DNA of 64,000 nt from a virus, in the IMG/VR virus record IMGVR_UViG_3300045996_000592, positions 70,156 through 134,155 of that record. The stretch is one strand, 5' to 3'. Positions 1 to 64,000 of this stretch are shown piece by piece. The position numbers were made by a program, and so were the translations under genes. Each line of letters starts with the position of its first letter. Position 1 is the first letter of the stretch. Below the pieces are notes generated by a model, which searched no databases, was not told the origin of the DNA, and saw nothing but the letters and a program-made list of their open reading frames with translations.

Positions 1-735
1 AAACCGGAACTCTCCTGTAGGGGCCTGCGGTGCCTTTACTATCCTCACCTTTTTAGTGTCTGTCTTATCAGAAGGTACTAGGCGAGGACCGTAAGGGGTC
101 ATAATTAGCTTATCCTTTGACGGTGCCCCTCCATTCTTAAAATACCCGCCGTACTTGGCCTGTACTTCACCTGTGGCATTCACGCCGATCTGGGGTAATC
201 CGTTGGGTAGCCCCTTCATGGCCTCTGTTATAGTAGCCAGTTGAGTCAGTTTCTCCAACCCGTTCTGATAGTTCATCTCTGCGGTCTTCTTGGCTGTCGG
301 GTCAGCGTTTTCATCACCCATAACTGCCTTATATTCGTTCATCTTGTACTGCTTCGAGATATCAGCAGGCGTCATGGGTTTCGTTTTACCGAACAACGCC
401 AGTAACTCAGGGTCTTTTATCTTCATCTTCTTGGTCTGAGGGAAGATATATCCTGACATATTTCCGGCCGTACCACCTTCTGAGTGGGGTTTACCGCCGA
501 AAGTAAAGAGATTTCCATCATCGCTTAAGAGTGTTTCATGACGTTCCGCCTCATAATTCTGCTCTTCTGTACTCACTGGCTGTAACGTAAAGTTCACCCC
601 ATAAGGGTTGTTATCCGTTCTTGGAGCGAAATCAGGACGGGTATCCAGTGAATAGGTCTGGGTAGACGGATTATAGACTTGGCCCCCGTACTTTAGTTCT
701 GGAATACCGGTTATTTTTATCTTCTTCTTAGACAT
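1..735 (-). CDS. crAss-like virion cargo (ejected) protein, 5' part; runs off the window start
   Basis: Open frame from ATG 735 (MSKKKIKITGIPELKYGG...EAERHETL...FGGKPHSEGG...AKYGGYFKNGG); not in the ORF track because it is truncated. Recurrent xxGG motifs and the position downstream of the muzzle gene match crAss cargo genes. Confidence 0.65.
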   Translation of the reverse strand, partial: MSKKKIKITGIPELKYGGQVYNPSTQTYSLDTRPDFAPRTDNNPYGVNFTLQPVSTEEQNYEAERHETLLSDDGNLFTFGGKPHSEGGTAGNMSGYIFPQTKKMKIKDPELLALFGKTKPMTPADISKQYKMNEYKAVMGDENADPTAKKTAEMNYQNGLEKLTQLATITEAMKGLPNGLPQIGVNATGEVQAKYGGYFKNGGAPSKDKLIMTPYGPRLVPSDKTDTKKVRIVKAPQAPTGEFRF

Positions 736-738
736 AGG

Positions 739-1266
739 TTAGTATTTTATAAAACCGATCAACTTAGGGTCAGACATTTTCCTTACACGACGACACACTT
801 CATACCCATCGCGAGAGGATTCATCGTTCGTATTACCTTCTATTGTATATATATTATCTCCCTCCATTCGCTCTACGACACCGATATGTCCCGTAGTAGA
901 AGAGTATTTCATTACGAACTCGGAGCCCGGTGTAATGGCCACCTGGTTTTTCATTACCTGCTCCTTGGTCACCTTCTTGGTTTTATCGGTCCGGTTCCAG
1001 CGGTCAAGTACACCACCGGTCTTAACTACCGGGTTAGTTACCCCGAGTTGTTTGGAAGCCTGTAAATAACACCAATACGTAAAGGCTGCACACCAGGCGT
1101 AACCCCCCTTACTACCGAGGCCGACAGCTTCCTGATACTTTATAGAGTCTCCTTTATTAGTGTGCGCCTTATCCTCGGTCACTCCAAGTTGGGTGATAGC
1201 TATTTCGAGAGCTGTTTGGGATAATGTTTTCTTGCCGGCATTACTGAGTATTGCTGCTGGGTTCAT
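739..1266 (-). CDS. CHAP-domain peptidoglycan hydrolase (endolysin or virion-associated lysin)
   Basis: AWCAAFTYWC (catalytic Cys), GHIGVVE (catalytic His) and IEGNT motifs of CHAP amidases. Confidence 0.85.
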   Translation of the reverse strand: MNPAAILSNAGKKTLSQTALEIAITQLGVTEDKAHTNKGDSIKYQEAVGLGSKGGYAWCAAFTYWCYLQASKQLGVTNPVVKTGGVLDRWNRTDKTKKVTKEQVMKNQVAITPGSEFVMKYSSTTGHIGVVERMEGDNIYTIEGNTNDESSRDGYEVCRRVRKMSDPKLIGFIKY

Positions 1267-1285
1267 AAGATAGGGTTATTTTGGT

Positions 1286-2554
1286 TTATAATTCTTCAAT
1301 AGTATATCCGAGGGCGCGGAGACGTTTTATCTCATCTGGTGTGGCCTCAAACTCTCCGCCGAGTTCGTATTTTCGGGAGCCATCCGGGTTATACAGTTTA
1401 TTACTCACCTCCTCATCACTCGCCCACATAGGTATGTTCTGACTGTTACTGTACCATCCTTTCTGTTGTATAGGAGGTAGTGCAGGAACAGGTACAGGAG
1501 ACATCTGTTGTGGGGTGATAGTAGGTTGAGTTCCTATAGGTAGTTTTTGTAAGGGTTGACCTACTATTACTTTTTGTTTAGGTTGTAAACTTGGAGTAAT
1601 ATACCCAGCCCCTACCTTTTTAGCAGCCTCTACATACTTTTCTAAGTTTTCTTTTGTTGCTGGTAACATACCTATAGTATACGCAGAAAGACTATCCTGA
1701 TAAGCCCTATATCTTGGGTCATTAGGAGAGTCTACATAGATAGGTTGTTTGGTCTTACCCCCTCCCTTGAACATACCACCCATCTCCCCGTAAAACCCGG
1801 GAGTCATCTGGTCAGGGCGGAACGCACCTAACGCAGTACCCGTAGGAACGTAATCTCCTTTAGCGCCGGGAGCATTAACTCGGGCGAAGGCGTTATCACT
1901 CATCCCGGCCTCACGTTGTGCGCCTTCATTATAACGCTGCTGTCTCATTGAGTTGAACATGTTACCCGTAGCTACTGCTGCAGCCCACATATTACCATTA
2001 CCGTGAGTCCACGGGTTCCACCCCTTCTGAGGCTTACTCTGCTGGGTTTGTGGTTGTGCGTTATAGTCCTGATGCTCATTAGGATCATTGAATCCTGATG
2101 CATCCTGCATCTGGCCTTCTTCCCCTGGCTTAGAGGCGTATTCAGAAGATAGCGGCTGGCTCATCTCCCCCGGATTCTGCTGACGATACTCACTATACTT
2201 TTCAGTACGCTCCTGTGCGTTAGGGTCTGGGTTTGGTTGGCTCTGTGGAAGGGCAGGAGCTGGCTGTTCGTTAGCGAACGCACCCTGCCCCCACGGATTT
2301 ACACCACCACCTTCATACTTAGGATAACCCCCGTACTTCATATACTGCTGGAAGTTCATGTTAGAGGTGGCCGGGTTGTAGTTATTGAGGTCTACCTCAC
2401 AACCGTAGTTGCCACCCATAGCGTAGTTCTTAGGGTTACGGATCTGCTTCAGATCGTTAAGGATCATGGCGGCGTAATCCGGTACCACTCCTTCGTGGGC
2501 AAAAAACCCGCCGGACTGGGGACCGTAGGTAGAACCTTTTTTCTTTTTGGTCAT
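1286..2554 (-). CDS. Low-complexity Q/P/G-rich virion cargo protein
   Basis: Likely start is MTKKKK at 2554, 2 nt after the GIY-YIG stop. Contains repeated YAMGG/KYGG/YEGG/EMGG/FKGG/YELGG motifs and lies directly downstream of the muzzle gene. Confidence 0.6.
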   Translation of the reverse strand: MTKKKKGSTYGPQSGGFFAHEGVVPDYAAMILNDLKQIRNPKNYAMGGNYGCEVDLNNYNPATSNMNFQQYMKYGGYPKYEGGGVNPWGQGAFANEQPAPALPQSQPNPDPNAQERTEKYSEYRQQNPGEMSQPLSSEYASKPGEEGQMQDASGFNDPNEHQDYNAQPQTQQSKPQKGWNPWTHGNGNMWAAAVATGNMFNSMRQQRYNEGAQREAGMSDNAFARVNAPGAKGDYVPTGTALGAFRPDQMTPGFYGEMGGMFKGGGKTKQPIYVDSPNDPRYRAYQDSLSAYTIGMLPATKENLEKYVEAAKKVGAGYITPSLQPKQKVIVGQPLQKLPIGTQPTITPQQMSPVPVPALPPIQQKGWYSNSQNIPMWASDEEVSNKLYNPDGSRKYELGGEFEATPDEIKRLRALGYTIEEL

Positions 2555-2556
2555 GT

Positions 2557-2835
2557 CTATATTAGTTTGTCCTCCTGTTTGATAACCCTCTGTTCCATTT
2601 GTACCAACTCCCAAACCTCACAGAGCTCTATGATATCGAACTCGAAGGAGTCCTCACCGTACTTATTCCAGGCGTGCTGGAGATGAGTATTTTCATGATA
2701 ATTATATTTTAGAGTCTTCCTGTGGTTCCCCCAACGGGCTTTGAAGTTATTAGTATAACCAATATATCTTTTACCGTCAACCTTATTAGTAATACAGTAT
2801 ATACCGGACAACTTCCAGATTTCTCTTTCAGTCAT
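2557..2835 (-). mobile_element. Free-standing GIY-YIG homing endonuclease, catalytic domain only (92 aa)
   Basis: SGIYCITNKVDGKRYIG...RWGNH...HENTHLQHAWNKYGEDSFEFDIIE is the I-TevI-like GIY-YIG module; no C-terminal DNA-binding part. Confidence 0.85.
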
Positions 2836-2977
2836 GTTGATAAGGTAAGAACCTAACCCACGGAGAGCTACCCGTTATCATCCAGAGAGAGAGGAAGAGA
2901 AAGGCTCCGCAGGTTAAGTCCTGAATATTTTTAGTAGGGTTATTATCTTGTAGAAAGAGATAACGTAGTAGCTACTA

Positions 2978-3008
2978 ATAATATACTGAAAATACCTGGG
3001 ATGTCAAA
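2978..3008 (-). promoter_or_regulatory. Bacteroidota sigma70-type promoter (-33 TTTG / -7 TATATTAT)
   Basis: Minus strand TTTG-N19-TATATTAT upstream of the GIY-YIG and cargo genes. Confidence 0.6.
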
Positions 3009-3011
3009 GAA

Positions 3012-6000
3012 CTAACGAGGGGAGTACTGAGCCCCGCTACGAGAAAAGTACAGGATATAATTCTTTTCATCACTCACCTTCCGACGTAAAAAAATATTAA
3101 CAGCACGACTTCTTATCTTAATCCTTTCGAACTCACTCTTTAAAACATCTACGTAGAGCGGGTTAACCGTCCAGGTATAACCATTAGCGTCTGTCACGAA
3201 GGGCTCGGTAGTTACATTCCTGTCGTTAGTAATATCCCATAGCGCAGAGAACCTTCTCCAGTCTTCCTTCCACGAGTACAGGATACTGTTAGCTGAAAGA
3301 CCAATGATCGGATACACACTATCGGCGTAAGGGTCGTTAGATTTTGGGAAGAGGTTCAACCACTGGCTTATTTGTGAATCGGTGAACACCAGCGCCTGGT
3401 CAAAGTTCTCTGAAGGGTACTGGTACTTATCGCTACTGTTAGCGCCGTATTTCAGGACGTCCAACCTGTACTCCACATTCCGCAGGGTAGTATTATCAAC
3501 CCCTGATCTTACCGGGTATATAACTTCGAAAGGATAATCCACCCCGTAGAAATTGCAATATAGATCGGTACGTTCGTTATGGCGCCACAGACCCCTATCC
3601 TGAGTAGTGAGGAAGTGACGGGATGTTTCGATGTTATATGAGGGGTGCCAGTCATGGTAACTCGCCCACGCTTTATTCTTACATGAGTATGACACCGTCC
3701 AGCTGGCATCCTCAAAATACAAGGGGTCTCCTAACTGAACGTAAACCGGCGCGGGCCCACCAGCAGGTCCGTAAATAACACACAGGGGATTACCCGATGA
3801 GTCATAACCGGCAAAACCTGACCCGGGAGGACACGGCCCCAGGCTGAACCCCTTACCGGGAACATAGGTCATCGGTTCCTTTGGTTTGTAGTCTTTCTTA
3901 CAGATGTACAGGGTCTCGTTCATGCTGTCGTAGATACACTGTACCCCGACACCGATAACCGGGTTGTCTATGTGGGGATAGGCCGGAAACGTGGTGGCGA
4001 TATAAGAAGGAAGGTACTTGGCGAACCAGTACTTCATCCCGTCTTTCGCAATCTCGTTCAGCCCTTCCCCGGAATAGTGGAACACCTTCCCTGCTTGCTG
4101 GCTTACCCAGAATATACCGAAGGGAGTAGAGATAATACTCATCCTCGACCGGCAGTTGGCGTACTGGAAGGACTTATCCGCGTTGACAATATTCTGTAAC
4201 GGCTGGTTGAACAGTCCGCCGTCCCCTATGGTTATCTTGGTGTTACCTGAGGTCTGGAGTGTGTCTGAACCATATACCATCAAAGGACTCTCTTCTTTCT
4301 GGAAGAACAGGGAGCCGGTCTTGTTGACACCCTTTATCGCTGTGACCGGGGTATTGAAGTCTTTGTAGTTGTTGGCTAGGAACACCCGCCAGTTATCTTT
4401 ACGGAACTCCTCGGACTGAGGCAGGCTGTACGCCACTCGGCGGGGATAATACTGGAAACAGGTGTAGGCCAGATCCGGATCATAATCCCTTCCAAGTGTC
4501 CTACCAAATGATATATACTGGGTGTAGAACTTATTCACCCCGAGGGATGGGTCCAGCTTGTAGAACGGTTCCGCCTTCATGTTATCCGACCGGAACATAT
4601 AATCCGTGTCCGTGAAGGTATAAGGATCGTAAAATCTCTTGGTTATGTCGTCTTCCCAGTCCCTGTAGTGCGCCGGCGCCTCAGCTTCTACGAAGAAATC
4701 ACGTACCCCATTACAGGACAGGTAGAAGTACCCCTTGGCCACGTAGAACGGGCTTACCGTTAACCCCGCGGAAATACTACCACCAAAGGTATGGACATCT
4801 AAATGTCTGTATCTATGAGCTACGTTCAGGAGGTCCGAGTAAATCTTCCGGTTATCCATCCAGTAACATGGGTAAGGGATATTAATGTAGTTCCTGTAGT
4901 CGTATGCGTAGTCCTCAGATTCTCCAAGTAACCAGTCGTTAAAAAACAGGAATGGATTTTTCTCAGTATAACGAACCACGTATGTATCACCACCAAACAA
5001 TATGTCCGTATTTACCGGTTGCGTGGGATTGGCCGGCAGTACACAGGATATTGGTAATTGGCGCGGAGAGTCTACCTGTCCGTACTGAGTAGCAAGGTTG
5101 AACTTGATACCACCATAGTAGCAGGAAGCGTCCCGATACACGGTAAAGAAAGAGCTCTTGATATTCGAAGACCCTGCAGCCAGACCATCGGTCTTTAAGG
5201 TAAACCGGGTGGTATCCTGCAGAGTTGGATCTGATAACAGGTAAGGTGTACCGGCAGTCGTAGTTAACTGTACAACCAGGTATGGGTTCCTGAACAGGTT
5301 ATTTATCGTGAACTGCGAGAAGCTGGATATATGTCCGGAAATATACTGGTAGTTACTCACTACTCCGGTTGGGGCCGTAGCCGCAGGTAGGTACCGGAAG
5401 TTATGATAAAGAGCGTGAGAGTTATACTGCGCGGAGTATTGGACGCCGGGAATCAACCCTGATATTACTCTTAATATTTGTTCAGACACAACCTTGAACT
5501 GGATCGGCGCTATTAGTGCAGCCATTATCCCGTTATACGCTACCTGGGCTAAATAGACAGGTGTAGATAAAGCTCCGAGCGCGTCACTTGGGTAGTTCGT
5601 GTTTATCATCAACGGAGTCTGCCACGGAATATCTGAGGTGCTGTCCAACTTTAGATCATACCCTGTAACAGCCGCTACTATAGGGGCTATCGCAGCCATC
5701 GTCCCTATGATAATACCAATCACGCTGTCAAAATCCGTAGGTGTCTTGAACATCGGGTGACGGTAAGGGACCGTAAACGCACCTTCACTCCTACCATTCA
5801 ATTCCTGGTAGATCTTGAAACCCGGCTCCCCTAAGAACGGACGGTTGAATGTAGTATCGGGACTATGGAAGGAGAATATGTCTTTCCTGTACGCTGACAG
5901 GGGTGCGGTATTCTTATCGTTAACACTGCCTTGGTCTATCTGGTTCTTATCCGCTGTCAGGAACGGATCAGGTCTGAGGTCGTTAAAAGGATAGTTCTGG

Positions 6001-7655
6001 TATAACCCTTTTTGTGATGAGCCGGGAATATCATACTCCCTCATGTTGTTCCACATACCCTTAGCAATAACAGTCTTGTTACCTTCACGGGAACCGCGGA
6101 GTATCTCGTAACCCACTATGTTCGGGATAGGAACATTATTGTTATCTACAGGGTGCTGTATGTTCTCGAAAAACACCCCTAGTACCCGGATCACGTTCTG
6201 GCCGGTAGGGGCCTGCATGAAGTGGGTCAGCTCCGGGTTAACCGTTTGGTCGGGAAACTTATGATGCCTGATCTTCTTACCGCAAAGGTCCCATTCCGGG
6301 TGGCCGAGAACATTCGAGTTCCACACGTTCGGTTTATCATCAGGGTAAATGTCCTGAGACTCCCAGAACCCCATGAGACCGGTAGACTTTATCACACCGC
6401 CGTCCGCGGTAGTACCTAAACCACCGGTTACGATAAGGCTCTGCACCTGCGCGGTATTTATGGTCTGCCACCCTGTGTCCCACGCGGGGTTAAAAGCTCT
6501 ACCCGGTATATGGTAAGATGCAGATTTATCACCGGTAGTGTATACCCATCTTATCCAGTAGCAGTACTGCTCATCCCTAAGATAGGCGTAGTTATTACCG
6601 CCGTTCCTGTAGTACCGTTCGTCGTATTCTACACACGCCCACTTAGCCGTGATCTGGTTAGCTAACGGTTGGTAGTTAAAATCAGGTTTAGTGTAGATGC
6701 CGTTCCTGAGCAGGTAGTTGTTTATCGACCAGATACTGTCCGATTTTTCGTAGGCCGGCGTTTGTAACGGAATGAGGCTGATGTCTACCGTTGGTAGTGT
6801 AGCGTCTATGTTGTCTATGTAGATGGTCTTCTCATGCGTGGAGAAGATACCGAGTCTTTTAGCCTGCAGCTGGGAGTTCACAAAGGAGATAACGACTACC
6901 TCCATCTCGTTGAACTCGTCATCCGTCCCATCTACGCTAAGAGTTACTGCACCAGCGATATTACCGTGGGCCCAGATAGCCTGTGGGTTGGATACACACA
7001 GGTAGTCTGTTACCTTGATAGAGTTTACCGCATAAGCGATCGCCACCTGGTAAGTGCCGTTCGGAAGTGTCCCTGACCCGGCCGCTTTATTCAACCTGAG
7101 GCAGGGAATATTCAGCAGCGGGGCTATCCGTAACTTATCACAGTCGAGAACAGTCGTGTTGACACAAGTGATACATCCGCCTACTGTGGTGCAATTCTGT
7201 ACCCATGGTACGTTAGCGGTATCCATCACCCTGTCGGGGTTCCTGCCGCCGTCTGACCAGTACACATTAAATCCGCAGTTATAGTTCCTGCGGGCTGCGC
7301 CGGTTATCAGGTTCTGCCGGTTAAAGTTCAGGCAAGACTGGTTATTGGTAAGGCTGGTGTAGGTACACTGTGAGGTATCGGCTATACCGATCTCAGAGTT
7401 AATGTCGTCTGTAGTAAATACCACCCATTGGTCACCTTCTAACGGTATAGCGCCGATCAGGGTGTACGGCAGGTTCATACAGAACTTCGTGGCCTGTTCA
7501 TTACTGAGGGTATAATAATCCCCGGTATGGCTGTTAACCACGGCGTTCCGGGCAAAAGAATACGCCCCCTCGGGTAAGAAGGTACCACTCTCATCTTTTC
7601 TCATTCCTTTATAGAACGAGTTTATAGGCTGACCGTTATTTGTATTCTCTGACAA
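3012..7655 (-). CDS. Tail muzzle / stabilisation protein (P22 gp10-like, crAss type)
   Basis: 1547 aa with TTG start; N-terminal FYKGMRKD..LPEGAYSFARN; IRHHKFPD, GYEILRGSR, FSFHSPD, FGGDTYV and WASYHDW motifs; follows the ring gene as in crAss-like genomes. Confidence 0.8.
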   Translation of the reverse strand: MSENTNNGQPINSFYKGMRKDESGTFLPEGAYSFARNAVVNSHTGDYYTLSNEQATKFCMNLPYTLIGAIPLEGDQWVVFTTDDINSEIGIADTSQCTYTSLTNNQSCLNFNRQNLITGAARRNYNCGFNVYWSDGGRNPDRVMDTANVPWVQNCTTVGGCITCVNTTVLDCDKLRIAPLLNIPCLRLNKAAGSGTLPNGTYQVAIAYAVNSIKVTDYLCVSNPQAIWAHGNIAGAVTLSVDGTDDEFNEMEVVVISFVNSQLQAKRLGIFSTHEKTIYIDNIDATLPTVDISLIPLQTPAYEKSDSIWSINNYLLRNGIYTKPDFNYQPLANQITAKWACVEYDERYYRNGGNNYAYLRDEQYCYWIRWVYTTGDKSASYHIPGRAFNPAWDTGWQTINTAQVQSLIVTGGLGTTADGGVIKSTGLMGFWESQDIYPDDKPNVWNSNVLGHPEWDLCGKKIRHHKFPDQTVNPELTHFMQAPTGQNVIRVLGVFFENIQHPVDNNNVPIPNIVGYEILRGSREGNKTVIAKGMWNNMREYDIPGSSQKGLYQNYPFNDLRPDPFLTADKNQIDQGSVNDKNTAPLSAYRKDIFSFHSPDTTFNRPFLGEPGFKIYQELNGRSEGAFTVPYRHPMFKTPTDFDSVIGIIIGTMAAIAPIVAAVTGYDLKLDSTSDIPWQTPLMINTNYPSDALGALSTPVYLAQVAYNGIMAALIAPIQFKVVSEQILRVISGLIPGVQYSAQYNSHALYHNFRYLPAATAPTGVVSNYQYISGHISSFSQFTINNLFRNPYLVVQLTTTAGTPYLLSDPTLQDTTRFTLKTDGLAAGSSNIKSSFFTVYRDASCYYGGIKFNLATQYGQVDSPRQLPISCVLPANPTQPVNTDILFGGDTYVVRYTEKNPFLFFNDWLLGESEDYAYDYRNYINIPYPCYWMDNRKIYSDLLNVAHRYRHLDVHTFGGSISAGLTVSPFYVAKGYFYLSCNGVRDFFVEAEAPAHYRDWEDDITKRFYDPYTFTDTDYMFRSDNMKAEPFYKLDPSLGVNKFYTQYISFGRTLGRDYDPDLAYTCFQYYPRRVAYSLPQSEEFRKDNWRVFLANNYKDFNTPVTAIKGVNKTGSLFFQKEESPLMVYGSDTLQTSGNTKITIGDGGLFNQPLQNIVNADKSFQYANCRSRMSIISTPFGIFWVSQQAGKVFHYSGEGLNEIAKDGMKYWFAKYLPSYIATTFPAYPHIDNPVIGVGVQCIYDSMNETLYICKKDYKPKEPMTYVPGKGFSLGPCPPGSGFAGYDSSGNPLCVIYGPAGGPAPVYVQLGDPLYFEDASWTVSYSCKNKAWASYHDWHPSYNIETSRHFLTTQDRGLWRHNERTDLYCNFYGVDYPFEVIYPVRSGVDNTTLRNVEYRLDVLKYGANSSDKYQYPSENFDQALVFTDSQISQWLNLFPKSNDPYADSVYPIIGLSANSILYSWKEDWRRFSALWDITNDRNVTTEPFVTDANGYTWTVNPLYVDVLKSEFERIKIRSRAVNIFLRRKVSDEKNYILYFSRSGAQYSPR

Positions 7656-7677
7656 GGGTAGGGGGTGATTTTCCCGG

Positions 7678-7708
7678 GTTGGTTATTTAAGAACTTTATT
7701 TACTTTTA
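7678..7708 (+). promoter_or_regulatory. Putative Bacteroidota-type promoter for the plus-strand lipoprotein pair
   Basis: GTTG-N19-TACTTTTA, 21 nt before ATG 7730. Confidence 0.4.
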
Positions 7709-7729
7709 CTCTCTAAACTTTTTGTCCAC

Positions 7730-8152
7730 ATGAGGAACTTCATTCTTTTATTCTTGTTGTCAGTAGTGGTCGGGTGTACTAAAAAATCTTCTTCGACTTC
7801 ACCATCACTTAATACTACAGAAACTAAACTGGTGGGAACCTGGTTCAAGACTAAGGAAATCGACACGACCGGGTTAGGTGTTCAGACTCACACTTACAGC
7901 GGGAATACTAATTACCTTCAGTTTAAAGAAGAATCCTACGGCTACACAAAGGACTCTAAACTCCTGATCTATGCTCCAACTTTACTGATAGACGCCGGTA
8001 CTACAGGTGGTACAACAGGACAGGGTTACTGGTATTATGATGACGCTACTTCCTATCTCACTATGGTCACCAAGAAGGTGAAAATAGTTAGTATTACGAG
8101 TTCCGATTTAGTACTGCAGGTAGACCACTCGTTGTTGTACTACAAAAAATAA
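7730..8152 (+). CDS. Lipoprotein, lipocalin-like beta barrel
   Basis: Signal peptidase II signal (MRNFILLFLLSVVVG-C-TKK), then KLVGTW and KIVSITSSDLVL, typical of Bacteroidota lipocalin-like lipoproteins. Confidence 0.7.
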   Translation: MRNFILLFLLSVVVGCTKKSSSTSPSLNTTETKLVGTWFKTKEIDTTGLGVQTHTYSGNTNYLQFKEESYGYTKDSKLLIYAPTLLIDAGTTGGTTGQGYWYYDDATSYLTMVTKKVKIVSITSSDLVLQVDHSLLYYKK

Positions 8153-8164
8153 AGAACTCTCCCG

Positions 8165-8722
8165 GTGACGAACTTGGTCAATATTAAGGTCTCTACACCT
8201 TTGACTCCAATAGAGGAGTTCAAGAAACAGATAGGACTGAATGTGATTCAGTTCAATAAAACCACAAATAGTACCCACCAATTCGCTACACTACCAAACG
8301 GCCGGTCTATTTTTATGTCCACCATAGACAGTGCGAAACCCTTATATATTTCGGCCCTCACAGGACTTCCAAATAGACCAGACCTCATGGGTGTGCTGTG
8401 GGTAGTTAATAAGAACTCTGCCGGAGAAGGCTTTGTTTCACTGGATGCTTCCCTTATTAATAAGATGATAGGTTTTAGGGATTACTATCGCTCAGTCGGT
8501 GGAAAAGAAGTTACTGTCAAAAGACATTTAGTACCAGGGAAGGGGTATCAAAAGCTGGTAGTACTTCAGTCCCGACTTCCTCAAACAGTTTACTTCCAGC
8601 TATCGCATACAGTTCCGACAAACATTAACTCATCCTTATTCACAGATCCGACTTATTTTGTGTTCTTCAGTGATGACAACGGTTGGTGGTTGACCAAACA
8701 GAATCTGGGTGTTGTTTTATAA
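8165..8722 (+). CDS. Hypothetical protein; N-half homologous to ORF 52597-52848
   Basis: GTG start; FKKQIGLNVIQF...LPNGRSIFM...DSAKPLYI...LMGVLWVVN aligns by eye with the 83-aa protein at 52597. Confidence 0.7.
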   Translation: MTNLVNIKVSTPLTPIEEFKKQIGLNVIQFNKTTNSTHQFATLPNGRSIFMSTIDSAKPLYISALTGLPNRPDLMGVLWVVNKNSAGEGFVSLDASLINKMIGFRDYYRSVGGKEVTVKRHLVPGKGYQKLVVLQSRLPQTVYFQLSHTVPTNINSSLFTDPTYFVFFSDDNGWWLTKQNLGVVL

Positions 8723-8725
8723 AAC

Positions 8726-9079
8726 TCAAAGAACTTCTATCTCTTTACTTTTCAGGTACCCAAACACCCTCTCAGCTATAAACCCGGCTGTCCACGCGGA
8801 AGACTCTTCCTCGAAGATATTACGGTCCCTCATTAGCTGTGTGGCCGCGTGATACAACTCATGGACAACAGTGTTATACGTGAGGTGGTTCTCATCTATC
8901 ACTATATGGTAGAGGTCCATCGAGAAGGTTATCATCATCCCTGCAACCGTGTCCTTATAAACCTGGTTGGTGTTATGTTTCCTGAATATCCGGTTGATCA
9001 CCTTACGCGCATCCCGGGCTACTGTGAAGTGTACCTTAGCTGCGTATAGCGGTATATCGAACGTTACGGATATCTTCAT
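8726..9079 (-). CDS. Small zincin-like metallopeptidase
   Basis: VVHELYHAA (HExxH) followed by EESSAW. Confidence 0.6.
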   Translation of the reverse strand: MKISVTFDIPLYAAKVHFTVARDARKVINRIFRKHNTNQVYKDTVAGMMITFSMDLYHIVIDENHLTYNTVVHELYHAATQLMRDRNIFEEESSAWTAGFIAERVFGYLKSKEIEVL

Positions 9080-10197
9080 TATCTGGAATAGTTAAAAACC
9101 CCGGTAGAGAAGGTCTGGTAATACCTGGCATAATGACTCTTCCTGTTAGCCAACCACTGGGTACGTATTTCACGGAAGTCAGGGGTATTTATAAAGGAAA
9201 GAGCCTGTATCTGCGCCTCATTATAACGACGTTCGATTAAAGCTAACCTCTGGGCGAAGTCTTCTCCAGATATCCAGTTGTTCTCCAGTATCCTCAGTTT
9301 CAAGGCGTACTCGTAGAAATCGTTAACTTTCTCGTGGTCTAGGACCAGCAGGTTACCGTCTTCATCCTCCAGCATTCCCAGATAACGGATGTAAACCTTA
9401 CCGTTGGAGTAGGATGTATACAGATAGCCATCCTTTATCTCAGCTGAGTTCGGTGCCATAGTACCGAGGTGCATACACTGGGGGTCAACCCACCTGCCCG
9501 GTTTTATGGCCAGCTTCTCGAATATAGTGTACTCCCGGCACTCGCCAGTAGAAGGGGTCTTCTCAGTAACTACTACTGTACCGTTACAGGTAGAGTAAAC
9601 AAGACTCTGCCTCATGGGGTCAGGGTCATTATTACAGTTCGAAGTAGATGAGATGCAGTCATCACAACCGGGTTTCGGCCGGGTACAGGTATACTCGTCA
9701 TCTTTCAGCCAGCAACCGGCTCCCTTTATCAGGGTAAGACTGGGTTTAGCCTCTACGGATTTAGCACAGATCTTATGAGTACCTGGTTCGAAATAAACCG
9801 ACTCAGTAGTCTCATCGCAGTAGATGACAGTTGTCTGAGCCCCGGTAGTGGTCTGTATCGTCCAGCAGGGACAGGTAGACTGGGTGATGTTCGGTGTAAG
9901 TACATCTTCCGTAACCCTTCCATGTGGATGGGGCGGGGTAGTCACCCTGTAAGTACCGCACATTAGCGCGGCCTTCAGGGAGTAGAAATCGTTAGGTAAT
10001 TTGGCCTTCCCGTTATAAACATCCAGGATGGTTTCCTTCGGTTTATGAATCTTCAACCCGAGGTCGTAACTCACCCGCTGGGCTACCTTGATAAGGGTAG
10101 CCGGCTCTATCATCCCGTTCTCTGTAAGGCGGGACAGATCGAGCTCCACACTTTCAAGGAGTTCAGAGAAAGTTCTGAAAGACAGCTCTTTATTCAT
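9079..10197 (-). CDS. Tail ring / head-tail adaptor protein with Cys-rich insertion
   Basis: Directly upstream of the muzzle gene; KAKLPNDFYSL and GKVYIRYLGMLEDEDGNLLV resemble crAss ring (tail tubular) proteins. Confidence 0.6.
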   Translation of the reverse strand: MNKELSFRTFSELLESVELDLSRLTENGMIEPATLIKVAQRVSYDLGLKIHKPKETILDVYNGKAKLPNDFYSLKAALMCGTYRVTTPPHPHGRVTEDVLTPNITQSTCPCWTIQTTTGAQTTVIYCDETTESVYFEPGTHKICAKSVEAKPSLTLIKGAGCWLKDDEYTCTRPKPGCDDCISSTSNCNNDPDPMRQSLVYSTCNGTVVVTEKTPSTGECREYTIFEKLAIKPGRWVDPQCMHLGTMAPNSAEIKDGYLYTSYSNGKVYIRYLGMLEDEDGNLLVLDHEKVNDFYEYALKLRILENNWISGEDFAQRLALIERRYNEAQIQALSFINTPDFREIRTQWLANRKSHYARYYQTFSTGVFNYSR

Positions 10198-10201
10198 CGG
10201 G

Positions 10202-10882
10202 TTATCTTAATACGTGGTTGTTATCGTGATTTTGGTCGGAGGGTATTTGGCCCGGGGCTATCCCAAGGGACTGGAATAATTTATTTTCCGCTCTCGAAAT
10301 AATGTAGTCGGGGATATTACACACCTGCTCTTGACGGGGTAGGCACTTCTCATCCGAGTCACACTTGTACGCGGATATGTCGTCCTCAGGAGCGCCGATA
10401 ATCTTTACCGCCGGCCAGTCTATGTCAGGGAAGTAAAGATGATTGTTGAGTTCCCAGTAGTACTTGGTAGTATTCCTGAGGTACTTGAAATTACTCTGAC
10501 GGGTCATCTTGGCGTACTTCTCCGGCGTGGTAGGGGAAAGTTCTACTGAGCCATCCAGAGAGGACACACTGCGTATCAGTATCCCGTAATACCCCTCGAA
10601 GAACGCAGGTAGCGGGCACTCGGTACGCATGATCTTCACCCCGGATTTTATCCCGGAACAGGCTGCTTCGACTTTATCTACTTCTACCAGGTCAACCTTC
10701 TCCAGGCTCTCCATGATGGAGTTATAACACAGAATACGGGACTGCCCATCGAGCTCCTTCATCACCTCGTATATATGAGGTCTCATCATATTGTATAATT
10801 CCCGGTCCGTCAAAAATGAATCGACAGACTGGGCTTTAAGTTTTTTCCGTAAACGGCTGGTTATTTCTCCGTAGGTGACCAT
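10202..10882 (-). CDS. Tail ring protein
   Basis: 226 aa, MVTYGEIT...YYWELNNHLY; size and synteny match crAss ring proteins. Confidence 0.55.
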   Translation of the reverse strand: MVTYGEITSRLRKKLKAQSVDSFLTDRELYNMMRPHIYEVMKELDGQSRILCYNSIMESLEKVDLVEVDKVEAACSGIKSGVKIMRTECPLPAFFEGYYGILIRSVSSLDGSVELSPTTPEKYAKMTRQSNFKYLRNTTKYYWELNNHLYFPDIDWPAVKIIGAPEDDISAYKCDSDEKCLPRQEQVCNIPDYIISRAENKLFQSLGIAPGQIPSDQNHDNNHVLR

Positions 10883-10891
10883 TGGGTGGGG

Positions 10892-11509
10892 TTAGTCGAG
10901 GTCGAACTCGTTATAGTTCTTCAGTATCTCCTGTTCATCCTTCTTCCGGTAGTGTTTGTAGTTACGCTTCCTGAAGAGTTTTGAGATATACCGGATGTTG
11001 TCTATAATGACGTACTGCTTGTATCTCTCCGGGTAGGATCTGGCTACCGCTCTCTTGAACTCCCGGCAGAACTCCCGGTCCATGTGCCAGAGGTCGTGGT
11101 TCCTGAATGTCCTGCGGGATACTTCCGAGAGGTCTGTGAAGCTGGTCTCGTAGTTGGTGTAAAATATCTTGGCCAGCCACTGGTTACTTTCGAAGTTCTG
11201 GTGCTGTACCTTCTGGCCGAGCTCCTGTGATTTTTGGGCGTCGGGGTTATCCCGAACCTTTCTCTTACAGGAGCCTATAAAAATATAGCCCATCTGGGCC
11301 AGTAGCTCTACGCCGTCCCGCACTCTGATGATAGTTTCGTACTGTTCTTTGTTAAAGGTGAGTACGATCTCTTTTATCAGGTTATCTGGGACATCCTTCA
11401 GCTCCGGGTGCTTATCGCGGAGCCACTTATAGAACTCAGCGTTAAGCGTGGTGGTCTTCTTTTTACGGAACCTGGGAGCGTTAAGATCTGGTTTTCGGTA
11501 CGGCTTCAA
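10892..11509 (-). CDS. IHF/HU-like DNA-binding protein (crAss structural-block type)
   Basis: Basic protein with IIRVRDGVELLAQMGYIFI, an HU-like beta arm; conserved position before the ring genes in crAss-like phages. Confidence 0.55.
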   Translation of the reverse strand: MKPYRKPDLNAPRFRKKKTTTLNAEFYKWLRDKHPELKDVPDNLIKEIVLTFNKEQYETIIRVRDGVELLAQMGYIFIGSCKRKVRDNPDAQKSQELGQKVQHQNFESNQWLAKIFYTNYETSFTDLSEVSRRTFRNHDLWHMDREFCREFKRAVARSYPERYKQYVIIDNIRYISKLFRKRNYKHYRKKDEQEILKNYNEFDLD

Positions 11510-11588
11510 AATGATAGTGGTTTATAGGGGCCGGCTCCTTAATAAATTAAGACTATTTAGGCGTTCTACCTAAATAAACTGGGGAGGT

Positions 11589-11744
11589 TTACCAGGCGTC
11601 TTCCCTGTGAAGTAGTCCGAGGATAAGGCCTATTACCGCCATCACCAAGAGTACGTAAATCGTTGAGCCGGCGTTAAAGACAAAAGCTCCGAGTATCCAT
11701 CCTGTAAAGAGGATGGCAGATACAATATATAGTAGTGATTTCAT
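11589..11744 (-). CDS. Small membrane protein, lmo0937/DUF5670-like (51 aa)
   Basis: MKSLLYIVSAILFTGWILGAFVFNAGSTIYVLLVMAVIGLILGLLHREDAW; two hydrophobic helices; below the ORF-track size cutoff. Confidence 0.7.
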   Translation of the reverse strand: MKSLLYIVSAILFTGWILGAFVFNAGSTIYVLLVMAVIGLILGLLHREDAW

Positions 11745-12076
11745 ATTAGTCAGTCTTTATAAATCCATCATCCGACACCACCTCTCAAACCGGTCATATA
11801 CTACCTCGGTAAGTGGTTCATAGAGTCCGGGGTTAGTGTCGTTAAGTTTATAGCCAGTCATCTTCTCGTTATCTACCATCAGCATAGTTCTCTTATCTCC
11901 TATGAAAACGTAGGCGTACTTCAACCGGTCGCGGAGTTGTTGTTCTGGGGTACGTTCAGGTATCGGTTCTCCCCATAAGACATGGCGCTCGAAATCACGG
12001 GATCTCTTAGCTGCTAACTCCTTCCAGAGCTCCGCCTCTTTTTGTGGCATCCAAATCATATTAGTCAGTCTTTATA
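11741..12076. repeat. 21-bp exact direct repeat TCATATTAGTCAGTCTTTATA flanking one gene
   Basis: Copies at 11741-11761 and 12056-12076. Confidence 0.9.
11757..12059 (-). CDS. Hypothetical protein
   Basis: 100-aa ORF in a tightly packed operon, bracketed by the 21-bp repeat. Confidence 0.7.
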   Translation of the reverse strand: MIWMPQKEAELWKELAAKRSRDFERHVLWGEPIPERTPEQQLRDRLKYAYVFIGDKRTMLMVDNEKMTGYKLNDTNPGLYEPLTEVVYDRFERWCRMMDL

Positions 12077-12444
12077 GGTATAAACTCTATATTTGATATT
12101 CCTCCTCCGGTACTGTAGTCATCGAATCCGGCTTCCTGCCATCTTTCGTACCAACCTTCTTCTTCAGAGTCCTGGTTATTTAGTTCGTCCCAGAGTTCCC
12201 TCTTATCCACTGGTATCATGTACCAGTGGCCAGAATCGTCCCGGTCGAAGAAGTGATGATTACTCAGGAAGGCGCCAGCCTCGTCCAGCAGCGCCCGCAC
12301 CTCGGTATGGTTTTCCCTGAATCTCAGGTACTCCTCGATGTCTTTAGAAAGGTCCTCTACGTTCATATCAACGGTAGAGGATAACCCTTTAGCTAACTGG
12401 ATACACCAGTTAGCTCTTTTCAGTAGGTCTATTGTATTGGTCAT
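12061..12444 (-). CDS. Hypothetical protein
   Basis: 127 aa; ATGA overlap with the upstream gene. Confidence 0.7.
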   Translation of the reverse strand: MTNTIDLLKRANWCIQLAKGLSSTVDMNVEDLSKDIEEYLRFRENHTEVRALLDEAGAFLSNHHFFDRDDSGHWYMIPVDKRELWDELNNQDSEEEGWYERWQEAGFDDYSTGGGISNIEFIPIKTD

Positions 12445-12839
12445 TTTCTCTTATTGGTTTTATACTTATAACTGCCGACGGTCAAACCCGAGTTAGGCCT
12501 CTTCTCCAACCCATCCATTATACGTTTAGCACATTCCTCTCCGTACTGCTCAGTGAGCTGGTCTAACCGGTGGGAAACAGTTACGTACTGGAGTTTGGTG
12601 CCCGGCTCTTGTGTGATCTGATCCTGGAATCTTTCCGCCTCGTCTTTTATGGCCTGGTTAAACATTTCCAAACCGACCTTACCAGTTACAGTGCCGCCAG
12701 GTAATCTGTAAAATCCGCCCCCGAGATCTTTTACAGATAAATCTTCCAAGTCTTCGAATGCCTCATTAAATTTCTGAGTAAACTCTTCCTCGGTCATCGG
12801 GATTTTTACGGAGATCGGGTCATTAGGGCCGTAACTCAT
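12441..12839 (-). CDS. Hypothetical protein
   Basis: 132 aa; ATGA overlaps on both sides. Confidence 0.7.
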   Translation of the reverse strand: MSYGPNDPISVKIPMTEEEFTQKFNEAFEDLEDLSVKDLGGGFYRLPGGTVTGKVGLEMFNQAIKDEAERFQDQITQEPGTKLQYVTVSHRLDQLTEQYGEECAKRIMDGLEKRPNSGLTVGSYKYKTNKRK

Positions 12840-13105
12840 ATTCGAGGACTACCTCCGTAAGTCTCCATACACTGAACACATAAAGCGGCGATTTTCCTCA
12901 GGTAAACCGTGGTTTTTTCATGAGGAGTAGACTCGGTATACCATGATTCTAGCGCCTTATTTAAGTTTAGCTGAATGGCTGATAAGGTATCTCCTACATG
13001 GAGTTCTGGAATGATGTCCGGGTGAGTAGTGTCTAACTTCAGTCGATCTTGGTAGTCCCTCTCCGAACTTATTATTTCATAAACCTGCTCTCTATTCATT
13101 ATCAC
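12836..13105 (-). CDS. Hypothetical protein, possibly MazG-like all-alpha fold
   Basis: ISSERDYQD...LRKIAALCVQCME resembles small phage MazG-like proteins. Confidence 0.5.
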   Translation of the reverse strand: MIMNREQVYEIISSERDYQDRLKLDTTHPDIIPELHVGDTLSAIQLNLNKALESWYTESTPHEKTTVYLRKIAALCVQCMETYGGSPRI

Positions 13106-13319
13106 AGGGAATTATGTCCACGTAATACTCCTTACCTTCTATCAGCTGTTCTGCAGCGCTCCCGTTGATGGTGTTAAAGTTCAGTGACCCGGCCGGGGTG
13201 TATTTCCAGAACTGCTCGTTCTCTGGGCTACCTGAGGTTACTGCTCCGAGGGTTATGTTATAACCTTCTTCTGTCTTGATGTTCTGCCATACGGAGAACT
13301 TGCACCTTACTTTAGTCAT
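13092..13319 (-). CDS. Conserved phage hypothetical protein
   Basis: VRCKF...SPENEQFWKYTPAGSL...GKEYYVD, a widespread phage family. Confidence 0.7.
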   Translation of the reverse strand: MTKVRCKFSVWQNIKTEEGYNITLGAVTSGSPENEQFWKYTPAGSLNFNTINGSAAEQLIEGKEYYVDIIPCDNE

Positions 13320-13323
13320 ATAG

Positions 13324-13926
13324 TTAGTTGGTTTTATTAGATAACGTGAATTGATAGTACTCTTTAGCCGCTCTCAGTTGATCTTCATCTTTTACATAAA
13401 ACTCCCAGTTATCCTTCCCCACCTCTACGCCTATCACATCTATAACAAAAGTTTTAGGAATAAAAGGGAAGCTCCGAACGAGGAAGTTTTTACTTCCAAT
13501 TGAGTGTTTTTCATCGGGGGTGTTATTGAAAATCGCTGTCCCCGACCATGTAGCCCCTTTTGTGTCCTTCCAGGTGATAGCGTATATATAGTGTACGGAA
13601 CCGTCCGGGTTTTTGAATAATCCTCCTTCCCGGTTATTTTGGTACAAGATTCTACCACCCATCTCCTCTGAGATATTAACCCACTCATCGTCAGTCCCCA
13701 TAATAGGTGTGATAGGTTCGAAGAGACAGAGTTTCTTTATAGCAGAAGAAACAGCCCCGGCAGTATAAGGAGCAGACCCGCCTGATTGTCCTGACTCAGC
13801 GAACTTATTGACTAGTGATAATATTTCCGGAATGAACTCCTTTATTATTGGTGGGTTGTCCTCTGTAGGGTACATGTCACAGAGAATCCTGAGTTCCTTT
13901 TCTGCGTGTTTAAGTAGATTACTCAT
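13324..13926 (-). CDS. Conserved phage hypothetical protein
   Basis: LLKHAEKEL...FAESGQSGGSAPY...PITPIMGTDDEW. Confidence 0.7.
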   Translation of the reverse strand: MSNLLKHAEKELRILCDMYPTEDNPPIIKEFIPEILSLVNKFAESGQSGGSAPYTAGAVSSAIKKLCLFEPITPIMGTDDEWVNISEEMGGRILYQNNREGGLFKNPDGSVHYIYAITWKDTKGATWSGTAIFNNTPDEKHSIGSKNFLVRSFPFIPKTFVIDVIGVEVGKDNWEFYVKDEDQLRAAKEYYQFTLSNKTN

Positions 13927-13929
13927 ATT

Positions 13930-14130
13930 TTACTTATTTTTTGGGTAACAGATTTTCTTTAAGTCCTTCTCAACCTTAGACTCACTTATCTTCTGGTTGG
14001 CGGCCATGTCGGGGTGAATAATCTCAAGACAGCCCATACACATCCACTTATAGTTTACCTGCGGTACAGGTACTGTTCTGAATAAGGGAACGTCAAATAC
14101 GGAGTCCTCGCAGTTATCGCACTTTAACAT
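13930..14130 (-). CDS. Small zinc-finger-like protein
   Basis: CDNC ... CMGC. Confidence 0.55.
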   Translation of the reverse strand: MLKCDNCEDSVFDVPLFRTVPVPQVNYKWMCMGCLEIIHPDMAANQKISESKVEKDLKKICYPKNK

Positions 14131-14142
14131 TAGATAGGTTTT

Positions 14143-15402
14143 TTATTCGTAGTACCGGAACTCACCGGTAGATCCTTTGGTTTCAGAATGCAGCTCGATG
14201 ATCCCTCCGCGGTTGTTACCAGTCCACTTGTTTGAGTAGTGGTAGTAGTCTAAGGTGGTCAGACTAGGTAAAATTCTCGAGGTAAACCCGTTAATCTCAT
14301 TCTCAGTGATGTACGCGATCTGCTTCTTCTTATGGTAGTGGCCGGTATAGAGAGTACGATACTTGGTGTTCCCCCAGTCTTTGGCCCACTCAGTGGCAAA
14401 CGTCAAAGGAGACTTCTGCACATCGAAATCACCGTGTTCAAAGGATAGGAAACTGTTACCATAGACCACCACCTTCCTCTCCGCGTACTCTATGTCCCAG
14501 ATGATGTTTTTGGACTGGATACACTTCGATAACGAATAGGCTATATGCGCCTCAGTCAGGCGGCTATGGTTCCCCGGAATATAAACCACCTGTAGGGTAT
14601 TACAGAACTGTTTACAGTAGTTCACAACCCAGAACATCAGGTCAAACGCCAGTTTATATGCGTCATACGCTGACATCGAGTTGTCTACTAAAGTTTTCTG
14701 TGACGTAGTGTACCCGAGAAAGGTATCCATGTTCACGAGATCTCCACCGAGTACCAGAATTATCTTATCCAGTTTGGCTGAGTGGTAGGCGCGACCTACG
14801 AGGTTCTGTACGCAGTTCTTCACTGAGGTCTCGATATCGTGGGGAACCATTGTGGACTTCCCGACGTGCACATCCTGTAAACTAAGTATGGCGCATGTTT
14901 TATCAGAGAAGTTCTTGTTGATAGTGGGTATGGGGGCTGGCTTATAACTAAACTTATATTTACTGAGGACGTCGTCTATGGCGGTAACCGGGTCAGATTT
15001 CTTCCTACCGACGTTACCGGAAATACACCAGTACCGATCTCCCTGGCGCGTCTGTTTTTCCTTGTTCCAGTAACTAACCAGTTTCCAGTTAGTTCCGGTC
15101 AGTTTTAACCTTTTTTCAATCTCTTCCGGGCTGAGGGGCTCTGACGTAAGGTGTGCGGTGAAAGCACCTGTTCCCTTCTCAATATTCTCTGAGAACTCCA
15201 CTATCTTATCCTCCAGGGCTGAGATATACTCAGTGGTCTCAAGATTACCGGATATACCCCCGGTCCCGTAACCCGATAACTCAGTCCGGATAGACCTGAA
15301 CTCTTCGGGGCTTACCCCGGATTTCTTAGCCAACCGGGTAGAGTTCAGCTTCTTATTTTTCGGGTCAGATAAGATCTCCCGTACTCTGTCTTTAGTAGTC
15401 AT
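14143..15402 (-). CDS. Calcineurin-like metallophosphoesterase with N-terminal HTH-like region
   Basis: DVHVG, GGDLVN, PGNHS, FEHGD and TGHYH motifs. Confidence 0.85.
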   Translation of the reverse strand: MTTKDRVREILSDPKNKKLNSTRLAKKSGVSPEEFRSIRTELSGYGTGGISGNLETTEYISALEDKIVEFSENIEKGTGAFTAHLTSEPLSPEEIEKRLKLTGTNWKLVSYWNKEKQTRQGDRYWCISGNVGRKKSDPVTAIDDVLSKYKFSYKPAPIPTINKNFSDKTCAILSLQDVHVGKSTMVPHDIETSVKNCVQNLVGRAYHSAKLDKIILVLGGDLVNMDTFLGYTTSQKTLVDNSMSAYDAYKLAFDLMFWVVNYCKQFCNTLQVVYIPGNHSRLTEAHIAYSLSKCIQSKNIIWDIEYAERKVVVYGNSFLSFEHGDFDVQKSPLTFATEWAKDWGNTKYRTLYTGHYHKKKQIAYITENEINGFTSRILPSLTTLDYYHYSNKWTGNNRGGIIELHSETKGSTGEFRYYE

Positions 15403-15430
15403 GAAGTAGTCAGTGTTTGATTACGGATTA

Positions 15431-15500
15431 GGAAGTTATAGATTAATAACTGGATAACCAAAATTATTTTTGGGTATCTAAAAAATAGTTACTAATTTAG
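15431..15500. promoter_or_regulatory. Back-to-back divergent Bacteroidota-type promoters
   Basis: Minus: TTTG(15462-15459)-N20-TAACTTCC. Plus: TTTG(15469)-N20-TAATTTAG(15493-15500). Confidence 0.55.
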
Positions 15501-15504
15501 TAGT

Positions 15505-15640
15505 ACCTTACTACTCCGGGAAGTTTAGTAACTAGTGTGACCTGAAGATATTTTTATACGTTAAATCCGTAACCCGGTCTGCCTGCACACTGATTACTAC
15601 TTCTTCCCGGAATAGTACAGGTCAAGACCGGGTTTTTTAT
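15505..15640 (+). ncRNA. Candidate structured non-coding RNA
   Basis: Long imperfect hairpin right after a promoter, extra loop-to-3' complementarities, ending in a U-tract; no credible ORF. Confidence 0.45.
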
Positions 15641-15898
15641 GTCCCGGCGGCCCGACCAACAAATTTGCCCTAAGAAGTCGGTATTCAGGCACGCAGCAGA
15701 CCATCCCCGTAAGGACGGCGCCAGGGTACACTTCTTTTAAATGGGGAGTAAGGTCTTCTAAAGACTTGTTTCCTGCTTCCCAGCCCACTCATCAGAACTA
15801 ACCGGTAAGGAGAAAATACGAGTCTATCTCTCTAAGGGGGTAGGGGGATAGACTTGTTTATTCTTACCTTCATCAGGAGTGATGGTTGGTGAGGAAGT

Positions 15899-15930
15899 TT
15901 TGGTTATCCAGAATATATTAGTTATCTTAG
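15899..15930 (+). promoter_or_regulatory. Bacteroidota-type promoter
   Basis: TTTG-N20-TATCTTAG, 23 nt before ATG 15954. Confidence 0.6.
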
Positions 15931-15953
15931 ATAACCTCAAAAACAGTAACATC

Positions 15954-16352
15954 ATGTTCGACGAAAAGTGGTTAAAAGAACTCATAACCCTTGTAAAGAC
16001 AACCGACGTATCCGGTCTGTCAGAAGGAGAGATAAAGTGTTTATCCCCGGAGCTCAGTCACGGCAGTTTGGGCTGGATAAGTTCAGAGGTCTTTACCGGT
16101 ATAACGAGACTGGAGAGTGGTATAGCATTACACCCCCGGTACCCGGTTAAGCGGACGTGACGAGACTCGAGCCGCCTACACTTCTATTCTTCCCGGGTCG
16201 ATGAGATAGGACTGAGTATGATTAAGATTATGACTAAAGAGGACCCGCTTGTTATGGGGTCTTATAAAGGTTATGATGAAGTGATGTACTACGGAAAATG
16301 CCCCTCTATTAACGAGTTAAGAATTATTATGAGACTACTTCATATACAATAA
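15954..16352 (+). pseudogene. 132-codon ORF with a single in-frame TGA (nonsense mutation or readthrough)
   Basis: MFDEKWLKEL...PVKRT*RDSSRLHF...YYGKCPSINELRIIMRLLHIQ is continuous in one frame; TGA at 16158-16160. Confidence 0.55.
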
Positions 16353-16356
16353 CCAT

Positions 16357-16623
16357 ATGAACCATATAGAAGGAATACACGCAGATGACCTCAAACCGGA
16401 ATCAGTCATCCTCAAACGCACCGTCTACGAAGAGATGATTAATCGTATCAACCTGCTAACAGACGCACTAAAGAAAGTAACAGAGGACGGTACTCACGCT
16501 TTCGTAAGACTGGAGTTTTTCGATAGACCACCGTGCGGACCATTTGGTAAGATCCGATACCAACTCCTCAGTAAAGAGGACCTAGTAAAGCTCTGTAGGA
16601 AGGAAGCTTTCCCCTTAAAGTAA
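16357..16623 (+). CDS. Hypothetical protein
   Basis: 88-aa ORF starting 4 nt after the preceding stop. Confidence 0.7.
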   Translation: MNHIEGIHADDLKPESVILKRTVYEEMINRINLLTDALKKVTEDGTHAFVRLEFFDRPPCGPFGKIRYQLLSKEDLVKLCRKEAFPLK

Positions 16624-16648
16624 AAACCCCGGTAGAGAACTACCAGGG
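16622..16648 (-). terminator. Intrinsic terminator between convergent units
   Basis: Minus CCCTGGTAG-TTCT-CTACCGGGG-TTTTT. Confidence 0.65.
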
Positions 16649-16686
16649 CCGAGGCTAAGAATAAACCAATTAAAAATCCTAACCCG

Positions 16687-17625
16687 TTAATAGGGTGGTA
16701 AGGTTATATCCTGGGTAGAGACCAGTGTCCCGTTTGCCCAGTAGGTTTTAAAGGTGAAGGTTGAGTCTTCGTCGAGGTCTTGTGTATCTTTGGTCAGAGT
16801 AATGAACGCACTGTGCAGCCCCATAATGGACGTATCTACTGTACCTGATGTACCGATCAGATCGGCGCCATCGAATACCTTGAAGAAGGTACTACCATAA
16901 GGAGAGCCGCCCTCCCCGTACTGGGAAGAGTTTATCCAGCTCATGTAAAGTATACCCTGGGTAGCCGCGTCATTCTCGGTAACTGTAGGAGTAAACTGGT
17001 CTAAAGTAAAAGACGGGAGTTCCGCCACCGAGCCGCTCCAGGTAACCCCGGAGTTCACATCCCAGTAGGGGATCCCGTTATAAGGAGTAAGGTCTACATC
17101 ATTCCATGGTATATCCCCCTCGTTCCCGTAATCCACAGAAAAACTATCTATATCAAGGTTGTCTATGGTAGGTTCGGCACATCCTACCTGGATCTGCGTC
17201 ACCATATCCCCTATGGTCAGATAAACCGTATCCTCTGTCGTATCTGCCGAGAGTACTGCCCGGAACTGTTTCGCGGTAGTTACCCCGCTGCAGGTCTGGT
17301 CGAAGGAGCCGCTAATAACGACATCATAAGGTATCGGATGGACCGCCGTAAGCTCCCCCTGGTAATGAGCCCCGTCATGGGTTATCTCTATGCCCACGGG
17401 TACATAAAGGTTAGTACCGTATGGAACGCCGTCACTGGTACCTCCTGAGCAGCAGTCCGAATAAATCTTGCCCTCATAGGAGCCGGCCGCATCGAGTTCT
17501 ATGGCGATAGTAGTACCTGAAGAGGTCACCGACGTATAAGACGACTCACTCTTCCTGCGATAGGTGGCTATAAACCCGCAAGCCGGGGTAGGTGAAGGGG
17601 ATGAAAAGGTTATGCTAAGATCCAT
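16687..17625 (-). CDS. Virion beta-rich structural protein (FN3/Ig-like start)
   Basis: Acidic and S/T-rich; FN3-like N-terminus (ATYRRKSESSYT...SYEGKIYSDC); lies in the tail/fibre cluster. Confidence 0.55.
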   Translation of the reverse strand: MDLSITFSSPSPTPACGFIATYRRKSESSYTSVTSSGTTIAIELDAAGSYEGKIYSDCCSGGTSDGVPYGTNLYVPVGIEITHDGAHYQGELTAVHPIPYDVVISGSFDQTCSGVTTAKQFRAVLSADTTEDTVYLTIGDMVTQIQVGCAEPTIDNLDIDSFSVDYGNEGDIPWNDVDLTPYNGIPYWDVNSGVTWSGSVAELPSFTLDQFTPTVTENDAATQGILYMSWINSSQYGEGGSPYGSTFFKVFDGADLIGTSGTVDTSIMGLHSAFITLTKDTQDLDEDSTFTFKTYWANGTLVSTQDITLPPY

Positions 17626-17628
17626 CTG

Positions 17629-18180
17629 TTATGAGTTGAAGGTCGCCGTTACTTCTATCGGGTCAGGGCAGGTAGCCACAGCCTCGGTAGCAAAGGCGTA
17701 AGAATATGGTTTTATGATCTCTGAGGCTATGACGTTCACCACCAGCGTATAGTTAGTAGACGCATCCAGTCCGGTAAATACGTGTTCGATCTCATCCCCG
17801 GGCGAACTCACCGTATAGGTGTCCACGACAGTCTGCGGTGAAGCAGCTTCGTAGATGTCCAGCCTGTAAGAGGTGATACTGCCTTCCGGTTTTTCGAACT
17901 GTATCCCGACCGCCTCGTTGGTAGGGGTCAGGTGTACGGTGGGTTCTGCAAGATAGGCGCTCCTGAGTGTCAGGGAGTAGGGGTTATTACCGTCTATGTT
18001 CTGCAGGCGGAACTCGTAAATGTAATTATCTTCCAGGTCTTCTACCGTTACCTCTTCTGAGTCAGCGGCTGCCAGCCCGTGGTTGGTCCACGCGGTATCA
18101 CCCGCCTGGCGGTAGTAAACATTTATCCCGGATGAGCCGAGTTGGTTTTCAAGTTGTATTCCTATATCAAAAGAGGCCAT
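17629..18180 (-). CDS. Two-FN3-domain virion protein
   Basis: VYYRQAGDTAW..VEDLEDNYIYEFRL and FTGLDASTNYTLVV are FN3 signatures. Confidence 0.7.
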   Translation of the reverse strand: MASFDIGIQLENQLGSSGINVYYRQAGDTAWTNHGLAAADSEEVTVEDLEDNYIYEFRLQNIDGNNPYSLTLRSAYLAEPTVHLTPTNEAVGIQFEKPEGSITSYRLDIYEAASPQTVVDTYTVSSPGDEIEHVFTGLDASTNYTLVVNVIASEIIKPYSYAFATEAVATCPDPIEVTATFNS

Positions 18181-18182
18181 CG

Positions 18183-18581
18183 TTACGGATTAGGGGTTAT
18201 ATAGAGTATGACAGGAACGGTACCTGTAAGCACACCGCCGGAACAAGCCGATACCAGCTGACAGAAGAGGGTAGAGAGAGCCGGCGTATTGGCTACCGTA
18301 TAGAACCAGTTGTTGATGGCGTTAAACGAGGTAGGACAGTAGTTGTTCAGCTTCTTCATGATCTCTGTCAGGCTGTCCCCGGACTCAAAACCGTAACACC
18401 CGCCGTCTGTCGTGATCGTGTTGACGTTGGTCTCGCAGTACTTGATACAGTCCGTACACATGGCATCCTCACACTCCTTGGTGGAGCAGTTGATGTCTGT
18501 TGGGGTTATGTCAAAACCATCGGGGCAGTTACAGTCAGGACAGCCGCAGTTGGGTGGTATAAAGGAACAATTACAGCTCAT
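18183..18581 (-). CDS. Cys-rich virion protein
   Basis: MSCNC...CGCPDCNCP...CTDCIKY; motif shared with the neighbour (STDCIKW). Confidence 0.6.
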   Translation of the reverse strand: MSCNCSFIPPNCGCPDCNCPDGFDITPTDINCSTKECEDAMCTDCIKYCETNVNTITTDGGCYGFESGDSLTEIMKKLNNYCPTSFNAINNWFYTVANTPALSTLFCQLVSACSGGVLTGTVPVILYITPNP

Positions 18582-18582
18582 C

Positions 18583-19728
18583 TTAATCAGTTATTACGGT
18601 TGTCTTCGTACAGTCTACCGGATCTGCTCCCGTATACTGGACCTGAACGCCTATCTTGTAGGTGGTGGCCGTCGTGAGGTTATTGAAAGTCTTGGTGAAC
18701 GCAGATGACGGGTTGGCCTCTTCCTGGGTCTCTATAACGGTAGTTCCGTTAGATTCGTAGATTGTCACCGAGTAAACCACGTTATCCGTTAAGTAAGGGG
18801 TGTAGGTAATCGCTACCGAGGTGGTCGATGGGTTAACCAGCGCTATCCCCGGGCAGACCGGCGTGTTGTTGGTGATCGTCTTTATGACCACCTTACTGCA
18901 GGTTATCGTACCGTTGGTAAGGTTAGTGGTCAGTGTTACCGTATAGTCATCCGCGAAGTAAAGGTTGGAAGCGCTGAGGTCGAATACTACAGGATCGCTG
19001 CCTGACGCACCATCTACTACGTCTATAGAATTAGTGTAAATATTACCCAGTGAGTCCATGACGCTGACGGTAGATCCCGAGTTAACATCGGTAAATCCTG
19101 CAGGTATGGAACACCAGCCGGCCAGGTAGATGTTAAGTGTCTGACCGTTATCCACGATACTGCCGGCGAAGTTGATACCTACGTTAGCGCAGGTAACAGC
19201 AGACTGGGCCAGCGCCTGGTCGAGGCCGGTCCTGATGTCTCCTATGGTCAGCCAGATGTTCTTTAGCGTATCCGCCACATACTGGGGGCTGGTCACCCAC
19301 CCGGTTATACCGCCGAGCGTACCGCCAGCATACGCAGCGTCATTATTCTGTACAGGCTGAATAGATACCGCGCCGTTCAGGTTGTTATCCGTCCCGGTAA
19401 CGTCACGGAAGCTACAATACTGTTCGATAAACGAGGTCAGCAGGGTGTCGATCGCCTCTACCTGGTCCCCGTTGATACATCCGCCGTTTATGGTCGGGGT
19501 GGTATATTCATCCGGGATATCCTGGTCTTCGAGTTCCGTTATCCTGTTCTCGTGGTCTGTTATAGTGGCAGATGAGGTGTCAGTAGTCTTTTTGAGAGCG
19601 GCCGCTACCTTACCGAGCAGTATGATATAGTCCAGCGGGAGTAACCGTTGAACCAGGTCGCCGTTATCATCCGTATACCGGAGATCCTTGGCTACTACGA
19701 GGTCTTTGTTTTCTATGAATCCTGCCAT
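18583..19728 (-). CDS. Fibre-like protein: coiled coil plus C-terminal FN3
   Basis: ITDHENRITELE coiled coil; FNNLTTATTYKIGV FN3 tail. Confidence 0.6.
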   Translation of the reverse strand: MAGFIENKDLVVAKDLRYTDDNGDLVQRLLPLDYIILLGKVAAALKKTTDTSSATITDHENRITELEDQDIPDEYTTPTINGGCINGDQVEAIDTLLTSFIEQYCSFRDVTGTDNNLNGAVSIQPVQNNDAAYAGGTLGGITGWVTSPQYVADTLKNIWLTIGDIRTGLDQALAQSAVTCANVGINFAGSIVDNGQTLNIYLAGWCSIPAGFTDVNSGSTVSVMDSLGNIYTNSIDVVDGASGSDPVVFDLSASNLYFADDYTVTLTTNLTNGTITCSKVVIKTITNNTPVCPGIALVNPSTTSVAITYTPYLTDNVVYSVTIYESNGTTVIETQEEANPSSAFTKTFNNLTTATTYKIGVQVQYTGADPVDCTKTTVITD

Positions 19729-20330
19729 TATGCTAAGTTGAATCTGACACCACCGAGGTCTATCTCCAGCCTCATCGGGTTGTACCCGGACTGGTTAACG
19801 AAGGTGTAGTTTAAGTATAAAGTACCTGACGGGTGATCTATGTAGACCTGGGCCCTCATCGGGATAACATCCCTGTTGTTGGGGAACATATCCACGGTGG
19901 TTAGTACCGCCTGGTTGTGCTTCCAGTTAGCAGGAAAGCAGCTCACCGGCAGGTTGACCAGCGGGATGTCAACATACAGCTTATCTGCCGAGGTCACGAA
20001 GTTCAGTACCAACCCACCCCTGAGCAGGAGGTCTCCCTCCTTGGTCCATTTATAGGATGGGTTACCGGTATTACCGACCCCGAACGTACCTATGGTCCAG
20101 CTGTAACCAGCCCCGCTGCCACTGGTAGAAATACTCGTATGGAACGGAACCCAAGTACCTGTATAGCACTCCGCGTTATCCGGGCACTTGAAGGCAGCCT
20201 GGAGTATTTCTGTCAGGGAAGCGTCGTCACATACATTAAAACACAGATCAGCGCCAGACCACTTAATGCAGTCGGTACTGATGGGGGCATCACATCTTTG
20301 GGACTTACTCCCGGTTCTAACAGGTTTCAC
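19728..20330 (-). CDS. Tail fibre / receptor-binding-like protein
   Basis: Cys-rich N-terminus (ISTDCIKWSG), then a fibre-knob-like C-terminus (DLLLRGGL...LPVSCFP...LGGVRF). Confidence 0.55.
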   Translation of the reverse strand: MKPVRTGSKSQRCDAPISTDCIKWSGADLCFNVCDDASLTEILQAAFKCPDNAECYTGTWVPFHTSISTSGSGAGYSWTIGTFGVGNTGNPSYKWTKEGDLLLRGGLVLNFVTSADKLYVDIPLVNLPVSCFPANWKHNQAVLTTVDMFPNNRDVIPMRAQVYIDHPSGTLYLNYTFVNQSGYNPMRLEIDLGGVRFNLA

Positions 20331-20619
20331 AGCAGGGGTTTATTTCGGGGTAAATAGGACAGGTAGCAGCAGTAGCTATGCGGGTTACCCGGTGCAGGAG
20401 GTCATTTTTTAACTGGGGCCCGTGACTGAGTTCACAAAGGTTGTCCCCGCAGTCCTGTAATGCCTGCCAGTCGTGTATCCAGAGGTTATACCAGACCATC
20501 TCTTTACTGAGATCGGGACAGGAGTTATCTATTCCCCAGCCCTCCTTCATATATATTTTATAGAAGCAGGTACTGAAGTCTTTGATAATACTGTCCTTAT
20601 GGTCGGTGTATCTGGTCAA
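20317..20619 (-). CDS. Small Cys-rich structural protein (tail hub-like)
   Basis: TTG start; follows the hub-like gene in crAss synteny. Confidence 0.45.
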   Translation of the reverse strand: MTRYTDHKDSIIKDFSTCFYKIYMKEGWGIDNSCPDLSKEMVWYNLWIHDWQALQDCGDNLCELSHGPQLKNDLLHRVTRIATAATCPIYPEINPCCETC

Positions 20620-20759
20620 GGTTGCTTAGGGGGAGGGGTCTGGATCTTCTTTTTGTCTATGTCTACACAGGACGGGCAGCACTTTTTACTGTCAGACGGC
20701 CTGGGTTTGAACACACAACTACATCCGGCCGGTCGAAGGCAACAGGGGCATACAGCCAT
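20616..20759 (-). CDS. 47-aa Cys-rich peptide
   Basis: MAVCPCCLRPAGCSCVF...KCCPSC; GTCA/TTGA overlap with the next gene. Confidence 0.5.
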   Translation of the reverse strand: MAVCPCCLRPAGCSCVFKPRPSDSKKCCPSCVDIDKKKIQTPPPKQP

Positions 20760-20775
20760 ATGATAGGTTTTGGTT

Positions 20776-21351
20776 TTAACAGGTAGCGCAGCTGAACTTC
20801 GATAGCCTTTTGATAGCATACCTCAAAAGGTCCATTCCCTCGTCGGGTACATTTTCCTCTTCCACCTTAAAGTGTGCAGCCTGCACAAAAGAATCTATCA
20901 GCTGCATCTCGCGGATCTTAGCCTCTGTCTCGGCGTCCGGAGCACATCCTTTAGGTATGCCGCACATAACCTTGGCGTAACGGTGGTAGAACTTAACAGT
21001 ACGCAGGACACGGTACTCCACATAGACCTTGTCGTTGGGGCTTACGGAATACCTGATGTTGTAGATACCATCCGGAAGATCCGGACAACTGTCATCACAG
21101 GGAGTTGACGGAGGGGCCACGGTAGGATTATAAGGCGTACCTAGAATACCCATACTGCAGGCGTTAAGTACCAGGTCGAAATCCCTGTCTACCGTAAGGA
21201 CACCCGGGGAAGAATAACCCGGAGGGGTGATCTCCAGGGTAGCGCAGCTCACCCCTATAAGACTGCTGTAAACAGAAGAGTCCTTAATCCTGAATATACC
21301 TTTGTTGGCTGTTTCCGGAAAATCGAGGGAGAGTATGTGACGAGCTGCCAT
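20776..21351 (-). CDS. Tail hub-like protein
   Basis: Start reassigned to MAARHILSL; IKDSSVY..LEITPPGY..LPDGIYNIRYSV; follows the auxiliary capsid gene as in crAss-like phages. Confidence 0.6.
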   Translation of the reverse strand: MAARHILSLDFPETANKGIFRIKDSSVYSSLIGVSCATLEITPPGYSSPGVLTVDRDFDLVLNACSMGILGTPYNPTVAPPSTPCDDSCPDLPDGIYNIRYSVSPNDKVYVEYRVLRTVKFYHRYAKVMCGIPKGCAPDAETEAKIREMQLIDSFVQAAHFKVEEENVPDEGMDLLRYAIKRLSKFSCATC

Positions 21352-21359
21352 TCCTAATA

Positions 21360-21391
21360 AAAATATACGCAAAAAAGAAGACTCTTCCAAA
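21360..21391 (-). promoter_or_regulatory. Bacteroidota-type promoter giving a near-leaderless transcript
   Basis: TTTG-N20-TATATTTT, 8 nt before ATG 21351. Confidence 0.5.
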
Positions 21392-21420
21392 ATAAAAACT
21401 CCCAGGACGAACCCGGGAGT
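21389..21420 (-). terminator. Intrinsic terminator after the auxiliary capsid gene
   Basis: Minus ACTCCCGGG-TTCGT-CCTGGGAGT-TTTTATTTT. Confidence 0.75.
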
Positions 21421-21448
21421 AGTTTGGAACAAGAGTAGAGAGGAAAAA

Positions 21449-22711
21449 TTATGTGTAGGACTCGAGTGTCACATTTGAACCGGCCGCTGTCAAACAAGCT
21501 GCGAACAGGTTAGTGAACGTCGAGGTATTCGTACCGGTCGGTACATAGATAACCAGTTCGTACTGGTCGCGATCCTGTACGGAGGTAGGATTTGCGTTCC
21601 TGTGGTCTGTATTATACAGGATGTGGATCTCGTCATAGTAAGAAGTACGGCTCACATTTGGAAGTGTGACGTCATCCTCGGTTTCCCTCATACGGAACAG
21701 GTCGATGTCCTGGCCGTCAGGAAAGTTCTCATTCTGGTAACGCTGGCTGAGTATCCAGTCGCGCAGAACGGTCTCACCGATACCTGAACCCTGGCGGGCA
21801 GCTGTCTTTACTGTGAACAGGTTACCTGTAGAGGTGTTGATCGTAGTAGTAACCTGGCACGGGTTAGAGTCTTCACCGTCATCCATACGCAGGGAAGCGA
21901 GGATAGACAGCGGCTCCAGTTCGTAGTGATCGGTAGTCGTGAACGTATTGTTCGAGAATGATGTGTTACTGTCAGCAGCAGTGATCTCAAGACCCGCCAC
22001 TACAGTACCGTCACCGGTATCTACGTAGGCCGTATCAGACGAATCCAGGGACTCATCATAAGCCGAGAACACTTCTGTAGCGGTACCTGAGTCATTCCAG
22101 TATACCTTCGCGGTAACCAGTTTGCTCAACCACGGATGTTTAGTAATCTCATCTTTGAACTGCAAGAGTACGGTTACCGGGTCAACCAATGGAGACGTAC
22201 AGCCTGAGTTACAGTCTGTAGGGCAGCAGCCGGTATAGGCATCCAGGTCGTAGTATGCGTTGCGGCCGAGGAACCTCATAACAGGAGAACCCTTCAGGTC
22301 CAGGCGTAGACGGTAAGTTTTACCGCATTCGAACGTAGGGCCTACTTCAGAACCACCCACCAGGTTCCAGCCAACCGCCACCACCTGCTTAACAGGAGTT
22401 ACAGCAGCCTTCTTCCAGAAGCGCGTAACGCTCTTCAGGGGAATAGGTTGAGATTTAGTTGTCATCTTCAAACCCCCGATAAATTCGGTGATCTGGTCGA
22501 TGGTGTGCCAGCTACCACCTACTACGCTTACGTCGGAAGTAGTAGACGCACTGGTAGAAGTTCCGTAGATACCTGTGTTAGCTACAGGGAAGATACCGAT
22601 CTGGCCGGCTGTCATAGAGCTGGTCGTTACGCCTGAGTTAACCAGGGCGATATTACCGCCTGAAGCAGCGGCCATGTAGACCTTACGAAATGCGTAAGTA
22701 GGGTAAGACAT
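21449..22711 (-). CDS. Abundant virion structural protein (auxiliary capsid protein-like)
   Basis: 420 aa with its own promoter and terminator; FECGKTYRLRLDLKG and YDEIHILY motifs; crAss synteny. Confidence 0.6.
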   Translation of the reverse strand: MSYPTYAFRKVYMAAASGGNIALVNSGVTTSSMTAGQIGIFPVANTGIYGTSTSASTTSDVSVVGGSWHTIDQITEFIGGLKMTTKSQPIPLKSVTRFWKKAAVTPVKQVVAVGWNLVGGSEVGPTFECGKTYRLRLDLKGSPVMRFLGRNAYYDLDAYTGCCPTDCNSGCTSPLVDPVTVLLQFKDEITKHPWLSKLVTAKVYWNDSGTATEVFSAYDESLDSSDTAYVDTGDGTVVAGLEITAADSNTSFSNNTFTTTDHYELEPLSILASLRMDDGEDSNPCQVTTTINTSTGNLFTVKTAARQGSGIGETVLRDWILSQRYQNENFPDGQDIDLFRMRETEDDVTLPNVSRTSYYDEIHILYNTDHRNANPTSVQDRDQYELVIYVPTGTNTSTFTNLFAACLTAAGSNVTLESYT

Positions 22712-22745
22712 ATTAAGGGTTTAGGGTGTTTAAGGGTTACTAATA

Positions 22746-22777
22746 ATAAACTAAGTAAAAAACTCTGGTTATCCAAA
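22746..22777 (-). promoter_or_regulatory. Bacteroidota-type promoter
   Basis: TTTG-N20-TAGTTTAT. Confidence 0.65.
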
Positions 22778-23056
22778 TTATTTTTCCTGAGTACCTAATT
22801 TTTTTACATCATCCGGTAACTCCTTCTTGAAGAAGAGCTGCAGCAGGAACCCTATTACAGGAACACCTATACCGGTGGCCGTATTGATGATGGTCTGCAC
22901 CTTTGCGGGGAGCAGCAGGAGAAAACCCGGGAAGGTGGTTACCGTGTAGAGATAGGCTCCGGCGACGGAGATCAGGAACCCGGTAAGAATCTGGGCCCAT
23001 TTAGGGGTTTGCGCGAACAGTTTACCGAATCCGTTCTTTTTGTTGAAGTTCTTCAT
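22778..23056 (-). CDS. Holin-like two-TM membrane protein
   Basis: AQTPKWAQ followed by two hydrophobic helices and a charged C-terminus. Confidence 0.5.
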   Translation of the reverse strand: MKNFNKKNGFGKLFAQTPKWAQILTGFLISVAGAYLYTVTTFPGFLLLLPAKVQTIINTATGIGVPVIGFLLQLFFKKELPDDVKKLGTQEK

Positions 23057-23067
23057 AGTGGTGGTGT

Positions 23068-23955
23068 TTAGACCGCTGACCCTATTGCCAGCAGGTATTC
23101 CTGTATTCTTCTGTAAATAATATCGTGGTTAAAAGTACCGTTACCCGCCCAGGCAGCCGCCATCTGCTTAGTAGTCCCGATACCGGATACCGGAGCGAAA
23201 CCAATAATGATGTTACCCCGGCTGGTACCTGTAAAACCGGTGGGCACCTTTCTGTCTGTATAAAGCAGGGAGCCGTTCCAGTAACATTCCTGTACTACGT
23301 TGTTCTGCCGGCGGACGCTGTACATACCCAGGGAGGAGGTTATCCCGTTCGTAGGGCCGGTAGTCGGGAACTGGTTAGCGCCGAATGCGCTGTAATCAAA
23401 CCCGTTCGTAGATGACCGCACCCGAATAAACAGCGGGCCCAGATGACTGGCGTCACAGCAGCTCATCTCGCAGGTATTACCCCCCGCCTGGTCAGTTCTG
23501 AGATAAATCCCCGCTGAATTACTGTTAGGTTGGTAATTACCCGACTGCAGGACCGGGTTAAAGTTGGAATCAATATAATTAGTACCGGATACCCTGGCAA
23601 ACCCCTGGTCTACGGTGAACGGCATAGTACCGGAAGTAATGGTTTGTACCGGGTTATACAGATCCTGCGCCCAGTTCAACAGCGCATTGGCCTGAGAACT
23701 CTGTGCGAAGATGTACAGGAAGTCCAGCACCTCGTTCAGGCGGCGTACCCCAAGGTCCGCCCGGAGCCCTGTAATCAGGTTACTTATCAACAGCTCTCTT
23801 CCCGGGGGCAGGTTGGACATCCTGTTCAGCAGCACATCTACGTCTTGATCCCCCGGGGGCAGCCCTTTTATACAGGGGTTATTCCCCCTGGGTGGTTTAC
23901 CCTGAGGTACGCCCCGGATACTGCGCGGGGCGATACCGTTGATAGATTTATTCAT
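23068..23955 (-). CDS. Putative receptor-binding / concanavalin-like beta-sandwich protein
   Basis: FTVDQGF..NYIDSNFNP; beta-rich; lies in the fibre cluster. Confidence 0.5.
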   Translation of the reverse strand: MNKSINGIAPRSIRGVPQGKPPRGNNPCIKGLPPGDQDVDVLLNRMSNLPPGRELLISNLITGLRADLGVRRLNEVLDFLYIFAQSSQANALLNWAQDLYNPVQTITSGTMPFTVDQGFARVSGTNYIDSNFNPVLQSGNYQPNSNSAGIYLRTDQAGGNTCEMSCCDASHLGPLFIRVRSSTNGFDYSAFGANQFPTTGPTNGITSSLGMYSVRRQNNVVQECYWNGSLLYTDRKVPTGFTGTSRGNIIIGFAPVSGIGTTKQMAAAWAGNGTFNHDIIYRRIQEYLLAIGSAV

Positions 23956-24163
23956 CTGCCAGCTCCGCCTCGTAGACTGCTTTCTCTTCTGTCAGCTTGT
24001 CGGTCAAGACCTCTATAACCTCATCATACAGGCCGCTCCCGGCATTAACCGTTACCGTTTTATCTGCGTAAGACACGGATATGCGTAACCGCCCGTAAGG
24101 TGTAGAGAGCGCGTCAATAGACGCAGAGAGATTGGTTATCTTATCTTCTAATTCCTGACTCAT
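23948..24163 (-). CDS. Hypothetical protein
   Basis: 71 aa; overlaps the next start by 8 nt. Confidence 0.6.
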   Translation of the reverse strand: MSQELEDKITNLSASIDALSTPYGRLRISVSYADKTVTVNAGSGLYDEVIEVLTDKLTEEKAVYEAELADE

Positions 24164-24176
24164 GGTTTATAATGTT

Positions 24177-24590
24177 TTATAGGTCACCTCCTGAGATAAT
24201 AAAGTCCATCTGGTCCTGAACCCCCGCGTATATGGATATGGTACATCCCACCAGCTGCCCGGAAGCCAGTACCTCGCCCCCGGCTATCGTGATGGTCGTC
24301 GTAGCGCCAATGGCTGTATTAGAAGCTGTAACCGTGGCCAGGGCCACCTCTTTATAGAGCCGGTAGTTGGTACCGGAAGTATCGGAGATGAATATCCGCA
24401 CCACCATACCGGATGAGGCTGCCGCAGTAGCCTGGGCAGATGTTACTGTTATTTTATCTATCCTGGACCCGGAAGACCCCGCGGTAAAACCCGTGGCTAC
24501 GACCCCACTGCCATCCCTGGCTGTGTTGGCTGCAGCGAGACGGGCGAACCCCATCTTGGGTGTACCTACGAAAGAAGGGTTACTTGCCAT
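24177..24590 (-). CDS. Small virion / fibre-associated protein
   Basis: MASNPSFVGTP...ANTARDGSG...GSRIDKI...GGDL, a common phage structural family. Confidence 0.6.
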   Translation of the reverse strand: MASNPSFVGTPKMGFARLAAANTARDGSGVVATGFTAGSSGSRIDKITVTSAQATAAASSGMVVRIFISDTSGTNYRLYKEVALATVTASNTAIGATTTITIAGGEVLASGQLVGCTISIYAGVQDQMDFIISGGDL

Positions 24591-24599
24591 AAAAAATCT

Positions 24600-25274
24600 T
24601 TAGAATACCCCGGGGTTATAACCGGAGGCGAATAAGGTGTTTCTCGTACTTGTTACCGTGGCATTGGCGCTCCAGGCGTTCTGGCCAAAGTTAGCCGTAC
24701 CTGCTCCCGAACCGCCGTCGCTACAGCAGGCGGGATACCAGGTACCCGGGGCTATACCGGTGACCGTATATTTCAGCAGGCCATTGATGTAGAACGCCAG
24801 GGTGTGCGCGTCCGCGTCGAAAGCCAGACTGCATAACTGGCCCGTAGCTGGCGCGGTACATCCCGTACCAAGAACCGACCCCCCACTGGGGCCTACAAAA
24901 CAGTTGGCAGGGTTACCCCTATAACCGTAAGCCAATCCTACCGAGGCGTCCTGGGCTCCTAGCTGGTCCAGATTAGCCGAAGACGGAAGGTAGTTGGCGA
25001 TACCAATCTTGGTGATGTTGCTGCTCACAAAATCAAGGTATACCTCCCAGTACCACTTCCCCGTATTTTTACCCAGAGTGGCAATACCGGTACCTGTACG
25101 GGTATTTATCCCGGAACTCTCAAACTTGAGGTTACTGTTTTTTAGCGTGATCCAGCTTGATTTATAGACAGGACTCCAGGTAGCATAGGTAGTGCCTGCG
25201 GAGGGGAAAGAAGATAATATACCGGGGCTTATGTACATGATTACGCCGCTATAAGGTTCCCGAATAATATCCAC
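24600..25274 (-). CDS. SPRY/B30.2-domain fibre protein
   Basis: GKWYWEV..IGIA..LAFDADAHTLAFYING..WYPA..ANFGQ. Confidence 0.75.
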   Translation of the reverse strand: MDIIREPYSGVIMYISPGILSSFPSAGTTYATWSPVYKSSWITLKNSNLKFESSGINTRTGTGIATLGKNTGKWYWEVYLDFVSSNITKIGIANYLPSSANLDQLGAQDASVGLAYGYRGNPANCFVGPSGGSVLGTGCTAPATGQLCSLAFDADAHTLAFYINGLLKYTVTGIAPGTWYPACCSDGGSGAGTANFGQNAWSANATVTSTRNTLFASGYNPGVF

Positions 25275-26557
25275 TCATCTGTACCAATCTTTTCCAGCGT
25301 AAGGCCGACGTACTTACCGGCAGCTTTCAGTTTATCACCGTAGGAGCGTATGGTCACACCCAAGCCAGGGGCTATAGTAAGAGCGCCTTCTCCCATCTGG
25401 ATGGCGTTAATTTTAGAGCCGATCGGGAAGGCCACCGAGCTGTTCGGAGGAACCGTACCCACTATTGCCGTAGACTTGTTGAACTTAACGCTCCTGTTAC
25501 GGTTCGTGAGGGCGAACGTGTGGTCAGACGTCACTTCAATTGAGGCGATGTCGTCTACGTCCGTGGCCGAGATAGTCGGTGATGATATAAGACCGAGGTT
25601 CGCCAGTGCCGTCTTTATGTTACCGGACGGGCGGGCTATCGGGGTAGCGTCCCAGAATCCGAGTTTATTCGAAGTGGCCCCGCCTATGGTGAACCCTTCC
25701 CCGTTCTCTGATTCGATGACATAACCGTCGGATATATAAAGTCCCCTCAGGACCGGTCCCAGATTGAATACAACCAAAGCTGTATTATCCGCGGCACCTG
25801 TGGCGTCCGATAGCAATACCCTGAGTTGGTTGGATGTACTCTGGTTGGTGAACACCCCGAAAGTATCCGTATTACGGACGAGGGTAGTAGCGTTCAGGGT
25901 AAATTGCACAAACACAATCTCGTCTGTACCCACCGTAATTACGTTAGTAAGCAGTAACCAGGATGTCTCCTTATTTCCACCTACAGTCCCATAAAGGACA
26001 GGGATGGCCCCTGAATCATCCATCTCGGCAGGCTCGTCAAAATCGGTAGCGCGGATAAGCCGCCACGGAGTACCGACGGACCCGGTATCATCGACCGTGT
26101 ACACTCCGTTATGGACCGGGTTCGTCTGGTTTTTTATCAGCACCCTCTTGGTCTCTTCTACCTCTATCGTATCTAATACTAGTACACCGTTTGAGTTAGC
26201 GGTAAGTGTGGCCCCCACACCGGCGGTACCGTTACTATAGGTCGCGTCCAAGTGCGCAGTAGAGGCCGCGTGGACCGCTACGGCCGGGTTGATAGCAGCC
26301 AGTGCATTATCTATGGCTGTCTGGACAGCTTGTGTAGTCGGGTAGAGTGTGTTGTTAAGCGTCCCGAGGCTGGTAACCTTGTTAGCCGCTTCCTCGTAAC
26401 CTTCCAGATCCGGTTTGTTCAGAATACCCGCCGGCGCCCCTTCTGCTGCGTCCCAGTCAGGTTTAACGTGCGCGGACCCCCCCTGGATCGCGTTGACCCT
26501 CCCCTTGAGTTGTTTAATGTCCTCGGTATTCTGTTTTATCTGCTTAATATCGTTCAT
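25241..26557 (-). CDS. Tail fibre protein
   Basis: KPDWDA..GILNKP, RVLIKNQT..HNGVY..LIRATD and a C-terminal AFPIG..KIGTDEWILFGNL fibre module. Confidence 0.75.
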   Translation of the reverse strand: MNDIKQIKQNTEDIKQLKGRVNAIQGGSAHVKPDWDAAEGAPAGILNKPDLEGYEEAANKVTSLGTLNNTLYPTTQAVQTAIDNALAAINPAVAVHAASTAHLDATYSNGTAGVGATLTANSNGVLVLDTIEVEETKRVLIKNQTNPVHNGVYTVDDTGSVGTPWRLIRATDFDEPAEMDDSGAIPVLYGTVGGNKETSWLLLTNVITVGTDEIVFVQFTLNATTLVRNTDTFGVFTNQSTSNQLRVLLSDATGAADNTALVVFNLGPVLRGLYISDGYVIESENGEGFTIGGATSNKLGFWDATPIARPSGNIKTALANLGLISSPTISATDVDDIASIEVTSDHTFALTNRNRSVKFNKSTAIVGTVPPNSSVAFPIGSKINAIQMGEGALTIAPGLGVTIRSYGDKLKAAGKYVGLTLEKIGTDEWILFGNLIAA

Positions 26558-27396
26558 TAGGAGAAGTTGTTGTAGAGATATAGTTTTTCCCCATTACTCA
26601 TCCCGGGAGTACTCTGGGAAGCGCTGGTTATTCTACCCTTGGCGTCCACTGTGATAGAAGGTATTTGGGAGGAAGAGCCGTAGGTTCCCGCTGATACCCC
26701 GGACGTAGCCAGGGTAGGGTTGGGGTAAGTCCCGGTAATATCTCCGCCGGCAGAACCAGATGGGGCCGCTGTGACCGTTATATCGGCTGTGCCGTTAAAG
26801 GCTACCCCATTGATGTTACGCGGAGTCTGAAGCGCGGTGGCTGTACCGGCATTCCCCGTTACCGAGGTCTGGTCACCTGAGTTGGTACCCGAGGTGTTGG
26901 AAATGACAGTCAGCTGGGCGTCAGTGACATATCGTTTATTGGCACTATCCGCTATATCCGCAGTAGTGGCATCTGCTCCAGCTGTGACCAACCCCTTACT
27001 GTCGTAGGTTATCTTGGTCTTGGTAGCACCTGTTATAGCCGCGTTACCGGCCACAAAAGACGGAGCGAAATTTTCCCACTTACTTGTTGAAACATTATAC
27101 TTGATCAGATCACCGTTCGCCAGCAATCCCAGGTCAACATCTGTAAGCGTAGAAAGGGAACCTCCCCCGCCACTACCCGAACCGCCTACCATCTCCCAGG
27201 TAGAGCCGTTATAGTAAATGAAGGTAAGGGCTATCCACGATTTATCCCCTGAACCGAGGTCCCGGTTATTTATATAACCACCCGCCGGCAGGGGATCGTG
27301 GTAGACAATATAAGCATCCCCGCTCGTACCGGTACCATCAGCTAAAGCGGGGGTGTTTGTTACGCTGTTCCAATTTCCTTTATTGACGAGTAGCAT
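26557..27396 (-). CDS. Tail fibre protein with fibre repeats
   Basis: [32 protein letters not shown] and [23 protein letters not shown] repeats. Confidence 0.75.
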
Positions 27397-28097
27397 TAGG
27401 TGTTACGTTCGGCGTTGATCTTACCCCGCTGGAACTGGGAATTATCATCCAAGTCCCCTCCGAGGATAGAGGCCGCTTCGTCAATAATAAGTTCGACGAT
27501 TTCGTCCTTGAACTCGCAGGTTACGTCAGCAGCGGCCAGTACCCCGGTCTCGGGGTCGGTAGAACCGTTAAATACTATATTCCGGGGTTTACGGTAGTAG
27601 GACACCAGCGGCTCGGTTATATCAAACTCACCGTTGGTATAGATTCTTATTTTATCCCCAAAAAGCGTATAGAAGGTAGTCCGCCAACTGTAGGAAGGTT
27701 TTCTGCCGTCATCCATTAGATTGATATCCACGTCGGACTCCTCTCCCTGGAACAGAATAAGGGGACGCGGGCAACAGCAGCCTTTACCGGCCTTAGCCGA
27801 CACCCGGGCGAAAACGAGGTAGTCATCCGGAAAGGTCGTAGATTCGAAGTAGATACTCTTCTTTACGAAGGGGGCGGTCCACTCTTTCAGTAGCTGCTGG
27901 AGGTCTGCCTGTGCACCGGAGGTTTCTTCCCTGCCGGTCCTGGTCTGGTTATATCCTCTCAGCTGTCTCCTGACCCATTCCCGCTGCGCCTTGTTGAAGG
28001 CTTCCGCTATCTGCCAGTTAGGTATATTGTCCAGATCATCCGAGTCAAGTTTATTGAGACGGTTTTTGATCTTGAGTCGTACTAACTGGTTATTCAA
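27396..28097 (-). CDS. Tail ring protein
   Basis: RLNKLDS...FNKAQREWV...FPDDYL...YYRKPR...IIDEAA; crAss ring family, two genes after MCP. Confidence 0.7.
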
Positions 28098-28108
28098 GGG
28101 TTATCGGA

Positions 28109-29110
28109 TTATTGGTTGAGGTAGTAGTCACACTCCTTCTGGAGCTTCTTGAAGATGTCTTCGTGAACCGGGTTTTTCAGGAACAGGAACACTTCTTCTT
28201 CATTACGACCGAGTACGGTACCTTCCTTCATGAAGTAGATGAAACCGTCGTTCTTGGCGTCGATGAACTTATAGGCCTTGGCCACCTTAATGAGACCGCG
28301 GATAATAAGTTCTTCCATCGTGAGCTTACAGGCTTCCACGAACTGTTCAGCAGCCCTTTTCTTATTCTTCTCCCATAGTTCCCCTTCTATGAAGCGGTCC
28401 ATGTTGGTATAGGTGATGCTTACAGGGGTAGACTTCTTGTACTGGGTAGGGTCTACGTCGATATAACGCGCCACCAGGATAAGCATATCCGGGTTCTCGT
28501 CACGCATATCCTCCAGCTTGGTCTTGGCCCTGTTCTTGATGCGGCGGTTCTCCTCGGTAGAAGCTGAGGTAGTCTCCAGTACGTCGAGGTACCAGCGGTA
28601 TTTACGTGGGTTCTTCTGGGCAATCTCCAGGGACGGGGCTATATTATTATAACTACCGGCCTCGATCGCGTGTTTCAGTATACGGTCATAAGGATCGGCT
28701 ACGTCGATGTACCTTACCTTATTAGATAACCAGATGGTGAAGCGTTCACCGTCAAAGAACTTGACATTATGTGGGTTAAGTTTAGACTCCTCCCAGAATT
28801 TTGGAGATTTAGGCTCAGGGGCCATACCGAAGATCATCTTCTCGATCTCGTGAACTTCTTTACGGATCTCGGCTATTTTAGCCTTCTTTTTATCTTCAGG
28901 GAGCTCCTGTACTGCACGGTCATATTCATCCAGGCCAGTGACAGCCTTGGCCACCCCGTTCTCCTCCTTTATCCAGATGGGCTCAGGGACGGCGCCGCCT
29001 TCCATTAGTACTTGTCCGTGGTTCTGTAAACCCATATTTTCCACGGTAGGATCGAAATTGGGTTGGATAGCGATCTTGGTCCTGGTGTTTGTTCCTTTAA
29101 GGTGCTGCAT
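28109..29110 (-). CDS. Conserved crAss-like protein downstream of the major capsid protein
   Basis: TGLDE..FWEE..IAPSLE..VLGRNEEEVFLFLKNP; synteny. Confidence 0.65.
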   Translation of the reverse strand: MQHLKGTNTRTKIAIQPNFDPTVENMGLQNHGQVLMEGGAVPEPIWIKEENGVAKAVTGLDEYDRAVQELPEDKKKAKIAEIRKEVHEIEKMIFGMAPEPKSPKFWEESKLNPHNVKFFDGERFTIWLSNKVRYIDVADPYDRILKHAIEAGSYNNIAPSLEIAQKNPRKYRWYLDVLETTSASTEENRRIKNRAKTKLEDMRDENPDMLILVARYIDVDPTQYKKSTPVSITYTNMDRFIEGELWEKNKKRAAEQFVEACKLTMEELIIRGLIKVAKAYKFIDAKNDGFIYFMKEGTVLGRNEEEVFLFLKNPVHEDIFKKLQKECDYYLNQ

Positions 29111-29114
29111 TGGT

Positions 29115-29354
29115 TTATGTTGGTTTTTGGTTTTCTTCTGGTTCGAGGAGCCCGTCTACGTCGATATACGCTACCGTCTTTTCTACACCATCCTCCCCTT
29201 TGAAGGTGGCTACGTTCACGTCGGATAACCGGTCTATGGAGAGGAAGAGTATATCGTCCCCGTCAAGGGTCGGTATGGTCACTTCTACATCCCCGTTACC
29301 ATGTACCTCAAGCAGGTTCTCCAGGTGGCAGATGAGCTGGTTTAGTTTGACCAT
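29115..29354 (-). CDS. Hypothetical protein
   Basis: 79 aa, MVKLNQLICHLENLLEVHGNGDVEV. Confidence 0.6.
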   Translation of the reverse strand: MVKLNQLICHLENLLEVHGNGDVEVTIPTLDGDDILFLSIDRLSDVNVATFKGEDGVEKTVAYIDVDGLLEPEENQKPT

Positions 29355-29462
29355 CGTTCGATCAGTTTTATGAGGCCGGACAGCAGGATGATAAAGAGTA
29401 GTATTAGACCGGCCATAGGTTAGAGGGCTCTCTATAATAATATACTCAAAAAACAGGAGAAT

Positions 29463-29499
29463 AAAAAATCCGGCAAACTCACAGGGAATCTGCCGGATT
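29463..29499 (-). terminator. Intrinsic terminator after the major capsid protein gene
   Basis: Minus AATCCGGCAGA...TTTGCCGGATT-TTTT. Confidence 0.75.
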
Positions 29500-29528
29500 A
29501 TAGGGGTTAAGTTTAGTGAAAAACCCGG

Positions 29529-31160
29529 TTACAGGGATGAGCCGTTTACAGGATTTTTCATGACGATTTTTAATAATTTAGAACTATCTTTAACCCATAT
29601 GGATTTATGGCGCTGCTTCATGTACACCTTATAACCTGAGAACAGGCCGTTAGACTGGAAGCCTGACGTAGATCCCATGTAGTCGGTATCACCGTTCTGG
29701 TAGAACCACTTCAACTGGTGCTCGGGGTGCTGGATCAGCTGGATGTTACCGTCTTCCTGGTCAGTTACGTCGTTGATCAGGAAGCTGTAAGAACTCAGCG
29801 GGAAACCGTCTATGATCGGGTTCTCGATATCGTTGTTGTGTACGTTATCGAAGGCCGGAGACAGTTCGAAGTAGCAGGTAGCCACGAACGGTATCTTGAT
29901 CGAATCGAACGCGAAACCGTACTGGAGGTTCATAGAACCGCGGCTGGCGTTGATAGCGCCGATCTCGGTAGCGTTGATCACGAAACCTGAGTTAACACCT
30001 GCGTTTTTAACCGCTTCGTTAACGAGCTTCATACCACCCATGCCGGTCTTGATCTTCAGGATACGGCCTGATTCAGGTCCTTCCCATTCAACTTTACCGT
30101 TGAAATAGTTGAAGATCTCTGTCTTGAACAGATCCAGAGTGAATGTACCCTTATTGTAGATACGCTTGTAGTTGTTGTCCAACTGTTTCCACAGGCCTAC
30201 AGACAGGCGGATGTCGCCGGCGCCGTCAGGGTTCTGTATCTTACCGCCCTTACCCCACATACACTGGGTCTCGATGTCGCGCGCGATCTTTGACAGACAC
30301 ACACCTTCCATCTTGGTAAGGAATGTACGGGAGAGTGTACCGTTAGCTTTTGCCTTCTTCACCCACTCAGCGCCCATGGTTTTAACCAGTGAGTCGATGT
30401 TGGCAATAGAAGGATCTATTTTCGGATCGTAGCATCTCCACAGTTCAGTAACCGGGATAGTACCGTTGGCGTTGATGTAACCTTTAGCGATCGCGTCAGC
30501 CTGGGAAGTGAAGCCCAGTGACTGAGAAGCCCACGCCTGGCCTACGAAATTGTAGTACTCACGGTTACCGCCGGATATCTCGCCCATGTCGTTGTACTTC
30601 TGGTCGTACTCACCCATGGCCGAACCGACAGAGAACCACTTGGTACCTGATGCCAGGTATGTGTTATCGAGGTAGTCTGATTGAGAGTTACTCAGCATCT
30701 TAACGGTATAGATGTAGCTATCCCCGGTGCGGATGATAGGGTCGTGTGTTACCACGCATTCCTTACCGTTATATTTATCGTAGGTGATGATCTCACCGTG
30801 GCCCCAAGCACGCTTGTTTACCTGGATCTGGAACGGAAGGCCGTCAGCGCCCTTTGTGGTAACCGAGCTCATTGGGTCGCCGGTGATATAAGGAAGGTCC
30901 GTTACTACCGGAGTGCTCCACTTGAACCTACCCTGCAGGTCAGTGATCTGGCGGGTATTCTTACCGCCGAACGCGGCCATAGAGTAAATAGGAGCCTCCA
31001 CCTTCTGCTTCATAACCCAGAAGTCTACTGGACCGAAATCATCGGGTGAGGTGTTTTTCAGCATCTGGGCCATGTGCTGGCTGTCCAGGTGAGAACCGAA
31101 GTTTTTGATCACGGTGTCACGTAAAAAGATGCCATTTGAGTTTAAAGACGGCGTCGCCAT
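29529..31160 (-). CDS. Major capsid protein (HK97 fold, crAss type)
   Basis: 543 aa; IETQCMWGKGG..GLWKQLD..KTGMGGM..SPAFD; order portal-scaffold-MCP; strongly biased codon usage; terminator downstream. Confidence 0.85.
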   Translation of the reverse strand: MATPSLNSNGIFLRDTVIKNFGSHLDSQHMAQMLKNTSPDDFGPVDFWVMKQKVEAPIYSMAAFGGKNTRQITDLQGRFKWSTPVVTDLPYITGDPMSSVTTKGADGLPFQIQVNKRAWGHGEIITYDKYNGKECVVTHDPIIRTGDSYIYTVKMLSNSQSDYLDNTYLASGTKWFSVGSAMGEYDQKYNDMGEISGGNREYYNFVGQAWASQSLGFTSQADAIAKGYINANGTIPVTELWRCYDPKIDPSIANIDSLVKTMGAEWVKKAKANGTLSRTFLTKMEGVCLSKIARDIETQCMWGKGGKIQNPDGAGDIRLSVGLWKQLDNNYKRIYNKGTFTLDLFKTEIFNYFNGKVEWEGPESGRILKIKTGMGGMKLVNEAVKNAGVNSGFVINATEIGAINASRGSMNLQYGFAFDSIKIPFVATCYFELSPAFDNVHNNDIENPIIDGFPLSSYSFLINDVTDQEDGNIQLIQHPEHQLKWFYQNGDTDYMGSTSGFQSNGLFSGYKVYMKQRHKSIWVKDSSKLLKIVMKNPVNGSSL

Positions 31161-31206
31161 ATAGGTCTTGAGGGTTTAGGTTAGGGTTTGTAGTTAATAG
31201 GGTTAT

Positions 31207-32442
31207 TTATCGTTCGAAAAAGTTCCGCTCAGGTCGTTGTATCTTGGATTTACCGGTGGACTTCGAAGTATTATCGTCCGTCCTTATCACCGGGAGGGAA
31301 GATCCTGATTTACCTTGTGTGGTCTTCAGTCTCCGGACATGATCTTCGGTGGCTTTATTCTTACCCCTCTGTTCAATGGCCTCCATGAAGCGTTCCCGGT
31401 CTTTAAGTAAGAAGAGTGCTTCCGCTATCCTTGAGTAGTCAGCCTCGGGGCCGAACTGGTATTTTTCTATCAGGTGGGCGAACTCGTTGGTTGGTTGCCC
31501 GGAAAGGGATTGGTAGTTCAGTTGGGTAAGGCCAGTGAACAGTTCATTCTGGTCTTTTGTGGTCAGCTTCAACCCGTTCAGTTCGCCTGGTTTGAGGGCG
31601 TCGTGTACGTTTTTGACGTAAGCCTGGGCTGCCGCCTGACGCTGCCTGTTGGCCTCTTCCTGCTGGGCGAGTTTGGCCTGAACGACCTCCTCCTGCATCT
31701 TATCCAGCTTAGGTTTGAAGTTCTTGGCCTTATCCTCGATCTTACCGAGGTCTTTTAGTTCACCGATCTCGGCCTCGATCTCTTCGGATGTACCGAACTC
31801 CTTGGCCTGGAGATAAGAGCGTACTATGTGTACCTGGTCCTCTTCTTTTTCAGGGTCGAGGTTATTCATCTTCTGTACCTGTCCGAGGACGCTGAAAATA
31901 CCTTCGATATCAGAACCTCCTTCGAGGGCGTATTTTACGGCTACTTTCAGTTTTTCGGGGAGTACTTCAAAGAGCTGCTGGGGGGCCTCCTGGCGTATTT
32001 TGTTCTCTACCGCCCTTAGATTCTCGTCTACAAGTTCTTCAAGGTCCTTCTCCGGCTGGCGGTTGAGGTATTCCTCTACTGTCTCCTTAGACTCGTCGTA
32101 ATCGTCGAACGCGAAGAACGCGCCGGACTCGATCTTTTTATTCAGGAGCTTTACCAGGGCTGATTTATCTGTCTTGGCGCGGCCGGGTTTTTTCTCCTCG
32201 GCGTCTTCTTCAGTTACCTCTTCGTCGAGGACTGATAGATCAACCGGTTCATCAGTCTTAGTAGCAGGATCAGGAGTTTTGTGTTCTTCTTCAACCGGCT
32301 CATCTAATACGGATGTGTGGTCTTCCTGTTTAAAGAATTTTGTATCTATTTTCTCCGCCGGAATGACCATCTCAGGGGTCGTCCCGAGGTTATCCCAATC
32401 GTCAAGATTGATATCTACCTCGTTAGTAGTTACTTCAGCCAT
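31207..32442 (-). CDS. Capsid scaffolding-like protein
   Basis: Acidic N-terminus, long coiled coils, directly upstream of MCP. Confidence 0.7.
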   Translation of the reverse strand: MAEVTTNEVDINLDDWDNLGTTPEMVIPAEKIDTKFFKQEDHTSVLDEPVEEEHKTPDPATKTDEPVDLSVLDEEVTEEDAEEKKPGRAKTDKSALVKLLNKKIESGAFFAFDDYDESKETVEEYLNRQPEKDLEELVDENLRAVENKIRQEAPQQLFEVLPEKLKVAVKYALEGGSDIEGIFSVLGQVQKMNNLDPEKEEDQVHIVRSYLQAKEFGTSEEIEAEIGELKDLGKIEDKAKNFKPKLDKMQEEVVQAKLAQQEEANRQRQAAAQAYVKNVHDALKPGELNGLKLTTKDQNELFTGLTQLNYQSLSGQPTNEFAHLIEKYQFGPEADYSRIAEALFLLKDRERFMEAIEQRGKNKATEDHVRRLKTTQGKSGSSLPVIRTDDNTSKSTGKSKIQRPERNFFER

Positions 32443-32509
32443 AAGGTTTGTTGGTTTTAGACGGGGTGGGTATGAGAAACCCGGGAAAGAGAACTTCCCG
32501 TCACTAATA

Positions 32510-32541
32510 ATAAACTAAGGATAATCTTTTAGATATCCAAA
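32510..32541 (-). promoter_or_regulatory. Bacteroidota-type promoter for scaffold-MCP
   Basis: TTTG-N20-TAGTTTAT. Confidence 0.65.
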
Positions 32542-32556
32542 AAACTTTTTCGGTAA

Positions 32557-35304
32557 TTATTTTTTCTTGGCGTCCTTCTGCTTCTTCAGGGCTGCCTCCT
32601 TAACCCGGTGCTGGACGAGCTCCTCCCGTGTACGGGCATTTTCTGCATCAACCTTCTGACGCTGTATGTCCAGCTTCTGACGTTCGAGGTCGGTCTTAGT
32701 GAGGTGCTGTATCTTCTTAAAGTTCATCTCCTCCTGGAAGTTGGACTGGGCCTGTATGCTGTCCAGTTCCTCCTGGTAGGCGTCCACTCCGGCCTGCGGG
32801 TCCTCGGCATCAGCCGCTCTTGACGCAGCCTGTATCCGGGCTATCAGTACATCTTTGAGCCGCTCTTTTTCGGATTCTGCGTCACTGTGATCCCACTCCA
32901 TCTGTTTCAGCCTCATCTCCTGCTCCAGCTCCGCCTCGTGCTGCCTCTTCTGCTCTTCCAATTGGGCCCGTTGGTTCTGCTCCATCTTCATTTCTATCTC
33001 GTGAACTACCTTATCGAGTTCCGCGAGGTTATCAGCCTTCAGCACCTTGGCGAACGCTATACCTGTACCGGTGGTATTATCGTTCATCATCTTCTGCTTT
33101 ACCTGTGCGAGTACCTGGCGGGCGTTGATCTCGGTAACACCCATGACGTTGATATCCCGGAGGAGCAGTTTTGTACCGTCTATACGGAAGGTCTCCCTCA
33201 TATTATTATCCGTCACATACTGAAGGGTGACAGAAGGGTTGGTGGAGTTATAATACTGTGCGAGTTCCGTCCTCATCTGGTGAACACGGGGCATCAGGTG
33301 GTCGCAGTGCTGGGTGAAATACATCTCCGTCTGATCGTAGGAACGGTTAAGCGCTTCCTCGAACCCTTTGGCAGACTGTTCCTGGGCTATAGGTTGTCCC
33401 AGTCGCTGGGCGTTGAATCCGATAGATTCGAACGCGGCCTTCTTCAGATACTCTGCCTGCTGTATCAACCCGAGTATCCGGTTGGTTTGTGACAGGTCGG
33501 CTACGTGGGTCTGGTTGAACTGGCCGGTACCCTGGATGTTCTTGGTGGAGTGGTCCAGTACGGCTACGTTATACTGCCGCATGGTGGTCACGAAGTTGTT
33601 GAAGTCCCAATCCTCACCCATGGAGTGTTTAGGGATGGTGTTCTGGTCGATGATAAGAACCGACCCCATCTCGTCTATCCGGATGTCGTCTATCTTATTG
33701 TGGACCATATTGAACCCTATCTGGTAAGGAAGCAGCCTTCCCACCATAGGTACGGAGATCGTATGCCTGTCGGAGAATACCGCGCCCTCCACAGGGAGCT
33801 TTACTCCCCAGATATTATCGTCACCCTTGAATTGGAACGGCAGCCTTCCCGGTTTACCCCCGTTGAGACCGAGGTATATCGGTTCAAACCCATCCGGGTT
33901 ATTCATCCCGAACCAGCTCGGCCGGTTGGGGCCTACTTTATAACCGCCCCAGACCTCGTTGGCCCAGAACCAGTCTATATGCTCTCCGAAAACGAGGTTG
34001 CGCTTGGTCTTCTCTTTATATACGGTTGTGTCGTAGATGGGTTTATCCACGACTTTGTAGGTCTCGTCTATGATGGTCTTGATGGGAACCGGTGAACCGG
34101 GAACTATCTTGGTAAGCTCACCAAACTTACGCTGCGTCTTCCAGTAGACCGTAGATACCCTGATGTAGGTGTTCTGGCGGTCATTGGTCTGCAGGTCCTC
34201 TGAGTTCAGTAGGGTTTCCAGTACGACGTCCCCGTGGTTATTCATGAACTCATGCCGGCTCATGTACTGGCGCATACCGAGACTCGGCCCCTGTGTATTC
34301 CACTCGTAGGACTGGGTGTTATCGTAGTAGGAACCGTCGTTCGGCATGTCCAGGGTGTACATAGCCGCCCTTACAGGGTGCATCTGTTCCAGGGACTCCA
34401 TCTGCTCGGCGGTCATCAGCCATCCCAGTTTGTCTATGACGTCGGGAACCGTCATCACGTCATAGTTGACTATCCAGCTGGCGTTACTCATCCAGCGTTC
34501 CCCCGGTGATTTATGGTAGGCAGTAAGCAGCGTACTCCAGAGTTCCGGCTCGTAGTCGTCTTCCTTCATCCGGAAGTGCCAGAACTCGCGGTCTGTAGCC
34601 AGGTTGTCAATGAATGCCATATCCTCCAGCTCATTCATGTGGAAGCGCTTATCGTCTACCGCCTGCTGCTTCTGGGCCCACTCCGCGTAGATATCCCGGT
34701 AGGACGTCCTGTAGAACTCCTGTAGTTCCGGTAACTGTTTCAGTACATCCGGCTGCAGCTGTTTCTGAACCTCGGGATCACCGAAGTCAGCGCCAGAAGA
34801 CCGGAGTCTCTTCACCATCCGGAACTCTGCGTCAGCGATAAGGATCTCCTCGAGTTTACTCTTTTTGTCCTGCTCCAGTTCGCTGAGGCTCTGCTCGTCG
34901 GTGGTATAGTAAATAAGTTTGGACCGCCTCTTACTGAACTCAGTACGGAAGCAGTCTATTATAGTAGGGATGATGGGGTAGAACCTAAGCTCCATCCCGG
35001 TCTGCGTATCCTCGGACAACAGATCGACCATATCACTCATCTCGTTATCTTCGGTGGGGATGTAGTCGGTGCGGTCGATGATACCCTTGGCCGCCTTATA
35101 ATACTTCAGGAGTTTAGGGGCAGTCGTTCTCAGCTGGCGGATACCCTGCCACTCGATAAAGTCGAGTACGTTAGCAGCCCACAGGTCATCCTTCTGGTCG
35201 GCCGGCAGCATCTGGTAAGGCTGGGTCAGACTCCCGAAAGAAGAGGGTTTTTTAACTTTCGCACCGTTCTTTAGGTCCGAAGATGAATACACACTTTTGG
35301 GCAT
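32557..35304 (-). CDS. Portal protein
   Basis: 915 aa; FYPIIPTII, VYWKTQRKFG, WANEVWGG and GFNAQRLG; coiled-coil C-terminus; lies between TerL and scaffold. Confidence 0.85.
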   Translation of the reverse strand: MPKSVYSSSDLKNGAKVKKPSSFGSLTQPYQMLPADQKDDLWAANVLDFIEWQGIRQLRTTAPKLLKYYKAAKGIIDRTDYIPTEDNEMSDMVDLLSEDTQTGMELRFYPIIPTIIDCFRTEFSKRRSKLIYYTTDEQSLSELEQDKKSKLEEILIADAEFRMVKRLRSSGADFGDPEVQKQLQPDVLKQLPELQEFYRTSYRDIYAEWAQKQQAVDDKRFHMNELEDMAFIDNLATDREFWHFRMKEDDYEPELWSTLLTAYHKSPGERWMSNASWIVNYDVMTVPDVIDKLGWLMTAEQMESLEQMHPVRAAMYTLDMPNDGSYYDNTQSYEWNTQGPSLGMRQYMSRHEFMNNHGDVVLETLLNSEDLQTNDRQNTYIRVSTVYWKTQRKFGELTKIVPGSPVPIKTIIDETYKVVDKPIYDTTVYKEKTKRNLVFGEHIDWFWANEVWGGYKVGPNRPSWFGMNNPDGFEPIYLGLNGGKPGRLPFQFKGDDNIWGVKLPVEGAVFSDRHTISVPMVGRLLPYQIGFNMVHNKIDDIRIDEMGSVLIIDQNTIPKHSMGEDWDFNNFVTTMRQYNVAVLDHSTKNIQGTGQFNQTHVADLSQTNRILGLIQQAEYLKKAAFESIGFNAQRLGQPIAQEQSAKGFEEALNRSYDQTEMYFTQHCDHLMPRVHQMRTELAQYYNSTNPSVTLQYVTDNNMRETFRIDGTKLLLRDINVMGVTEINARQVLAQVKQKMMNDNTTGTGIAFAKVLKADNLAELDKVVHEIEMKMEQNQRAQLEEQKRQHEAELEQEMRLKQMEWDHSDAESEKERLKDVLIARIQAASRAADAEDPQAGVDAYQEELDSIQAQSNFQEEMNFKKIQHLTKTDLERQKLDIQRQKVDAENARTREELVQHRVKEAALKKQKDAKKK

Positions 35305-35309
35305 AGAGG

Positions 35310-35546
35310 TTAGTTCTCTGAGAACTCAGATGGGGTTGTAGAGGTAGTGAAGAACGTACCGGGACCGAATGTGGTAGTAGGGTAATCCGGGAATACCGGA
35401 GCAGTAGTGTATGGTAGCGTAAGAGTTGACGGGACAAACTGTACGGATACAGTGTCTATCTCCTTAACCAACTCGATCAGCTCTTCCATCGTTATGTGGT
35501 TCTCACGAAATAACCTATCGAGGATCTCGGTTTTCTTCTGGTTCAT
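35310..35546 (-). CDS. Hypothetical protein
   Basis: Start reassigned to MNQKKTEILDRL; T/P-rich tail. Confidence 0.6.
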   Translation of the reverse strand: MNQKKTEILDRLFRENHITMEELIELVKEIDTVSVQFVPSTLTLPYTTAPVFPDYPTTTFGPGTFFTTSTTPSEFSEN

Positions 35547-35559
35547 AAACTGATGGGGT

Positions 35560-37764
35560 TTATCGGTAGTGGTTGAAGGGCTGTTTTTTAAACTTACCCG
35601 GTTTACGTCCGATGTTGGAAAAGGGACTCCTAGATAAATTACTGAAAAAACCCGGTTTTTCCAACTTAGTGTCCTCCACATTCATCTTCCGCAGTCCCAT
35701 GGACGGCTCCTGTACCTTCACGAACGCTATAAGTGCGGCGAGTGCCACGAGGTTATCGTAGTTACCCTCACCGTTATAGGCTACCATCTCCTTGAGTACG
35801 TTTATATCGGGTATCCGTTCTATGCCATAGGTGGTCTTCACTACAGTACCGTCAGGTTTTGTCTCTGGTTCACCCAACTCCTCTTTCAGGAAATTGATCA
35901 GGTAATCGAGAAGGACGCTCTGGAAGAACGTGCCTTGGTTGTGCCATCCGTACTCGATGTTTCCCGATATCTCCGCTTTCAGATCCTTGTAGAACAACAT
36001 CTGTGTCTTGGGTACCAGCAGGTGTTGTTTATTTTTGTTCTGCATGTAGGTGATGAAGCTGGGTACGTTCTTCTCAACTACCGTCCAGGCGTTATAGAGT
36101 TCGACCATCATCATAGCCCGATCATTCGTCTTGTTAGAGTCATCGAACCTTCCGAACCACCACATGACCACGTCTCCGCGTTCTATATAGGATTCATCCT
36201 GACCGTTTGCGTTTTTTCGCGTCACCTGCATCTCGTTCCGATAGATATAGATACAGAAGAGGGATTCGGATGTTGTAGTTTTCCCGGTAGCATTGATGGG
36301 ATCGACAGAGGCGTAATAAGTGCCCCAGGGAGCGCCGGGCCGAGGGGCCTCCGTCATACAGATGACACCACTCTTATCCTCAGCTTTCTTGTCTATAGGG
36401 AAGGTCATTGGGAGTCTGCGGCTCGGGACTACTTCAAGGCCCTTCTCCCCGCGAACAACGTCCACGTACTGGATCGGGTATTCTTTATCTTCGATCCGTT
36501 TTATCTGACGGTTGACGAGGTGAAGTGGGAAGGGGGACTCCTTGCGGTACGCGAAGGTTTCGTAAAGGTTGATCGGCTTCTGGGATATCCTCAGCTGGTA
36601 CTTATCCGCCGGTAGAGTCTTTTTCCACTCTTTACGCTCTTCGAGGATGGCCTCTAACGCCTCTTTTACCTGAGAGTTACCGTATTGGTCTATGAAGGGT
36701 TGCATGTTCCACTGTTCCGGAATAAATAAACCGGATAACCCTTCCGTACCCTTATCATCCAGGAGTTTTGTTCTGACGGGATACATCTGGTAGCCGACCG
36801 GATCGCGCATCATCTTCTCTAACGGTTTGCACTGGTCAAGATCACCCACTGAACCGGCGGCTATAAACATACCGGTGGTAGTCATACCCATTTGTAATGC
36901 CGGTCGGATGTACTCGTAGGTTTCATCCATTTTAGGACATATACCGGCCTCCTCCATAAAAAAGTATACTACCGGGCCGCCGACTCCGTTAGTAGCGTCC
37001 TTTTCGAAGGAGTATCCGGTGATCGTAGACTTCAGTCCCTTGTAGGTATCGCGGTCATTTTCCCTCACCGATATACGCTGCATCCAGTTGAGCGGTTTGT
37101 TAGGATCTGCCGGGCGGTACCACGCGGTATTACCGTTCAGGAAGTCCTTATATTCATTCAGATATTTCCAAGAACCCTTCTCGTTGATATAGTCTTTCAG
37201 TGAGGCTCCTACTTTGAGTACGGCACCTGACTCAAACCAGTATTGGTTGAGGATTTTGGCCATATGGTAGTAACTCGAACCGTATTGACGTTTTTTAGTG
37301 ATGACAACATGACTGTAGTAAAGTTCAGCCAAGGTCTCGTACAGCGCCATATGATATTGGCTGTCCTGTACCTTGGGGAACCGGAACCTCTTTTCCTCCT
37401 TATCATAGATCGGTAGAAAGTTTACCCAGAAATAGTAGTCGCGGGGTAAGTACCAGGTTTTACCGTTATTCTTGTAGATGCCCCCTTTACGACAACGCTC
37501 CTTCTGTGTATCCCAGTAGGTTATGTAGTCCTTAGACATCTTCGGGGAGTCGCAGTAGAACCCGTGTTTGTTGAACTTACGGGCTTCTGCGTTAAAGAGT
37601 TCAGCGGTCTCATCAAACTCGTACCAGACGTTTGTCTCAGTATCCGGGCCCTCTTCCTTAAACAGGGATTTCACAAACTCCCGGAACTCTTCTCGGGAAT
37701 AAAAAGCGGTATGAGTCCACACGCCGTTTTCACAGGTGGGGACTAAAATATAGGGTTCGGTCAT
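35560..37764 (-). CDS. terL: Terminase large subunit
   Basis: KKRQYGSS Walker A variant, FFMEEAG Walker B, ASVDP nuclease motif, VEKN and GNYDNL. Confidence 0.92.
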   Translation of the reverse strand: MTEPYILVPTCENGVWTHTAFYSREEFREFVKSLFKEEGPDTETNVWYEFDETAELFNAEARKFNKHGFYCDSPKMSKDYITYWDTQKERCRKGGIYKNNGKTWYLPRDYYFWVNFLPIYDKEEKRFRFPKVQDSQYHMALYETLAELYYSHVVITKKRQYGSSYYHMAKILNQYWFESGAVLKVGASLKDYINEKGSWKYLNEYKDFLNGNTAWYRPADPNKPLNWMQRISVRENDRDTYKGLKSTITGYSFEKDATNGVGGPVVYFFMEEAGICPKMDETYEYIRPALQMGMTTTGMFIAAGSVGDLDQCKPLEKMMRDPVGYQMYPVRTKLLDDKGTEGLSGLFIPEQWNMQPFIDQYGNSQVKEALEAILEERKEWKKTLPADKYQLRISQKPINLYETFAYRKESPFPLHLVNRQIKRIEDKEYPIQYVDVVRGEKGLEVVPSRRLPMTFPIDKKAEDKSGVICMTEAPRPGAPWGTYYASVDPINATGKTTTSESLFCIYIYRNEMQVTRKNANGQDESYIERGDVVMWWFGRFDDSNKTNDRAMMMVELYNAWTVVEKNVPSFITYMQNKNKQHLLVPKTQMLFYKDLKAEISGNIEYGWHNQGTFFQSVLLDYLINFLKEELGEPETKPDGTVVKTTYGIERIPDINVLKEMVAYNGEGNYDNLVALAALIAFVKVQEPSMGLRKMNVEDTKLEKPGFFSNLSRSPFSNIGRKPGKFKKQPFNHYR

Positions 37765-37767
37765 GGG

Positions 37768-37974
37768 TTATTTTACAGTGACAGTACCATCAGGGTGTTT
37801 TATGTAGATGGTAACACTTGCCGGTATTCCGTCTGCTGTAAAGACGGGGTCTATACCACATAGATAGGTACTCATCTTCAGGTGTTCCGGTATTTCCTTT
37901 TTGTATTCCCTTCTGTGATCAGGGGTTGTCTCTGATAGCCTGTAGAGCGGTGGTTTATTTGTCGTTTTCTTCAT
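37768..37974 (-). CDS. Hypothetical protein
   Basis: 68 aa filling the phoH-terL gap. Confidence 0.45.
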   Translation of the reverse strand: MKKTTNKPPLYRLSETTPDHRREYKKEIPEHLKMSTYLCGIDPVFTADGIPASVTIYIKHPDGTVTVK

Positions 37975-38617
37975 ATATAGATAGGATTTCTGTGATTATT
38001 TTATGGCGGTGGTTCTCCTTTAATTCTACCAGAGAAAAACCTTCGACTTTCGTCAGGTGCTTACACATAAACTCGAACCCTGATTGTTTGGGGTTCTTAA
38101 GGTCTATCTGGTCGCTGTCGCCGCAGAACACCAACCGGCTACCTTCACACAAACGAGTAAGAATAAGTTTTGTCTGGGACTTGGTGAGATTTTGGGCCTC
38201 CTCGATAATAACCAAGGAGCCGGGATAGAAGTTATCCCCGCGCAGGAACCCGACCGGAGCTATCTCGATCTTACCTTCCTGTATCAGGTTCTCTACTGTT
38301 TTCTCAGACTTATAGAGATGGCGGATACACTTCTTTAAGGGGCGGACGTAAGGCTCTATCTTCGAAATTTCATCGCCCGGAAGATAGCCTAGGTCCTCTG
38401 CAGCTACCGCCGGCCGGGTTATGATCAGTTGGTTGATGTCTCCTTTAAATAGGAGGTCTAATCCGGCGTTCGCGCAGAGAAGGCTTTTCCCACTACCGGC
38501 CTTACCGGTAACTACCGTAACCGCACTATTGATGATGACTTCTTTACCTGTCTTCTGTTCTTCTGAGAGTTTTATTTGGAACGTGATCGGATTTTTGGGT
38601 TTACGGTTCTGAGACAT
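37955..38617 (-). CDS. phoH: PhoH-family ATPase
   Basis: GKAGSGKS, ITRPAV, LGYLPG, FLRG, EEAQN, GDSDQIDL and NHRH. Confidence 0.92.
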   Translation of the reverse strand: MSQNRKPKNPITFQIKLSEEQKTGKEVIINSAVTVVTGKAGSGKSLLCANAGLDLLFKGDINQLIITRPAVAAEDLGYLPGDEISKIEPYVRPLKKCIRHLYKSEKTVENLIQEGKIEIAPVGFLRGDNFYPGSLVIIEEAQNLTKSQTKLILTRLCEGSRLVFCGDSDQIDLKNPKQSGFEFMCKHLTKVEGFSLVELKENHRHKIITEILSIYEENDK

Positions 38618-38621
38618 AGGG

Positions 38622-38852
38622 TTAGGGTAGGTTAAACTGGGTTTTTAATTTTCTAAGGGTAGCGGGGTTTATGGCACCTACCTTCCGGTATTCATCTAGT
38701 CCCCATTCAGTAAGGTGAGACTGTCCTGGCCAGAACTCATAGATACCGAATACCTTTTCATCTTCTGTCTGCAGAACTATGAACGGGGTGGGTTGGTAAT
38801 ACCCGTCTATGATGTCACCTACTTCCGGTTGGTAATCTGGTTTTCTATCCAT
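38622..38852 (-). CDS. Hypothetical protein
   Basis: 76 aa filling the gap in the operon. Confidence 0.55.
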   Translation of the reverse strand: MDRKPDYQPEVGDIIDGYYQPTPFIVLQTEDEKVFGIYEFWPGQSHLTEWGLDEYRKVGAINPATLRKLKTQFNLP

Positions 38853-39820
38853 GAGTATGTTTTTTTAAGACCCTCTATAAGAGGCTGTGAGACTTCCCAA
38901 CCGATCTTTTCGCGGTAGAGCGTGTTATCCGAGTTCCTACCCCGTACACCGGTGGGACCGGGGATGTTTTTGATCTTTATATCCTTCCCGGAGATACCGA
39001 TGGCCATCTCAGCTAACTGATTTATGGTGACCATCTCCTCGGAACCTATGTTCAGGATATCCGTACAGTCAGATCTCATTAACCGGATGGTGGCCTCTAC
39101 GCACTCGTCGATGTAGAGGAAAGATCTTGTTTGCTTACCATCACCCCAGATTTCTATCTCACCTCCGTCAGGGGCCTCGGCCACCTTTCGACAAATCGCG
39201 GCCGGCGCCTTCTCACGTCCACCACACCAACAACCAAGTATTCCGAAGACATTATGGTATCGGGCTGTCCTGACATTCAGTCCATAGTTCCGACGGTGGG
39301 CATCATATAAAAATTCGCTACATATTTTCTCCCATCCGTAACAGGAGTCGGGTGCAGCAGGAATAGCGGAGTTTTCCTTACAGTTAGGATTATCGGGGTC
39401 TTCCTGGTTATACGCTGGGTAAATACAGGCGCTCGATGAGTAGAATAACTTCTTAACACTTTTCTTGACCGCCTCGTGTGCTACGTTCAGGTTGATGAGC
39501 GCTGAGTTGTGCATAATGTCTGCGTCATTCTCCCCAGTGAAAATAAATTGAGCACCGCCCATGTCGGCTGCGAGCTGATAGACCTCATCAAAAGAGTTCT
39601 CCTTATCACTCTCAGATTGCTGGTTGGGCCCGAACACAACACGGGACACCATCAGAGGATCTCGGAGATCACCAATGATGAACTCATCGCAGATGTATTC
39701 CGGCTTGAGGTATTCTGAGTACTTGAGGTCTACTATACGAACGTAGTTACCGTCTGACTTCAGTCGTTTGGCGAGGTTACTTCCTATGAAGCCCCCTCCA
39801 CCGAGAATTAAAATTTTCAT
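38819..39820 (-). CDS. NAD-dependent epimerase, GDP-mannose 3,5-epimerase-like
   Basis: Start MKILILGGGGFIGS; LAADMGG, SSACIYP, YGWEK, GGREKAPAAICRK and GVRGRNSDN. Confidence 0.9.
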   Translation of the reverse strand: MKILILGGGGFIGSNLAKRLKSDGNYVRIVDLKYSEYLKPEYICDEFIIGDLRDPLMVSRVVFGPNQQSESDKENSFDEVYQLAADMGGAQFIFTGENDADIMHNSALINLNVAHEAVKKSVKKLFYSSSACIYPAYNQEDPDNPNCKENSAIPAAPDSCYGWEKICSEFLYDAHRRNYGLNVRTARYHNVFGILGCWCGGREKAPAAICRKVAEAPDGGEIEIWGDGKQTRSFLYIDECVEATIRLMRSDCTDILNIGSEEMVTINQLAEMAIGISGKDIKIKNIPGPTGVRGRNSDNTLYREKIGWEVSQPLIEGLKKTYSWIENQITNRK

Positions 39821-39842
39821 TATGTGATAGGATATTATGGTT

Positions 39843-40475
39843 TTACTTCCTGATGTATAGTGCGTCACCCCAGCCAAAATTCCCGGCCCACTGGAGTTCC
39901 TTCCTCTCGAACCCGTAACCAGCCAAATACTCCTCCAATTCCGGAAGGAGAGCGCATCCCCTGTAAAGCTCACGTTGGTTAACCTCTACGTATAAATACT
40001 TCACCTTATGAAGCAGTTCTCCGAACCCTTTTAGTACCAGTAGTTCAGCACCCTGGACGTCGATGTTGACGAACGGGTAGTCGTCTATGTTCAACCCGTT
40101 TTCCTTGAAGAGTGTGTCAAGTCGTGATGTTGTGACATTGATCTCCTTTACATACGTTACCTCAGGGTGAGCTATCGTGTGGTAGTCGAGGTCGAGGATA
40201 GAACTACTCTGACCCTCATTATTACTGATCTTGAAGGATAACTTCTCCCCATCTTTATCTGTAAGACAGGCCTCGTATACCAGAGTCTCAGGGAATCTTA
40301 GTGTTCTCTCTACCAGCTCAGGAAGGAGATCGGGGTTAGCTTCTATCCATATAGAGCGTTCTACCCCGTTGTTATAGTAGTCTTCCAACTCTTGGCCTGT
40401 GTTGGCGCCTATATGAAGGGCACCGGTTGGGTTTATCCCGTACTTGGTCGTGATGGTTTTGTAGGGTATCAGCAT
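39843..40475 (-). CDS. FkbM-family methyltransferase
   Basis: HIGANTGQE, IEANP, IDVQGAELLVLKG and WGDALY. Confidence 0.88.
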   Translation of the reverse strand: MLIPYKTITTKYGINPTGALHIGANTGQELEDYYNNGVERSIWIEANPDLLPELVERTLRFPETLVYEACLTDKDGEKLSFKISNNEGQSSSILDLDYHTIAHPEVTYVKEINVTTSRLDTLFKENGLNIDDYPFVNIDVQGAELLVLKGFGELLHKVKYLYVEVNQRELYRGCALLPELEEYLAGYGFERKELQWAGNFGWGDALYIRK

Positions 40476-41911
40476 TATCTTGGTTTTTGATAGAATGAAC
40501 TATAGTCGAACCCTTCGGCGGTAGGTTGGAACCAATACTCACCGAGAGAGGCGAACGTAGAGAACTCCGTTATACCGTTACCTATGTTCGAACGGTTGTC
40601 GTACTGTTTAACGCAGCCGGGTACGTAGGCGTAAGTGTTCAGCTGGGGTTGTAGTTTTATGAACAGCCAATCTATCCCCATCGACATATACACATTTTGG
40701 TCGAGGAGGTCCAGTATGTGGGCCAGCCTCTTCCTGTTCACGATATAGGCGTAGGTAGACCAGCAGCCGTAGGTACGAACAATCTTAGGGTCTTCTGTTG
40801 GTTCCCAGTCCCTGTTCAGATTACAGGTACACATCTGCAGATCAGGGTGGGTATGTTTTCCGTTAACCGACTTGTGCCAGGTCGGTTTTTTATGATAGGT
40901 TCCACCTAACCAGAATACGTCCCATTCCCGGTGGGATAAAAACTCTTCTATATGTTTTAGTCTTTCCTGTATGTCGTCACAGAATATAAGATCGTCCTCC
41001 ATAACGAACGCATGAGAGTTCCTGGACAGCGCCTCCTTCATTACCGCTACCTGTGAGTAGTGGCACCCGATCGCACCTGGCGTCCTGTTGAGCATTACCG
41101 ATATCTTATGTTCCGGTTCTTCTACTTCTTCCGGTAAGAGCCCTTTCAACCTATCAGCCTTTATCCCGACCCGGGTAAGCTCATTCACCATCCGTTCGTT
41201 CCTATCCGGTCTACTATCGAGGTTGATGTAGGCAGCGTACATATCCAATAACGAGAACTCCTTTTTAGGTGGAGCCGGCGCCTCGTACTTATGGAACGCG
41301 AACGGGATAATCCCCTCAGTTTCCGGGATAGGGACCTCGTGTGAGAAGTATTTAGCTACCTCCAGCGGTGCGAACCGGCAGCCGTCCTCTTCGAATATGT
41401 GGCGGTTGTGTACACAGATCTGGGAATCTTCGTTATAATTACCCTCGAACTTCTTCCAGATAACATCTTTTTCACGGGGTATCATCAGGAGTTTTCTGCT
41501 CCGGATCGACACACTATTACCTACCCGGACTTGGTTCCCGTTCTTGTCTCTCATGTGTCCGGGGTCTGATGGTTCCGGCCAGGGAGCGCCGATAAAATCG
41601 TATTCGAGGAATTCCTCCTTCCACGAACCGGGGTTGATCACGTACCCGTCATAGTGGATCAGCATACAGTATGGGGTGTCTACGTGTTTCCACAGATGGT
41701 AGAAAATGTAGTTGTTCCAGTCGTCTATATCCGTCATCTTATGGACGGGTTCGTAGGTGATAAACTCGGGTAAATTCTCCGGTTTGTAGTGGGAGACGAT
41801 CTTTACCGATCCCCACTTTATCCCATTACTACTCTGTATTAACGCAGTTACTGTCTCTTCTACCTGTCTTGTCGCTACTGCTATAAGGGTTATGTTGGTT
41901 AGTTCTAACAT
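40475..41911 (-). CDS. Two-domain glycosyltransferase (DUF5672-like plus GT25)
   Basis: IHYDGYV..YDFIGAPW..VGN.VSIRS..NED..FAFH, then YINLDSRPDR..GAIGCHYS..VMEDD. Confidence 0.8.
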   Translation of the reverse strand: MLELTNITLIAVATRQVEETVTALIQSSNGIKWGSVKIVSHYKPENLPEFITYEPVHKMTDIDDWNNYIFYHLWKHVDTPYCMLIHYDGYVINPGSWKEEFLEYDFIGAPWPEPSDPGHMRDKNGNQVRVGNSVSIRSRKLLMIPREKDVIWKKFEGNYNEDSQICVHNRHIFEEDGCRFAPLEVAKYFSHEVPIPETEGIIPFAFHKYEAPAPPKKEFSLLDMYAAYINLDSRPDRNERMVNELTRVGIKADRLKGLLPEEVEEPEHKISVMLNRTPGAIGCHYSQVAVMKEALSRNSHAFVMEDDLIFCDDIQERLKHIEEFLSHREWDVFWLGGTYHKKPTWHKSVNGKHTHPDLQMCTCNLNRDWEPTEDPKIVRTYGCWSTYAYIVNRKRLAHILDLLDQNVYMSMGIDWLFIKLQPQLNTYAYVPGCVKQYDNRSNIGNGITEFSTFASLGEYWFQPTAEGFDYSSFYQKPR

Positions 41912-41912
41912 G

Positions 41913-42659
41913 TTAAGGTTTTATCTGTATCCACTCTTCTGGTATCATGTGTTTGTTGGCGCCTCTGAACAGGTTCTCGTAAGACGGGCACACCACGATC
42001 TTATCCGGGTTTCGGTTTAACCACGCGGCCATAAAAGAGAAGGAACTGTTGGCCACTACCTGGTGTTCGCAGGAACTCAACAGAGACATATCTTCTATTT
42101 CACTCGTCCCGGTAGAGAACTCAAAACCTGTGTTGAAATTCTCATGGGTGAAGTTCTCCATACACTTCGGAATATCATCTGAGAACATTATGAACCGACT
42201 GTAGCCCATCACGCGGAAATACTGAACCGCCTTCTGGTAATAGCTGAGGGGTAGCGGTGGGAACGCGTCCGAATGGATGAGGTAATCACCTAACCGGACG
42301 TGGATGCCAACCACTCCAGGTTTAGGTTCATAAGGTACCCCGAACGCTTCCAATACATCCTGCCGGCACCAGTCAAAATACTTGAAGGACTGCCAGTAAC
42401 CGATCAGGTTTATCCTGTCGATCTTCGGGATGTCATGGTAGAACGGCTGGTTATTAGGGGTTGGTTCGAAATAAGGTATGGTCTGATCCAGCGGCCCGGT
42501 CGTCGAGGGTACTTTAAGGTATACCCTTGTGCCGTCACAGTGAGAGGCATGTGTAGGAATATGGTAGTCCATCCCGTGTTTCTTGGCGTAGGCGATCAGG
42601 GTAGCAGTGGAGTATAGCTGATTTCCAAATCTTCCCTGTAGTGTTACTGTAGCGGTCAT
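41913..42659 (-). CDS. GT11 alpha-1,2-fucosyltransferase-like
   Basis: GRFGNQ, GYWQSFKYF, HVRLGDY, FSDD and ANSSFS. Confidence 0.88.
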   Translation of the reverse strand: MTATVTLQGRFGNQLYSTATLIAYAKKHGMDYHIPTHASHCDGTRVYLKVPSTTGPLDQTIPYFEPTPNNQPFYHDIPKIDRINLIGYWQSFKYFDWCRQDVLEAFGVPYEPKPGVVGIHVRLGDYLIHSDAFPPLPLSYYQKAVQYFRVMGYSRFIMFSDDIPKCMENFTHENFNTGFEFSTGTSEIEDMSLLSSCEHQVVANSSFSFMAAWLNRNPDKIVVCPSYENLFRGANKHMIPEEWIQIKP

Positions 42660-43354
42660 AGGCTTTTTATCTTGTTGATGACCTGGTCATAGAAGTTGCC
42701 GGTCTTGTGGTTATTATTCTGGTAGTGGGAGTCTTTATGTACGAGGTGGTCGTACTGCAGTCCCGGGGTGACGTACATCTTGTACCCGGCGGTAAACCAA
42801 CGGTAATTCTGATAAATAGAATCCGCCGTGTGCGGGTTAACCGAGTCATCCCAAACCTCGATGTACTTATCCCTGTTGACGAAATAGTTCATACAGTTCA
42901 GCATGGTGTCGAACATACCCTTACCGAGGTAGCTGTTGATGTTTTTCCTGTCTACAGTAAGGCCGCTGAACTCCCTATAGTCGAACTGGGGACGGGCGAA
43001 CTCCGGCATATAGACGGTGTCTTCCGACCATTCCCTGCAGAACAATTCATCCAGGTAGGTCTTGCTGATCTTATTATCGCTGTCCAGGAGTATTACCCAG
43101 TCATTGGATGCCAGCATAACCGCCATCATCTTGTTCCGGTAACAGTCGAGATTCTGATCGTTTTGAAAGAGTGCTACCTTCGGAACGTATTCGTAATATT
43201 TTACAAGGTTCTCATAAGAATCATCCGTACTGCAGTCGTCCACGATTACGATCTCCGAGACGCGGTCATCGTGCAGTACTTCGTTCACTGACTCTGTGGT
43301 CAGGCGGAACCTGTTATATGTCGGGATAACTACCGATATATATCTCTTATTCAT
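42656..43354 (-). CDS. GT2 glycosyltransferase
   Basis: ISVVIPTYNR..IVIVDDCSTD..LLDSD. Confidence 0.88.
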   Translation of the reverse strand: MNKRYISVVIPTYNRFRLTTESVNEVLHDDRVSEIVIVDDCSTDDSYENLVKYYEYVPKVALFQNDQNLDCYRNKMMAVMLASNDWVILLDSDNKISKTYLDELFCREWSEDTVYMPEFARPQFDYREFSGLTVDRKNINSYLGKGMFDTMLNCMNYFVNRDKYIEVWDDSVNPHTADSIYQNYRWFTAGYKMYVTPGLQYDHLVHKDSHYQNNNHKTGNFYDQVINKIKSL

Positions 43355-43985
43355 AGACCGGCGTGATTATTTTTAAGTGTGTGTATGTTCCTTTATTCTC
43401 AACCGAGGATACCTCGTAACGGGCTGTGCTGAGCCCCTCTGAGAAATCCCGGCCAGCGCCCAGTACTGACAAATTATGCCGGTAATGGTCTGATCTCTTG
43501 GGTCTTGGGTGCGCGAAACATTCGAATCTCCCGCTCTTCACCTTCGTTAGGATACCCTTTTGGGTGAAGGATACTTTAAGATGATCATCTTCCCCGCCGT
43601 ATCCTTTGAACCGGTTGGAGAACCCATTAACCTGTTCGTAGTGGTCTTTCGATAGAACTACCACACCCCCGAAAAAGTCACGATAGAACAACCTGTAGTC
43701 GAACTGGCTGGCCTCTCCTGCTATCATGGTGGGGCACTCACAGAAGGAATAGTCTACCTTCCCGGCCACCGGCAGGAAATCAACGTCGTGGAGTACCAGA
43801 TAGTCGCAGTCCTTCCCGAACTCCTTATAGGCTGCGTTGAACAGTAATCCTTTGTTCCAGGGATTTGAATCTAGCTGTTCGCAAACAACTACAGGTAGCT
43901 CCGGGTAATGGGCTGCCATGTAGAGGGTGAAACAGGATAGGTGAGTTACCCGGTCTCTATAAGGAACGATGACGATTGGTTTCAA
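43347..43985 (-). CDS. GT7 beta-1,4-galactosyltransferase-like
   Basis: Probable TTG start at 43985; VPYRDR, NKGLLFN, HDVD, FFGGV and GFSNRFKGYGGEDD. Confidence 0.85.
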   Translation of the reverse strand: MKPIVIVPYRDRVTHLSCFTLYMAAHYPELPVVVCEQLDSNPWNKGLLFNAAYKEFGKDCDYLVLHDVDFLPVAGKVDYSFCECPTMIAGEASQFDYRLFYRDFFGGVVVLSKDHYEQVNGFSNRFKGYGGEDDHLKVSFTQKGILTKVKSGRFECFAHPRPKRSDHYRHNLSVLGAGRDFSEGLSTARYEVSSVENKGTYTHLKIITPVYE

Positions 43986-44628
43986 GTAACTTCTGTTTAT
44001 AAGTGCTGATCTTAATATCTGAGTGGTCGAGGACGTATTGTTCCTCTTCGGGGAGATTATCCCAGTCTGCATACCAGGGTCGGTGCCGGCAGGTGTACTC
44101 CCCGGCCACCCGTACCGCGGTATAGGTAAATCCTTCACGCGGCCTGAATACGGCGAAAGTAGTATCCAGTATTGAGTTATAGACTTCCAGGTTGTGAGGT
44201 AACCTCTTTACCCAGAACTGTTTTTCGTGGCGGATGAGCTCCTCCGTGAATTTATTATCCGGCAGGTCATCTATCCTGAGCGCCAGTCCAGCCTTTGGAA
44301 CTCTGAGTTCACGGATAAGTCCTGTGAGTACTTCTAAAATATCCGCGGGTGTATTCGGATCAAGTTCTATGTCTGAGTCCGTGTAAGCGATAAATTCGTT
44401 CTGCCGGAAGGTCCTGACGTACCCTGTGTCCCAGAGAGCCCTCGAACCGATATTCCTATTTAGGTAAACCACGTCGGCGCCACAGTTCTTGTACCAATCC
44501 AGCAGAGCAGGATAGGTGCTGTCATTATCCAGTATGCGGATATCTGTCACGCCTAACCGGATCAGGTCGTTTACGAGTTTTCGGGTGGTGCAGAGTCGGT
44601 TGAAGTTGTTAATGACTACCGGGATCAT
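43957..44628 (-). CDS. GT-A fold glycosyltransferase (GT2-like)
   Basis: VVINNFNR..ILDNDSTY..TDSD..LDTTFA..CRHRPWY. Confidence 0.8.
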   Translation of the reverse strand: MIPVVINNFNRLCTTRKLVNDLIRLGVTDIRILDNDSTYPALLDWYKNCGADVVYLNRNIGSRALWDTGYVRTFRQNEFIAYTDSDIELDPNTPADILEVLTGLIRELRVPKAGLALRIDDLPDNKFTEELIRHEKQFWVKRLPHNLEVYNSILDTTFAVFRPREGFTYTAVRVAGEYTCRHRPWYADWDNLPEEEQYVLDHSDIKISTYKQKLLETNRHRSL

Positions 44629-44648
44629 AGGTTACCTAATATACGGTA

Positions 44649-45035
44649 CTAACTTGGAGTATCCAAAATTAATTTTCCCTTTAGGTAGGCGAGTGCGGTG
44701 TCGTAGAAGACCTTGGCTTCAGGGCCCTTCTGGAAGTAAATAGAGATCTCATCCATACCGTTCAATAGTAAGGTGACCGTCCAATGAGCTGTTTTCCCGT
44801 CTTCTTCTTTTTCATTGTACATCTGCAGGCCTACCAGTTGATTCCGCAGATAAGACCTGCGAACATTTTCGAGAACATTCTCTAAACGATCTTCTTCCTC
44901 CTCATCCTGGGTACTGATATCTATCTTGGCGTGGAGCCGGTAGTGGAAACAGTCTTCTTCAAACAATATATAATATTCTTTGGCCTCGCGGATCTTGTCC
45001 ACCTTCAGGTCGAAGAGTTCGAAGTCACACTTCAT
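44649..45035 (-). CDS. Hypothetical protein
   Basis: 128-aa ORF with an A/C-rich leader. Confidence 0.7.
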   Translation of the reverse strand: MKCDFELFDLKVDKIREAKEYYILFEEDCFHYRLHAKIDISTQDEEEEDRLENVLENVRRSYLRNQLVGLQMYNEKEEDGKTAHWTVTLLLNGMDEISIYFQKGPEAKVFYDTALAYLKGKLILDTPS

Positions 45036-45054
45036 ATAGTAGGGTTATTGGTTT

Positions 45055-45570
45055 TTACTGATCATATGCAAGGTCTATTTGGCCGCGCACCCGGGTACTG
45101 ATCTCTTCCTGTAACTCTGTGTAGGCCTGATCGTACACCTTGGCGATATTCGGCATATCCTTCATCATAGAGCGGATCTCTGTACTGGAACCGTCCCTGC
45201 CGGTCGAGATAGAAGCGGTCTTGAGGAAGTTGATCATACGTTCGTACATCATCTTCTGCGCTTCCCACGCCCGGTACTTGATAGTTTTCACCCGTTCCTG
45301 ATAGTTTTTAAGAGCTACCTGGATAACCTCTTCTTCCGGGTCGAAGTCCGCCTGTATGTCTTTCAGGATAGTTATTTCCTTATCTTCCTCGGCCATCTCC
45401 ATATATGGGTTGGCCTTGAAGTCGGGGTAACACATATAGAACAGATAGGTGTATATCTTTGGGTAGCTAGATGGGAACTCGTCAATGATAGCCTTTAGCC
45501 AGTGTATGGTGTGACAGTGAGCCGTCGGTACTACGACACCGTTCTCTATATCAAAAAGTTGGGGGATCAT
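45055..45570 (-). CDS. Conserved crAss-like protein, candidate terminase small subunit
   Basis: LFDIENG..YLFYMC..NPY..RVRG..LAYD; homologues usually precede TerL. Confidence 0.5.
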   Translation of the reverse strand: MIPQLFDIENGVVVPTAHCHTIHWLKAIIDEFPSSYPKIYTYLFYMCYPDFKANPYMEMAEEDKEITILKDIQADFDPEEEVIQVALKNYQERVKTIKYRAWEAQKMMYERMINFLKTASISTGRDGSSTEIRSMMKDMPNIAKVYDQAYTELQEEISTRVRGQIDLAYDQ

Positions 45571-46595
45571 TAGTTCTTTATTAGGTGCTCGAGTATCTGC
45601 CGACGGGTTTTGTTCCAGACGGTCAGGTCGTACATTTCAGTTATCTTCTCTGCCAGCGCTGCTCCCGACTCCCTGACGAAAGAGGGATTCTTGATACAGT
45701 ACCGGATATAGGTCAGCCAGTCCGACCCCTTCTCCACCCACATAATACCGGGAACGTCCTTGAGTTCGGGATAGTATGGTTCTACTTTACTGACGATACA
45801 GGGGAGTTTACGGGTTGCGGCTTCAAGGATCTTCAAGACACTTTTGTGGGCGTTAAACCCATTCTTTACCAGTGGTACGAGTACTACGTCGGCGTCATCG
45901 AAGAACGTCAGGTAGTCGTCTACGCTACGCGAAGGAAGACACCAGCTGTTACCGGTCCTGTTGAAGATGGACTTCATCTGGTCCCAGGGTTTGGCCGGTG
46001 TATAACCCGCAAGAATGAACTCGGCGTTATCCTTGATGAAGCCGTCGTTCTTTATGCGGTCGAACTGGTTAGCGAGGAGTTGAATGTCGGGTAAGTGAGA
46101 GATACCGCCGGCCCAAAGGAACCGGGTTTTATCGGAAGGAGTCCATTTGTCCGCGTTATAACCTTCTGCGCCAAATGGCATGGCGTTAGGAATAACGACT
46201 ACGTTTTTGTTGTAAGGGAGTATCTTATCTCGGAGTTGGAAGTTGGTACAGATAACCAGATCGGCTACCCGTAGGTGGGCCATATACGCCTCGTTTACCC
46301 GGTACTTATACCAGAAATCGTGGTAGTAGTTACTTGGCGGTACCTCCCAGTAGTCGTCCATATCCACTACTGTTTTAACGCCGGCTGCCTTCTTCTGCTC
46401 TATCCAGCTGATAGGGCAGTTGATAATGGTCCGGTTGTAGTAGAGAATATCCGGCTCCCCGATAGATTTATAGTCCTGTTCGAAGACCATCTGCGGATTA
46501 TCTCCTGCCTGCCATCCCATGAACTCCATGGGTACCACCAGACGAATAAACGAACAGCCGTTGTTATTAGGTTTTACTACGAAGGTGAGGTTCAA
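45570..46595 (-). CDS. GT-B (GT4-like) glycosyltransferase
   Basis: DMDDYW, VIPNA, WAGGISH and PLVKNGFNAHKSVLKILEA. Confidence 0.82.
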   Translation of the reverse strand: MNLTFVVKPNNNGCSFIRLVVPMEFMGWQAGDNPQMVFEQDYKSIGEPDILYYNRTIINCPISWIEQKKAAGVKTVVDMDDYWEVPPSNYYHDFWYKYRVNEAYMAHLRVADLVICTNFQLRDKILPYNKNVVVIPNAMPFGAEGYNADKWTPSDKTRFLWAGGISHLPDIQLLANQFDRIKNDGFIKDNAEFILAGYTPAKPWDQMKSIFNRTGNSWCLPSRSVDDYLTFFDDADVVLVPLVKNGFNAHKSVLKILEAATRKLPCIVSKVEPYYPELKDVPGIMWVEKGSDWLTYIRYCIKNPSFVRESGAALAEKITEMYDLTVWNKTRRQILEHLIKN

Positions 46596-46634
46596 GGGTG
46601 ATAGGGTTTTATAATGTCAAGTATTCTGTACAGT

Positions 46635-46835
46635 TTACTTGATATTTTCTTCAAATGATCTCAGATAACAGTCGAACCCGAGCGTTACTGGATGAGAACT
46701 ATATTCTAATGGGAGTACTCCGTATGTCTTCATCAGATTCCACATACTATTATAACCTATAAGACGGTCTGTATACTCTTCCACATAAAGGTTTATATAG
46801 TTGGACAGGTGGTGTAACTTCTGTTCTGGTGTCAT
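46635..46835 (-). CDS. Hypothetical protein
   Basis: ATGA overlap with the nuclease stop. Confidence 0.55.
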   Translation of the reverse strand: MTPEQKLHHLSNYINLYVEEYTDRLIGYNSMWNLMKTYGVLPLEYSSHPVTLGFDCYLRSFEENIK

Positions 46836-47680
46836 GCCGCCTTCTTCAGTGAGTTCTGTTCCTTAAGGTAGTTGATGACTGCAGCCGCCTCTTGTTTCAT
46901 GTAGGAGAGTGATATTTCCACTACATCCTTCACGATAGGCTCACCGGCCTCGTTATACCTGATGATCCGGTTACCGTACTTATCTTCCCCATTCTCTTCA
47001 AACAGGATGTGGTTGATAGTAAGACTACCGATTGTGTAGTTGAAGTTGTGCCGGAGTACCATGTAGGCATACAAACTCAGCTGTATAGAATAATGATTGT
47101 ACTCGCAACATTCAAGGTGAGAGAGAACTCCCTTCATCATCTTAGGTGTCTTGGCCTTGACCGCATCATTCCAGAGTAGCACCGAGCTCCGATCTATCTT
47201 CTTGGAGGACTTGTGATCCCTGACGTGGAGTACGCCGTTCACGATCTCTATCTCGTCCGCCTGACCGCAGAGGCCGGCAGATTTAAGATAACATAAGTGT
47301 TCCGGGTATATTGAGTTATCCTTTAATTTCTGGTCCCGAGATAGTACACCACCGGCGGTCTTTATGGATGGCATCACCAGGAGGTCTATCCCGTGTCTGT
47401 TGACCACGGAACCACTCAGTAATTCATTCTCCTTTTTCTTATGGTACCAAGTACCAAGTTCTGTTGACCTCCTGGAGTTATCTGCCCATATCTGGGTAAT
47501 CTGTTCCGGGGTGAGCCCGTAATACTTACCGTCAACCTTCTCGCTCTGTTTTTTAGCCTGGGCGGGGTCGAACGGTTCTTTGAATAGTTTAAGCGCCGTG
47601 GTCACTGATAACCACTCTATATTTTCTCCGGGGTCGGTACTTCTGTACTTGTGATCTTCTTCTGTAAAAACGATAGACAT
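46832..47680 (-). CDS. PD-(D/E)XK exonuclease (Cas4-like, crAss type)
   Basis: FTEEDHKY, SVTT, GTWYH, CGQAD..DHKS and YSIQLSLY. Confidence 0.85.
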   Translation of the reverse strand: MSIVFTEEDHKYRSTDPGENIEWLSVTTALKLFKEPFDPAQAKKQSEKVDGKYYGLTPEQITQIWADNSRRSTELGTWYHKKKENELLSGSVVNRHGIDLLVMPSIKTAGGVLSRDQKLKDNSIYPEHLCYLKSAGLCGQADEIEIVNGVLHVRDHKSSKKIDRSSVLLWNDAVKAKTPKMMKGVLSHLECCEYNHYSIQLSLYAYMVLRHNFNYTIGSLTINHILFEENGEDKYGNRIIRYNEAGEPIVKDVVEISLSYMKQEAAAVINYLKEQNSLKKAA

Positions 47681-47722
47681 AGGATCATTAAGTTAGGGTA
47701 TATAGACGGTATGACCAAAAAA

Positions 47723-48022
47723 TCACACCGCTTTTTTCAGGTGCTTATGAAACCCTATCTCCTCGGTCGTTACACCTACCTGTCTTTTGATCTCCAGCAG
47801 CTGCTCTACCGGGTGATTGATGTTATAAAACTGCCCAGAGAACCTGTCATAAACGACGGCTTTTCCAGGGACAGTTTTACCGTTCTTGGTGTACTCAGAC
47901 GGATAACCAAGATCTGCGCGATCGAACCACTGTTTATAAGTGATCTGTTTTGTCCTCTTCCCACTCTGCTCCTCGTAAAATATCTCTAACTCGACTTGTT
48001 GGTTTTTCTCTGTTCCGTACAT
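47723..48022 (-). CDS. Hypothetical protein
   Basis: 99-aa ORF. Confidence 0.65.
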   Translation of the reverse strand: MYGTEKNQQVELEIFYEEQSGKRTKQITYKQWFDRADLGYPSEYTKNGKTVPGKAVVYDRFSGQFYNINHPVEQLLEIKRQVGVTTEEIGFHKHLKKAV

Positions 48023-48050
48023 AAAAAAAGAGTTTTAGTGTTATGGTATA

Positions 48051-48359
48051 TTAATCTTTCAGTGTTTCCTGAGGACCCCACAGAGGCCTCTGTCCTATCT
48101 CTGCCAGACTACACGTACTGTCCATACTCGAGCAGAGTTCTACCAGGGGGCAGCCACAGCCGCCGCAAGTCTCACGACCAGGCAAGTAGGCCTTAGGACT
48201 GACCCCTTCTTTATCATAAAGACGACAGGTATTCGACCGGCATATCTTCAACCGGGCTTCGGCTACCTCCTTCTTTTTTTCGTCAGTGGATAGGTGGGCA
48301 TTAAACCAACCCGCTATTATCAGGCGCAGGTGAGCTATCAGGTACTTTAGTTTGTTCAT
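48051..48359 (-). CDS. Small Cys-rich (Zn-binding) protein
   Basis: RLKICRSNTC..CGGCGC..C..W. Confidence 0.6.
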   Translation of the reverse strand: MNKLKYLIAHLRLIIAGWFNAHLSTDEKKKEVAEARLKICRSNTCRLYDKEGVSPKAYLPGRETCGGCGCPLVELCSSMDSTCSLAEIGQRPLWGPQETLKD

Positions 48360-48720
48360 AGGATAGGCGTTTTAGCTTATGTTCTTCTTTCCTCTTCTGA
48401 TCTTCTTCCCAGATACTCTTCAACCTCTGTAACTTCCAGAGTTCCGATTCCTTTTTTTCTCTGACAAGATTCTTGACAACCCCTGTCAGCCTCGTCCGTT
48501 CTTCAAACTCCTCTATCTGAGTGATCCTTTTATCCAGTAACCACTCTTTTATACATAAAGTACCCAGAAGCGGTATGCGTAATCGTAAGTCTGTCAGGTC
48601 AGTAGCGAGTTCTCTAACATAAGAGTAATAACCATTCACCACCTTCCCTACGATCTCCGCGTCTACACCCAGTTTTTCAGCGGTCACCGGGATCAGCGTC
48701 TTAGCTTTTACCGGTACCAT
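48301..48720 (-). CDS. IHF/HU-like DNA-binding protein
   Basis: TAEKLGVDAEIVGKVV..LRIPLLGTL. Confidence 0.65.
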   Translation of the reverse strand: MVPVKAKTLIPVTAEKLGVDAEIVGKVVNGYYSYVRELATDLTDLRLRIPLLGTLCIKEWLLDKRITQIEEFEERTRLTGVVKNLVREKKESELWKLQRLKSIWEEDQKRKEEHKLKRLSYEQTKVPDSSPAPDNSGLV

Positions 48721-49090
48721 CCGTCACCAGGAATTTATAGGTCAGGACCATCAAAGACTGCGAAAATAATGTAATCCTGTCTGACACACAAACTTTTTTC
48801 TTATTTTTTCCCGACTTGATTATCAGTTTTTTAGACGATAATTTTTCGAAAGTATTCCGGGCAGATTGAGGGGTCGTCTTACCCCATTCAGGGGTAGCAG
48901 CTGCCTCACATAAACGGTTCAGCTCCAACCCAGGATTCAGGAATGCACACCCCAGACACAGGGTCTCCAACGGCGTCAGGGACACCTTCTCCATTACACC
49001 CCAGAAACCTATCTGGTAACAGACGGCCTGCTGTAACGTAAGTCGGTCTTTAATAATGTGTTCTGGTAATTTTGCCATAAAACTTGACAA
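48701..49090 (-). CDS. Winged-helix-like DNA-binding protein
   Basis: TPQSARNTFEKLSSKKLIIK. Confidence 0.5.
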   Translation of the reverse strand: MSSFMAKLPEHIIKDRLTLQQAVCYQIGFWGVMEKVSLTPLETLCLGCAFLNPGLELNRLCEAAATPEWGKTTPQSARNTFEKLSSKKLIIKSGKNKKKVCVSDRITLFSQSLMVLTYKFLVTDGTGKS

Positions 49091-49135
49091 ACAAAGGTAG
49101 TTAATTCCAAGAATGTTGGAAACTGTCTGAGGAGA

Positions 49136-49432
49136 TTATTCCTGTTCTGTGAGGTTTCCCCCCTGATTTTTTGAGGCTGCCTCGAACTCCTCCATCATCT
49201 TGGTCTCTTTACCGGATGGTTGGGGAGGGGTGGTCATCTGGGAATACCTGGCCTGGGCCTGCATCCGGGTCACGCGGGCTACCCATATACGAGCGTCAGC
49301 TTCTTCGACAGCTGCTTCCAGCTCCATGATTTCTTTATCATCCTTGAGGTTCTTGATGTACTCTATCCTCTTCTTAGGGTCGAACTGTTGTTGTTCCGGG
49401 GGCGGGATCTGTATTGTTTTGGTCGTGGTCAT
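49136..49432 (-). CDS. Hypothetical coiled-coil protein
   Basis: 98 aa. Confidence 0.65.
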   Translation of the reverse strand: MTTTKTIQIPPPEQQQFDPKKRIEYIKNLKDDKEIMELEAAVEEADARIWVARVTRMQAQARYSQMTTPPQPSGKETKMMEEFEAASKNQGGNLTEQE

Positions 49433-49516
49433 ATTTTTTTCAAAAAAGGGGAGTGTAAGATAAATAACAAGTAGTTAACAACAAACTGATCTTAGTCATA
49501 ATTTGTATAAGAATTT

Positions 49517-49753
49517 TTAATTAAGGAGCTCGGTGATCTTCGTAATCGTCCGCTCGTTCAACTCTTTCTGACTAATGAGGTTCTTGTTCTCAAGGGTCAA
49601 TGCCGCGATACGGGCGTCGTTAGCCTCCTGTTCCCCCAGTATCTCGCGGTTGACTTCTGTAAGCTGGTTGACGGTCTGGGTAAACACATTCATAATACCG
49701 GCACTCTTGGCCAGCAGGGACGCTGTGCGCGTCTTGAAGAGTTTGTTTAACAT
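49517..49753 (-). CDS. Small coiled-coil protein
   Basis: Start reassigned to MLNKLF, downstream of tandem promoters. Confidence 0.65.
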   Translation of the reverse strand: MLNKLFKTRTASLLAKSAGIMNVFTQTVNQLTEVNREILGEQEANDARIAALTLENKNLISQKELNERTITKITELLN

Positions 49754-49779
49754 GATATAACTGGTTTTATCTGGTAGTA

Positions 49780-49901
49780 ATAATCTAAGTAAACTTTCCC
49801 GGTTTACCAAATAAGTCCCACTAAGTTATACACGAATTTAGATAACTCCAAAAATATTTTTAGGTAAGTGTTTGGTTATCTAAAAAAGTTCCCTACTTTT
49901 G
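49780..49901. promoter_or_regulatory. Two tandem minus-strand promoters and one divergent plus-strand promoter
   Basis: Minus: TTTG-N20-TAGATTAT (49811-49780) and TTTG-N20-TAACTTAG (49852-49821). Plus: TTTG-N19-TACTTTTG (49871-49901), a perfect Bacteroides consensus. Confidence 0.65.
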
Positions 49902-49981
49902 AGGCGTAATAAGTTCTTAACGAGGCGGGGCCGGGGAAAAATAATATCTTAACCGGCCATCTTATAAACCCGACGATATTT

Positions 49982-50013
49982 AAAACGAAAACTCCCCGGA
50001 GTTATCCGAGGAG
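49982..50013 (-). terminator. Terminator at the end of the tRNA operon
   Basis: Minus CTCCTCGGA-TAAC-TCCGGGGAG-TTTTCGTTTT. Confidence 0.7.
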
Positions 50014-50036
50014 CGCGTATAGCCGGCAAGCAGAAG

Positions 50037-50112
50037 AGGGTAGGGCCGGGATCAAACCGGCGTTATCGTGGTTTTGCAGGCCACGGCCTATATCAGCATT
50101 AGCTACCTACCC
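50037..50112 (-). tRNA. trnC: tRNA-Cys(GCA)
   Basis: GGGTAGG/CCTACCC acceptor, U73, anticodon loop CT-GCA-AA, T-loop TTTGATC. Confidence 0.85.
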
Positions 50113-50116
50113 GTAG

Positions 50117-50203
50117 CGGAGAGCGGTGGTCGTGGCCCACACCCGGCATTACGCCGAGCCAGCAACTTAGCAGGTTGTGCCTACCCTGGTAGGTTCACTC
50201 TCC
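50117..50203 (-). tRNA. trnS: tRNA-Ser(GCT), non-canonical T-loop
   Basis: GGAGAGT/GCTCTCC acceptor, G73, CAAC-CT-GCT-AA-GTTG, long variable arm, T-loop GCCACGA. Confidence 0.75.
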
Positions 50204-50210
50204 AGTAAAG

Positions 50211-50296
50211 CGGAAGTGAGGAGAGTCCAACTCCTACAGCCTGTTACAGCCCTAGCGGTTTTCAAGACCGTGTACCTCAGTCAACTGGGCACTTCC
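50211..50296 (-). tRNA. trnS: tRNA-Ser(TGA), atypical D-arm and T-loop
   Basis: GGAAGTG/CACTTCC acceptor, G73, CGGT-CT-TGA-AA-ACCG, long variable arm, T-loop TTGGACT. Confidence 0.75.
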
Positions 50297-50303
50297 AAAA
50301 AAG

Positions 50304-50385
50304 TGGGAGAGATAGGACTCGAACCTACAGAACCGAAGTACCGGATTTACAGTCAGGCCTGCTACCATCTACAGAATACACTCCC
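50304..50385 (-). tRNA. trnY: tRNA-Tyr(GTA)
   Basis: Anticodon loop CT-GTA-AA, variable arm, GGTTCGAGTCC, A73. Confidence 0.88.
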
Positions 50386-50391
50386 TTATAG

Positions 50392-50462
50392 CACGAGTTA
50401 GAGGATTCGAACCCCTATCAACCGGGTTGGAGCCGGGTATACTGCCGTTGTACTAAACTCGT
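50392..50462 (-). tRNA. trnW: tRNA-Trp(CCA)
   Basis: ACGAGTT/AACTCGT acceptor, G73, CCGG-CT-CCA-AC-CCGG, GGTTCGAATCC. Confidence 0.88.
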
Positions 50463-50485
50463 ATTCTGCGGAAACAGAAGGACTT

Positions 50486-50827
50486 TTACGCAGCTGTCGC
50501 ACAATAATGCAATTCCCCGTGACAGTTGGCGCAGACTAAAATACACTTGTCCAGTTCAGTCTTTATCTTATCCCACGACTTTGTGTGACCATCATGGGAA
50601 ATATTAAAGTCTTTTTCTGATGGATCTAAGTGGTGGAATTGAAGACTTCCTATACAGTTGGCATAACCGCATATGGAGCAGTTTCCACCTTTATAATCTA
50701 CGGCCAGCATTTTTATTTTATTCCTTCTTTTCTGTACAGATATTACTGTACATTTTCTACACCGCGATCTTTTACCTCCGCCATCGGAGAATTCGGTGAG
50801 CCCGTGGGTTTTACAAGTTTTTAGCAT
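50486..50827 (-). mobile_element. HNH homing endonuclease
   Basis: CKTHG..RCRKC..YKGGNCSICGY..LQFHHLDP..ELDKCILVCANCHGELH. Confidence 0.9.
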
Positions 50828-50831
50828 ATAA

Positions 50832-50863
50832 ATAATATACTAAAAAAATATGTCCTAACCAAA
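50832..50863 (-). promoter_or_regulatory. Promoter of the HNH cassette (leaderless or near-leaderless mRNA)
   Basis: TTTG-N20-TATATTAT, only 4 nt before the ATG. Confidence 0.65.
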
Positions 50864-50896
50864 CAGGTTCTACCAACTGAGCTATGTTTCCTTGCG

Positions 50897-51016
50897 GCCC
50901 GATTAACTACGAGTATGCTGCATATCTGTGATTCCGGGAACGGAGCAGACGCGGCGCCTGTACGGAGGATACACTTTCATGTATACGAACCACCTGACGG
51001 TCTTAGTTAACCGACA
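50897..51016 (-). ncRNA. Candidate ~120-nt structured RNA inside the tRNA operon
   Basis: Closing stem CGGTTAACTA/TAGTTAATCG, inner stem GTGGTTC/GAATCAC, hairpins ATACAT-GAAA-GTGTAT and CAGGCG-CCG-CGTCTG. Confidence 0.55.
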
Positions 51017-51023
51017 ACTTTAG

Positions 51024-51098
51024 CCGTCCATACCAGACTCGAACTGGTGACTTCCGGAGTGACAATCCGGCGTAGACTCCTGGCTCCACTAATGGACG
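51024..51098 (-). tRNA. trnD: tRNA-Asp(GTC)
   Basis: CGTCCAT/ATGGACG acceptor, G73, CCGGA-TT-GTC-AC-TCCGG, T-loop TTCGAGT. Confidence 0.88.
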
Positions 51099-51099
51099 A

Positions 51100-51174
51100 T
51101 GGCGGTACGGGATGGGGTCGAACCACCGACTCCCAGATCTTCAGTCTGGAGCTCTACCACTGAGCTACCGTACC
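51100..51174 (-). tRNA. trnF: tRNA-Phe(GAA)
   Basis: GGTACGG/CCGTACC acceptor, encoded CCA, CCAGA-CT-GAA-GA-TCTGG. Confidence 0.9.
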
Positions 51175-51211
51175 AAACAAAAACCCCGGTAAGTTTTTAT
51201 CCTACCGGGGT
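51175..51211 (-). terminator. Attenuator terminator directly in front of tRNA-Phe
   Basis: ACCCCGGTA-(11 nt)-TACCGGGGT-TTTTGTTT; the 5' arm is shared with an antiterminator. Confidence 0.85.
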
Positions 51212-51233
51212 CAAGTGACTTACTGATGAGTAA

Positions 51234-51299
51234 CTACACGATCCCCCGGCCGGTATCATACCAGCTGCAGAAGTTCGAGAAGTTATTAGTCAGTGTCAT
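51234..51299 (-). CDS. Putative attenuator leader peptide MTLTNNFSNFCSWYDTGRGIV
   Basis: 21 codons after a U-rich leader; codons 5-15 (AAT AAC TTC TCG AAC TTC TGC AGC TGG TAT GAT) match the tRNA array; its 3' end forms an antiterminator. Confidence 0.75.
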   Translation of the reverse strand: MTLTNNFSNFCSWYDTGRGIV

Positions 51300-51304
51300 A
51301 ACAA

Positions 51305-51556
51305 AAAATTCTAAGCACCCTACGATAGACCGTCGTCTACCTTCACCGGTGATTCCGGTTCCACTGAGCGCCCTGATCTTACGGGAAGGGGTGCGGGTGA
51401 ATGAGTTTAGGCCAAATACCCCGGTTCGAACAGGGTTCACCCCAAATTAGCGCCACGACTCGGCGCCCGTTAAGGTATAGATTCCCAAGATGGCCTGAGA
51501 GCTGTCCAGATACTTCCCCTACCTGTTAGGATTGTCCAGAGGGGTATCCTGCTCTT
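51305..51556 (-). ncRNA. Structured 5' leader / ncRNA of the tRNA operon
   Basis: Stems GATAC-CCCT/AGGGG-AA-GTATC, GGGTGAA/TTCACCC, GCACCC/GGGTGC, CCTTC/GAAGG and TAGAC-GACG-GTCTA, plus a GTTCGAA T-loop hairpin. Confidence 0.55.
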
Positions 51557-51562
51557 TATACT

Positions 51563-51593
51563 ATAAATTAAGTAAAGTAACCCACTCTACAAA
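51563..51593 (-). promoter_or_regulatory. Promoter of the leader/tRNA operon
   Basis: TTTG-N19-TAATTTAT. Confidence 0.7.
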
Positions 51594-51594
51594 A

Positions 51595-51852
51595 TTATTT
51601 TCCGGGTAGTTTGTCTATCTCCATCTCAAACCATTTGATGTACATATTCTTTACCGTCCCGAGTTCACGCTCAGAATCCAGTTTAAATGACCTGTAGTGA
51701 ATAACCCGGGAGTTAAGAGTAACTTCATAAGAGAGCTCATCAAAGCAGGTCCCGTGGATGAACTCGGTCCGGGTTATTATAATGGCCCACTCTCCTTTAT
51801 AGCGAACTTCTTCCCGCGTACTGACTGGACCAGTAAAGTTAGTGTATTGCAT
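51595..51852 (-). CDS. Hypothetical protein
   Basis: Start reassigned to MQYTNF. Confidence 0.6.
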   Translation of the reverse strand: MQYTNFTGPVSTREEVRYKGEWAIIITRTEFIHGTCFDELSYEVTLNSRVIHYRSFKLDSERELGTVKNMYIKWFEMEIDKLPGK

Positions 51853-51862
51853 GGGTTCATTA

Positions 51863-52075
51863 TTAGTGATTACTGAACAATAAGGGGTAGAATACCGGAA
51901 GGTTATAACCGCTGAGAATGTTAAATCCACCGCCGAACCCCGGTCTGATAAAGCCACCGGGTTTTATATGAGAGCAAGAGTTATGCTGGGGTAACAATCT
52001 TACAGGATCTTTAATAATAATAGATGCTTGGGATAGCATCCACATACGGTAACCTGATAGGGGTATGTTATTCAT
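51863..52075 (-). CDS. Hypothetical protein
   Basis: 70 aa between operon neighbours. Confidence 0.45.
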   Translation of the reverse strand: MNNIPLSGYRMWMLSQASIIIKDPVRLLPQHNSCSHIKPGGFIRPGFGGGFNILSGYNLPVFYPLLFSNH

Positions 52076-52079
52076 AGGG

Positions 52080-52352
52080 TTATTTTACGAGCTCATAGGT
52101 TTGTTCGAAGATGTCGGGCTTACAAGGATAGTACTCTCCCTTTATCCCCCTGATGATGTAGTCGCCTACTTTACCAATCATTACACCTTCTAATGTGTTC
52201 ACCTGAACATAACAACCAGTTGGGTTATCATCTGACGGTTCACAAACAGGGGACTCTATTACTGCGTTATTTGACCACGACTTGATATTAGGCCCGTTCG
52301 ACCCTGTAAACTGGATGGCTTCTATTACTACTGGTTTTTTACGGTACTGCAT
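52080..52352 (-). CDS. Conserved phage protein (YRKKPVVIEA / GDYII family)
   Basis: YRKKPVVIEAIQF..TLEG..GDYIIRGIKGEYYPCKPDIFEQTYE. Confidence 0.8.
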   Translation of the reverse strand: MQYRKKPVVIEAIQFTGSNGPNIKSWSNNAVIESPVCEPSDDNPTGCYVQVNTLEGVMIGKVGDYIIRGIKGEYYPCKPDIFEQTYELVK

Positions 52353-52376
52353 GAGTAAGGTTTTTGGTTAGGATAC

Positions 52377-52408
52377 CTAAGATAAGGTAATAAGAAGGGT
52401 ACTCCAAA
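52377..52408 (-). promoter_or_regulatory. Bacteroidota-type promoter
   Basis: TTTG-N20-TATCTTAG. Confidence 0.6.
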
Positions 52409-52596
52409 AATTTTTACCCCCGGAATTTTTAGACCCTCGTATCTGGACGGATCAAACCTTATCAGGTATCCCTTAGGAATTTTTGGTAGGAAAAAAATCA
52501 GCCGTGGGAGAGGGTTTCAGGGGTTACTATAAAACTTCTCCCCCACTTACTCATAGCGCGGCACACCCCCGGGGTGATAAAACCGCCTTATATTTT

Positions 52597-52848
52597 ATGT
52601 CAGCTATCGCATTATCGACATTCAAAGAGACCGTGGGTCTCAAGACACTGCAGTTCATGAAGGGCAGAGGACGCCAGTACTGCGCGTTACCTAACGGTAA
52701 GACCCTGTTTATGGCAGCCAAGCTCGACAAGAGCAAACCGCTGTTCGTGTTCACCGCACCAACCGGCGCCAAGAGCGGCAAGGGGGAAGACATCTCCGGC
52801 AGCTTGTGGGTGTGTAACCAGAACGCAACCCTTGGTGACCTGCTGTAA
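52597..52848 (+). CDS. Small protein, first gene after the strand switch; paralogue of 8165-8722
   Basis: ATG after TTATATTTT; MSAIALSTFKETVGL...; followed by a terminator. Confidence 0.75.
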   Translation: MSAIALSTFKETVGLKTLQFMKGRGRQYCALPNGKTLFMAAKLDKSKPLFVFTAPTGAKSGKGEDISGSLWVCNQNATLGDLL

Positions 52849-52858
52849 CAGCGGGTTT

Positions 52859-52903
52859 GAGGGAGAGGATGCCGTACTCGGATGTTCTCTCCCTCTTCTT
52901 TTA
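52859..52903 (+). terminator. Intrinsic terminator
   Basis: GAGGGAGAGGAT...GTTCTCTCCCTC-TTCTTTT. Confidence 0.75.
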
Positions 52904-52958
52904 ACTCTTATTGTTTAACTATCTGTAGTTACCGGTCTACTCAAAACCGGGTTATATT

Positions 52959-53114
52959 ATGAAAAAGATATCATTTACCAACAGGAGCTGGAACTCCATC
53001 TGTAATGCGTATGACTCACTGGTACGCAAGTACGGTAAGAAGTCAGTGAAGGCACCTCAGTACCGTAAGAACAGGTCACACCTGTTGGATGGGTATATAG
53101 AGGTAGCGTTCTAA
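52959..53114 (+). CDS. 51-aa basic hypothetical protein
   Basis: MKKISFTNRSWNSICNAYDSLVRKYGKKSV...; ATG after TTATATT. Confidence 0.55.
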   Translation: MKKISFTNRSWNSICNAYDSLVRKYGKKSVKAPQYRKNRSHLLDGYIEVAF

Positions 53115-53630
53115 AGAGCAATAGTCTGGCAACCCGTGGTCTCGGGATAGATCTGTCAGATGAAGCATCGGAAGTAGCCTGCTAACCGGTGTAGGATAAT
53201 GATACAGGCACTTTTTAAACTTTTGGTTAATAGAACCCCGGGTTTCCCTGAGACCACTATTAACTATCAGTTATAAATATTCTTCTGTACAACTACCTGA
53301 AATCTGAAAGGCTGATTAGTCAACTACCCTATGTGTAGAGACTGGGTCAAACTGATTCCTAATCCCGAAATATCTACTATTGGGAGAGGGACTGAAAGTT
53401 AAGTTCTAAATCAGTTCTTCTTTAAGGTAGTCTATCTGTAATAGTAGGGAGCGCCTCAACGTTAATACCCTAAGGCTATGATATATCAGGAGGTTAGATT
53501 ATTATAGAGATAAGGTCTGTTACAGATAGAGTGCAGAGGGTAATAACTATTGTAGAGGAAAGTGAGCCGGCGGTGTATTCGTACCTCCTTCAGCTGGGGT
53601 GATAGCACACTGCAGTAGTTAGTTCTTTTT

Positions 53631-53825
53631 TTAACAGTCGTCAGGTAGCTCCTCGTCACTGATAATAACATTCTGTTCTAATAGGTCAGAGAATAATAAA
53701 ACTACCTGTTCAAAACTTCTACGGGTCATCTCTATAGGTTTGTAACCTTCGTAGGTAGTGCAGCCAATACGGACGGCCTTATCCTTCTTACGGAGGTCTT
53801 GATGGATCTTAAAGTATAGGTTCAT
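53631..53825 (-). CDS. Hypothetical protein
   Basis: 64 aa immediately after the RepL-like gene. Confidence 0.55.
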   Translation of the reverse strand: MNLYFKIHQDLRKKDKAVRIGCTTYEGYKPIEMTRRSFEQVVLLFSDLLEQNVIISDEELPDDC

Positions 53826-53831
53826 ATATAG

Positions 53832-54362
53832 TTAGGATTTATTCTTGTTATACCATTCTTCGTAACGCTTGATGTCGTCAGCCCGTTCCTGCTCCAACTC
53901 AGGTAGGTTATTATACTGCTGGAGTTCCAGTACGTACTTCAGTTTTCCTTTACGTACATCCCGGTCTCCGCGCCACACGTAGGACGGGTTGACCTCGTAT
54001 ATACCGCAGCGGGGGCAGGAGTTATCACGTACTAATATACTAGCATCTACCAGAACACCAATTGAGCGCTCTACCGATGAGTACGCTAACCCGGTATACT
54101 CTACGATCTTCTCCTTATAGTACTTATTAAGGGTTACTGTATTATGATTGTAGTCCAGGTTACGGGTTATCCAGTTGAGCACCTTGATATCTGTCAGGGA
54201 TTTTGTGTCATTAATGAATCCGGTAAAACAAGCATACGCGAAGAAGAACTCTTCCTCAGTCTTAGGGACTATCTGCACTCTCTTCTCAGCGGTATATACC
54301 TCACCATCCTTAGTGAGGGCAGGTACGTTTTTGGTGTCTACAGGTTTTAAATAGGGCTTCAT
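53832..54362 (-). CDS. RepL-like replication initiator (winged helix)
   Basis: GEV..KTEEEFFFAY..KVLNWI..SVERSIGVL..GIYEVNPSYVWRG; RepL homologues are typical of crAss-like phages. Confidence 0.75.
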   Translation of the reverse strand: MKPYLKPVDTKNVPALTKDGEVYTAEKRVQIVPKTEEEFFFAYACFTGFINDTKSLTDIKVLNWITRNLDYNHNTVTLNKYYKEKIVEYTGLAYSSVERSIGVLVDASILVRDNSCPRCGIYEVNPSYVWRGDRDVRKGKLKYVLELQQYNNLPELEQERADDIKRYEEWYNKNKS

Positions 54363-54381
54363 ACTATCAGGAGTTTATACT

Positions 54382-54413
54382 ATAACTTACTAAATAATCC
54401 TTACACTACCAAG
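54382..54413 (-). promoter_or_regulatory. Promoter of the repL-like gene
   Basis: CTTG-N20-TAAGTTAT. Confidence 0.5.
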
Positions 54414-54774
54414 AACTAAGGGTGTAGAACCTCAATCTCTGATTGACTTACTATCTCACCTGATAGTCTAGACCCCTAAAAAGGCCCTTTTTTGACCCTT
54501 ATACTATCCCACAAGATAGTAAAAACTACCTCAAACGTAGTACTGGCGCGGGTTTACACTATAGTATATATTATACAGCTGGTTACGGTAGACTATCAGG
54601 TAGGTAGTTAACAGATAGATAACCAAATGTTCCACGTGGAAGATGAAAGAGTGAGAGAGGCGTGTGTTACAACCCCTCCTACCCACAACCTACTACCTAA
54701 AACTACCTTAAAACACAGGGTCTCGACTTTTTCGGGGCCGGTCTGAATAGCTAACCACACTTAAACATCACATT

Positions 54775-55092
54775 ATGAGCCACTCTTGTCGTAATAAGAA
54801 CTCCGGAAGATTATACGCTCTATACAGCCTGTTGGTATTTTCATCTTGGTTGATAGCCGTTACGTTTACCCCGCTCTCTGCCCAGTATCTCTTCCTGGTC
54901 ATTACCTATACTGTTACTCAGTTCTTATATATCTGGGCTGGTACTTGTCCCTTAAAGATAATGGCTGACGTAGGTATAACCCGGTTTTTAACCGCAGCTC
55001 GGAGGCACTATAAGGAAAAATACCACTGGGTGTTGGTGATATACTCTACCTACCCGATCTGCCTACTGTGGATCTTATTCTCACACTACTAA
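54775..55092 (+). CDS. Membrane protein (3 TM)
   Basis: Hydrophobic helices, GTCPL motif, conserved CACTTAAAC leader. Confidence 0.6.
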   Translation: MSHSCRNKNSGRLYALYSLLVFSSWLIAVTFTPLSAQYLFLVITYTVTQFLYIWAGTCPLKIMADVGITRFLTAARRHYKEKYHWVLVIYSTYPICLLWILFSHY

Positions 55093-55101
55093 AGAACTCA
55101 T

Positions 55102-55404
55102 ATGACACCAGAACAGATACTATCAACGATAGCAGAACATAACCTCAGTATTCGGCGTATGCCAGATGTAGTATACAGTAGCTACAGTATGGCTCACCAT
55201 AAAGAGGGTAACGAGATAAAAAAGTGGCTGCTGGACAACAACCGGTATAACTACGATTCCTACAGAGTAACAGACCACTCCTACGTTATCATAGACGATG
55301 ACGGGGATATGCTTTACCAACAACGACATAACTTCTTTCAGGTATCACCTTCTACAGGGCTGACCCGGGAGATAGCAGATAAAATTATTCAGTTTTTAAA
55401 ATAG
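55102..55404 (+). CDS. Hypothetical protein
   Basis: 100 aa. Confidence 0.65.
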   Translation: MTPEQILSTIAEHNLSIRRMPDVVYSSYSMAHHKEGNEIKKWLLDNNRYNYDSYRVTDHSYVIIDDDGDMLYQQRHNFFQVSPSTGLTREIADKIIQFLK

Positions 55405-55411
55405 ATATCTG

Positions 55412-56263
55412 ATGAAAAACACAATAGACTGTAAGGTAGTTAGGCTACCATTTGTTGAGGGGAGTATACTTCAGCTTACTAGTGATAAAAGAATATTAGC
55501 ACACGACAGAAGAAGTCCTCCTCCACATACTTTTATTGACCCTTGGAAGCAACAACACCTCTACTTCACCTCAGATGAGCCTATAAAAGAAGGTGATTGG
55601 TTGATACCCACTGATACAAAAGATGGTAAGATAGTAGGTTATCATAAACCAGAAAAAGCCAAATGCGATTATGGAGCCTCTATATACACATTAAAATGTG
55701 TAGCATCTACAGACTCATCATTAGGACTACCTACTATACAGGAAGAGTTCCTGAAGAAGTATGTAGCTGCTCAAGGTAAAATAGATAGTGTGAAGCTAGA
55801 AACTACAAAGATTGATAGACCAGGTACAATGCCGTTTGACCATCCTCAAATTTCTGTACTCAAACTCACAGACAATAACGAGGTAGTGATAACAGATGAT
55901 GATAAGGTTAAGCCATACATATTACCTGAAGATAAAGAACTGGAAGATGCTGCTAAGAGAAGGGTTACAGAGGTTTGGATTAAAGTAGATGCAGCGGATA
56001 TGCATACAGGAAAACTAACAATAAAAGACTTTAAAGCAGGTGCTAACTGGCAGAAAGAACGGTCTACTATCAGTACAGTCGTAGAAAACTTCCTTAGTAA
56101 GTTCTGTACAAGGGTAAGACCTGATGAAGATGCTGCTTATGTAGAACTAATGATGGATGATCACGACTGCGTTGTGTGGAAAAATGATGAGTGGTATATC
56201 CCGGAAAATAACTCTTTTTATACAGAGGAGGATGAATTATTAAGAAGCTTTCTTACAAAATAA
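55412..56263 (+). CDS. Mosaic hypothetical protein of the crAss early region
   Basis: QHLYFTSDEPIKEGDW..VASTDSSLGLP..LKLTDNNEV..DFKAGANWQ modules. Confidence 0.7.
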   Translation: MKNTIDCKVVRLPFVEGSILQLTSDKRILAHDRRSPPPHTFIDPWKQQHLYFTSDEPIKEGDWLIPTDTKDGKIVGYHKPEKAKCDYGASIYTLKCVASTDSSLGLPTIQEEFLKKYVAAQGKIDSVKLETTKIDRPGTMPFDHPQISVLKLTDNNEVVITDDDKVKPYILPEDKELEDAAKRRVTEVWIKVDAADMHTGKLTIKDFKAGANWQKERSTISTVVENFLSKFCTRVRPDEDAAYVELMMDDHDCVVWKNDEWYIPENNSFYTEEDELLRSFLTK

Positions 56264-56267
56264 TAGT

Positions 56268-56436
56268 AGTAGGGTAGGTAAAATAGGAAGCAGTATCCGC
56301 CAGCTACTGTAGAACCGGGAAGTGCGGGAACAAGCGCACACGAAGTTCCGGGTAAGACCACAATCACGGGCCGTAGAGGTTGATTTCCGATAGAGGAGCA
56401 GTCTTACCGGTGTGGGTTCAACTCCCACCCCTACTA
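56268..56436 (+). ncRNA. tRNA-like RNA (acceptor stem plus T-arm) with a ~130-nt structured insert
   Basis: AGTAGGG/CCCTACT-A acceptor, GTGGG-TTCAACT-CCCAC T-arm, inner stems GGTAAGAC/GTCTTACC, GTGCG/CGCAC and CAGTA/TACTG. Confidence 0.65.
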
Positions 56437-56466
56437 CATTTTTTAACTCACTAAAACTTTTATTTT

Positions 56467-56883
56467 ATGTGTCTAATAACTACTCAGAAGAGAGCTAAAA
56501 CAGCTGATAAAGACATGACCGTCTATAAATGTCTGGTACCTTCCGGTGATAAACTGAAAGCAGTTTACCGGTATTTTTTTTATGAATACGGAGTACTCTA
56601 TACTACCAAGATTAAAAAGGGTAATGATTGGTGTTGTTTTGACGATAAGGACCGAACCTGGTTAGATGAAAATTTTCCTCTCTGGCAAAACGGGAAGAAA
56701 ACGGACCTCATCTCTCTAGGGGAAGGGTTCCACTCGGCTAAAACCCGTAAAAGATTAAAGGATAATGGAGAAGATATATTTAGGTGTACTATCCCGGCAG
56801 GTTCTAAGTACTACGAAGACGCTACCGGGTTGATCATATCTAACCAGTTAATAGTACACAAACCACTTATCAGTTACCTCTGA
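56467..56883 (+). CDS. Conserved crAss-like hypothetical protein
   Basis: MCL..ADKDMTVYK..GFHS..CTIPAGSKYY..SNQL. Confidence 0.75.
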   Translation: MCLITTQKRAKTADKDMTVYKCLVPSGDKLKAVYRYFFYEYGVLYTTKIKKGNDWCCFDDKDRTWLDENFPLWQNGKKTDLISLGEGFHSAKTRKRLKDNGEDIFRCTIPAGSKYYEDATGLIISNQLIVHKPLISYL

Positions 56884-57056
56884 ACAGATGGGCCGGTTCA
56901 ACAACCGGTTACTAACAGGGGGAATACATACAGGATATCTTCCCGGATCTACCTGCAGCTGACCGAGAGTTTATTCTTTCCGGAATCACTAAAGAAGACT
57001 GGGATAAGATCATACCCGATGAAGAAGATCCTTCGGTAAAATACCCTGCTTTTTAA
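56870..57056 (+). pseudogene. Frameshifted, 5'-truncated remnant of a common small phage gene
   Basis: VTSEQMGRFNNRLLTG / EYIQDIFPDLPAADREFILSGITKEDWDKI join in frame only if the G5 run at 56918-56922 were G4. Confidence 0.55.
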
Positions 57057-57076
57057 CTAACACTTAAACTTATTTT

Positions 57077-57625
57077 ATGAGTGACTTTATAACCTGGGCC
57101 ATAGATCAGCACAGGAACACTAATCATCTGTATGCTGACATTATACCCTACGAGTTTCACCTGAAGATGGTGGTAAATGAAGTTGAGGCAGCTCTTGGTA
57201 ACCTTAGGGGCCTCACGTCTACTGAGGTATTAGCTGTTCATAGAGGCAGCCTTATTGAAGCAGCTTGGGGCCACGACTTATTGGAAGATTGCAGGGTAAC
57301 TTATAATGATCTGTATGGTGCAGGTTGTAGTGGGATGGCCGCAGATATAATCTACGCCCTTACTAATGAGAAAGGCCGGAACCGTAAAGAACGAGCTAAC
57401 GACCGGTACTACGAAGGAATCAGGAATACTCCTGGTGCAGGTTTGATAAAATTTTGTGACCGGATAGCTAACGTAAAGTTCGGTAAGATGATGAGGAGCC
57501 CGCAGTATGAGATGTACCGTAAGGAGAACCCGGAATTTATAGAGAAGGTCTGGGTCCCTGAGCTGGAAGAGTTCGGGGTTAAGACGGTCTTACAGGACCT
57601 GTTTGAAAAGAAGGTACTTGTTTAA
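57077..57625 (+). CDS. HD-domain small alarmone hydrolase (Mesh1/SpoT-HD-like)
   Basis: H..Y..PYEFHL, AAWGHDLLED, ALTNEKG and IKFCDRIAN. Confidence 0.85.
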   Translation: MSDFITWAIDQHRNTNHLYADIIPYEFHLKMVVNEVEAALGNLRGLTSTEVLAVHRGSLIEAAWGHDLLEDCRVTYNDLYGAGCSGMAADIIYALTNEKGRNRKERANDRYYEGIRNTPGAGLIKFCDRIANVKFGKMMRSPQYEMYRKENPEFIEKVWVPELEEFGVKTVLQDLFEKKVLV

Positions 57626-57643
57626 TTCACTAAAACTTATTTT

Positions 57644-57814
57644 ATGAGGAAGTTATATTTAACCTACATCTGGGTACTGATAGTTCTTACCCTGATCCTT
57701 GATATCGCGTTCTATACGGTACCCGATAAGAACACCTTTATGTGGGTATTTGTCAGTTACCTAAATGCTGGCGTACTGTTAGGAATACTCACCACTTACC
57801 GTTCAAACCGTTAG
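57644..57814 (+). CDS. 56-aa two-TM membrane protein
   Basis: MRKLYLTYIWVLIVLTLILDIAF...; CACTAAAAC leader. Confidence 0.65.
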   Translation: MRKLYLTYIWVLIVLTLILDIAFYTVPDKNTFMWVFVSYLNAGVLLGILTTYRSNR

Positions 57815-57818
57815 ACCC

Positions 57819-59039
57819 ATGAAGCTGAGACATCACCCCAAAGACCTCCTGCGGGAGGTAGCCCTTGAATGGGCCAGACTACACGATTGCCCGGAAACCT
57901 CTGAGGACTTCTTTATGAAGGCTGAAGAAGGGTATTATGACGCGATCCACACCAGGTACCATCCCACCCGGGGTAATATCCGGAGTAAATGTATCATCAG
58001 GGTAGCCACTCATGAGAACGGTTGGGCAGTCTATAATGAGATGTTCACAGTTGATTTTAAACCCCTGTCGTTTGTCCAGAAGAACCTGTTGAAATCAGGC
58101 CATCGTTATGTAGCCTACGAGAAAAAACAGGAGGTCGGCCGGATCTTCATCAAAAAGAACGGAATAGTATCCTCAGGTTCCGGTAAGTATATGCGGTACA
58201 TAGGGTTCCAGGGTAATGTACACAGTTTCGGGAACATCCCCATTAAGAGCTTCGCCAAGATGATATCCAACCGTCATAATAACGAATGGCTGGAACCCCT
58301 TATCCGGGGTATCGACTATATCGAGGGTTTGGGTATGGAACTTATCCGTAAGTGTAGCTCACTACAGGATTTCCTGAACGCTATTAACCTGACAGATCAC
58401 CCAGTCTCCCATAAGTGGTTCGAGGGGATGAACCTGAAGCTGATCGTAGAACGTATGAAACAGGCAGCCCTGTTACACAACCCGGTAGCCTATTTATCAA
58501 CCCCTATTATCGCCACCCATTCAGATAGTGACAATTACCAACTCCTGATAGACTCCTTTTCAATGGCTGAAAAACTGAACGAAAAGTTCTGGTTCAACCC
58601 AAAGAAGATTCGGGAAAAACATGACGAACTGGTACTCATACAGCTGGAGAAAGACACTACGATCCACTCAATAGAGGTATCCCCGTTCTGGAAGAAAGTT
58701 TATAAAGACCTCTTCACTGATTGGGAACTCATCGAGGACGGTAAGCGGTTAAAAAGGGAGGGTATACAGCAGAGTCATTGTGTTGATAGCTATCACTACA
58801 AGATATCTTCCGGGGAATGTATGATCCTGTCCCGTGAGTGGGAAGGTAAACGGTATACACTGGAACTCAAAAGAAAGATGGATAAAACCATTTACGTTAA
58901 CCAGTGCCAGGGGTTCGGTAACAGTTCAGCTCCCGGTCATCTCGTAGAAGACATAGACAACCGTCTGAAGGGTTATAACGTACCTGAAATAACTAATCCG
59001 GTTAGATCTGTAAAAGAGACGATAGATGTCCTGTTTTAA
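57819..59039 (+). CDS. PcfJ-domain protein
   Basis: EKHDEL..LKREGIQQSHCVDSY..YTLEL..NQCQGFGN. Confidence 0.8.
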   Translation: MKLRHHPKDLLREVALEWARLHDCPETSEDFFMKAEEGYYDAIHTRYHPTRGNIRSKCIIRVATHENGWAVYNEMFTVDFKPLSFVQKNLLKSGHRYVAYEKKQEVGRIFIKKNGIVSSGSGKYMRYIGFQGNVHSFGNIPIKSFAKMISNRHNNEWLEPLIRGIDYIEGLGMELIRKCSSLQDFLNAINLTDHPVSHKWFEGMNLKLIVERMKQAALLHNPVAYLSTPIIATHSDSDNYQLLIDSFSMAEKLNEKFWFNPKKIREKHDELVLIQLEKDTTIHSIEVSPFWKKVYKDLFTDWELIEDGKRLKREGIQQSHCVDSYHYKISSGECMILSREWEGKRYTLELKRKMDKTIYVNQCQGFGNSSAPGHLVEDIDNRLKGYNVPEITNPVRSVKETIDVLF

Positions 59040-59060
59040 TAACCCACTAAAACATCTTTT

Positions 59061-59153
59061 ATGACACGTAACCAACTTATTTACTGCTGGATCAGGACCG
59101 GGTTAGCCATACTCGGCATCCTGATAATGGCCGCCTTCATTCAAAAATACTGA
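59061..59153 (+). CDS. 30-aa single-TM peptide
   Basis: MTRNQLIYCWIRTGLAILGILIMAAFIQKY; CACTAAAAC leader. Confidence 0.5.
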   Translation: MTRNQLIYCWIRTGLAILGILIMAAFIQKY

Positions 59154-59154
59154 C

Positions 59155-59517
59155 ATGATACTAAAACTAAAAGACTGGTCAACGACTCCCGGCGGGCGTT
59201 CCCGTAGTTCCGGTAAGCATTCCGCGGAAGAATTCTACGAAGAAGTACTTAACCCGGCCATGCTGAAGGCCAACGAGCAGGGGGAGATGTTGATAGTAGA
59301 CCTCGATGGAACCGCAGGAATAGCTTCATCTTTCATAAATGAGGCGTTTGGCCGGCTAACACTTGACTTCAGCCAGATGAGAATCCGAATCGGGTTGGTC
59401 ATCATGTCAAATGAAGATCCCAACCTAAAAGCAGACGTATGGGCTGCTATAGATGAATGGGAACATTTGGGACCACCTGATAATTCACCTTTAAAAAAGA
59501 TAAAAGATGCCAGATAG
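59155..59517 (+). CDS. STAS-like DUF4325 protein
   Basis: TPGGR..SAEEF..VDLDGTAGIASSFINEAFGRL. Confidence 0.8.
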   Translation: MILKLKDWSTTPGGRSRSSGKHSAEEFYEEVLNPAMLKANEQGEMLIVDLDGTAGIASSFINEAFGRLTLDFSQMRIRIGLVIMSNEDPNLKADVWAAIDEWEHLGPPDNSPLKKIKDAR

Positions 59518-59929
59518 GATCATAGCACACGCAGAACCACCACCCGAAAGAGGGATATCTATCAGTACAGTAACCTCGGCTCCGACCCCTATGCTGGGAA
59601 CGATCGCTCATGTAGACCACGGTAAGACAACCTTGTCATCTGCCATAACACAGCTATTAGCAGAGAGTAAACACGGTTCACCGGACATATTAGTAGAAGA
59701 TGATAAAGTAAAAGTAGATAACCTTAAGTCAAATCTTTTATCTGAAGGATATTACCCGTATGTCTCGCAACATTATGCAGAGGCTTCTTATGAAGTACCG
59801 GTACCGTGGGGTTGGAGTATGCCTCCGCGCCCCCGGAAACTACATCATAACGGTAGACATATGATGCCTCCTAAAAAGAAGGCTCACAAGAGGCGTATCA
59901 CTAAACAGTCACGTAAAAATAACAGGTAA
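59507..59929 (+). CDS. Hypothetical protein carrying an EF-Tu G1 (P-loop) look-alike segment
   Basis: LGTIAHVDHGKTTLSSAITQLLA; basic C-terminal tail. Confidence 0.65.
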   Translation: MPDRIIAHAEPPPERGISISTVTSAPTPMLGTIAHVDHGKTTLSSAITQLLAESKHGSPDILVEDDKVKVDNLKSNLLSEGYYPYVSQHYAEASYEVPVPWGWSMPPRPRKLHHNGRHMMPPKKKAHKRRITKQSRKNNR

Positions 59930-59930
59930 A

Positions 59931-60536
59931 ATGGATAAAAAATATTGGGTAATCCTTAACTGGCATAGGCCATTAGACCCGGGGCAGATAGTAGTAGCAG
60001 GGGACTTCTCAACTAACGGAGAAGAGTGTTCCACGTTCTTTGAATACAAAGGAAAGAAGTATCACTGGGGGCCTTTGACAGATATACCGGACTATATGGC
60101 TGCCCACATAGGCACAGCCCGGATCTATTACGAAGTAACTGATAAGACTGCCGGCACTATGGCTGAAGAGTTTGATCGGGTACAGGAACAACATAAACCC
60201 GAGTCTATAACTACTATCGTAGCAGACATCAGGAATAAACTTACTCCTCTGTGTAATCTGGCAGCTATGACTAAGAGGTTAACTCCTAATAACACTGAGA
60301 TAACCAGGATGTTACGGAGGGAAGCAGTAACGGCACTAGAATATAGTGAGATAATCCGTAAGCAGTTAGAAAAAATTATAAAAACAGACTACCGGGTAGA
60401 AGATGTACTCAGAAATCAACTGGGGTTAGTTTATGACAGGATGAGAAATGCCTCAACAGAAGAAGATCGGATACATTGGGCTGGTTTTCGTCAGGGGATA
60501 AGGGATGTAATGTCAGAACTAGGAATAACTCCCTAA
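59931..60536 (+). CDS. Hypothetical protein
   Basis: 201 aa; DIRNKLT weakly recalls a HisKA helix but the His is missing. Confidence 0.65.
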   Translation: MDKKYWVILNWHRPLDPGQIVVAGDFSTNGEECSTFFEYKGKKYHWGPLTDIPDYMAAHIGTARIYYEVTDKTAGTMAEEFDRVQEQHKPESITTIVADIRNKLTPLCNLAAMTKRLTPNNTEITRMLRREAVTALEYSEIIRKQLEKIIKTDYRVEDVLRNQLGLVYDRMRNASTEEDRIHWAGFRQGIRDVMSELGITP

Positions 60537-60541
60537 AAATA

Positions 60542-60573
60542 TTTGGGTACTCCACTAAAACACACTAATTTAG
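60542..60573 (+). promoter_or_regulatory. Bacteroidota-type promoter
   Basis: TTTG-N20-TAATTTAG. Confidence 0.6.
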
Positions 60574-60656
60574 GTAACCTATAAGAAGACAGGGGAACTA
60601 TCTTAGGTTTTTAAAAGTAATAATTATTCACACTCATCTCAAAAACACAAAAATTC

Positions 60657-61205
60657 ATGAAAAACATTAAAGGTATCATTATCCTCGCAGTCAGCCTCCT
60701 TATTATAGGTGGGTTATCTATGTCATTTATCTCTTTTTCTAACACAGAGGTAGACCTTCGTAACCGGTACACCCAGAAAATAGATGAGCGTACGGCCTTC
60801 TACGATAAAATGTGGAAGACCTTATCTCAAAAGTCACAGATAGCGCTTCGTAATGATTCTTCGTTTGCCCGTAACGTAAATGCTATCATGGCCGGCAGGA
60901 AGGATGCGCCCCAGCTCTTTATGAAATGGGTACAGGAGTCTAGCCCGAACGCTAATTATTCAGAGGTATCAAAACTGTATTCAGACCTTAGCCGTGCTGT
61001 AGAAGGCCAGCGTGATGGATTTTTTATGGAAGAAAAGATGATACAGGATATCGTCTATCAGCACTCCAACCTTATTAAAAAGTTCCCTGGTAGCCTGTAT
61101 AACGCACTTGCCGGCCGTACTGTATTATCATATAAACCGATCACTTCTGACCGGACGGATGATGTAAACCGCACAGGAAAAGATAACGACGTCAAACTAC
61201 TATAA
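60657..61205 (+). CDS. LemA-like membrane-anchored helical protein
   Basis: N-terminal TM, coiled coil, C-terminal HSNLIKKFPGSL. Confidence 0.6.
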   Translation: MKNIKGIIILAVSLLIIGGLSMSFISFSNTEVDLRNRYTQKIDERTAFYDKMWKTLSQKSQIALRNDSSFARNVNAIMAGRKDAPQLFMKWVQESSPNANYSEVSKLYSDLSRAVEGQRDGFFMEEKMIQDIVYQHSNLIKKFPGSLYNALAGRTVLSYKPITSDRTDDVNRTGKDNDVKLL

Positions 61206-62368
61206 TGATCTGGCTCTCCTTAACAGTGCCCGTCATCGGGATATTCCTGATGTATTACTGGTTCCGAAAAAAGTTCCAGATAAAAGACCTTCTAATACCA
61301 TTAGGCATATGCCTGGTTCTAACCTGTGCGTTAAAACTGATCGGTGAAGAAACCCAGGTAAGCTGCATAGAATATGAAGGAGATCTTGGCTATAAAGCAC
61401 AGTATTATGAGCCATGGTCTACATGGGTGGACCAGACGTGTGCTCGGCAGGTAGCCTGCGGGACAGACTCCAAGGGGAATACCCAGTACTGTACAAAATC
61501 TTATGACTGCAGTTATTGTTCTGACCATGGCGCAGACTACTATCTGGTAGACTATAGTGGGCATAAGTTCGATATATCGGTAACCTACTATAATTACCTA
61601 ACCAAAAAATGGTCTGCTACACCTAAGTTCGTAGAACTGGCTCGTGATATAGACCATCATGGTAGTTGTGGCGTGGATGGTGATCTGTACGAAATATTTT
61701 GGGACAGGAAGGTATTAACTTCTGTGCCGACTACCTGGACACATATTTACGAGAACCGGGTAAAGGTATCCTCCTCTGCATTTCGTTACCCTACAGTATC
61801 AGAACAAGATAAACAGATGTACGGGTTGTATGATTATCCGGAAGTGAAAGGGTTCAATCAGCAGTCGGTACTTGGTGCTGAACAGTTCAGCTGGCTGTCC
61901 CCAGTAGACAAGGTCCTGGCGGAAAAATACTGCCAGTATCTCTGCGGTTATTATGGCCCGCGTAAGCAGCTAAAGTTATGGGTGCTATTGTATAAGAACC
62001 AACCATCCTTATCTGCTGATATGCAGGAGGCCTACTGGAATAACGGGAACAAGAACGAGATGGTGGTTTGTATAGGGCTCGATAGCGTAAGCCGTAAAAT
62101 ACAGTGGGTACGCCCGTTTTCGTGGACAACCAACCGGACTTTACTGGCGGATATCCGGGAAGACTTAATGGAGATAGGTGATTATGACTTCCTAAGAATA
62201 TACCCGGTACTCAGTAAAAATTTATCGTCGTTCGAACGAAGGCATTTCAAGGAATTCAAGTACCTGAGTGTACAATCTCCAACCTGGGCCATCGTCTTAA
62301 CATATATCCTGAACTTAATAGTTACCGGCCTTTACGGTTACTTAAGGTTTATCAGGGGCTCATTTTAA
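61205..62368 (+). CDS. Membrane protein with a Cys-rich periplasmic domain (partner of the LemA-like gene)
   Basis: Two N-terminal TMs and one C-terminal TM; QEAYW..GNKNE..FSW..FERR; TAATG coupling. Confidence 0.65.
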   Translation: MIWLSLTVPVIGIFLMYYWFRKKFQIKDLLIPLGICLVLTCALKLIGEETQVSCIEYEGDLGYKAQYYEPWSTWVDQTCARQVACGTDSKGNTQYCTKSYDCSYCSDHGADYYLVDYSGHKFDISVTYYNYLTKKWSATPKFVELARDIDHHGSCGVDGDLYEIFWDRKVLTSVPTTWTHIYENRVKVSSSAFRYPTVSEQDKQMYGLYDYPEVKGFNQQSVLGAEQFSWLSPVDKVLAEKYCQYLCGYYGPRKQLKLWVLLYKNQPSLSADMQEAYWNNGNKNEMVVCIGLDSVSRKIQWVRPFSWTTNRTLLADIREDLMEIGDYDFLRIYPVLSKNLSSFERRHFKEFKYLSVQSPTWAIVLTYILNLIVTGLYGYLRFIRGSF

Positions 62369-62400
62369 AGACACTTTCATAAGTAAGCAATAGTGTGTAC

Positions 62401-62431
62401 AGCCCCTTTATTCTTATCGGGGCTTCTTTTT
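62401..62431 (+). terminator. Intrinsic terminator
   Basis: AGCCCC...GGGGCT-TCTTTTT. Confidence 0.6.
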
Positions 62432-62444
62432 AAACTTAATAATC

Positions 62445-62783
62445 ATGATCCGACTCATTATAGAGACCGACCCGGTATGCGTAAAAGATGAAGGAGGGAA
62501 CATACTAAAGGAGTTCTCTTCTAAAGATCCCGGAATAATATTCGAGTTTATAACAGGTAAGGCAGACTTATATATCTGTAATGATCCGACACTCTATAAG
62601 CAGCTTTCTGACATGGAACACAGTTTAGTAAAGGGTAGTTATAAGAGAGCCGGGGAAGATCTCGAACACCTGCCAGATGACTATGTTTACCCATTTGGGA
62701 AGAATAAAGGAAAAAGAGCCTCGGAAGTCCCGACATCATATAAAAAATGGTGGGAAGCTGAAGTACCCCGTAAACGCTGGTAA
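62445..62783 (+). CDS. Protein with a C-terminal DUF3820-like motif
   Basis: YPFGKNKGK..SEVPTSYKKW. Confidence 0.6.
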   Translation: MIRLIIETDPVCVKDEGGNILKEFSSKDPGIIFEFITGKADLYICNDPTLYKQLSDMEHSLVKGSYKRAGEDLEHLPDDYVYPFGKNKGKRASEVPTSYKKWWEAEVPRKRW

Positions 62784-62810
62784 TAAATAACTTTTTAAAA
62801 GATAACAGAC

Positions 62811-62945
62811 ATGAATCCACAGAACCTACAACCACAGGAAGAAAAAGACCTTATCTGGTCAGAACCCCGTACAGCAGAAGAGCTCATCAAAGAGCTGGAC
62901 AAGAACTACATTATTCCATACCATCTCCTGGACTGGGAGGGTTAA
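62811..62945 (+). CDS. 44-aa hypothetical protein
   Basis: MNPQNLQPQEEKDLIWSEPRT... Confidence 0.4.
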   Translation: MNPQNLQPQEEKDLIWSEPRTAEELIKELDKNYIIPYHLLDWEG

Positions 62946-62956
62946 AACCCGGATAG

Positions 62957-63157
62957 ATGAAAAATATATTAGAAGGACCACTAACATTTGCTGTTAAAGT
63001 AGATAAAGTACAGACTATAGCGGATGCAGAAGGAGTAACAGATAAAAGGTTTGTAGAAAACCTTGAAGGATTACAGTTGGCTACATCAGATCTTCTGACC
63101 TATCACCGTGATCTTTACAGGAAGAGGCCTAATACCCAGCTGGGTTCTATCATATAA
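62957..63157 (+). CDS. Hypothetical protein
   Basis: 66 aa. Confidence 0.55.
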   Translation: MKNILEGPLTFAVKVDKVQTIADAEGVTDKRFVENLEGLQLATSDLLTYHRDLYRKRPNTQLGSII

Positions 63158-63245
63158 CCCGGTTGGAGCAGAATATCGGGGAACTCAAAAACCTCAAACA
63201 GGGAGTACTATTAGATTAATCTTATCACACTAAAAACTTATTTTT

Positions 63246-64000
63246 ATGATAGAAAAATTAACACCAGAGCAGGAGTCAAAGATGGCAGAAACCCGGGAGT
63301 ACTGGACTAACTATATCTTTTCCTGTAAGAATTCTATAGATAAGCAGAAAGCTGATATCGGAATAGAACGACTATATAAGATGGCTGGTTATAAGAAACC
63401 AGTAATTATCTACCTAGATAGTCCCTTAGGGTGTCAGTACGCCGGAAATATCCTAAAAAGCCTGAAGTTTGAAAAATTGGATCAAGTGGGGGCTCAAGTG
63501 GGGGCTCAAGTGTGGGCTCAAGTGGGGGCTCAAGTGAGGGATCAAGTGGGGGCTCAAGTGAGGGATCAAGTGGGGGCTCAAGTGTGGGATCAAGTGAGGG
63601 CTCAAGTGAGGGATCAAGTGGGGGCTCAAGTGAGGGCTCAAGTGTGGGATCAAGTGGGGGATCAAGTGGGGGCTCAAGTGGGGGCTCAAGTGAGGGATCA
63701 AGTGGGGGCTCAAGTGGGGGCTCAAGTGAGGGATCAAGTGGGGGCTCAAGTGAGGGATCAAGTGGGGGCTCAAGTGGGGGCTCAAGTGAGGGATCAAGTG
63801 GGGGCTCAAGTGAGGGCTCAAGTGAGGGATCAAGTGGGGGCTCAAGTGTGGGCTCAAGTGAGGGCTCAAGTGTGGGATCAAGTGGGGGCTCAAAAACTGG
63901 AAACATTCTCATTTGCATCTTATGGTTCTATTTACGATTACGGGTGGGTGTCATTTTTTGATTTTTTCACGCAGATCGGGATAATAAACCATAAAGGGTT
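63246..64000 (+). CDS. DUF6745-like protein with (D/A)QV(G/R/W) tetrapeptide repeats; runs off the window end
   Basis: MIEKLTPEQESKM..IERLYKMAG..IIYLDSP..[repeats]..YGWVSFFDFF; open to 64000; CACTAAAAAC leader. Confidence 0.8.
   Translation, partial: MIEKLTPEQESKMAETREYWTNYIFSCKNSIDKQKADIGIERLYKMAGYKKPVIIYLDSPLGCQYAGNILKSLKFEKLDQVGAQVGAQVWAQVGAQVRDQVGAQVRDQVGAQVWDQVRAQVRDQVGAQVRAQVWDQVGDQVGAQVGAQVRDQVGAQVGAQVRDQVGAQVRDQVGAQVGAQVRDQVGAQVRAQVRDQVGAQVWAQVRAQVWDQVGAQKLETFSFASYGSIYDYGWVSFFDFFTQIGIINHKG
63480..63893 (+). repeat. 12-bp tandem repeat, about 34.5 copies, G(A/C)TCAAGTG(G/A/T)GG
   Basis: Directly visible; coding within the DUF6745-like ORF. Confidence 0.97.

Follow-up and report, generated by a model that had tools for sequence, protein, structure and literature searches.

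The only tRNA array of a soil phage (IMG/VR record IMGVR_UViG_3300045996_000592) is probably controlled by a ribosome-mediated transcription attenuator of the trp/his/ilv type, in which, according to our folding model, the position of a ribosome on a short leader ORF would decide whether RNA polymerase reads through into the tRNA genes. The window analyzed here is a stretch of 64,000 nucleotides, positions 70,156 to 134,155 of that record, and the features of interest lie on its minus strand (Table 1). The original prediction had recognized this architecture from the letters alone, and its components are all present: the leader ORF, the terminator, the antiterminator, the anti-antiterminator strand, the placement of the stop codon and the enrichment of cognate codons.

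Organization of the Leader and the tRNA Array

The ORF is found as it had been described; it begins and ends within the leader, upstream of the tRNA genes, and 21 nt separate its end from the terminator. The frame remains open upstream to a GTG at 51440, which would make a product of 68 aa; ATG 51299 is therefore not the sole possible start. In the predicted fold, the A/U-rich 12 nt 5′ of this ATG stay unpaired. Genes of this phage are generally without Shine-Dalgarno sites, which precede 9 of 137. The leader ORF is presumably translated; the sequencing runs on record that contain the stretch are DNA runs only.

The intrinsic terminator does adjoin tRNA-Phe, the first gene of the array, as claimed: its last base directly precedes the start of the gene at 51174. 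Since no promoter could fit between the two, the first tRNAs are necessarily transcribed through the terminator.

Table 1. Features of the leader and the tRNA array, in window coordinates.
Feature	Position	Strand	Remarks
Candidate promoter region	51563..51597	minus	originally predicted span 51593-51563 plus −7-like motif 51597-51590
Untranslated stretch, upstream gene to leader ORF	51300..51585	minus	not unusually structured
Leader ORF, 21 codons + TAG	51234..51299	minus	reads MTLTNNFSNFCSWYDTGRGIV; ATG 51299, TAG 51234
Region 1, anti-antiterminator strand	51268..51284	minus	pairs with region 2 in free RNA (minimum-energy folds)
Sensing window, codons 7-13 (F S N F C S W)	51261..51281	minus	ribosome here frees the antiterminator in the model
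Region 2, antiterminator 5′ arm	51229..51249	minus	begins CCGGGG; codons 17-21 + stop + 5 nt more
Region 3, antiterminator 3′ arm	51205..51224	minus	final six bases CCCCGG = core of terminator 5′ arm
Intrinsic terminator	51175..51212	minus	12-pair stem (7 G-C), 7-nt loop, then T-run; stem 51212-51182
tRNA-Phe (GAA), CCA encoded	51100..51174	minus	ARAGORN default; Rfam 67.2 bits
tRNA-Asp (GTC)	51023..51098	minus	ARAGORN default; Rfam 49.7 bits
131-nt spacer without tRNA	50892..51022	minus	no Rfam match
tRNA gene split by HNH endonuclease gene	50469..50891	minus	5′ part from 50891; read by hand
tRNA-Trp (CCA)	50391..50462	minus	ARAGORN default; Rfam 56.7 bits
tRNA-Tyr (GTA), long variable arm	50303..50385	minus	ARAGORN at relaxed threshold only
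Ser-like tRNA (TGA)	50296-50211	minus	non-canonical, read by hand
Ser-like tRNA (GCT)	50203-50117	minus	non-canonical, read by hand
tRNA-Cys (GCA)	50036..50112	minus	ARAGORN default; not listed by Rfam at E<=1
Array-closing terminator	49991..50014	minus	10 pairs, 6 G-C; never switches in block model

The array itself holds up unevenly. The genes for Phe, Asp, Trp and Cys are called by ARAGORN at its default setting, Tyr is called at the relaxed threshold only, and the two Ser genes are recognized by hand only. The Rfam tRNA model passes Phe, Trp and Asp only, and tRNA-Tyr gives a sub-threshold match to tRNA-Sec (30.3 bits). Both Ser-like genes have long variable arms, intact anticodon loops and odd T loops; ARAGORN calls neither of them even at ps60, and the Rfam tRNA-Sec model gives 25.8 bits for the TGA gene and no match for the GCT gene. 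The Ser-like genes and Cys are atypical, and they may not all be functional.

A destroyed tRNA with a discriminator G had also been pointed out, and it is real: an HNH ORF (50827-50486; phrog_2255, E 7.9e-31) splits the gene, and a 3′ T-loop and acceptor remnant is left at 50485-50469. The proposed Asn identity gains no support, the best blastn match being a phage tRNA-Thr (E 0.3), followed by Pro, Phe, Ala and Gly tRNAs. The HNH gene lies between the attenuator and the distal five tRNAs and may have a promoter of its own. Folding of 50891-51022, which takes in the spacer after tRNA-Asp, is unremarkable (z-score −0.88; 41 of 200 shuffles fold as well).

A Predicted Switch Governed by the Position of the Ribosome

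The RNA around the leader ORF and the terminator (51310-51170) is unusually stable, with a z-score of −4.52 and none of 200 shuffles folding as stably. Its minimum-energy fold contains the terminator and, alongside it, the small hairpin over the W-Y-D-T codons that had been noticed earlier. In the alternative pairing, CCGGGG (51249-51244) is predicted to pair with CCCCGG (51210-51205), with further pairs inside, using the 5′ arm of the terminator and so excluding it. The stop codon of the leader sits within region 2.

We modeled the effect of translation by barring a ribosome-sized stretch from pairing, stepping its A site along the leader codons and comparing the energies of terminator and antiterminator at each position; the model is thermodynamic and simplified. 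In the free RNA the terminator is predicted at −52.1 and the antiterminator at −44.0 kcal/mol, which puts the terminator ahead by 8.1. Untranslated RNA would terminate in the model, with 51284-51268, the strand that holds the regulatory codons, paired to region 2. With the A site at codons 1-6 the predicted lead of the terminator narrows to 2.1-4.5 kcal/mol. At codons 7-13 the fold is predicted to flip, the antiterminator becoming equal or better: the difference in energy, antiterminator less terminator, comes to −1.7, +1.9, −1.1, +0.1, +0.1, −2.3 and −1.5 kcal/mol at the seven codons in turn, where differences of 1-2 kcal/mol are within the error of the model. A block at codons 14-22 covers region 2, and the terminator is predicted to form at every footprint tried. 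Thus the originally suggested check, folding the leader with and without a ribosome footprint, returns the terminator in the free RNA and the antiterminator with codons 7-13 blocked, and the CCGGGG/CCCCGG pairing forms in the model once the upstream codons are covered.

The predicted switch positions stay confined to codons 6-13 across footprints from A+7 to A+15. When the RNA is cut before the 3′ arm of the terminator, the antiterminator is predicted with a block at codons 1-13, and it is absent when the RNA is free or blocked at codons 14-22. An early caveat that a ribosome stalled at the Tyr and Asp codons might still cover part of the CCGGGG arm proved apt, as no footprint tried brings Tyr14 or Asp15 into the sensing window; shortage of Tyr or Asp would not, in this model, induce read-through.

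Such behavior is rare. Among 400 dinucleotide shuffles of the ORF and spacer, none had at least three switch positions and one had at least one. The 134-kb genome yields 16 terminator-like hairpin calls, two of which are one site: 14 never switch, 1 is unfolded even when free, and the sole hairpin that terminates when free and switches when blocked is the one before tRNA-Phe.

The Codon Match Between the Leader and the Array

Every intact tRNA of the array had been said to have a cognate codon in the leader, and the nine-codon block F-S-N-F-C-S-W-Y-D does cover all seven. It is the only one among 172,280 nine-codon windows of the genome with at least eight cognate codons and all 7 array tRNAs. 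Likewise, of 268,276 six-frame windows six residues long, a single one contains F, C, S, W, Y and D once each in any order, and it is located in the leader ORF. Seven-codon windows with at least six cognate codons and at least five tRNAs number 65 among 188,843, the sensing window being one of them. Within that window the array tRNAs read six of the seven codons, and UUC, UGC, AGC and UGG pair with array anticodons in exact Watson-Crick fashion. The sensing window is defined by folding alone, and it is the part of the leader richest in cognate codons.

The leader had further been proposed to sample about eight tRNA pools. In the model several tRNAs would indeed be sampled; the number comes down to about five tRNA species and Asn, because Tyr14 and Asp15 are outside the sensing window. 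Each array tRNA is represented by one or two leader codons, with no run. The block holds three Asn codons, one of them inside the sensing window, and the array has no assigned Asn tRNA.

A Similar Leader in Caulobacter Phage RB23

The cultured Caulobacter phage RB23 (MZ574433.1) carries a TTGACA-N17-TATAAG promoter, the ORF MSKSYRQFVRQIQFVRVNRAGRSRMDDGGTRV and a hairpin plus T-run, in this order, ahead of a first tRNA block of Val-GAC, Ile-GAU, Val-CAC, Gln-UUG, Asn-GUU, Arg-ACG and Phe-GAA. Among 136,108 six-frame residues from the searched RB23 loci, YRQFVRQIQFVRVNR is the sole run of at least nine array-type residues, and with the block model the RB23 leader is predicted to switch at codons 6-16 only. 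A second block (Pro, Thr, Lys, three Leu, His, Ala, three Ser and Trp) follows gp135, whose residues 5-32 come in 27 of 28 cases from the amino-acid set of that block. Block 1 alone is statistically strong, since runs of the block 2 residue set are common in the G+C-rich DNA of RB23. We found no publication on the RB23 leader.

The two leaders share the order of a short ORF spelling the array amino acids, a terminator and the array, as well as a three-state behavior in the block model. The phages and hosts, in contrast, are unrelated and the loci have no sequence similarity; the promoter of RB23 lies immediately 5′ of the ORF, and the RB23 regulatory run extends over more codons (14-15).

These results bear on the most durable of the other explanations, namely that a chance ORF stands before the ordinary terminator of an upstream unit, the tRNAs being made by leaky read-through or from an unrecognized promoter and the codon match and pairing being coincidental. 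The locus is a singleton, its promoter is a candidate and its translation a prediction, the frame is open for 68 aa, and there is a look-elsewhere effect, because the original prediction had sought exactly such a pattern. Coincidence would nevertheless have to bring two independent rarities, the codon block and the switch, to one spot; it would have to place the richest cognate codons in a window set by folding, leave every other stable terminator-like hairpin of the genome without a switch and produce the same design in RB23. We consider it unlikely.

The Region Upstream of the Leader and Its Relatives

The promoter that had been placed at 51593-51563 is a candidate, with weak consensus matches only. 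TAATTTTG at 51597-51590 matches the Bacteroidota −7 motif. Motifs of this kind are not enriched in the window (22 found against 34.7 expected, one of them in the candidate promoter region), and the region contains no −33/−7 motif pair. A sigma-70-like site at 51623-51594 matches the consensus at only 9 of 12 positions. Transcription presumably starts upstream of the leader. The claimed "structured leader" (51585-51305, about 280 nt) is not borne out: with a z-score of −0.37, it is matched in stability by 74 of its 200 shuffles. A weak tRNA-like shape appears at 51493-51410 (ARAGORN, ps70).

The upstream region matters for a second alternative, in which the switch is real but is set by a protein, a small RNA, a directly bound tRNA in the manner of a T-box, or the upstream 280 nt, with the ORF being incidental. 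It draws on the contrast between a well supported switch and a predicted translation, on the long untranslated stretch 5′ of the ORF, and on a T-box-like heptamer upstream that had been remarked on earlier. Against this, an Rfam search of 48500-53000 returns neither a T-box nor any other riboswitch at E<=1, and no family of any kind at that threshold for 51300..51585; the upstream stretch is no better folded than its shuffles, and in a 431-nt fold it folds separately from the switch. Such a regulator would also leave unexplained why region 1 lies in the array codons and why the stop codon lies within region 2. Taken together, we regard it as quite improbable.

The collections searched hold no relative with this array or leader. 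The protein encoded upstream is an orphan, and among 80 loci of exonuclease-family relatives any tRNA was present in 7 and an array in none. A degenerate DNA pattern for leader residues 9-16 returned chance matches only in three collections and no homologue beside tRNA genes. A small protein with a function of its own, made from the open frame (21 aa, or 68 aa if GTG 51440 is the start) and with the hairpin as its terminator, is a very improbable reading, given that the 68-aa frame matches no PHROG or Pfam family, that no homologue beside tRNA genes came up in those collections, and that the switch would go unexplained.

A Model for Attenuation Before the tRNA Array

Under the attenuation reading, transcription from upstream would reach the leader and a ribosome would initiate at ATG 51299. 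Fast reading of codons 7-13 (Phe, Ser-UCG, Asn, Phe, Cys, Ser-AGC and Trp) would let the ribosome move on to codons 14-22 and cover region 2; regions 3 and 4 would then form the terminator, and the transcript would stop one base 5′ of tRNA-Phe. If a cognate charged tRNA is scarce, the ribosome would lag in codons 7-13 with region 1 covered and region 2 free, and region 2 would pair with region 3 (CCGGGG:CCCCGG) and block formation of the terminator. The polymerase would then enter the genes for Phe, Asp, the HNH protein, Trp, Tyr, the two Ser-like tRNAs and Cys. With no ribosome on the leader, regions 1 and 2 would pair and the terminator would form. The net effect would be a feedback loop on the decoding speed of codons that the array tRNAs read. 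Depletion of host tRNAs is the presumed trigger, acting through stalling in vivo, and one may speculate about a link to host anticodon nucleases.

Relation to Known Systems and Implications

Leader-peptide attenuation is a textbook control of amino-acid operons, and the leader-peptide attenuators described regulate amino-acid biosynthesis or aminoacyl-tRNA synthetase genes; the phage locus differs from them in its target, which is tRNA genes. In line with what had been supposed, a full-text literature search found no published attenuator of tRNA genes. Multivalent attenuators are known in enterobacteria, where the ilvGMEDA leader has Ile, Leu and Val codons and the thr leader has Thr and Ile codons. 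The phage leader resembles them in its short ORF, its 1:2, 2:3 and 3:4 pairings, its intrinsic terminator and the several kinds of regulatory codon read by one ribosome. They regulate amino-acid biosynthesis genes through runs of regulatory codons, whereas the phage leader precedes tRNA genes and devotes a codon or two to each of about six amino acids, a choice that matches the tRNAs encoded after it. The attenuator of pheST, the genes for phenylalanyl-tRNA synthetase, has a Phe-rich leader. It is like the phage locus in controlling a component of the translation apparatus and not a biosynthetic enzyme, and unlike it in that the controlled gene encodes a protein and one amino acid is read. T-box riboswitches also sense tRNA status through the choice between terminator and antiterminator, but they do so by direct binding of one uncharged tRNA, and translation plays no part.

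In the trp and his attenuators, as Elf and Ehrenberg (2005) define them, transcription of the leader is in a race with the ribosome on the regulatory codons: read-through follows when the ribosome stalls and termination when it is fast (PMC1183508). What those attenuators sense is how much of one amino acid is available; for the phage leader the signal would, on the natural reading, be the supply of the charged tRNAs encoded by the controlled genes. Since the signal would be the supply of the very tRNAs under control, the product would feed back directly on its own sensor. The trn operon of Anabaena PCC 7120 is described as an additional tRNA array, normally silent, that is induced when translation is impaired (PMC8421152, PMC10272220). 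Direct repeats and the repressor TrcR control that operon through its promoter, in contrast to the attenuation proposed for the phage (PMC8421152); "attenuat-", "leader" and "terminator" each occur 0 times in that article.

Extending the idea, we tentatively suggest, with somewhat more doubt than conviction, that phages with tRNA arrays commonly gauge decoding capacity by a codon-matched leader and transcribe their tRNAs only when reading is slow. If true, supply would correct itself: a loss of host tRNAs, caused for instance by anticodon nucleases or by the shut-off of the host that the phage induces, would turn it on, and phage tRNAs, once they make up the shortfall, would turn it off. The soil phage and the unrelated RB23 would then be two independent instances, pointing to convergent evolution or to an old, widespread logic of tRNA-gene control. 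The same design being present in a cultured phage, the idea is open to direct bench testing, and if real it would offer compact natural parts that sense a tRNA pool. Phage tRNA genes would be regulated by demand and not just expressed, and the leader would be a built-in readout of the host tRNA pools that the phage expects to run short. This would bear on why phages carry tRNAs at all, whether for matching of codon usage or for rescue from defenses that target tRNAs.

Genomic setting and the tRNA array

The virus record from which the window is taken (its bases 70156-134155) is 134,155 bases long and is rated complete by CheckV; the phage genome encodes a portal protein, a large terminase and major head proteins. 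A search of sequencing runs found the window sequence, identical and without variants, in two soil metagenome DNA runs, and listed no RNA runs holding it. Shine-Dalgarno sites are rare across the genome, with any 4-base match at 9 of 137 crude gene starts, and the stretch from -16 to -9 ahead of the gene starts is rich in A and poor in G. This combination suggests a Bacteroidota-like host. The tRNA genes found by ARAGORN in the whole genome are confined to a single array, which follows the leader ORF as listed in the table.

Features of the leader region and the tRNA array, in 5'-3' order on the minus strand
Feature	Position	Strand	Remark
Orphan gene, 3' end	51595	-	first feature 5' of the leader region
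Stretch without recognised element, about 295 nt	between orphan gene and leader ORF	-	
Leader ORF, 21 codons	51299-51234	-	ATG 51299 to TAG 51234; reads MTLTNNFSNFCSWYDTGRGIV
Terminator, 12 pairs and T-run	51212-51175	-	directly before tRNA-Phe
tRNA-Phe	starts 51174	-	base next to terminator; ARAGORN default
tRNA-Asp	after tRNA-Phe	-	ARAGORN default
Spacer, 131 nt	50892-51022	-	between tRNA-Asp and broken tRNA
tRNA gene split by HNH endonuclease gene	50469-50891	-	113 aa, phrog_2255, E 7.9e-31
Trp, Tyr, two Ser-like genes, Cys	after split tRNA, in this order	-	
Closing terminator of array	50014-49991	-	

The strength of the tRNA calls differs between the programs and the hand reading, so the set of seven tRNAs named in the original prediction is better described as five program-called genes and two probable ones. 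ARAGORN called Phe, Asp, Trp and Cys at its default settings and Tyr only at a relaxed threshold, and the Rfam tRNA model passes only Phe, Trp and Asp. The two Ser-like genes were never called by ARAGORN and were identified by hand. Their acceptor stems have 7-8 pairs, their variable arms are long, their anticodon loops carry UGA and GCU, and their T loops are unusual; we regard them as probable, non-canonical tRNAs.

In the broken tRNA, the HNH gene has taken the place of the middle of the molecule, while the flanks are kept as an acceptor/D-arm part and a T-loop/acceptor remnant with G73. Its 5' part is without an intact anticodon loop. In database searches a phage tRNA-Thr ranks first (E 0.3), alongside Pro, Phe, Ala and Gly matches, which leaves the proposed Asn identity unsupported; the three Asn codons of the leader are without an Asn tRNA in the array. 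It is also worth mentioning that the spacer before the broken gene is far longer than the other array spacers, which measure 1-10 nt. Rfam gave no match to this spacer, and its predicted stability is no better than that of shuffles (z -0.88).

Codon match between the leader and the array

The core observation, that the ORF, the terminator and tRNA-Phe follow one another in this order and that the codons of the ORF match the array, was confirmed. The leader hexapeptide F-C-S-W-Y-D names each of the six array-served amino acids once, consecutively, and such a hexapeptide occurs in one of 268,276 windows in the six frames of the whole genome, the one being the leader. Counting as cognate any codon readable by an array anticodon, a window of 9 codons, 8 or more of them cognate, with all 7 tRNAs covered was again found once, in the leader, among 172,280 stop-free windows; windows of 7 codons that include 6 or more cognate ones, served by 5 or more tRNAs, are more frequent (65 of 188,843). 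The Ser codons of the leader (UCG and AGC) correspond to one Ser-like gene each. The stretch F-S-N-F-C-S-W (codons 7-13), which the folding described below singles out by itself, has the highest share of cognate codons in the leader (6 of 7).

The predicted terminator/antiterminator switch

Four segments of the leader RNA can pair alternately. In the minimum-energy fold of the free RNA, region 1 (51284-51268) pairs with region 2 (51249-51229), and the terminator, the pairing of regions 3 and 4, is formed. With the ribosome modelled as an unpaired block that reaches 15 nt upstream and 12 nt downstream of the first A-site base, a block at codons 7, 9, 11, 12 or 13 swaps the terminator for the antiterminator, the pairing of regions 2 and 3, whereas a block at codons 1-6 or 14-22 keeps the terminator. 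Forced-pair energies favour the terminator by 8.1 kcal/mol in the free RNA and by 2.1-4.5 kcal/mol with the block at codons 1-6, and at codons 7-13 the two structures differ by -2.3 to +1.9 kcal/mol; from codon 14 onward the antiterminator arm is covered. Varying the footprint between A+7 and A+15 left every switch position inside codons 6-13. The point at which the RNA commits to one fold was imitated by cutting it before the 3' arm of the terminator. In this shortened RNA a block at any of codons 1-13 lets the antiterminator form, and it never forms when the RNA is free or blocked from codon 14. Tyr14 and Asp15 lie outside the switch positions in every model and are therefore not expected to be sensed.

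Two controls speak to the specificity of the switch. Among 400 dinucleotide shuffles of the ORF and spacer in which the terminator was kept, none had at least 3 switch positions and one had any. The genome holds 16 terminator-like hairpin calls (two being one site), of which 14 never switch and one is unfolded even when free; the leader terminator alone both terminates in the free RNA and switches under a block.

The stretch upstream of the leader

Of two further elements of the original prediction, the structured leader did not hold up and the promoter remains a candidate. The stability of 51585-51305 is no better than that of shuffles (z -0.37), and the Bacteroidota promoter motif is without enrichment in the sequence. 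Rfam gave no match to a T-box or other RNA family. The leader frame stays open upstream to a GTG at 51440. Further observations concern the same stretch and its surroundings. There may be a decayed tRNA gene at 51410-51493 (minus strand), where ARAGORN at a very relaxed threshold finds a tRNA-like shape with a good T-arm. A search for intergenic 8-mers found the TTTAGGTA/TTTAGATA motif, of which the leader holds a loose match only. The motif recurs at window positions 49837-49901 and 15482 and at other intergenic sites, often with CCAAA on its 3' side and sometimes as an inverted pair (TTTGGTTATCTAAA); 9 of the 12 occurrences of TTTAGGTA, both strands counted, are intergenic. We regard the motif as a candidate promoter or operator of the phage.

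Search for relatives

No relatives with this array were found by way of the flanking proteins, the terminase, the exonuclease family, DNA patterns in three collections, GenBank phages or sequencing runs. The upstream 120-aa protein has no related locus in IMG/VR and matched only itself among 5.8 billion proteins; searches with the RepL-like protein and with the exact terminator sequence likewise yielded no related locus. The large terminase has one relative, at 54% identity, on a 17.9-kb fragment without tRNA. The exonuclease gave 7 loci, one of them with a tRNA, and a family-alignment search gave 595 related stretches in IMG/VR; among the best 80 of these, 7 have one or two tRNAs and none has an array. 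Five large related records carry 0-2 tRNAs each, and no leader-like ORF was seen by eye in the 260 nt 5' of the relatives' scattered tRNAs. Against GenBank phages, blastn returned HNH and tRNA-Phe pieces only, and none of the 55 records reached 80% query coverage; tblastn with the exonuclease returned one record at 23% identity. A degenerate pattern for leader residues 9-16 matched once in IMG/VR, 9 times in metagenome contigs and 5 times in genome contigs. All were rejected as chance matches: 14 loci are without tRNA, and the remaining one, in a metagenome, has a single tRNA about 280 nt away without a terminator behind it.

The exonuclease itself (46832-47680, minus strand) is of the PD-(D/E)XK type and belongs to a large family (662 proteins at E<=1e-20). 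Contigs of about 120-135 kb carry many of these proteins, an indication that phages of this genome size form a widespread group; the sampled relatives are without the tRNA array.

A similar design in Caulobacter phage RB23

Two tRNA blocks of Caulobacter phage RB23 (MZ574433.1) were examined. Block 1 begins with a TTGACA-N17-TATAAG promoter, followed by an ORF reading MSKSYRQFVRQIQFVRVNRAGRSRMDDGGTRV, a G+C-rich hairpin with a T-run, and the genes Val-GAC, Ile-GAU, Val-CAC, Gln-UUG, Asn-GUU, Arg-ACG and Phe-GAA. Across the RB23 loci examined (136,108 residues in six frames), no run of nine or more residues drawn from the block 1 residue set occurs other than the 15-residue run YRQFVRQIQFVRVNR. 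The ribosome-block model used for the soil phage predicts termination for the free block 1 leader, a switch with the block at codons 6-16, and termination once more beyond them. Between its terminator and tRNA-Val, at about 5196-5290 (+) of locus L105, lies a tRNA-like gene that is absent from the annotation; it has a long variable arm, a GUA anticodon loop and an encoded CCA, was read by hand and is not called by ARAGORN. The single Tyr codon of the leader opens the regulatory run and may match this long-arm tRNA.

Block 2, with 12 tRNAs (Pro, Thr, Lys, Leu x3, His, Ala, Ser x3, Trp), lies after gp135 (2787-2906, +, of locus L112), annotated as a hypothetical protein. Residues 5-32 of gp135 are drawn from the amino-acid set of the block at 27 of 28 positions, and gp135 looks like the leader peptide of this block. 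Block 2 is weak evidence alone, because runs of its large residue set are common in the G+C-rich RB23 DNA. The soil phage and RB23 are unrelated and share the codon-matched leader design, which raises our confidence in the soil-phage locus.

Relation to known attenuators and proposed mechanism

The ilv and thr leaders are multivalent, and the pheST leader is likewise of the attenuator type. The soil-phage leader differs from the trp/his/ilv attenuators in that it controls tRNA genes and devotes one or two codons to each of several amino acids, and it is not a T-box, having no Rfam match. The logic is the same as that of the trp and his attenuators as defined in an extract of PMC1183508. The nearest published system, the inducible tRNA array of Anabaena, is described in an extract of PMC10272220 as controlled at the promoter level by the repressor TrcR; the words attenuat-, leader and terminator are absent from the Anabaena array paper PMC8421152. 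Extracts of PMC3082878, PMC3890552, PMC4117421 and PMC2965389 contain no mention of attenuation of tRNA genes, and full-text searches of openly accessible articles turned up no description of leader-peptide attenuation ahead of tRNA genes. Leader-peptide attenuation, a known mechanism, would here have a new and apparently unpublished use.

We consider it probable that the locus is a ribosome-mediated, three-pairing attenuator of the trp/his/ilv type controlling phage tRNA genes. The switch and the codon match carry this interpretation, which no longer includes Tyr and Asp sensing, the Asn identity, the structured leader or the promoter. A fast ribosome would cover region 2, which starts with CCGGGG, and transcription would halt one base before tRNA-Phe. 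A delay of the ribosome on Phe, Ser, Asn, Cys or Trp codons would leave region 2 free to capture the 5' arm of the terminator, and the array would be transcribed. Possible triggers are a defence nuclease that depletes host tRNAs, the shut-off of the host, or simply codon demand in the late phase of infection. Such a circuit would be self-correcting, because the products of the array are the tRNAs that read the leader codons.
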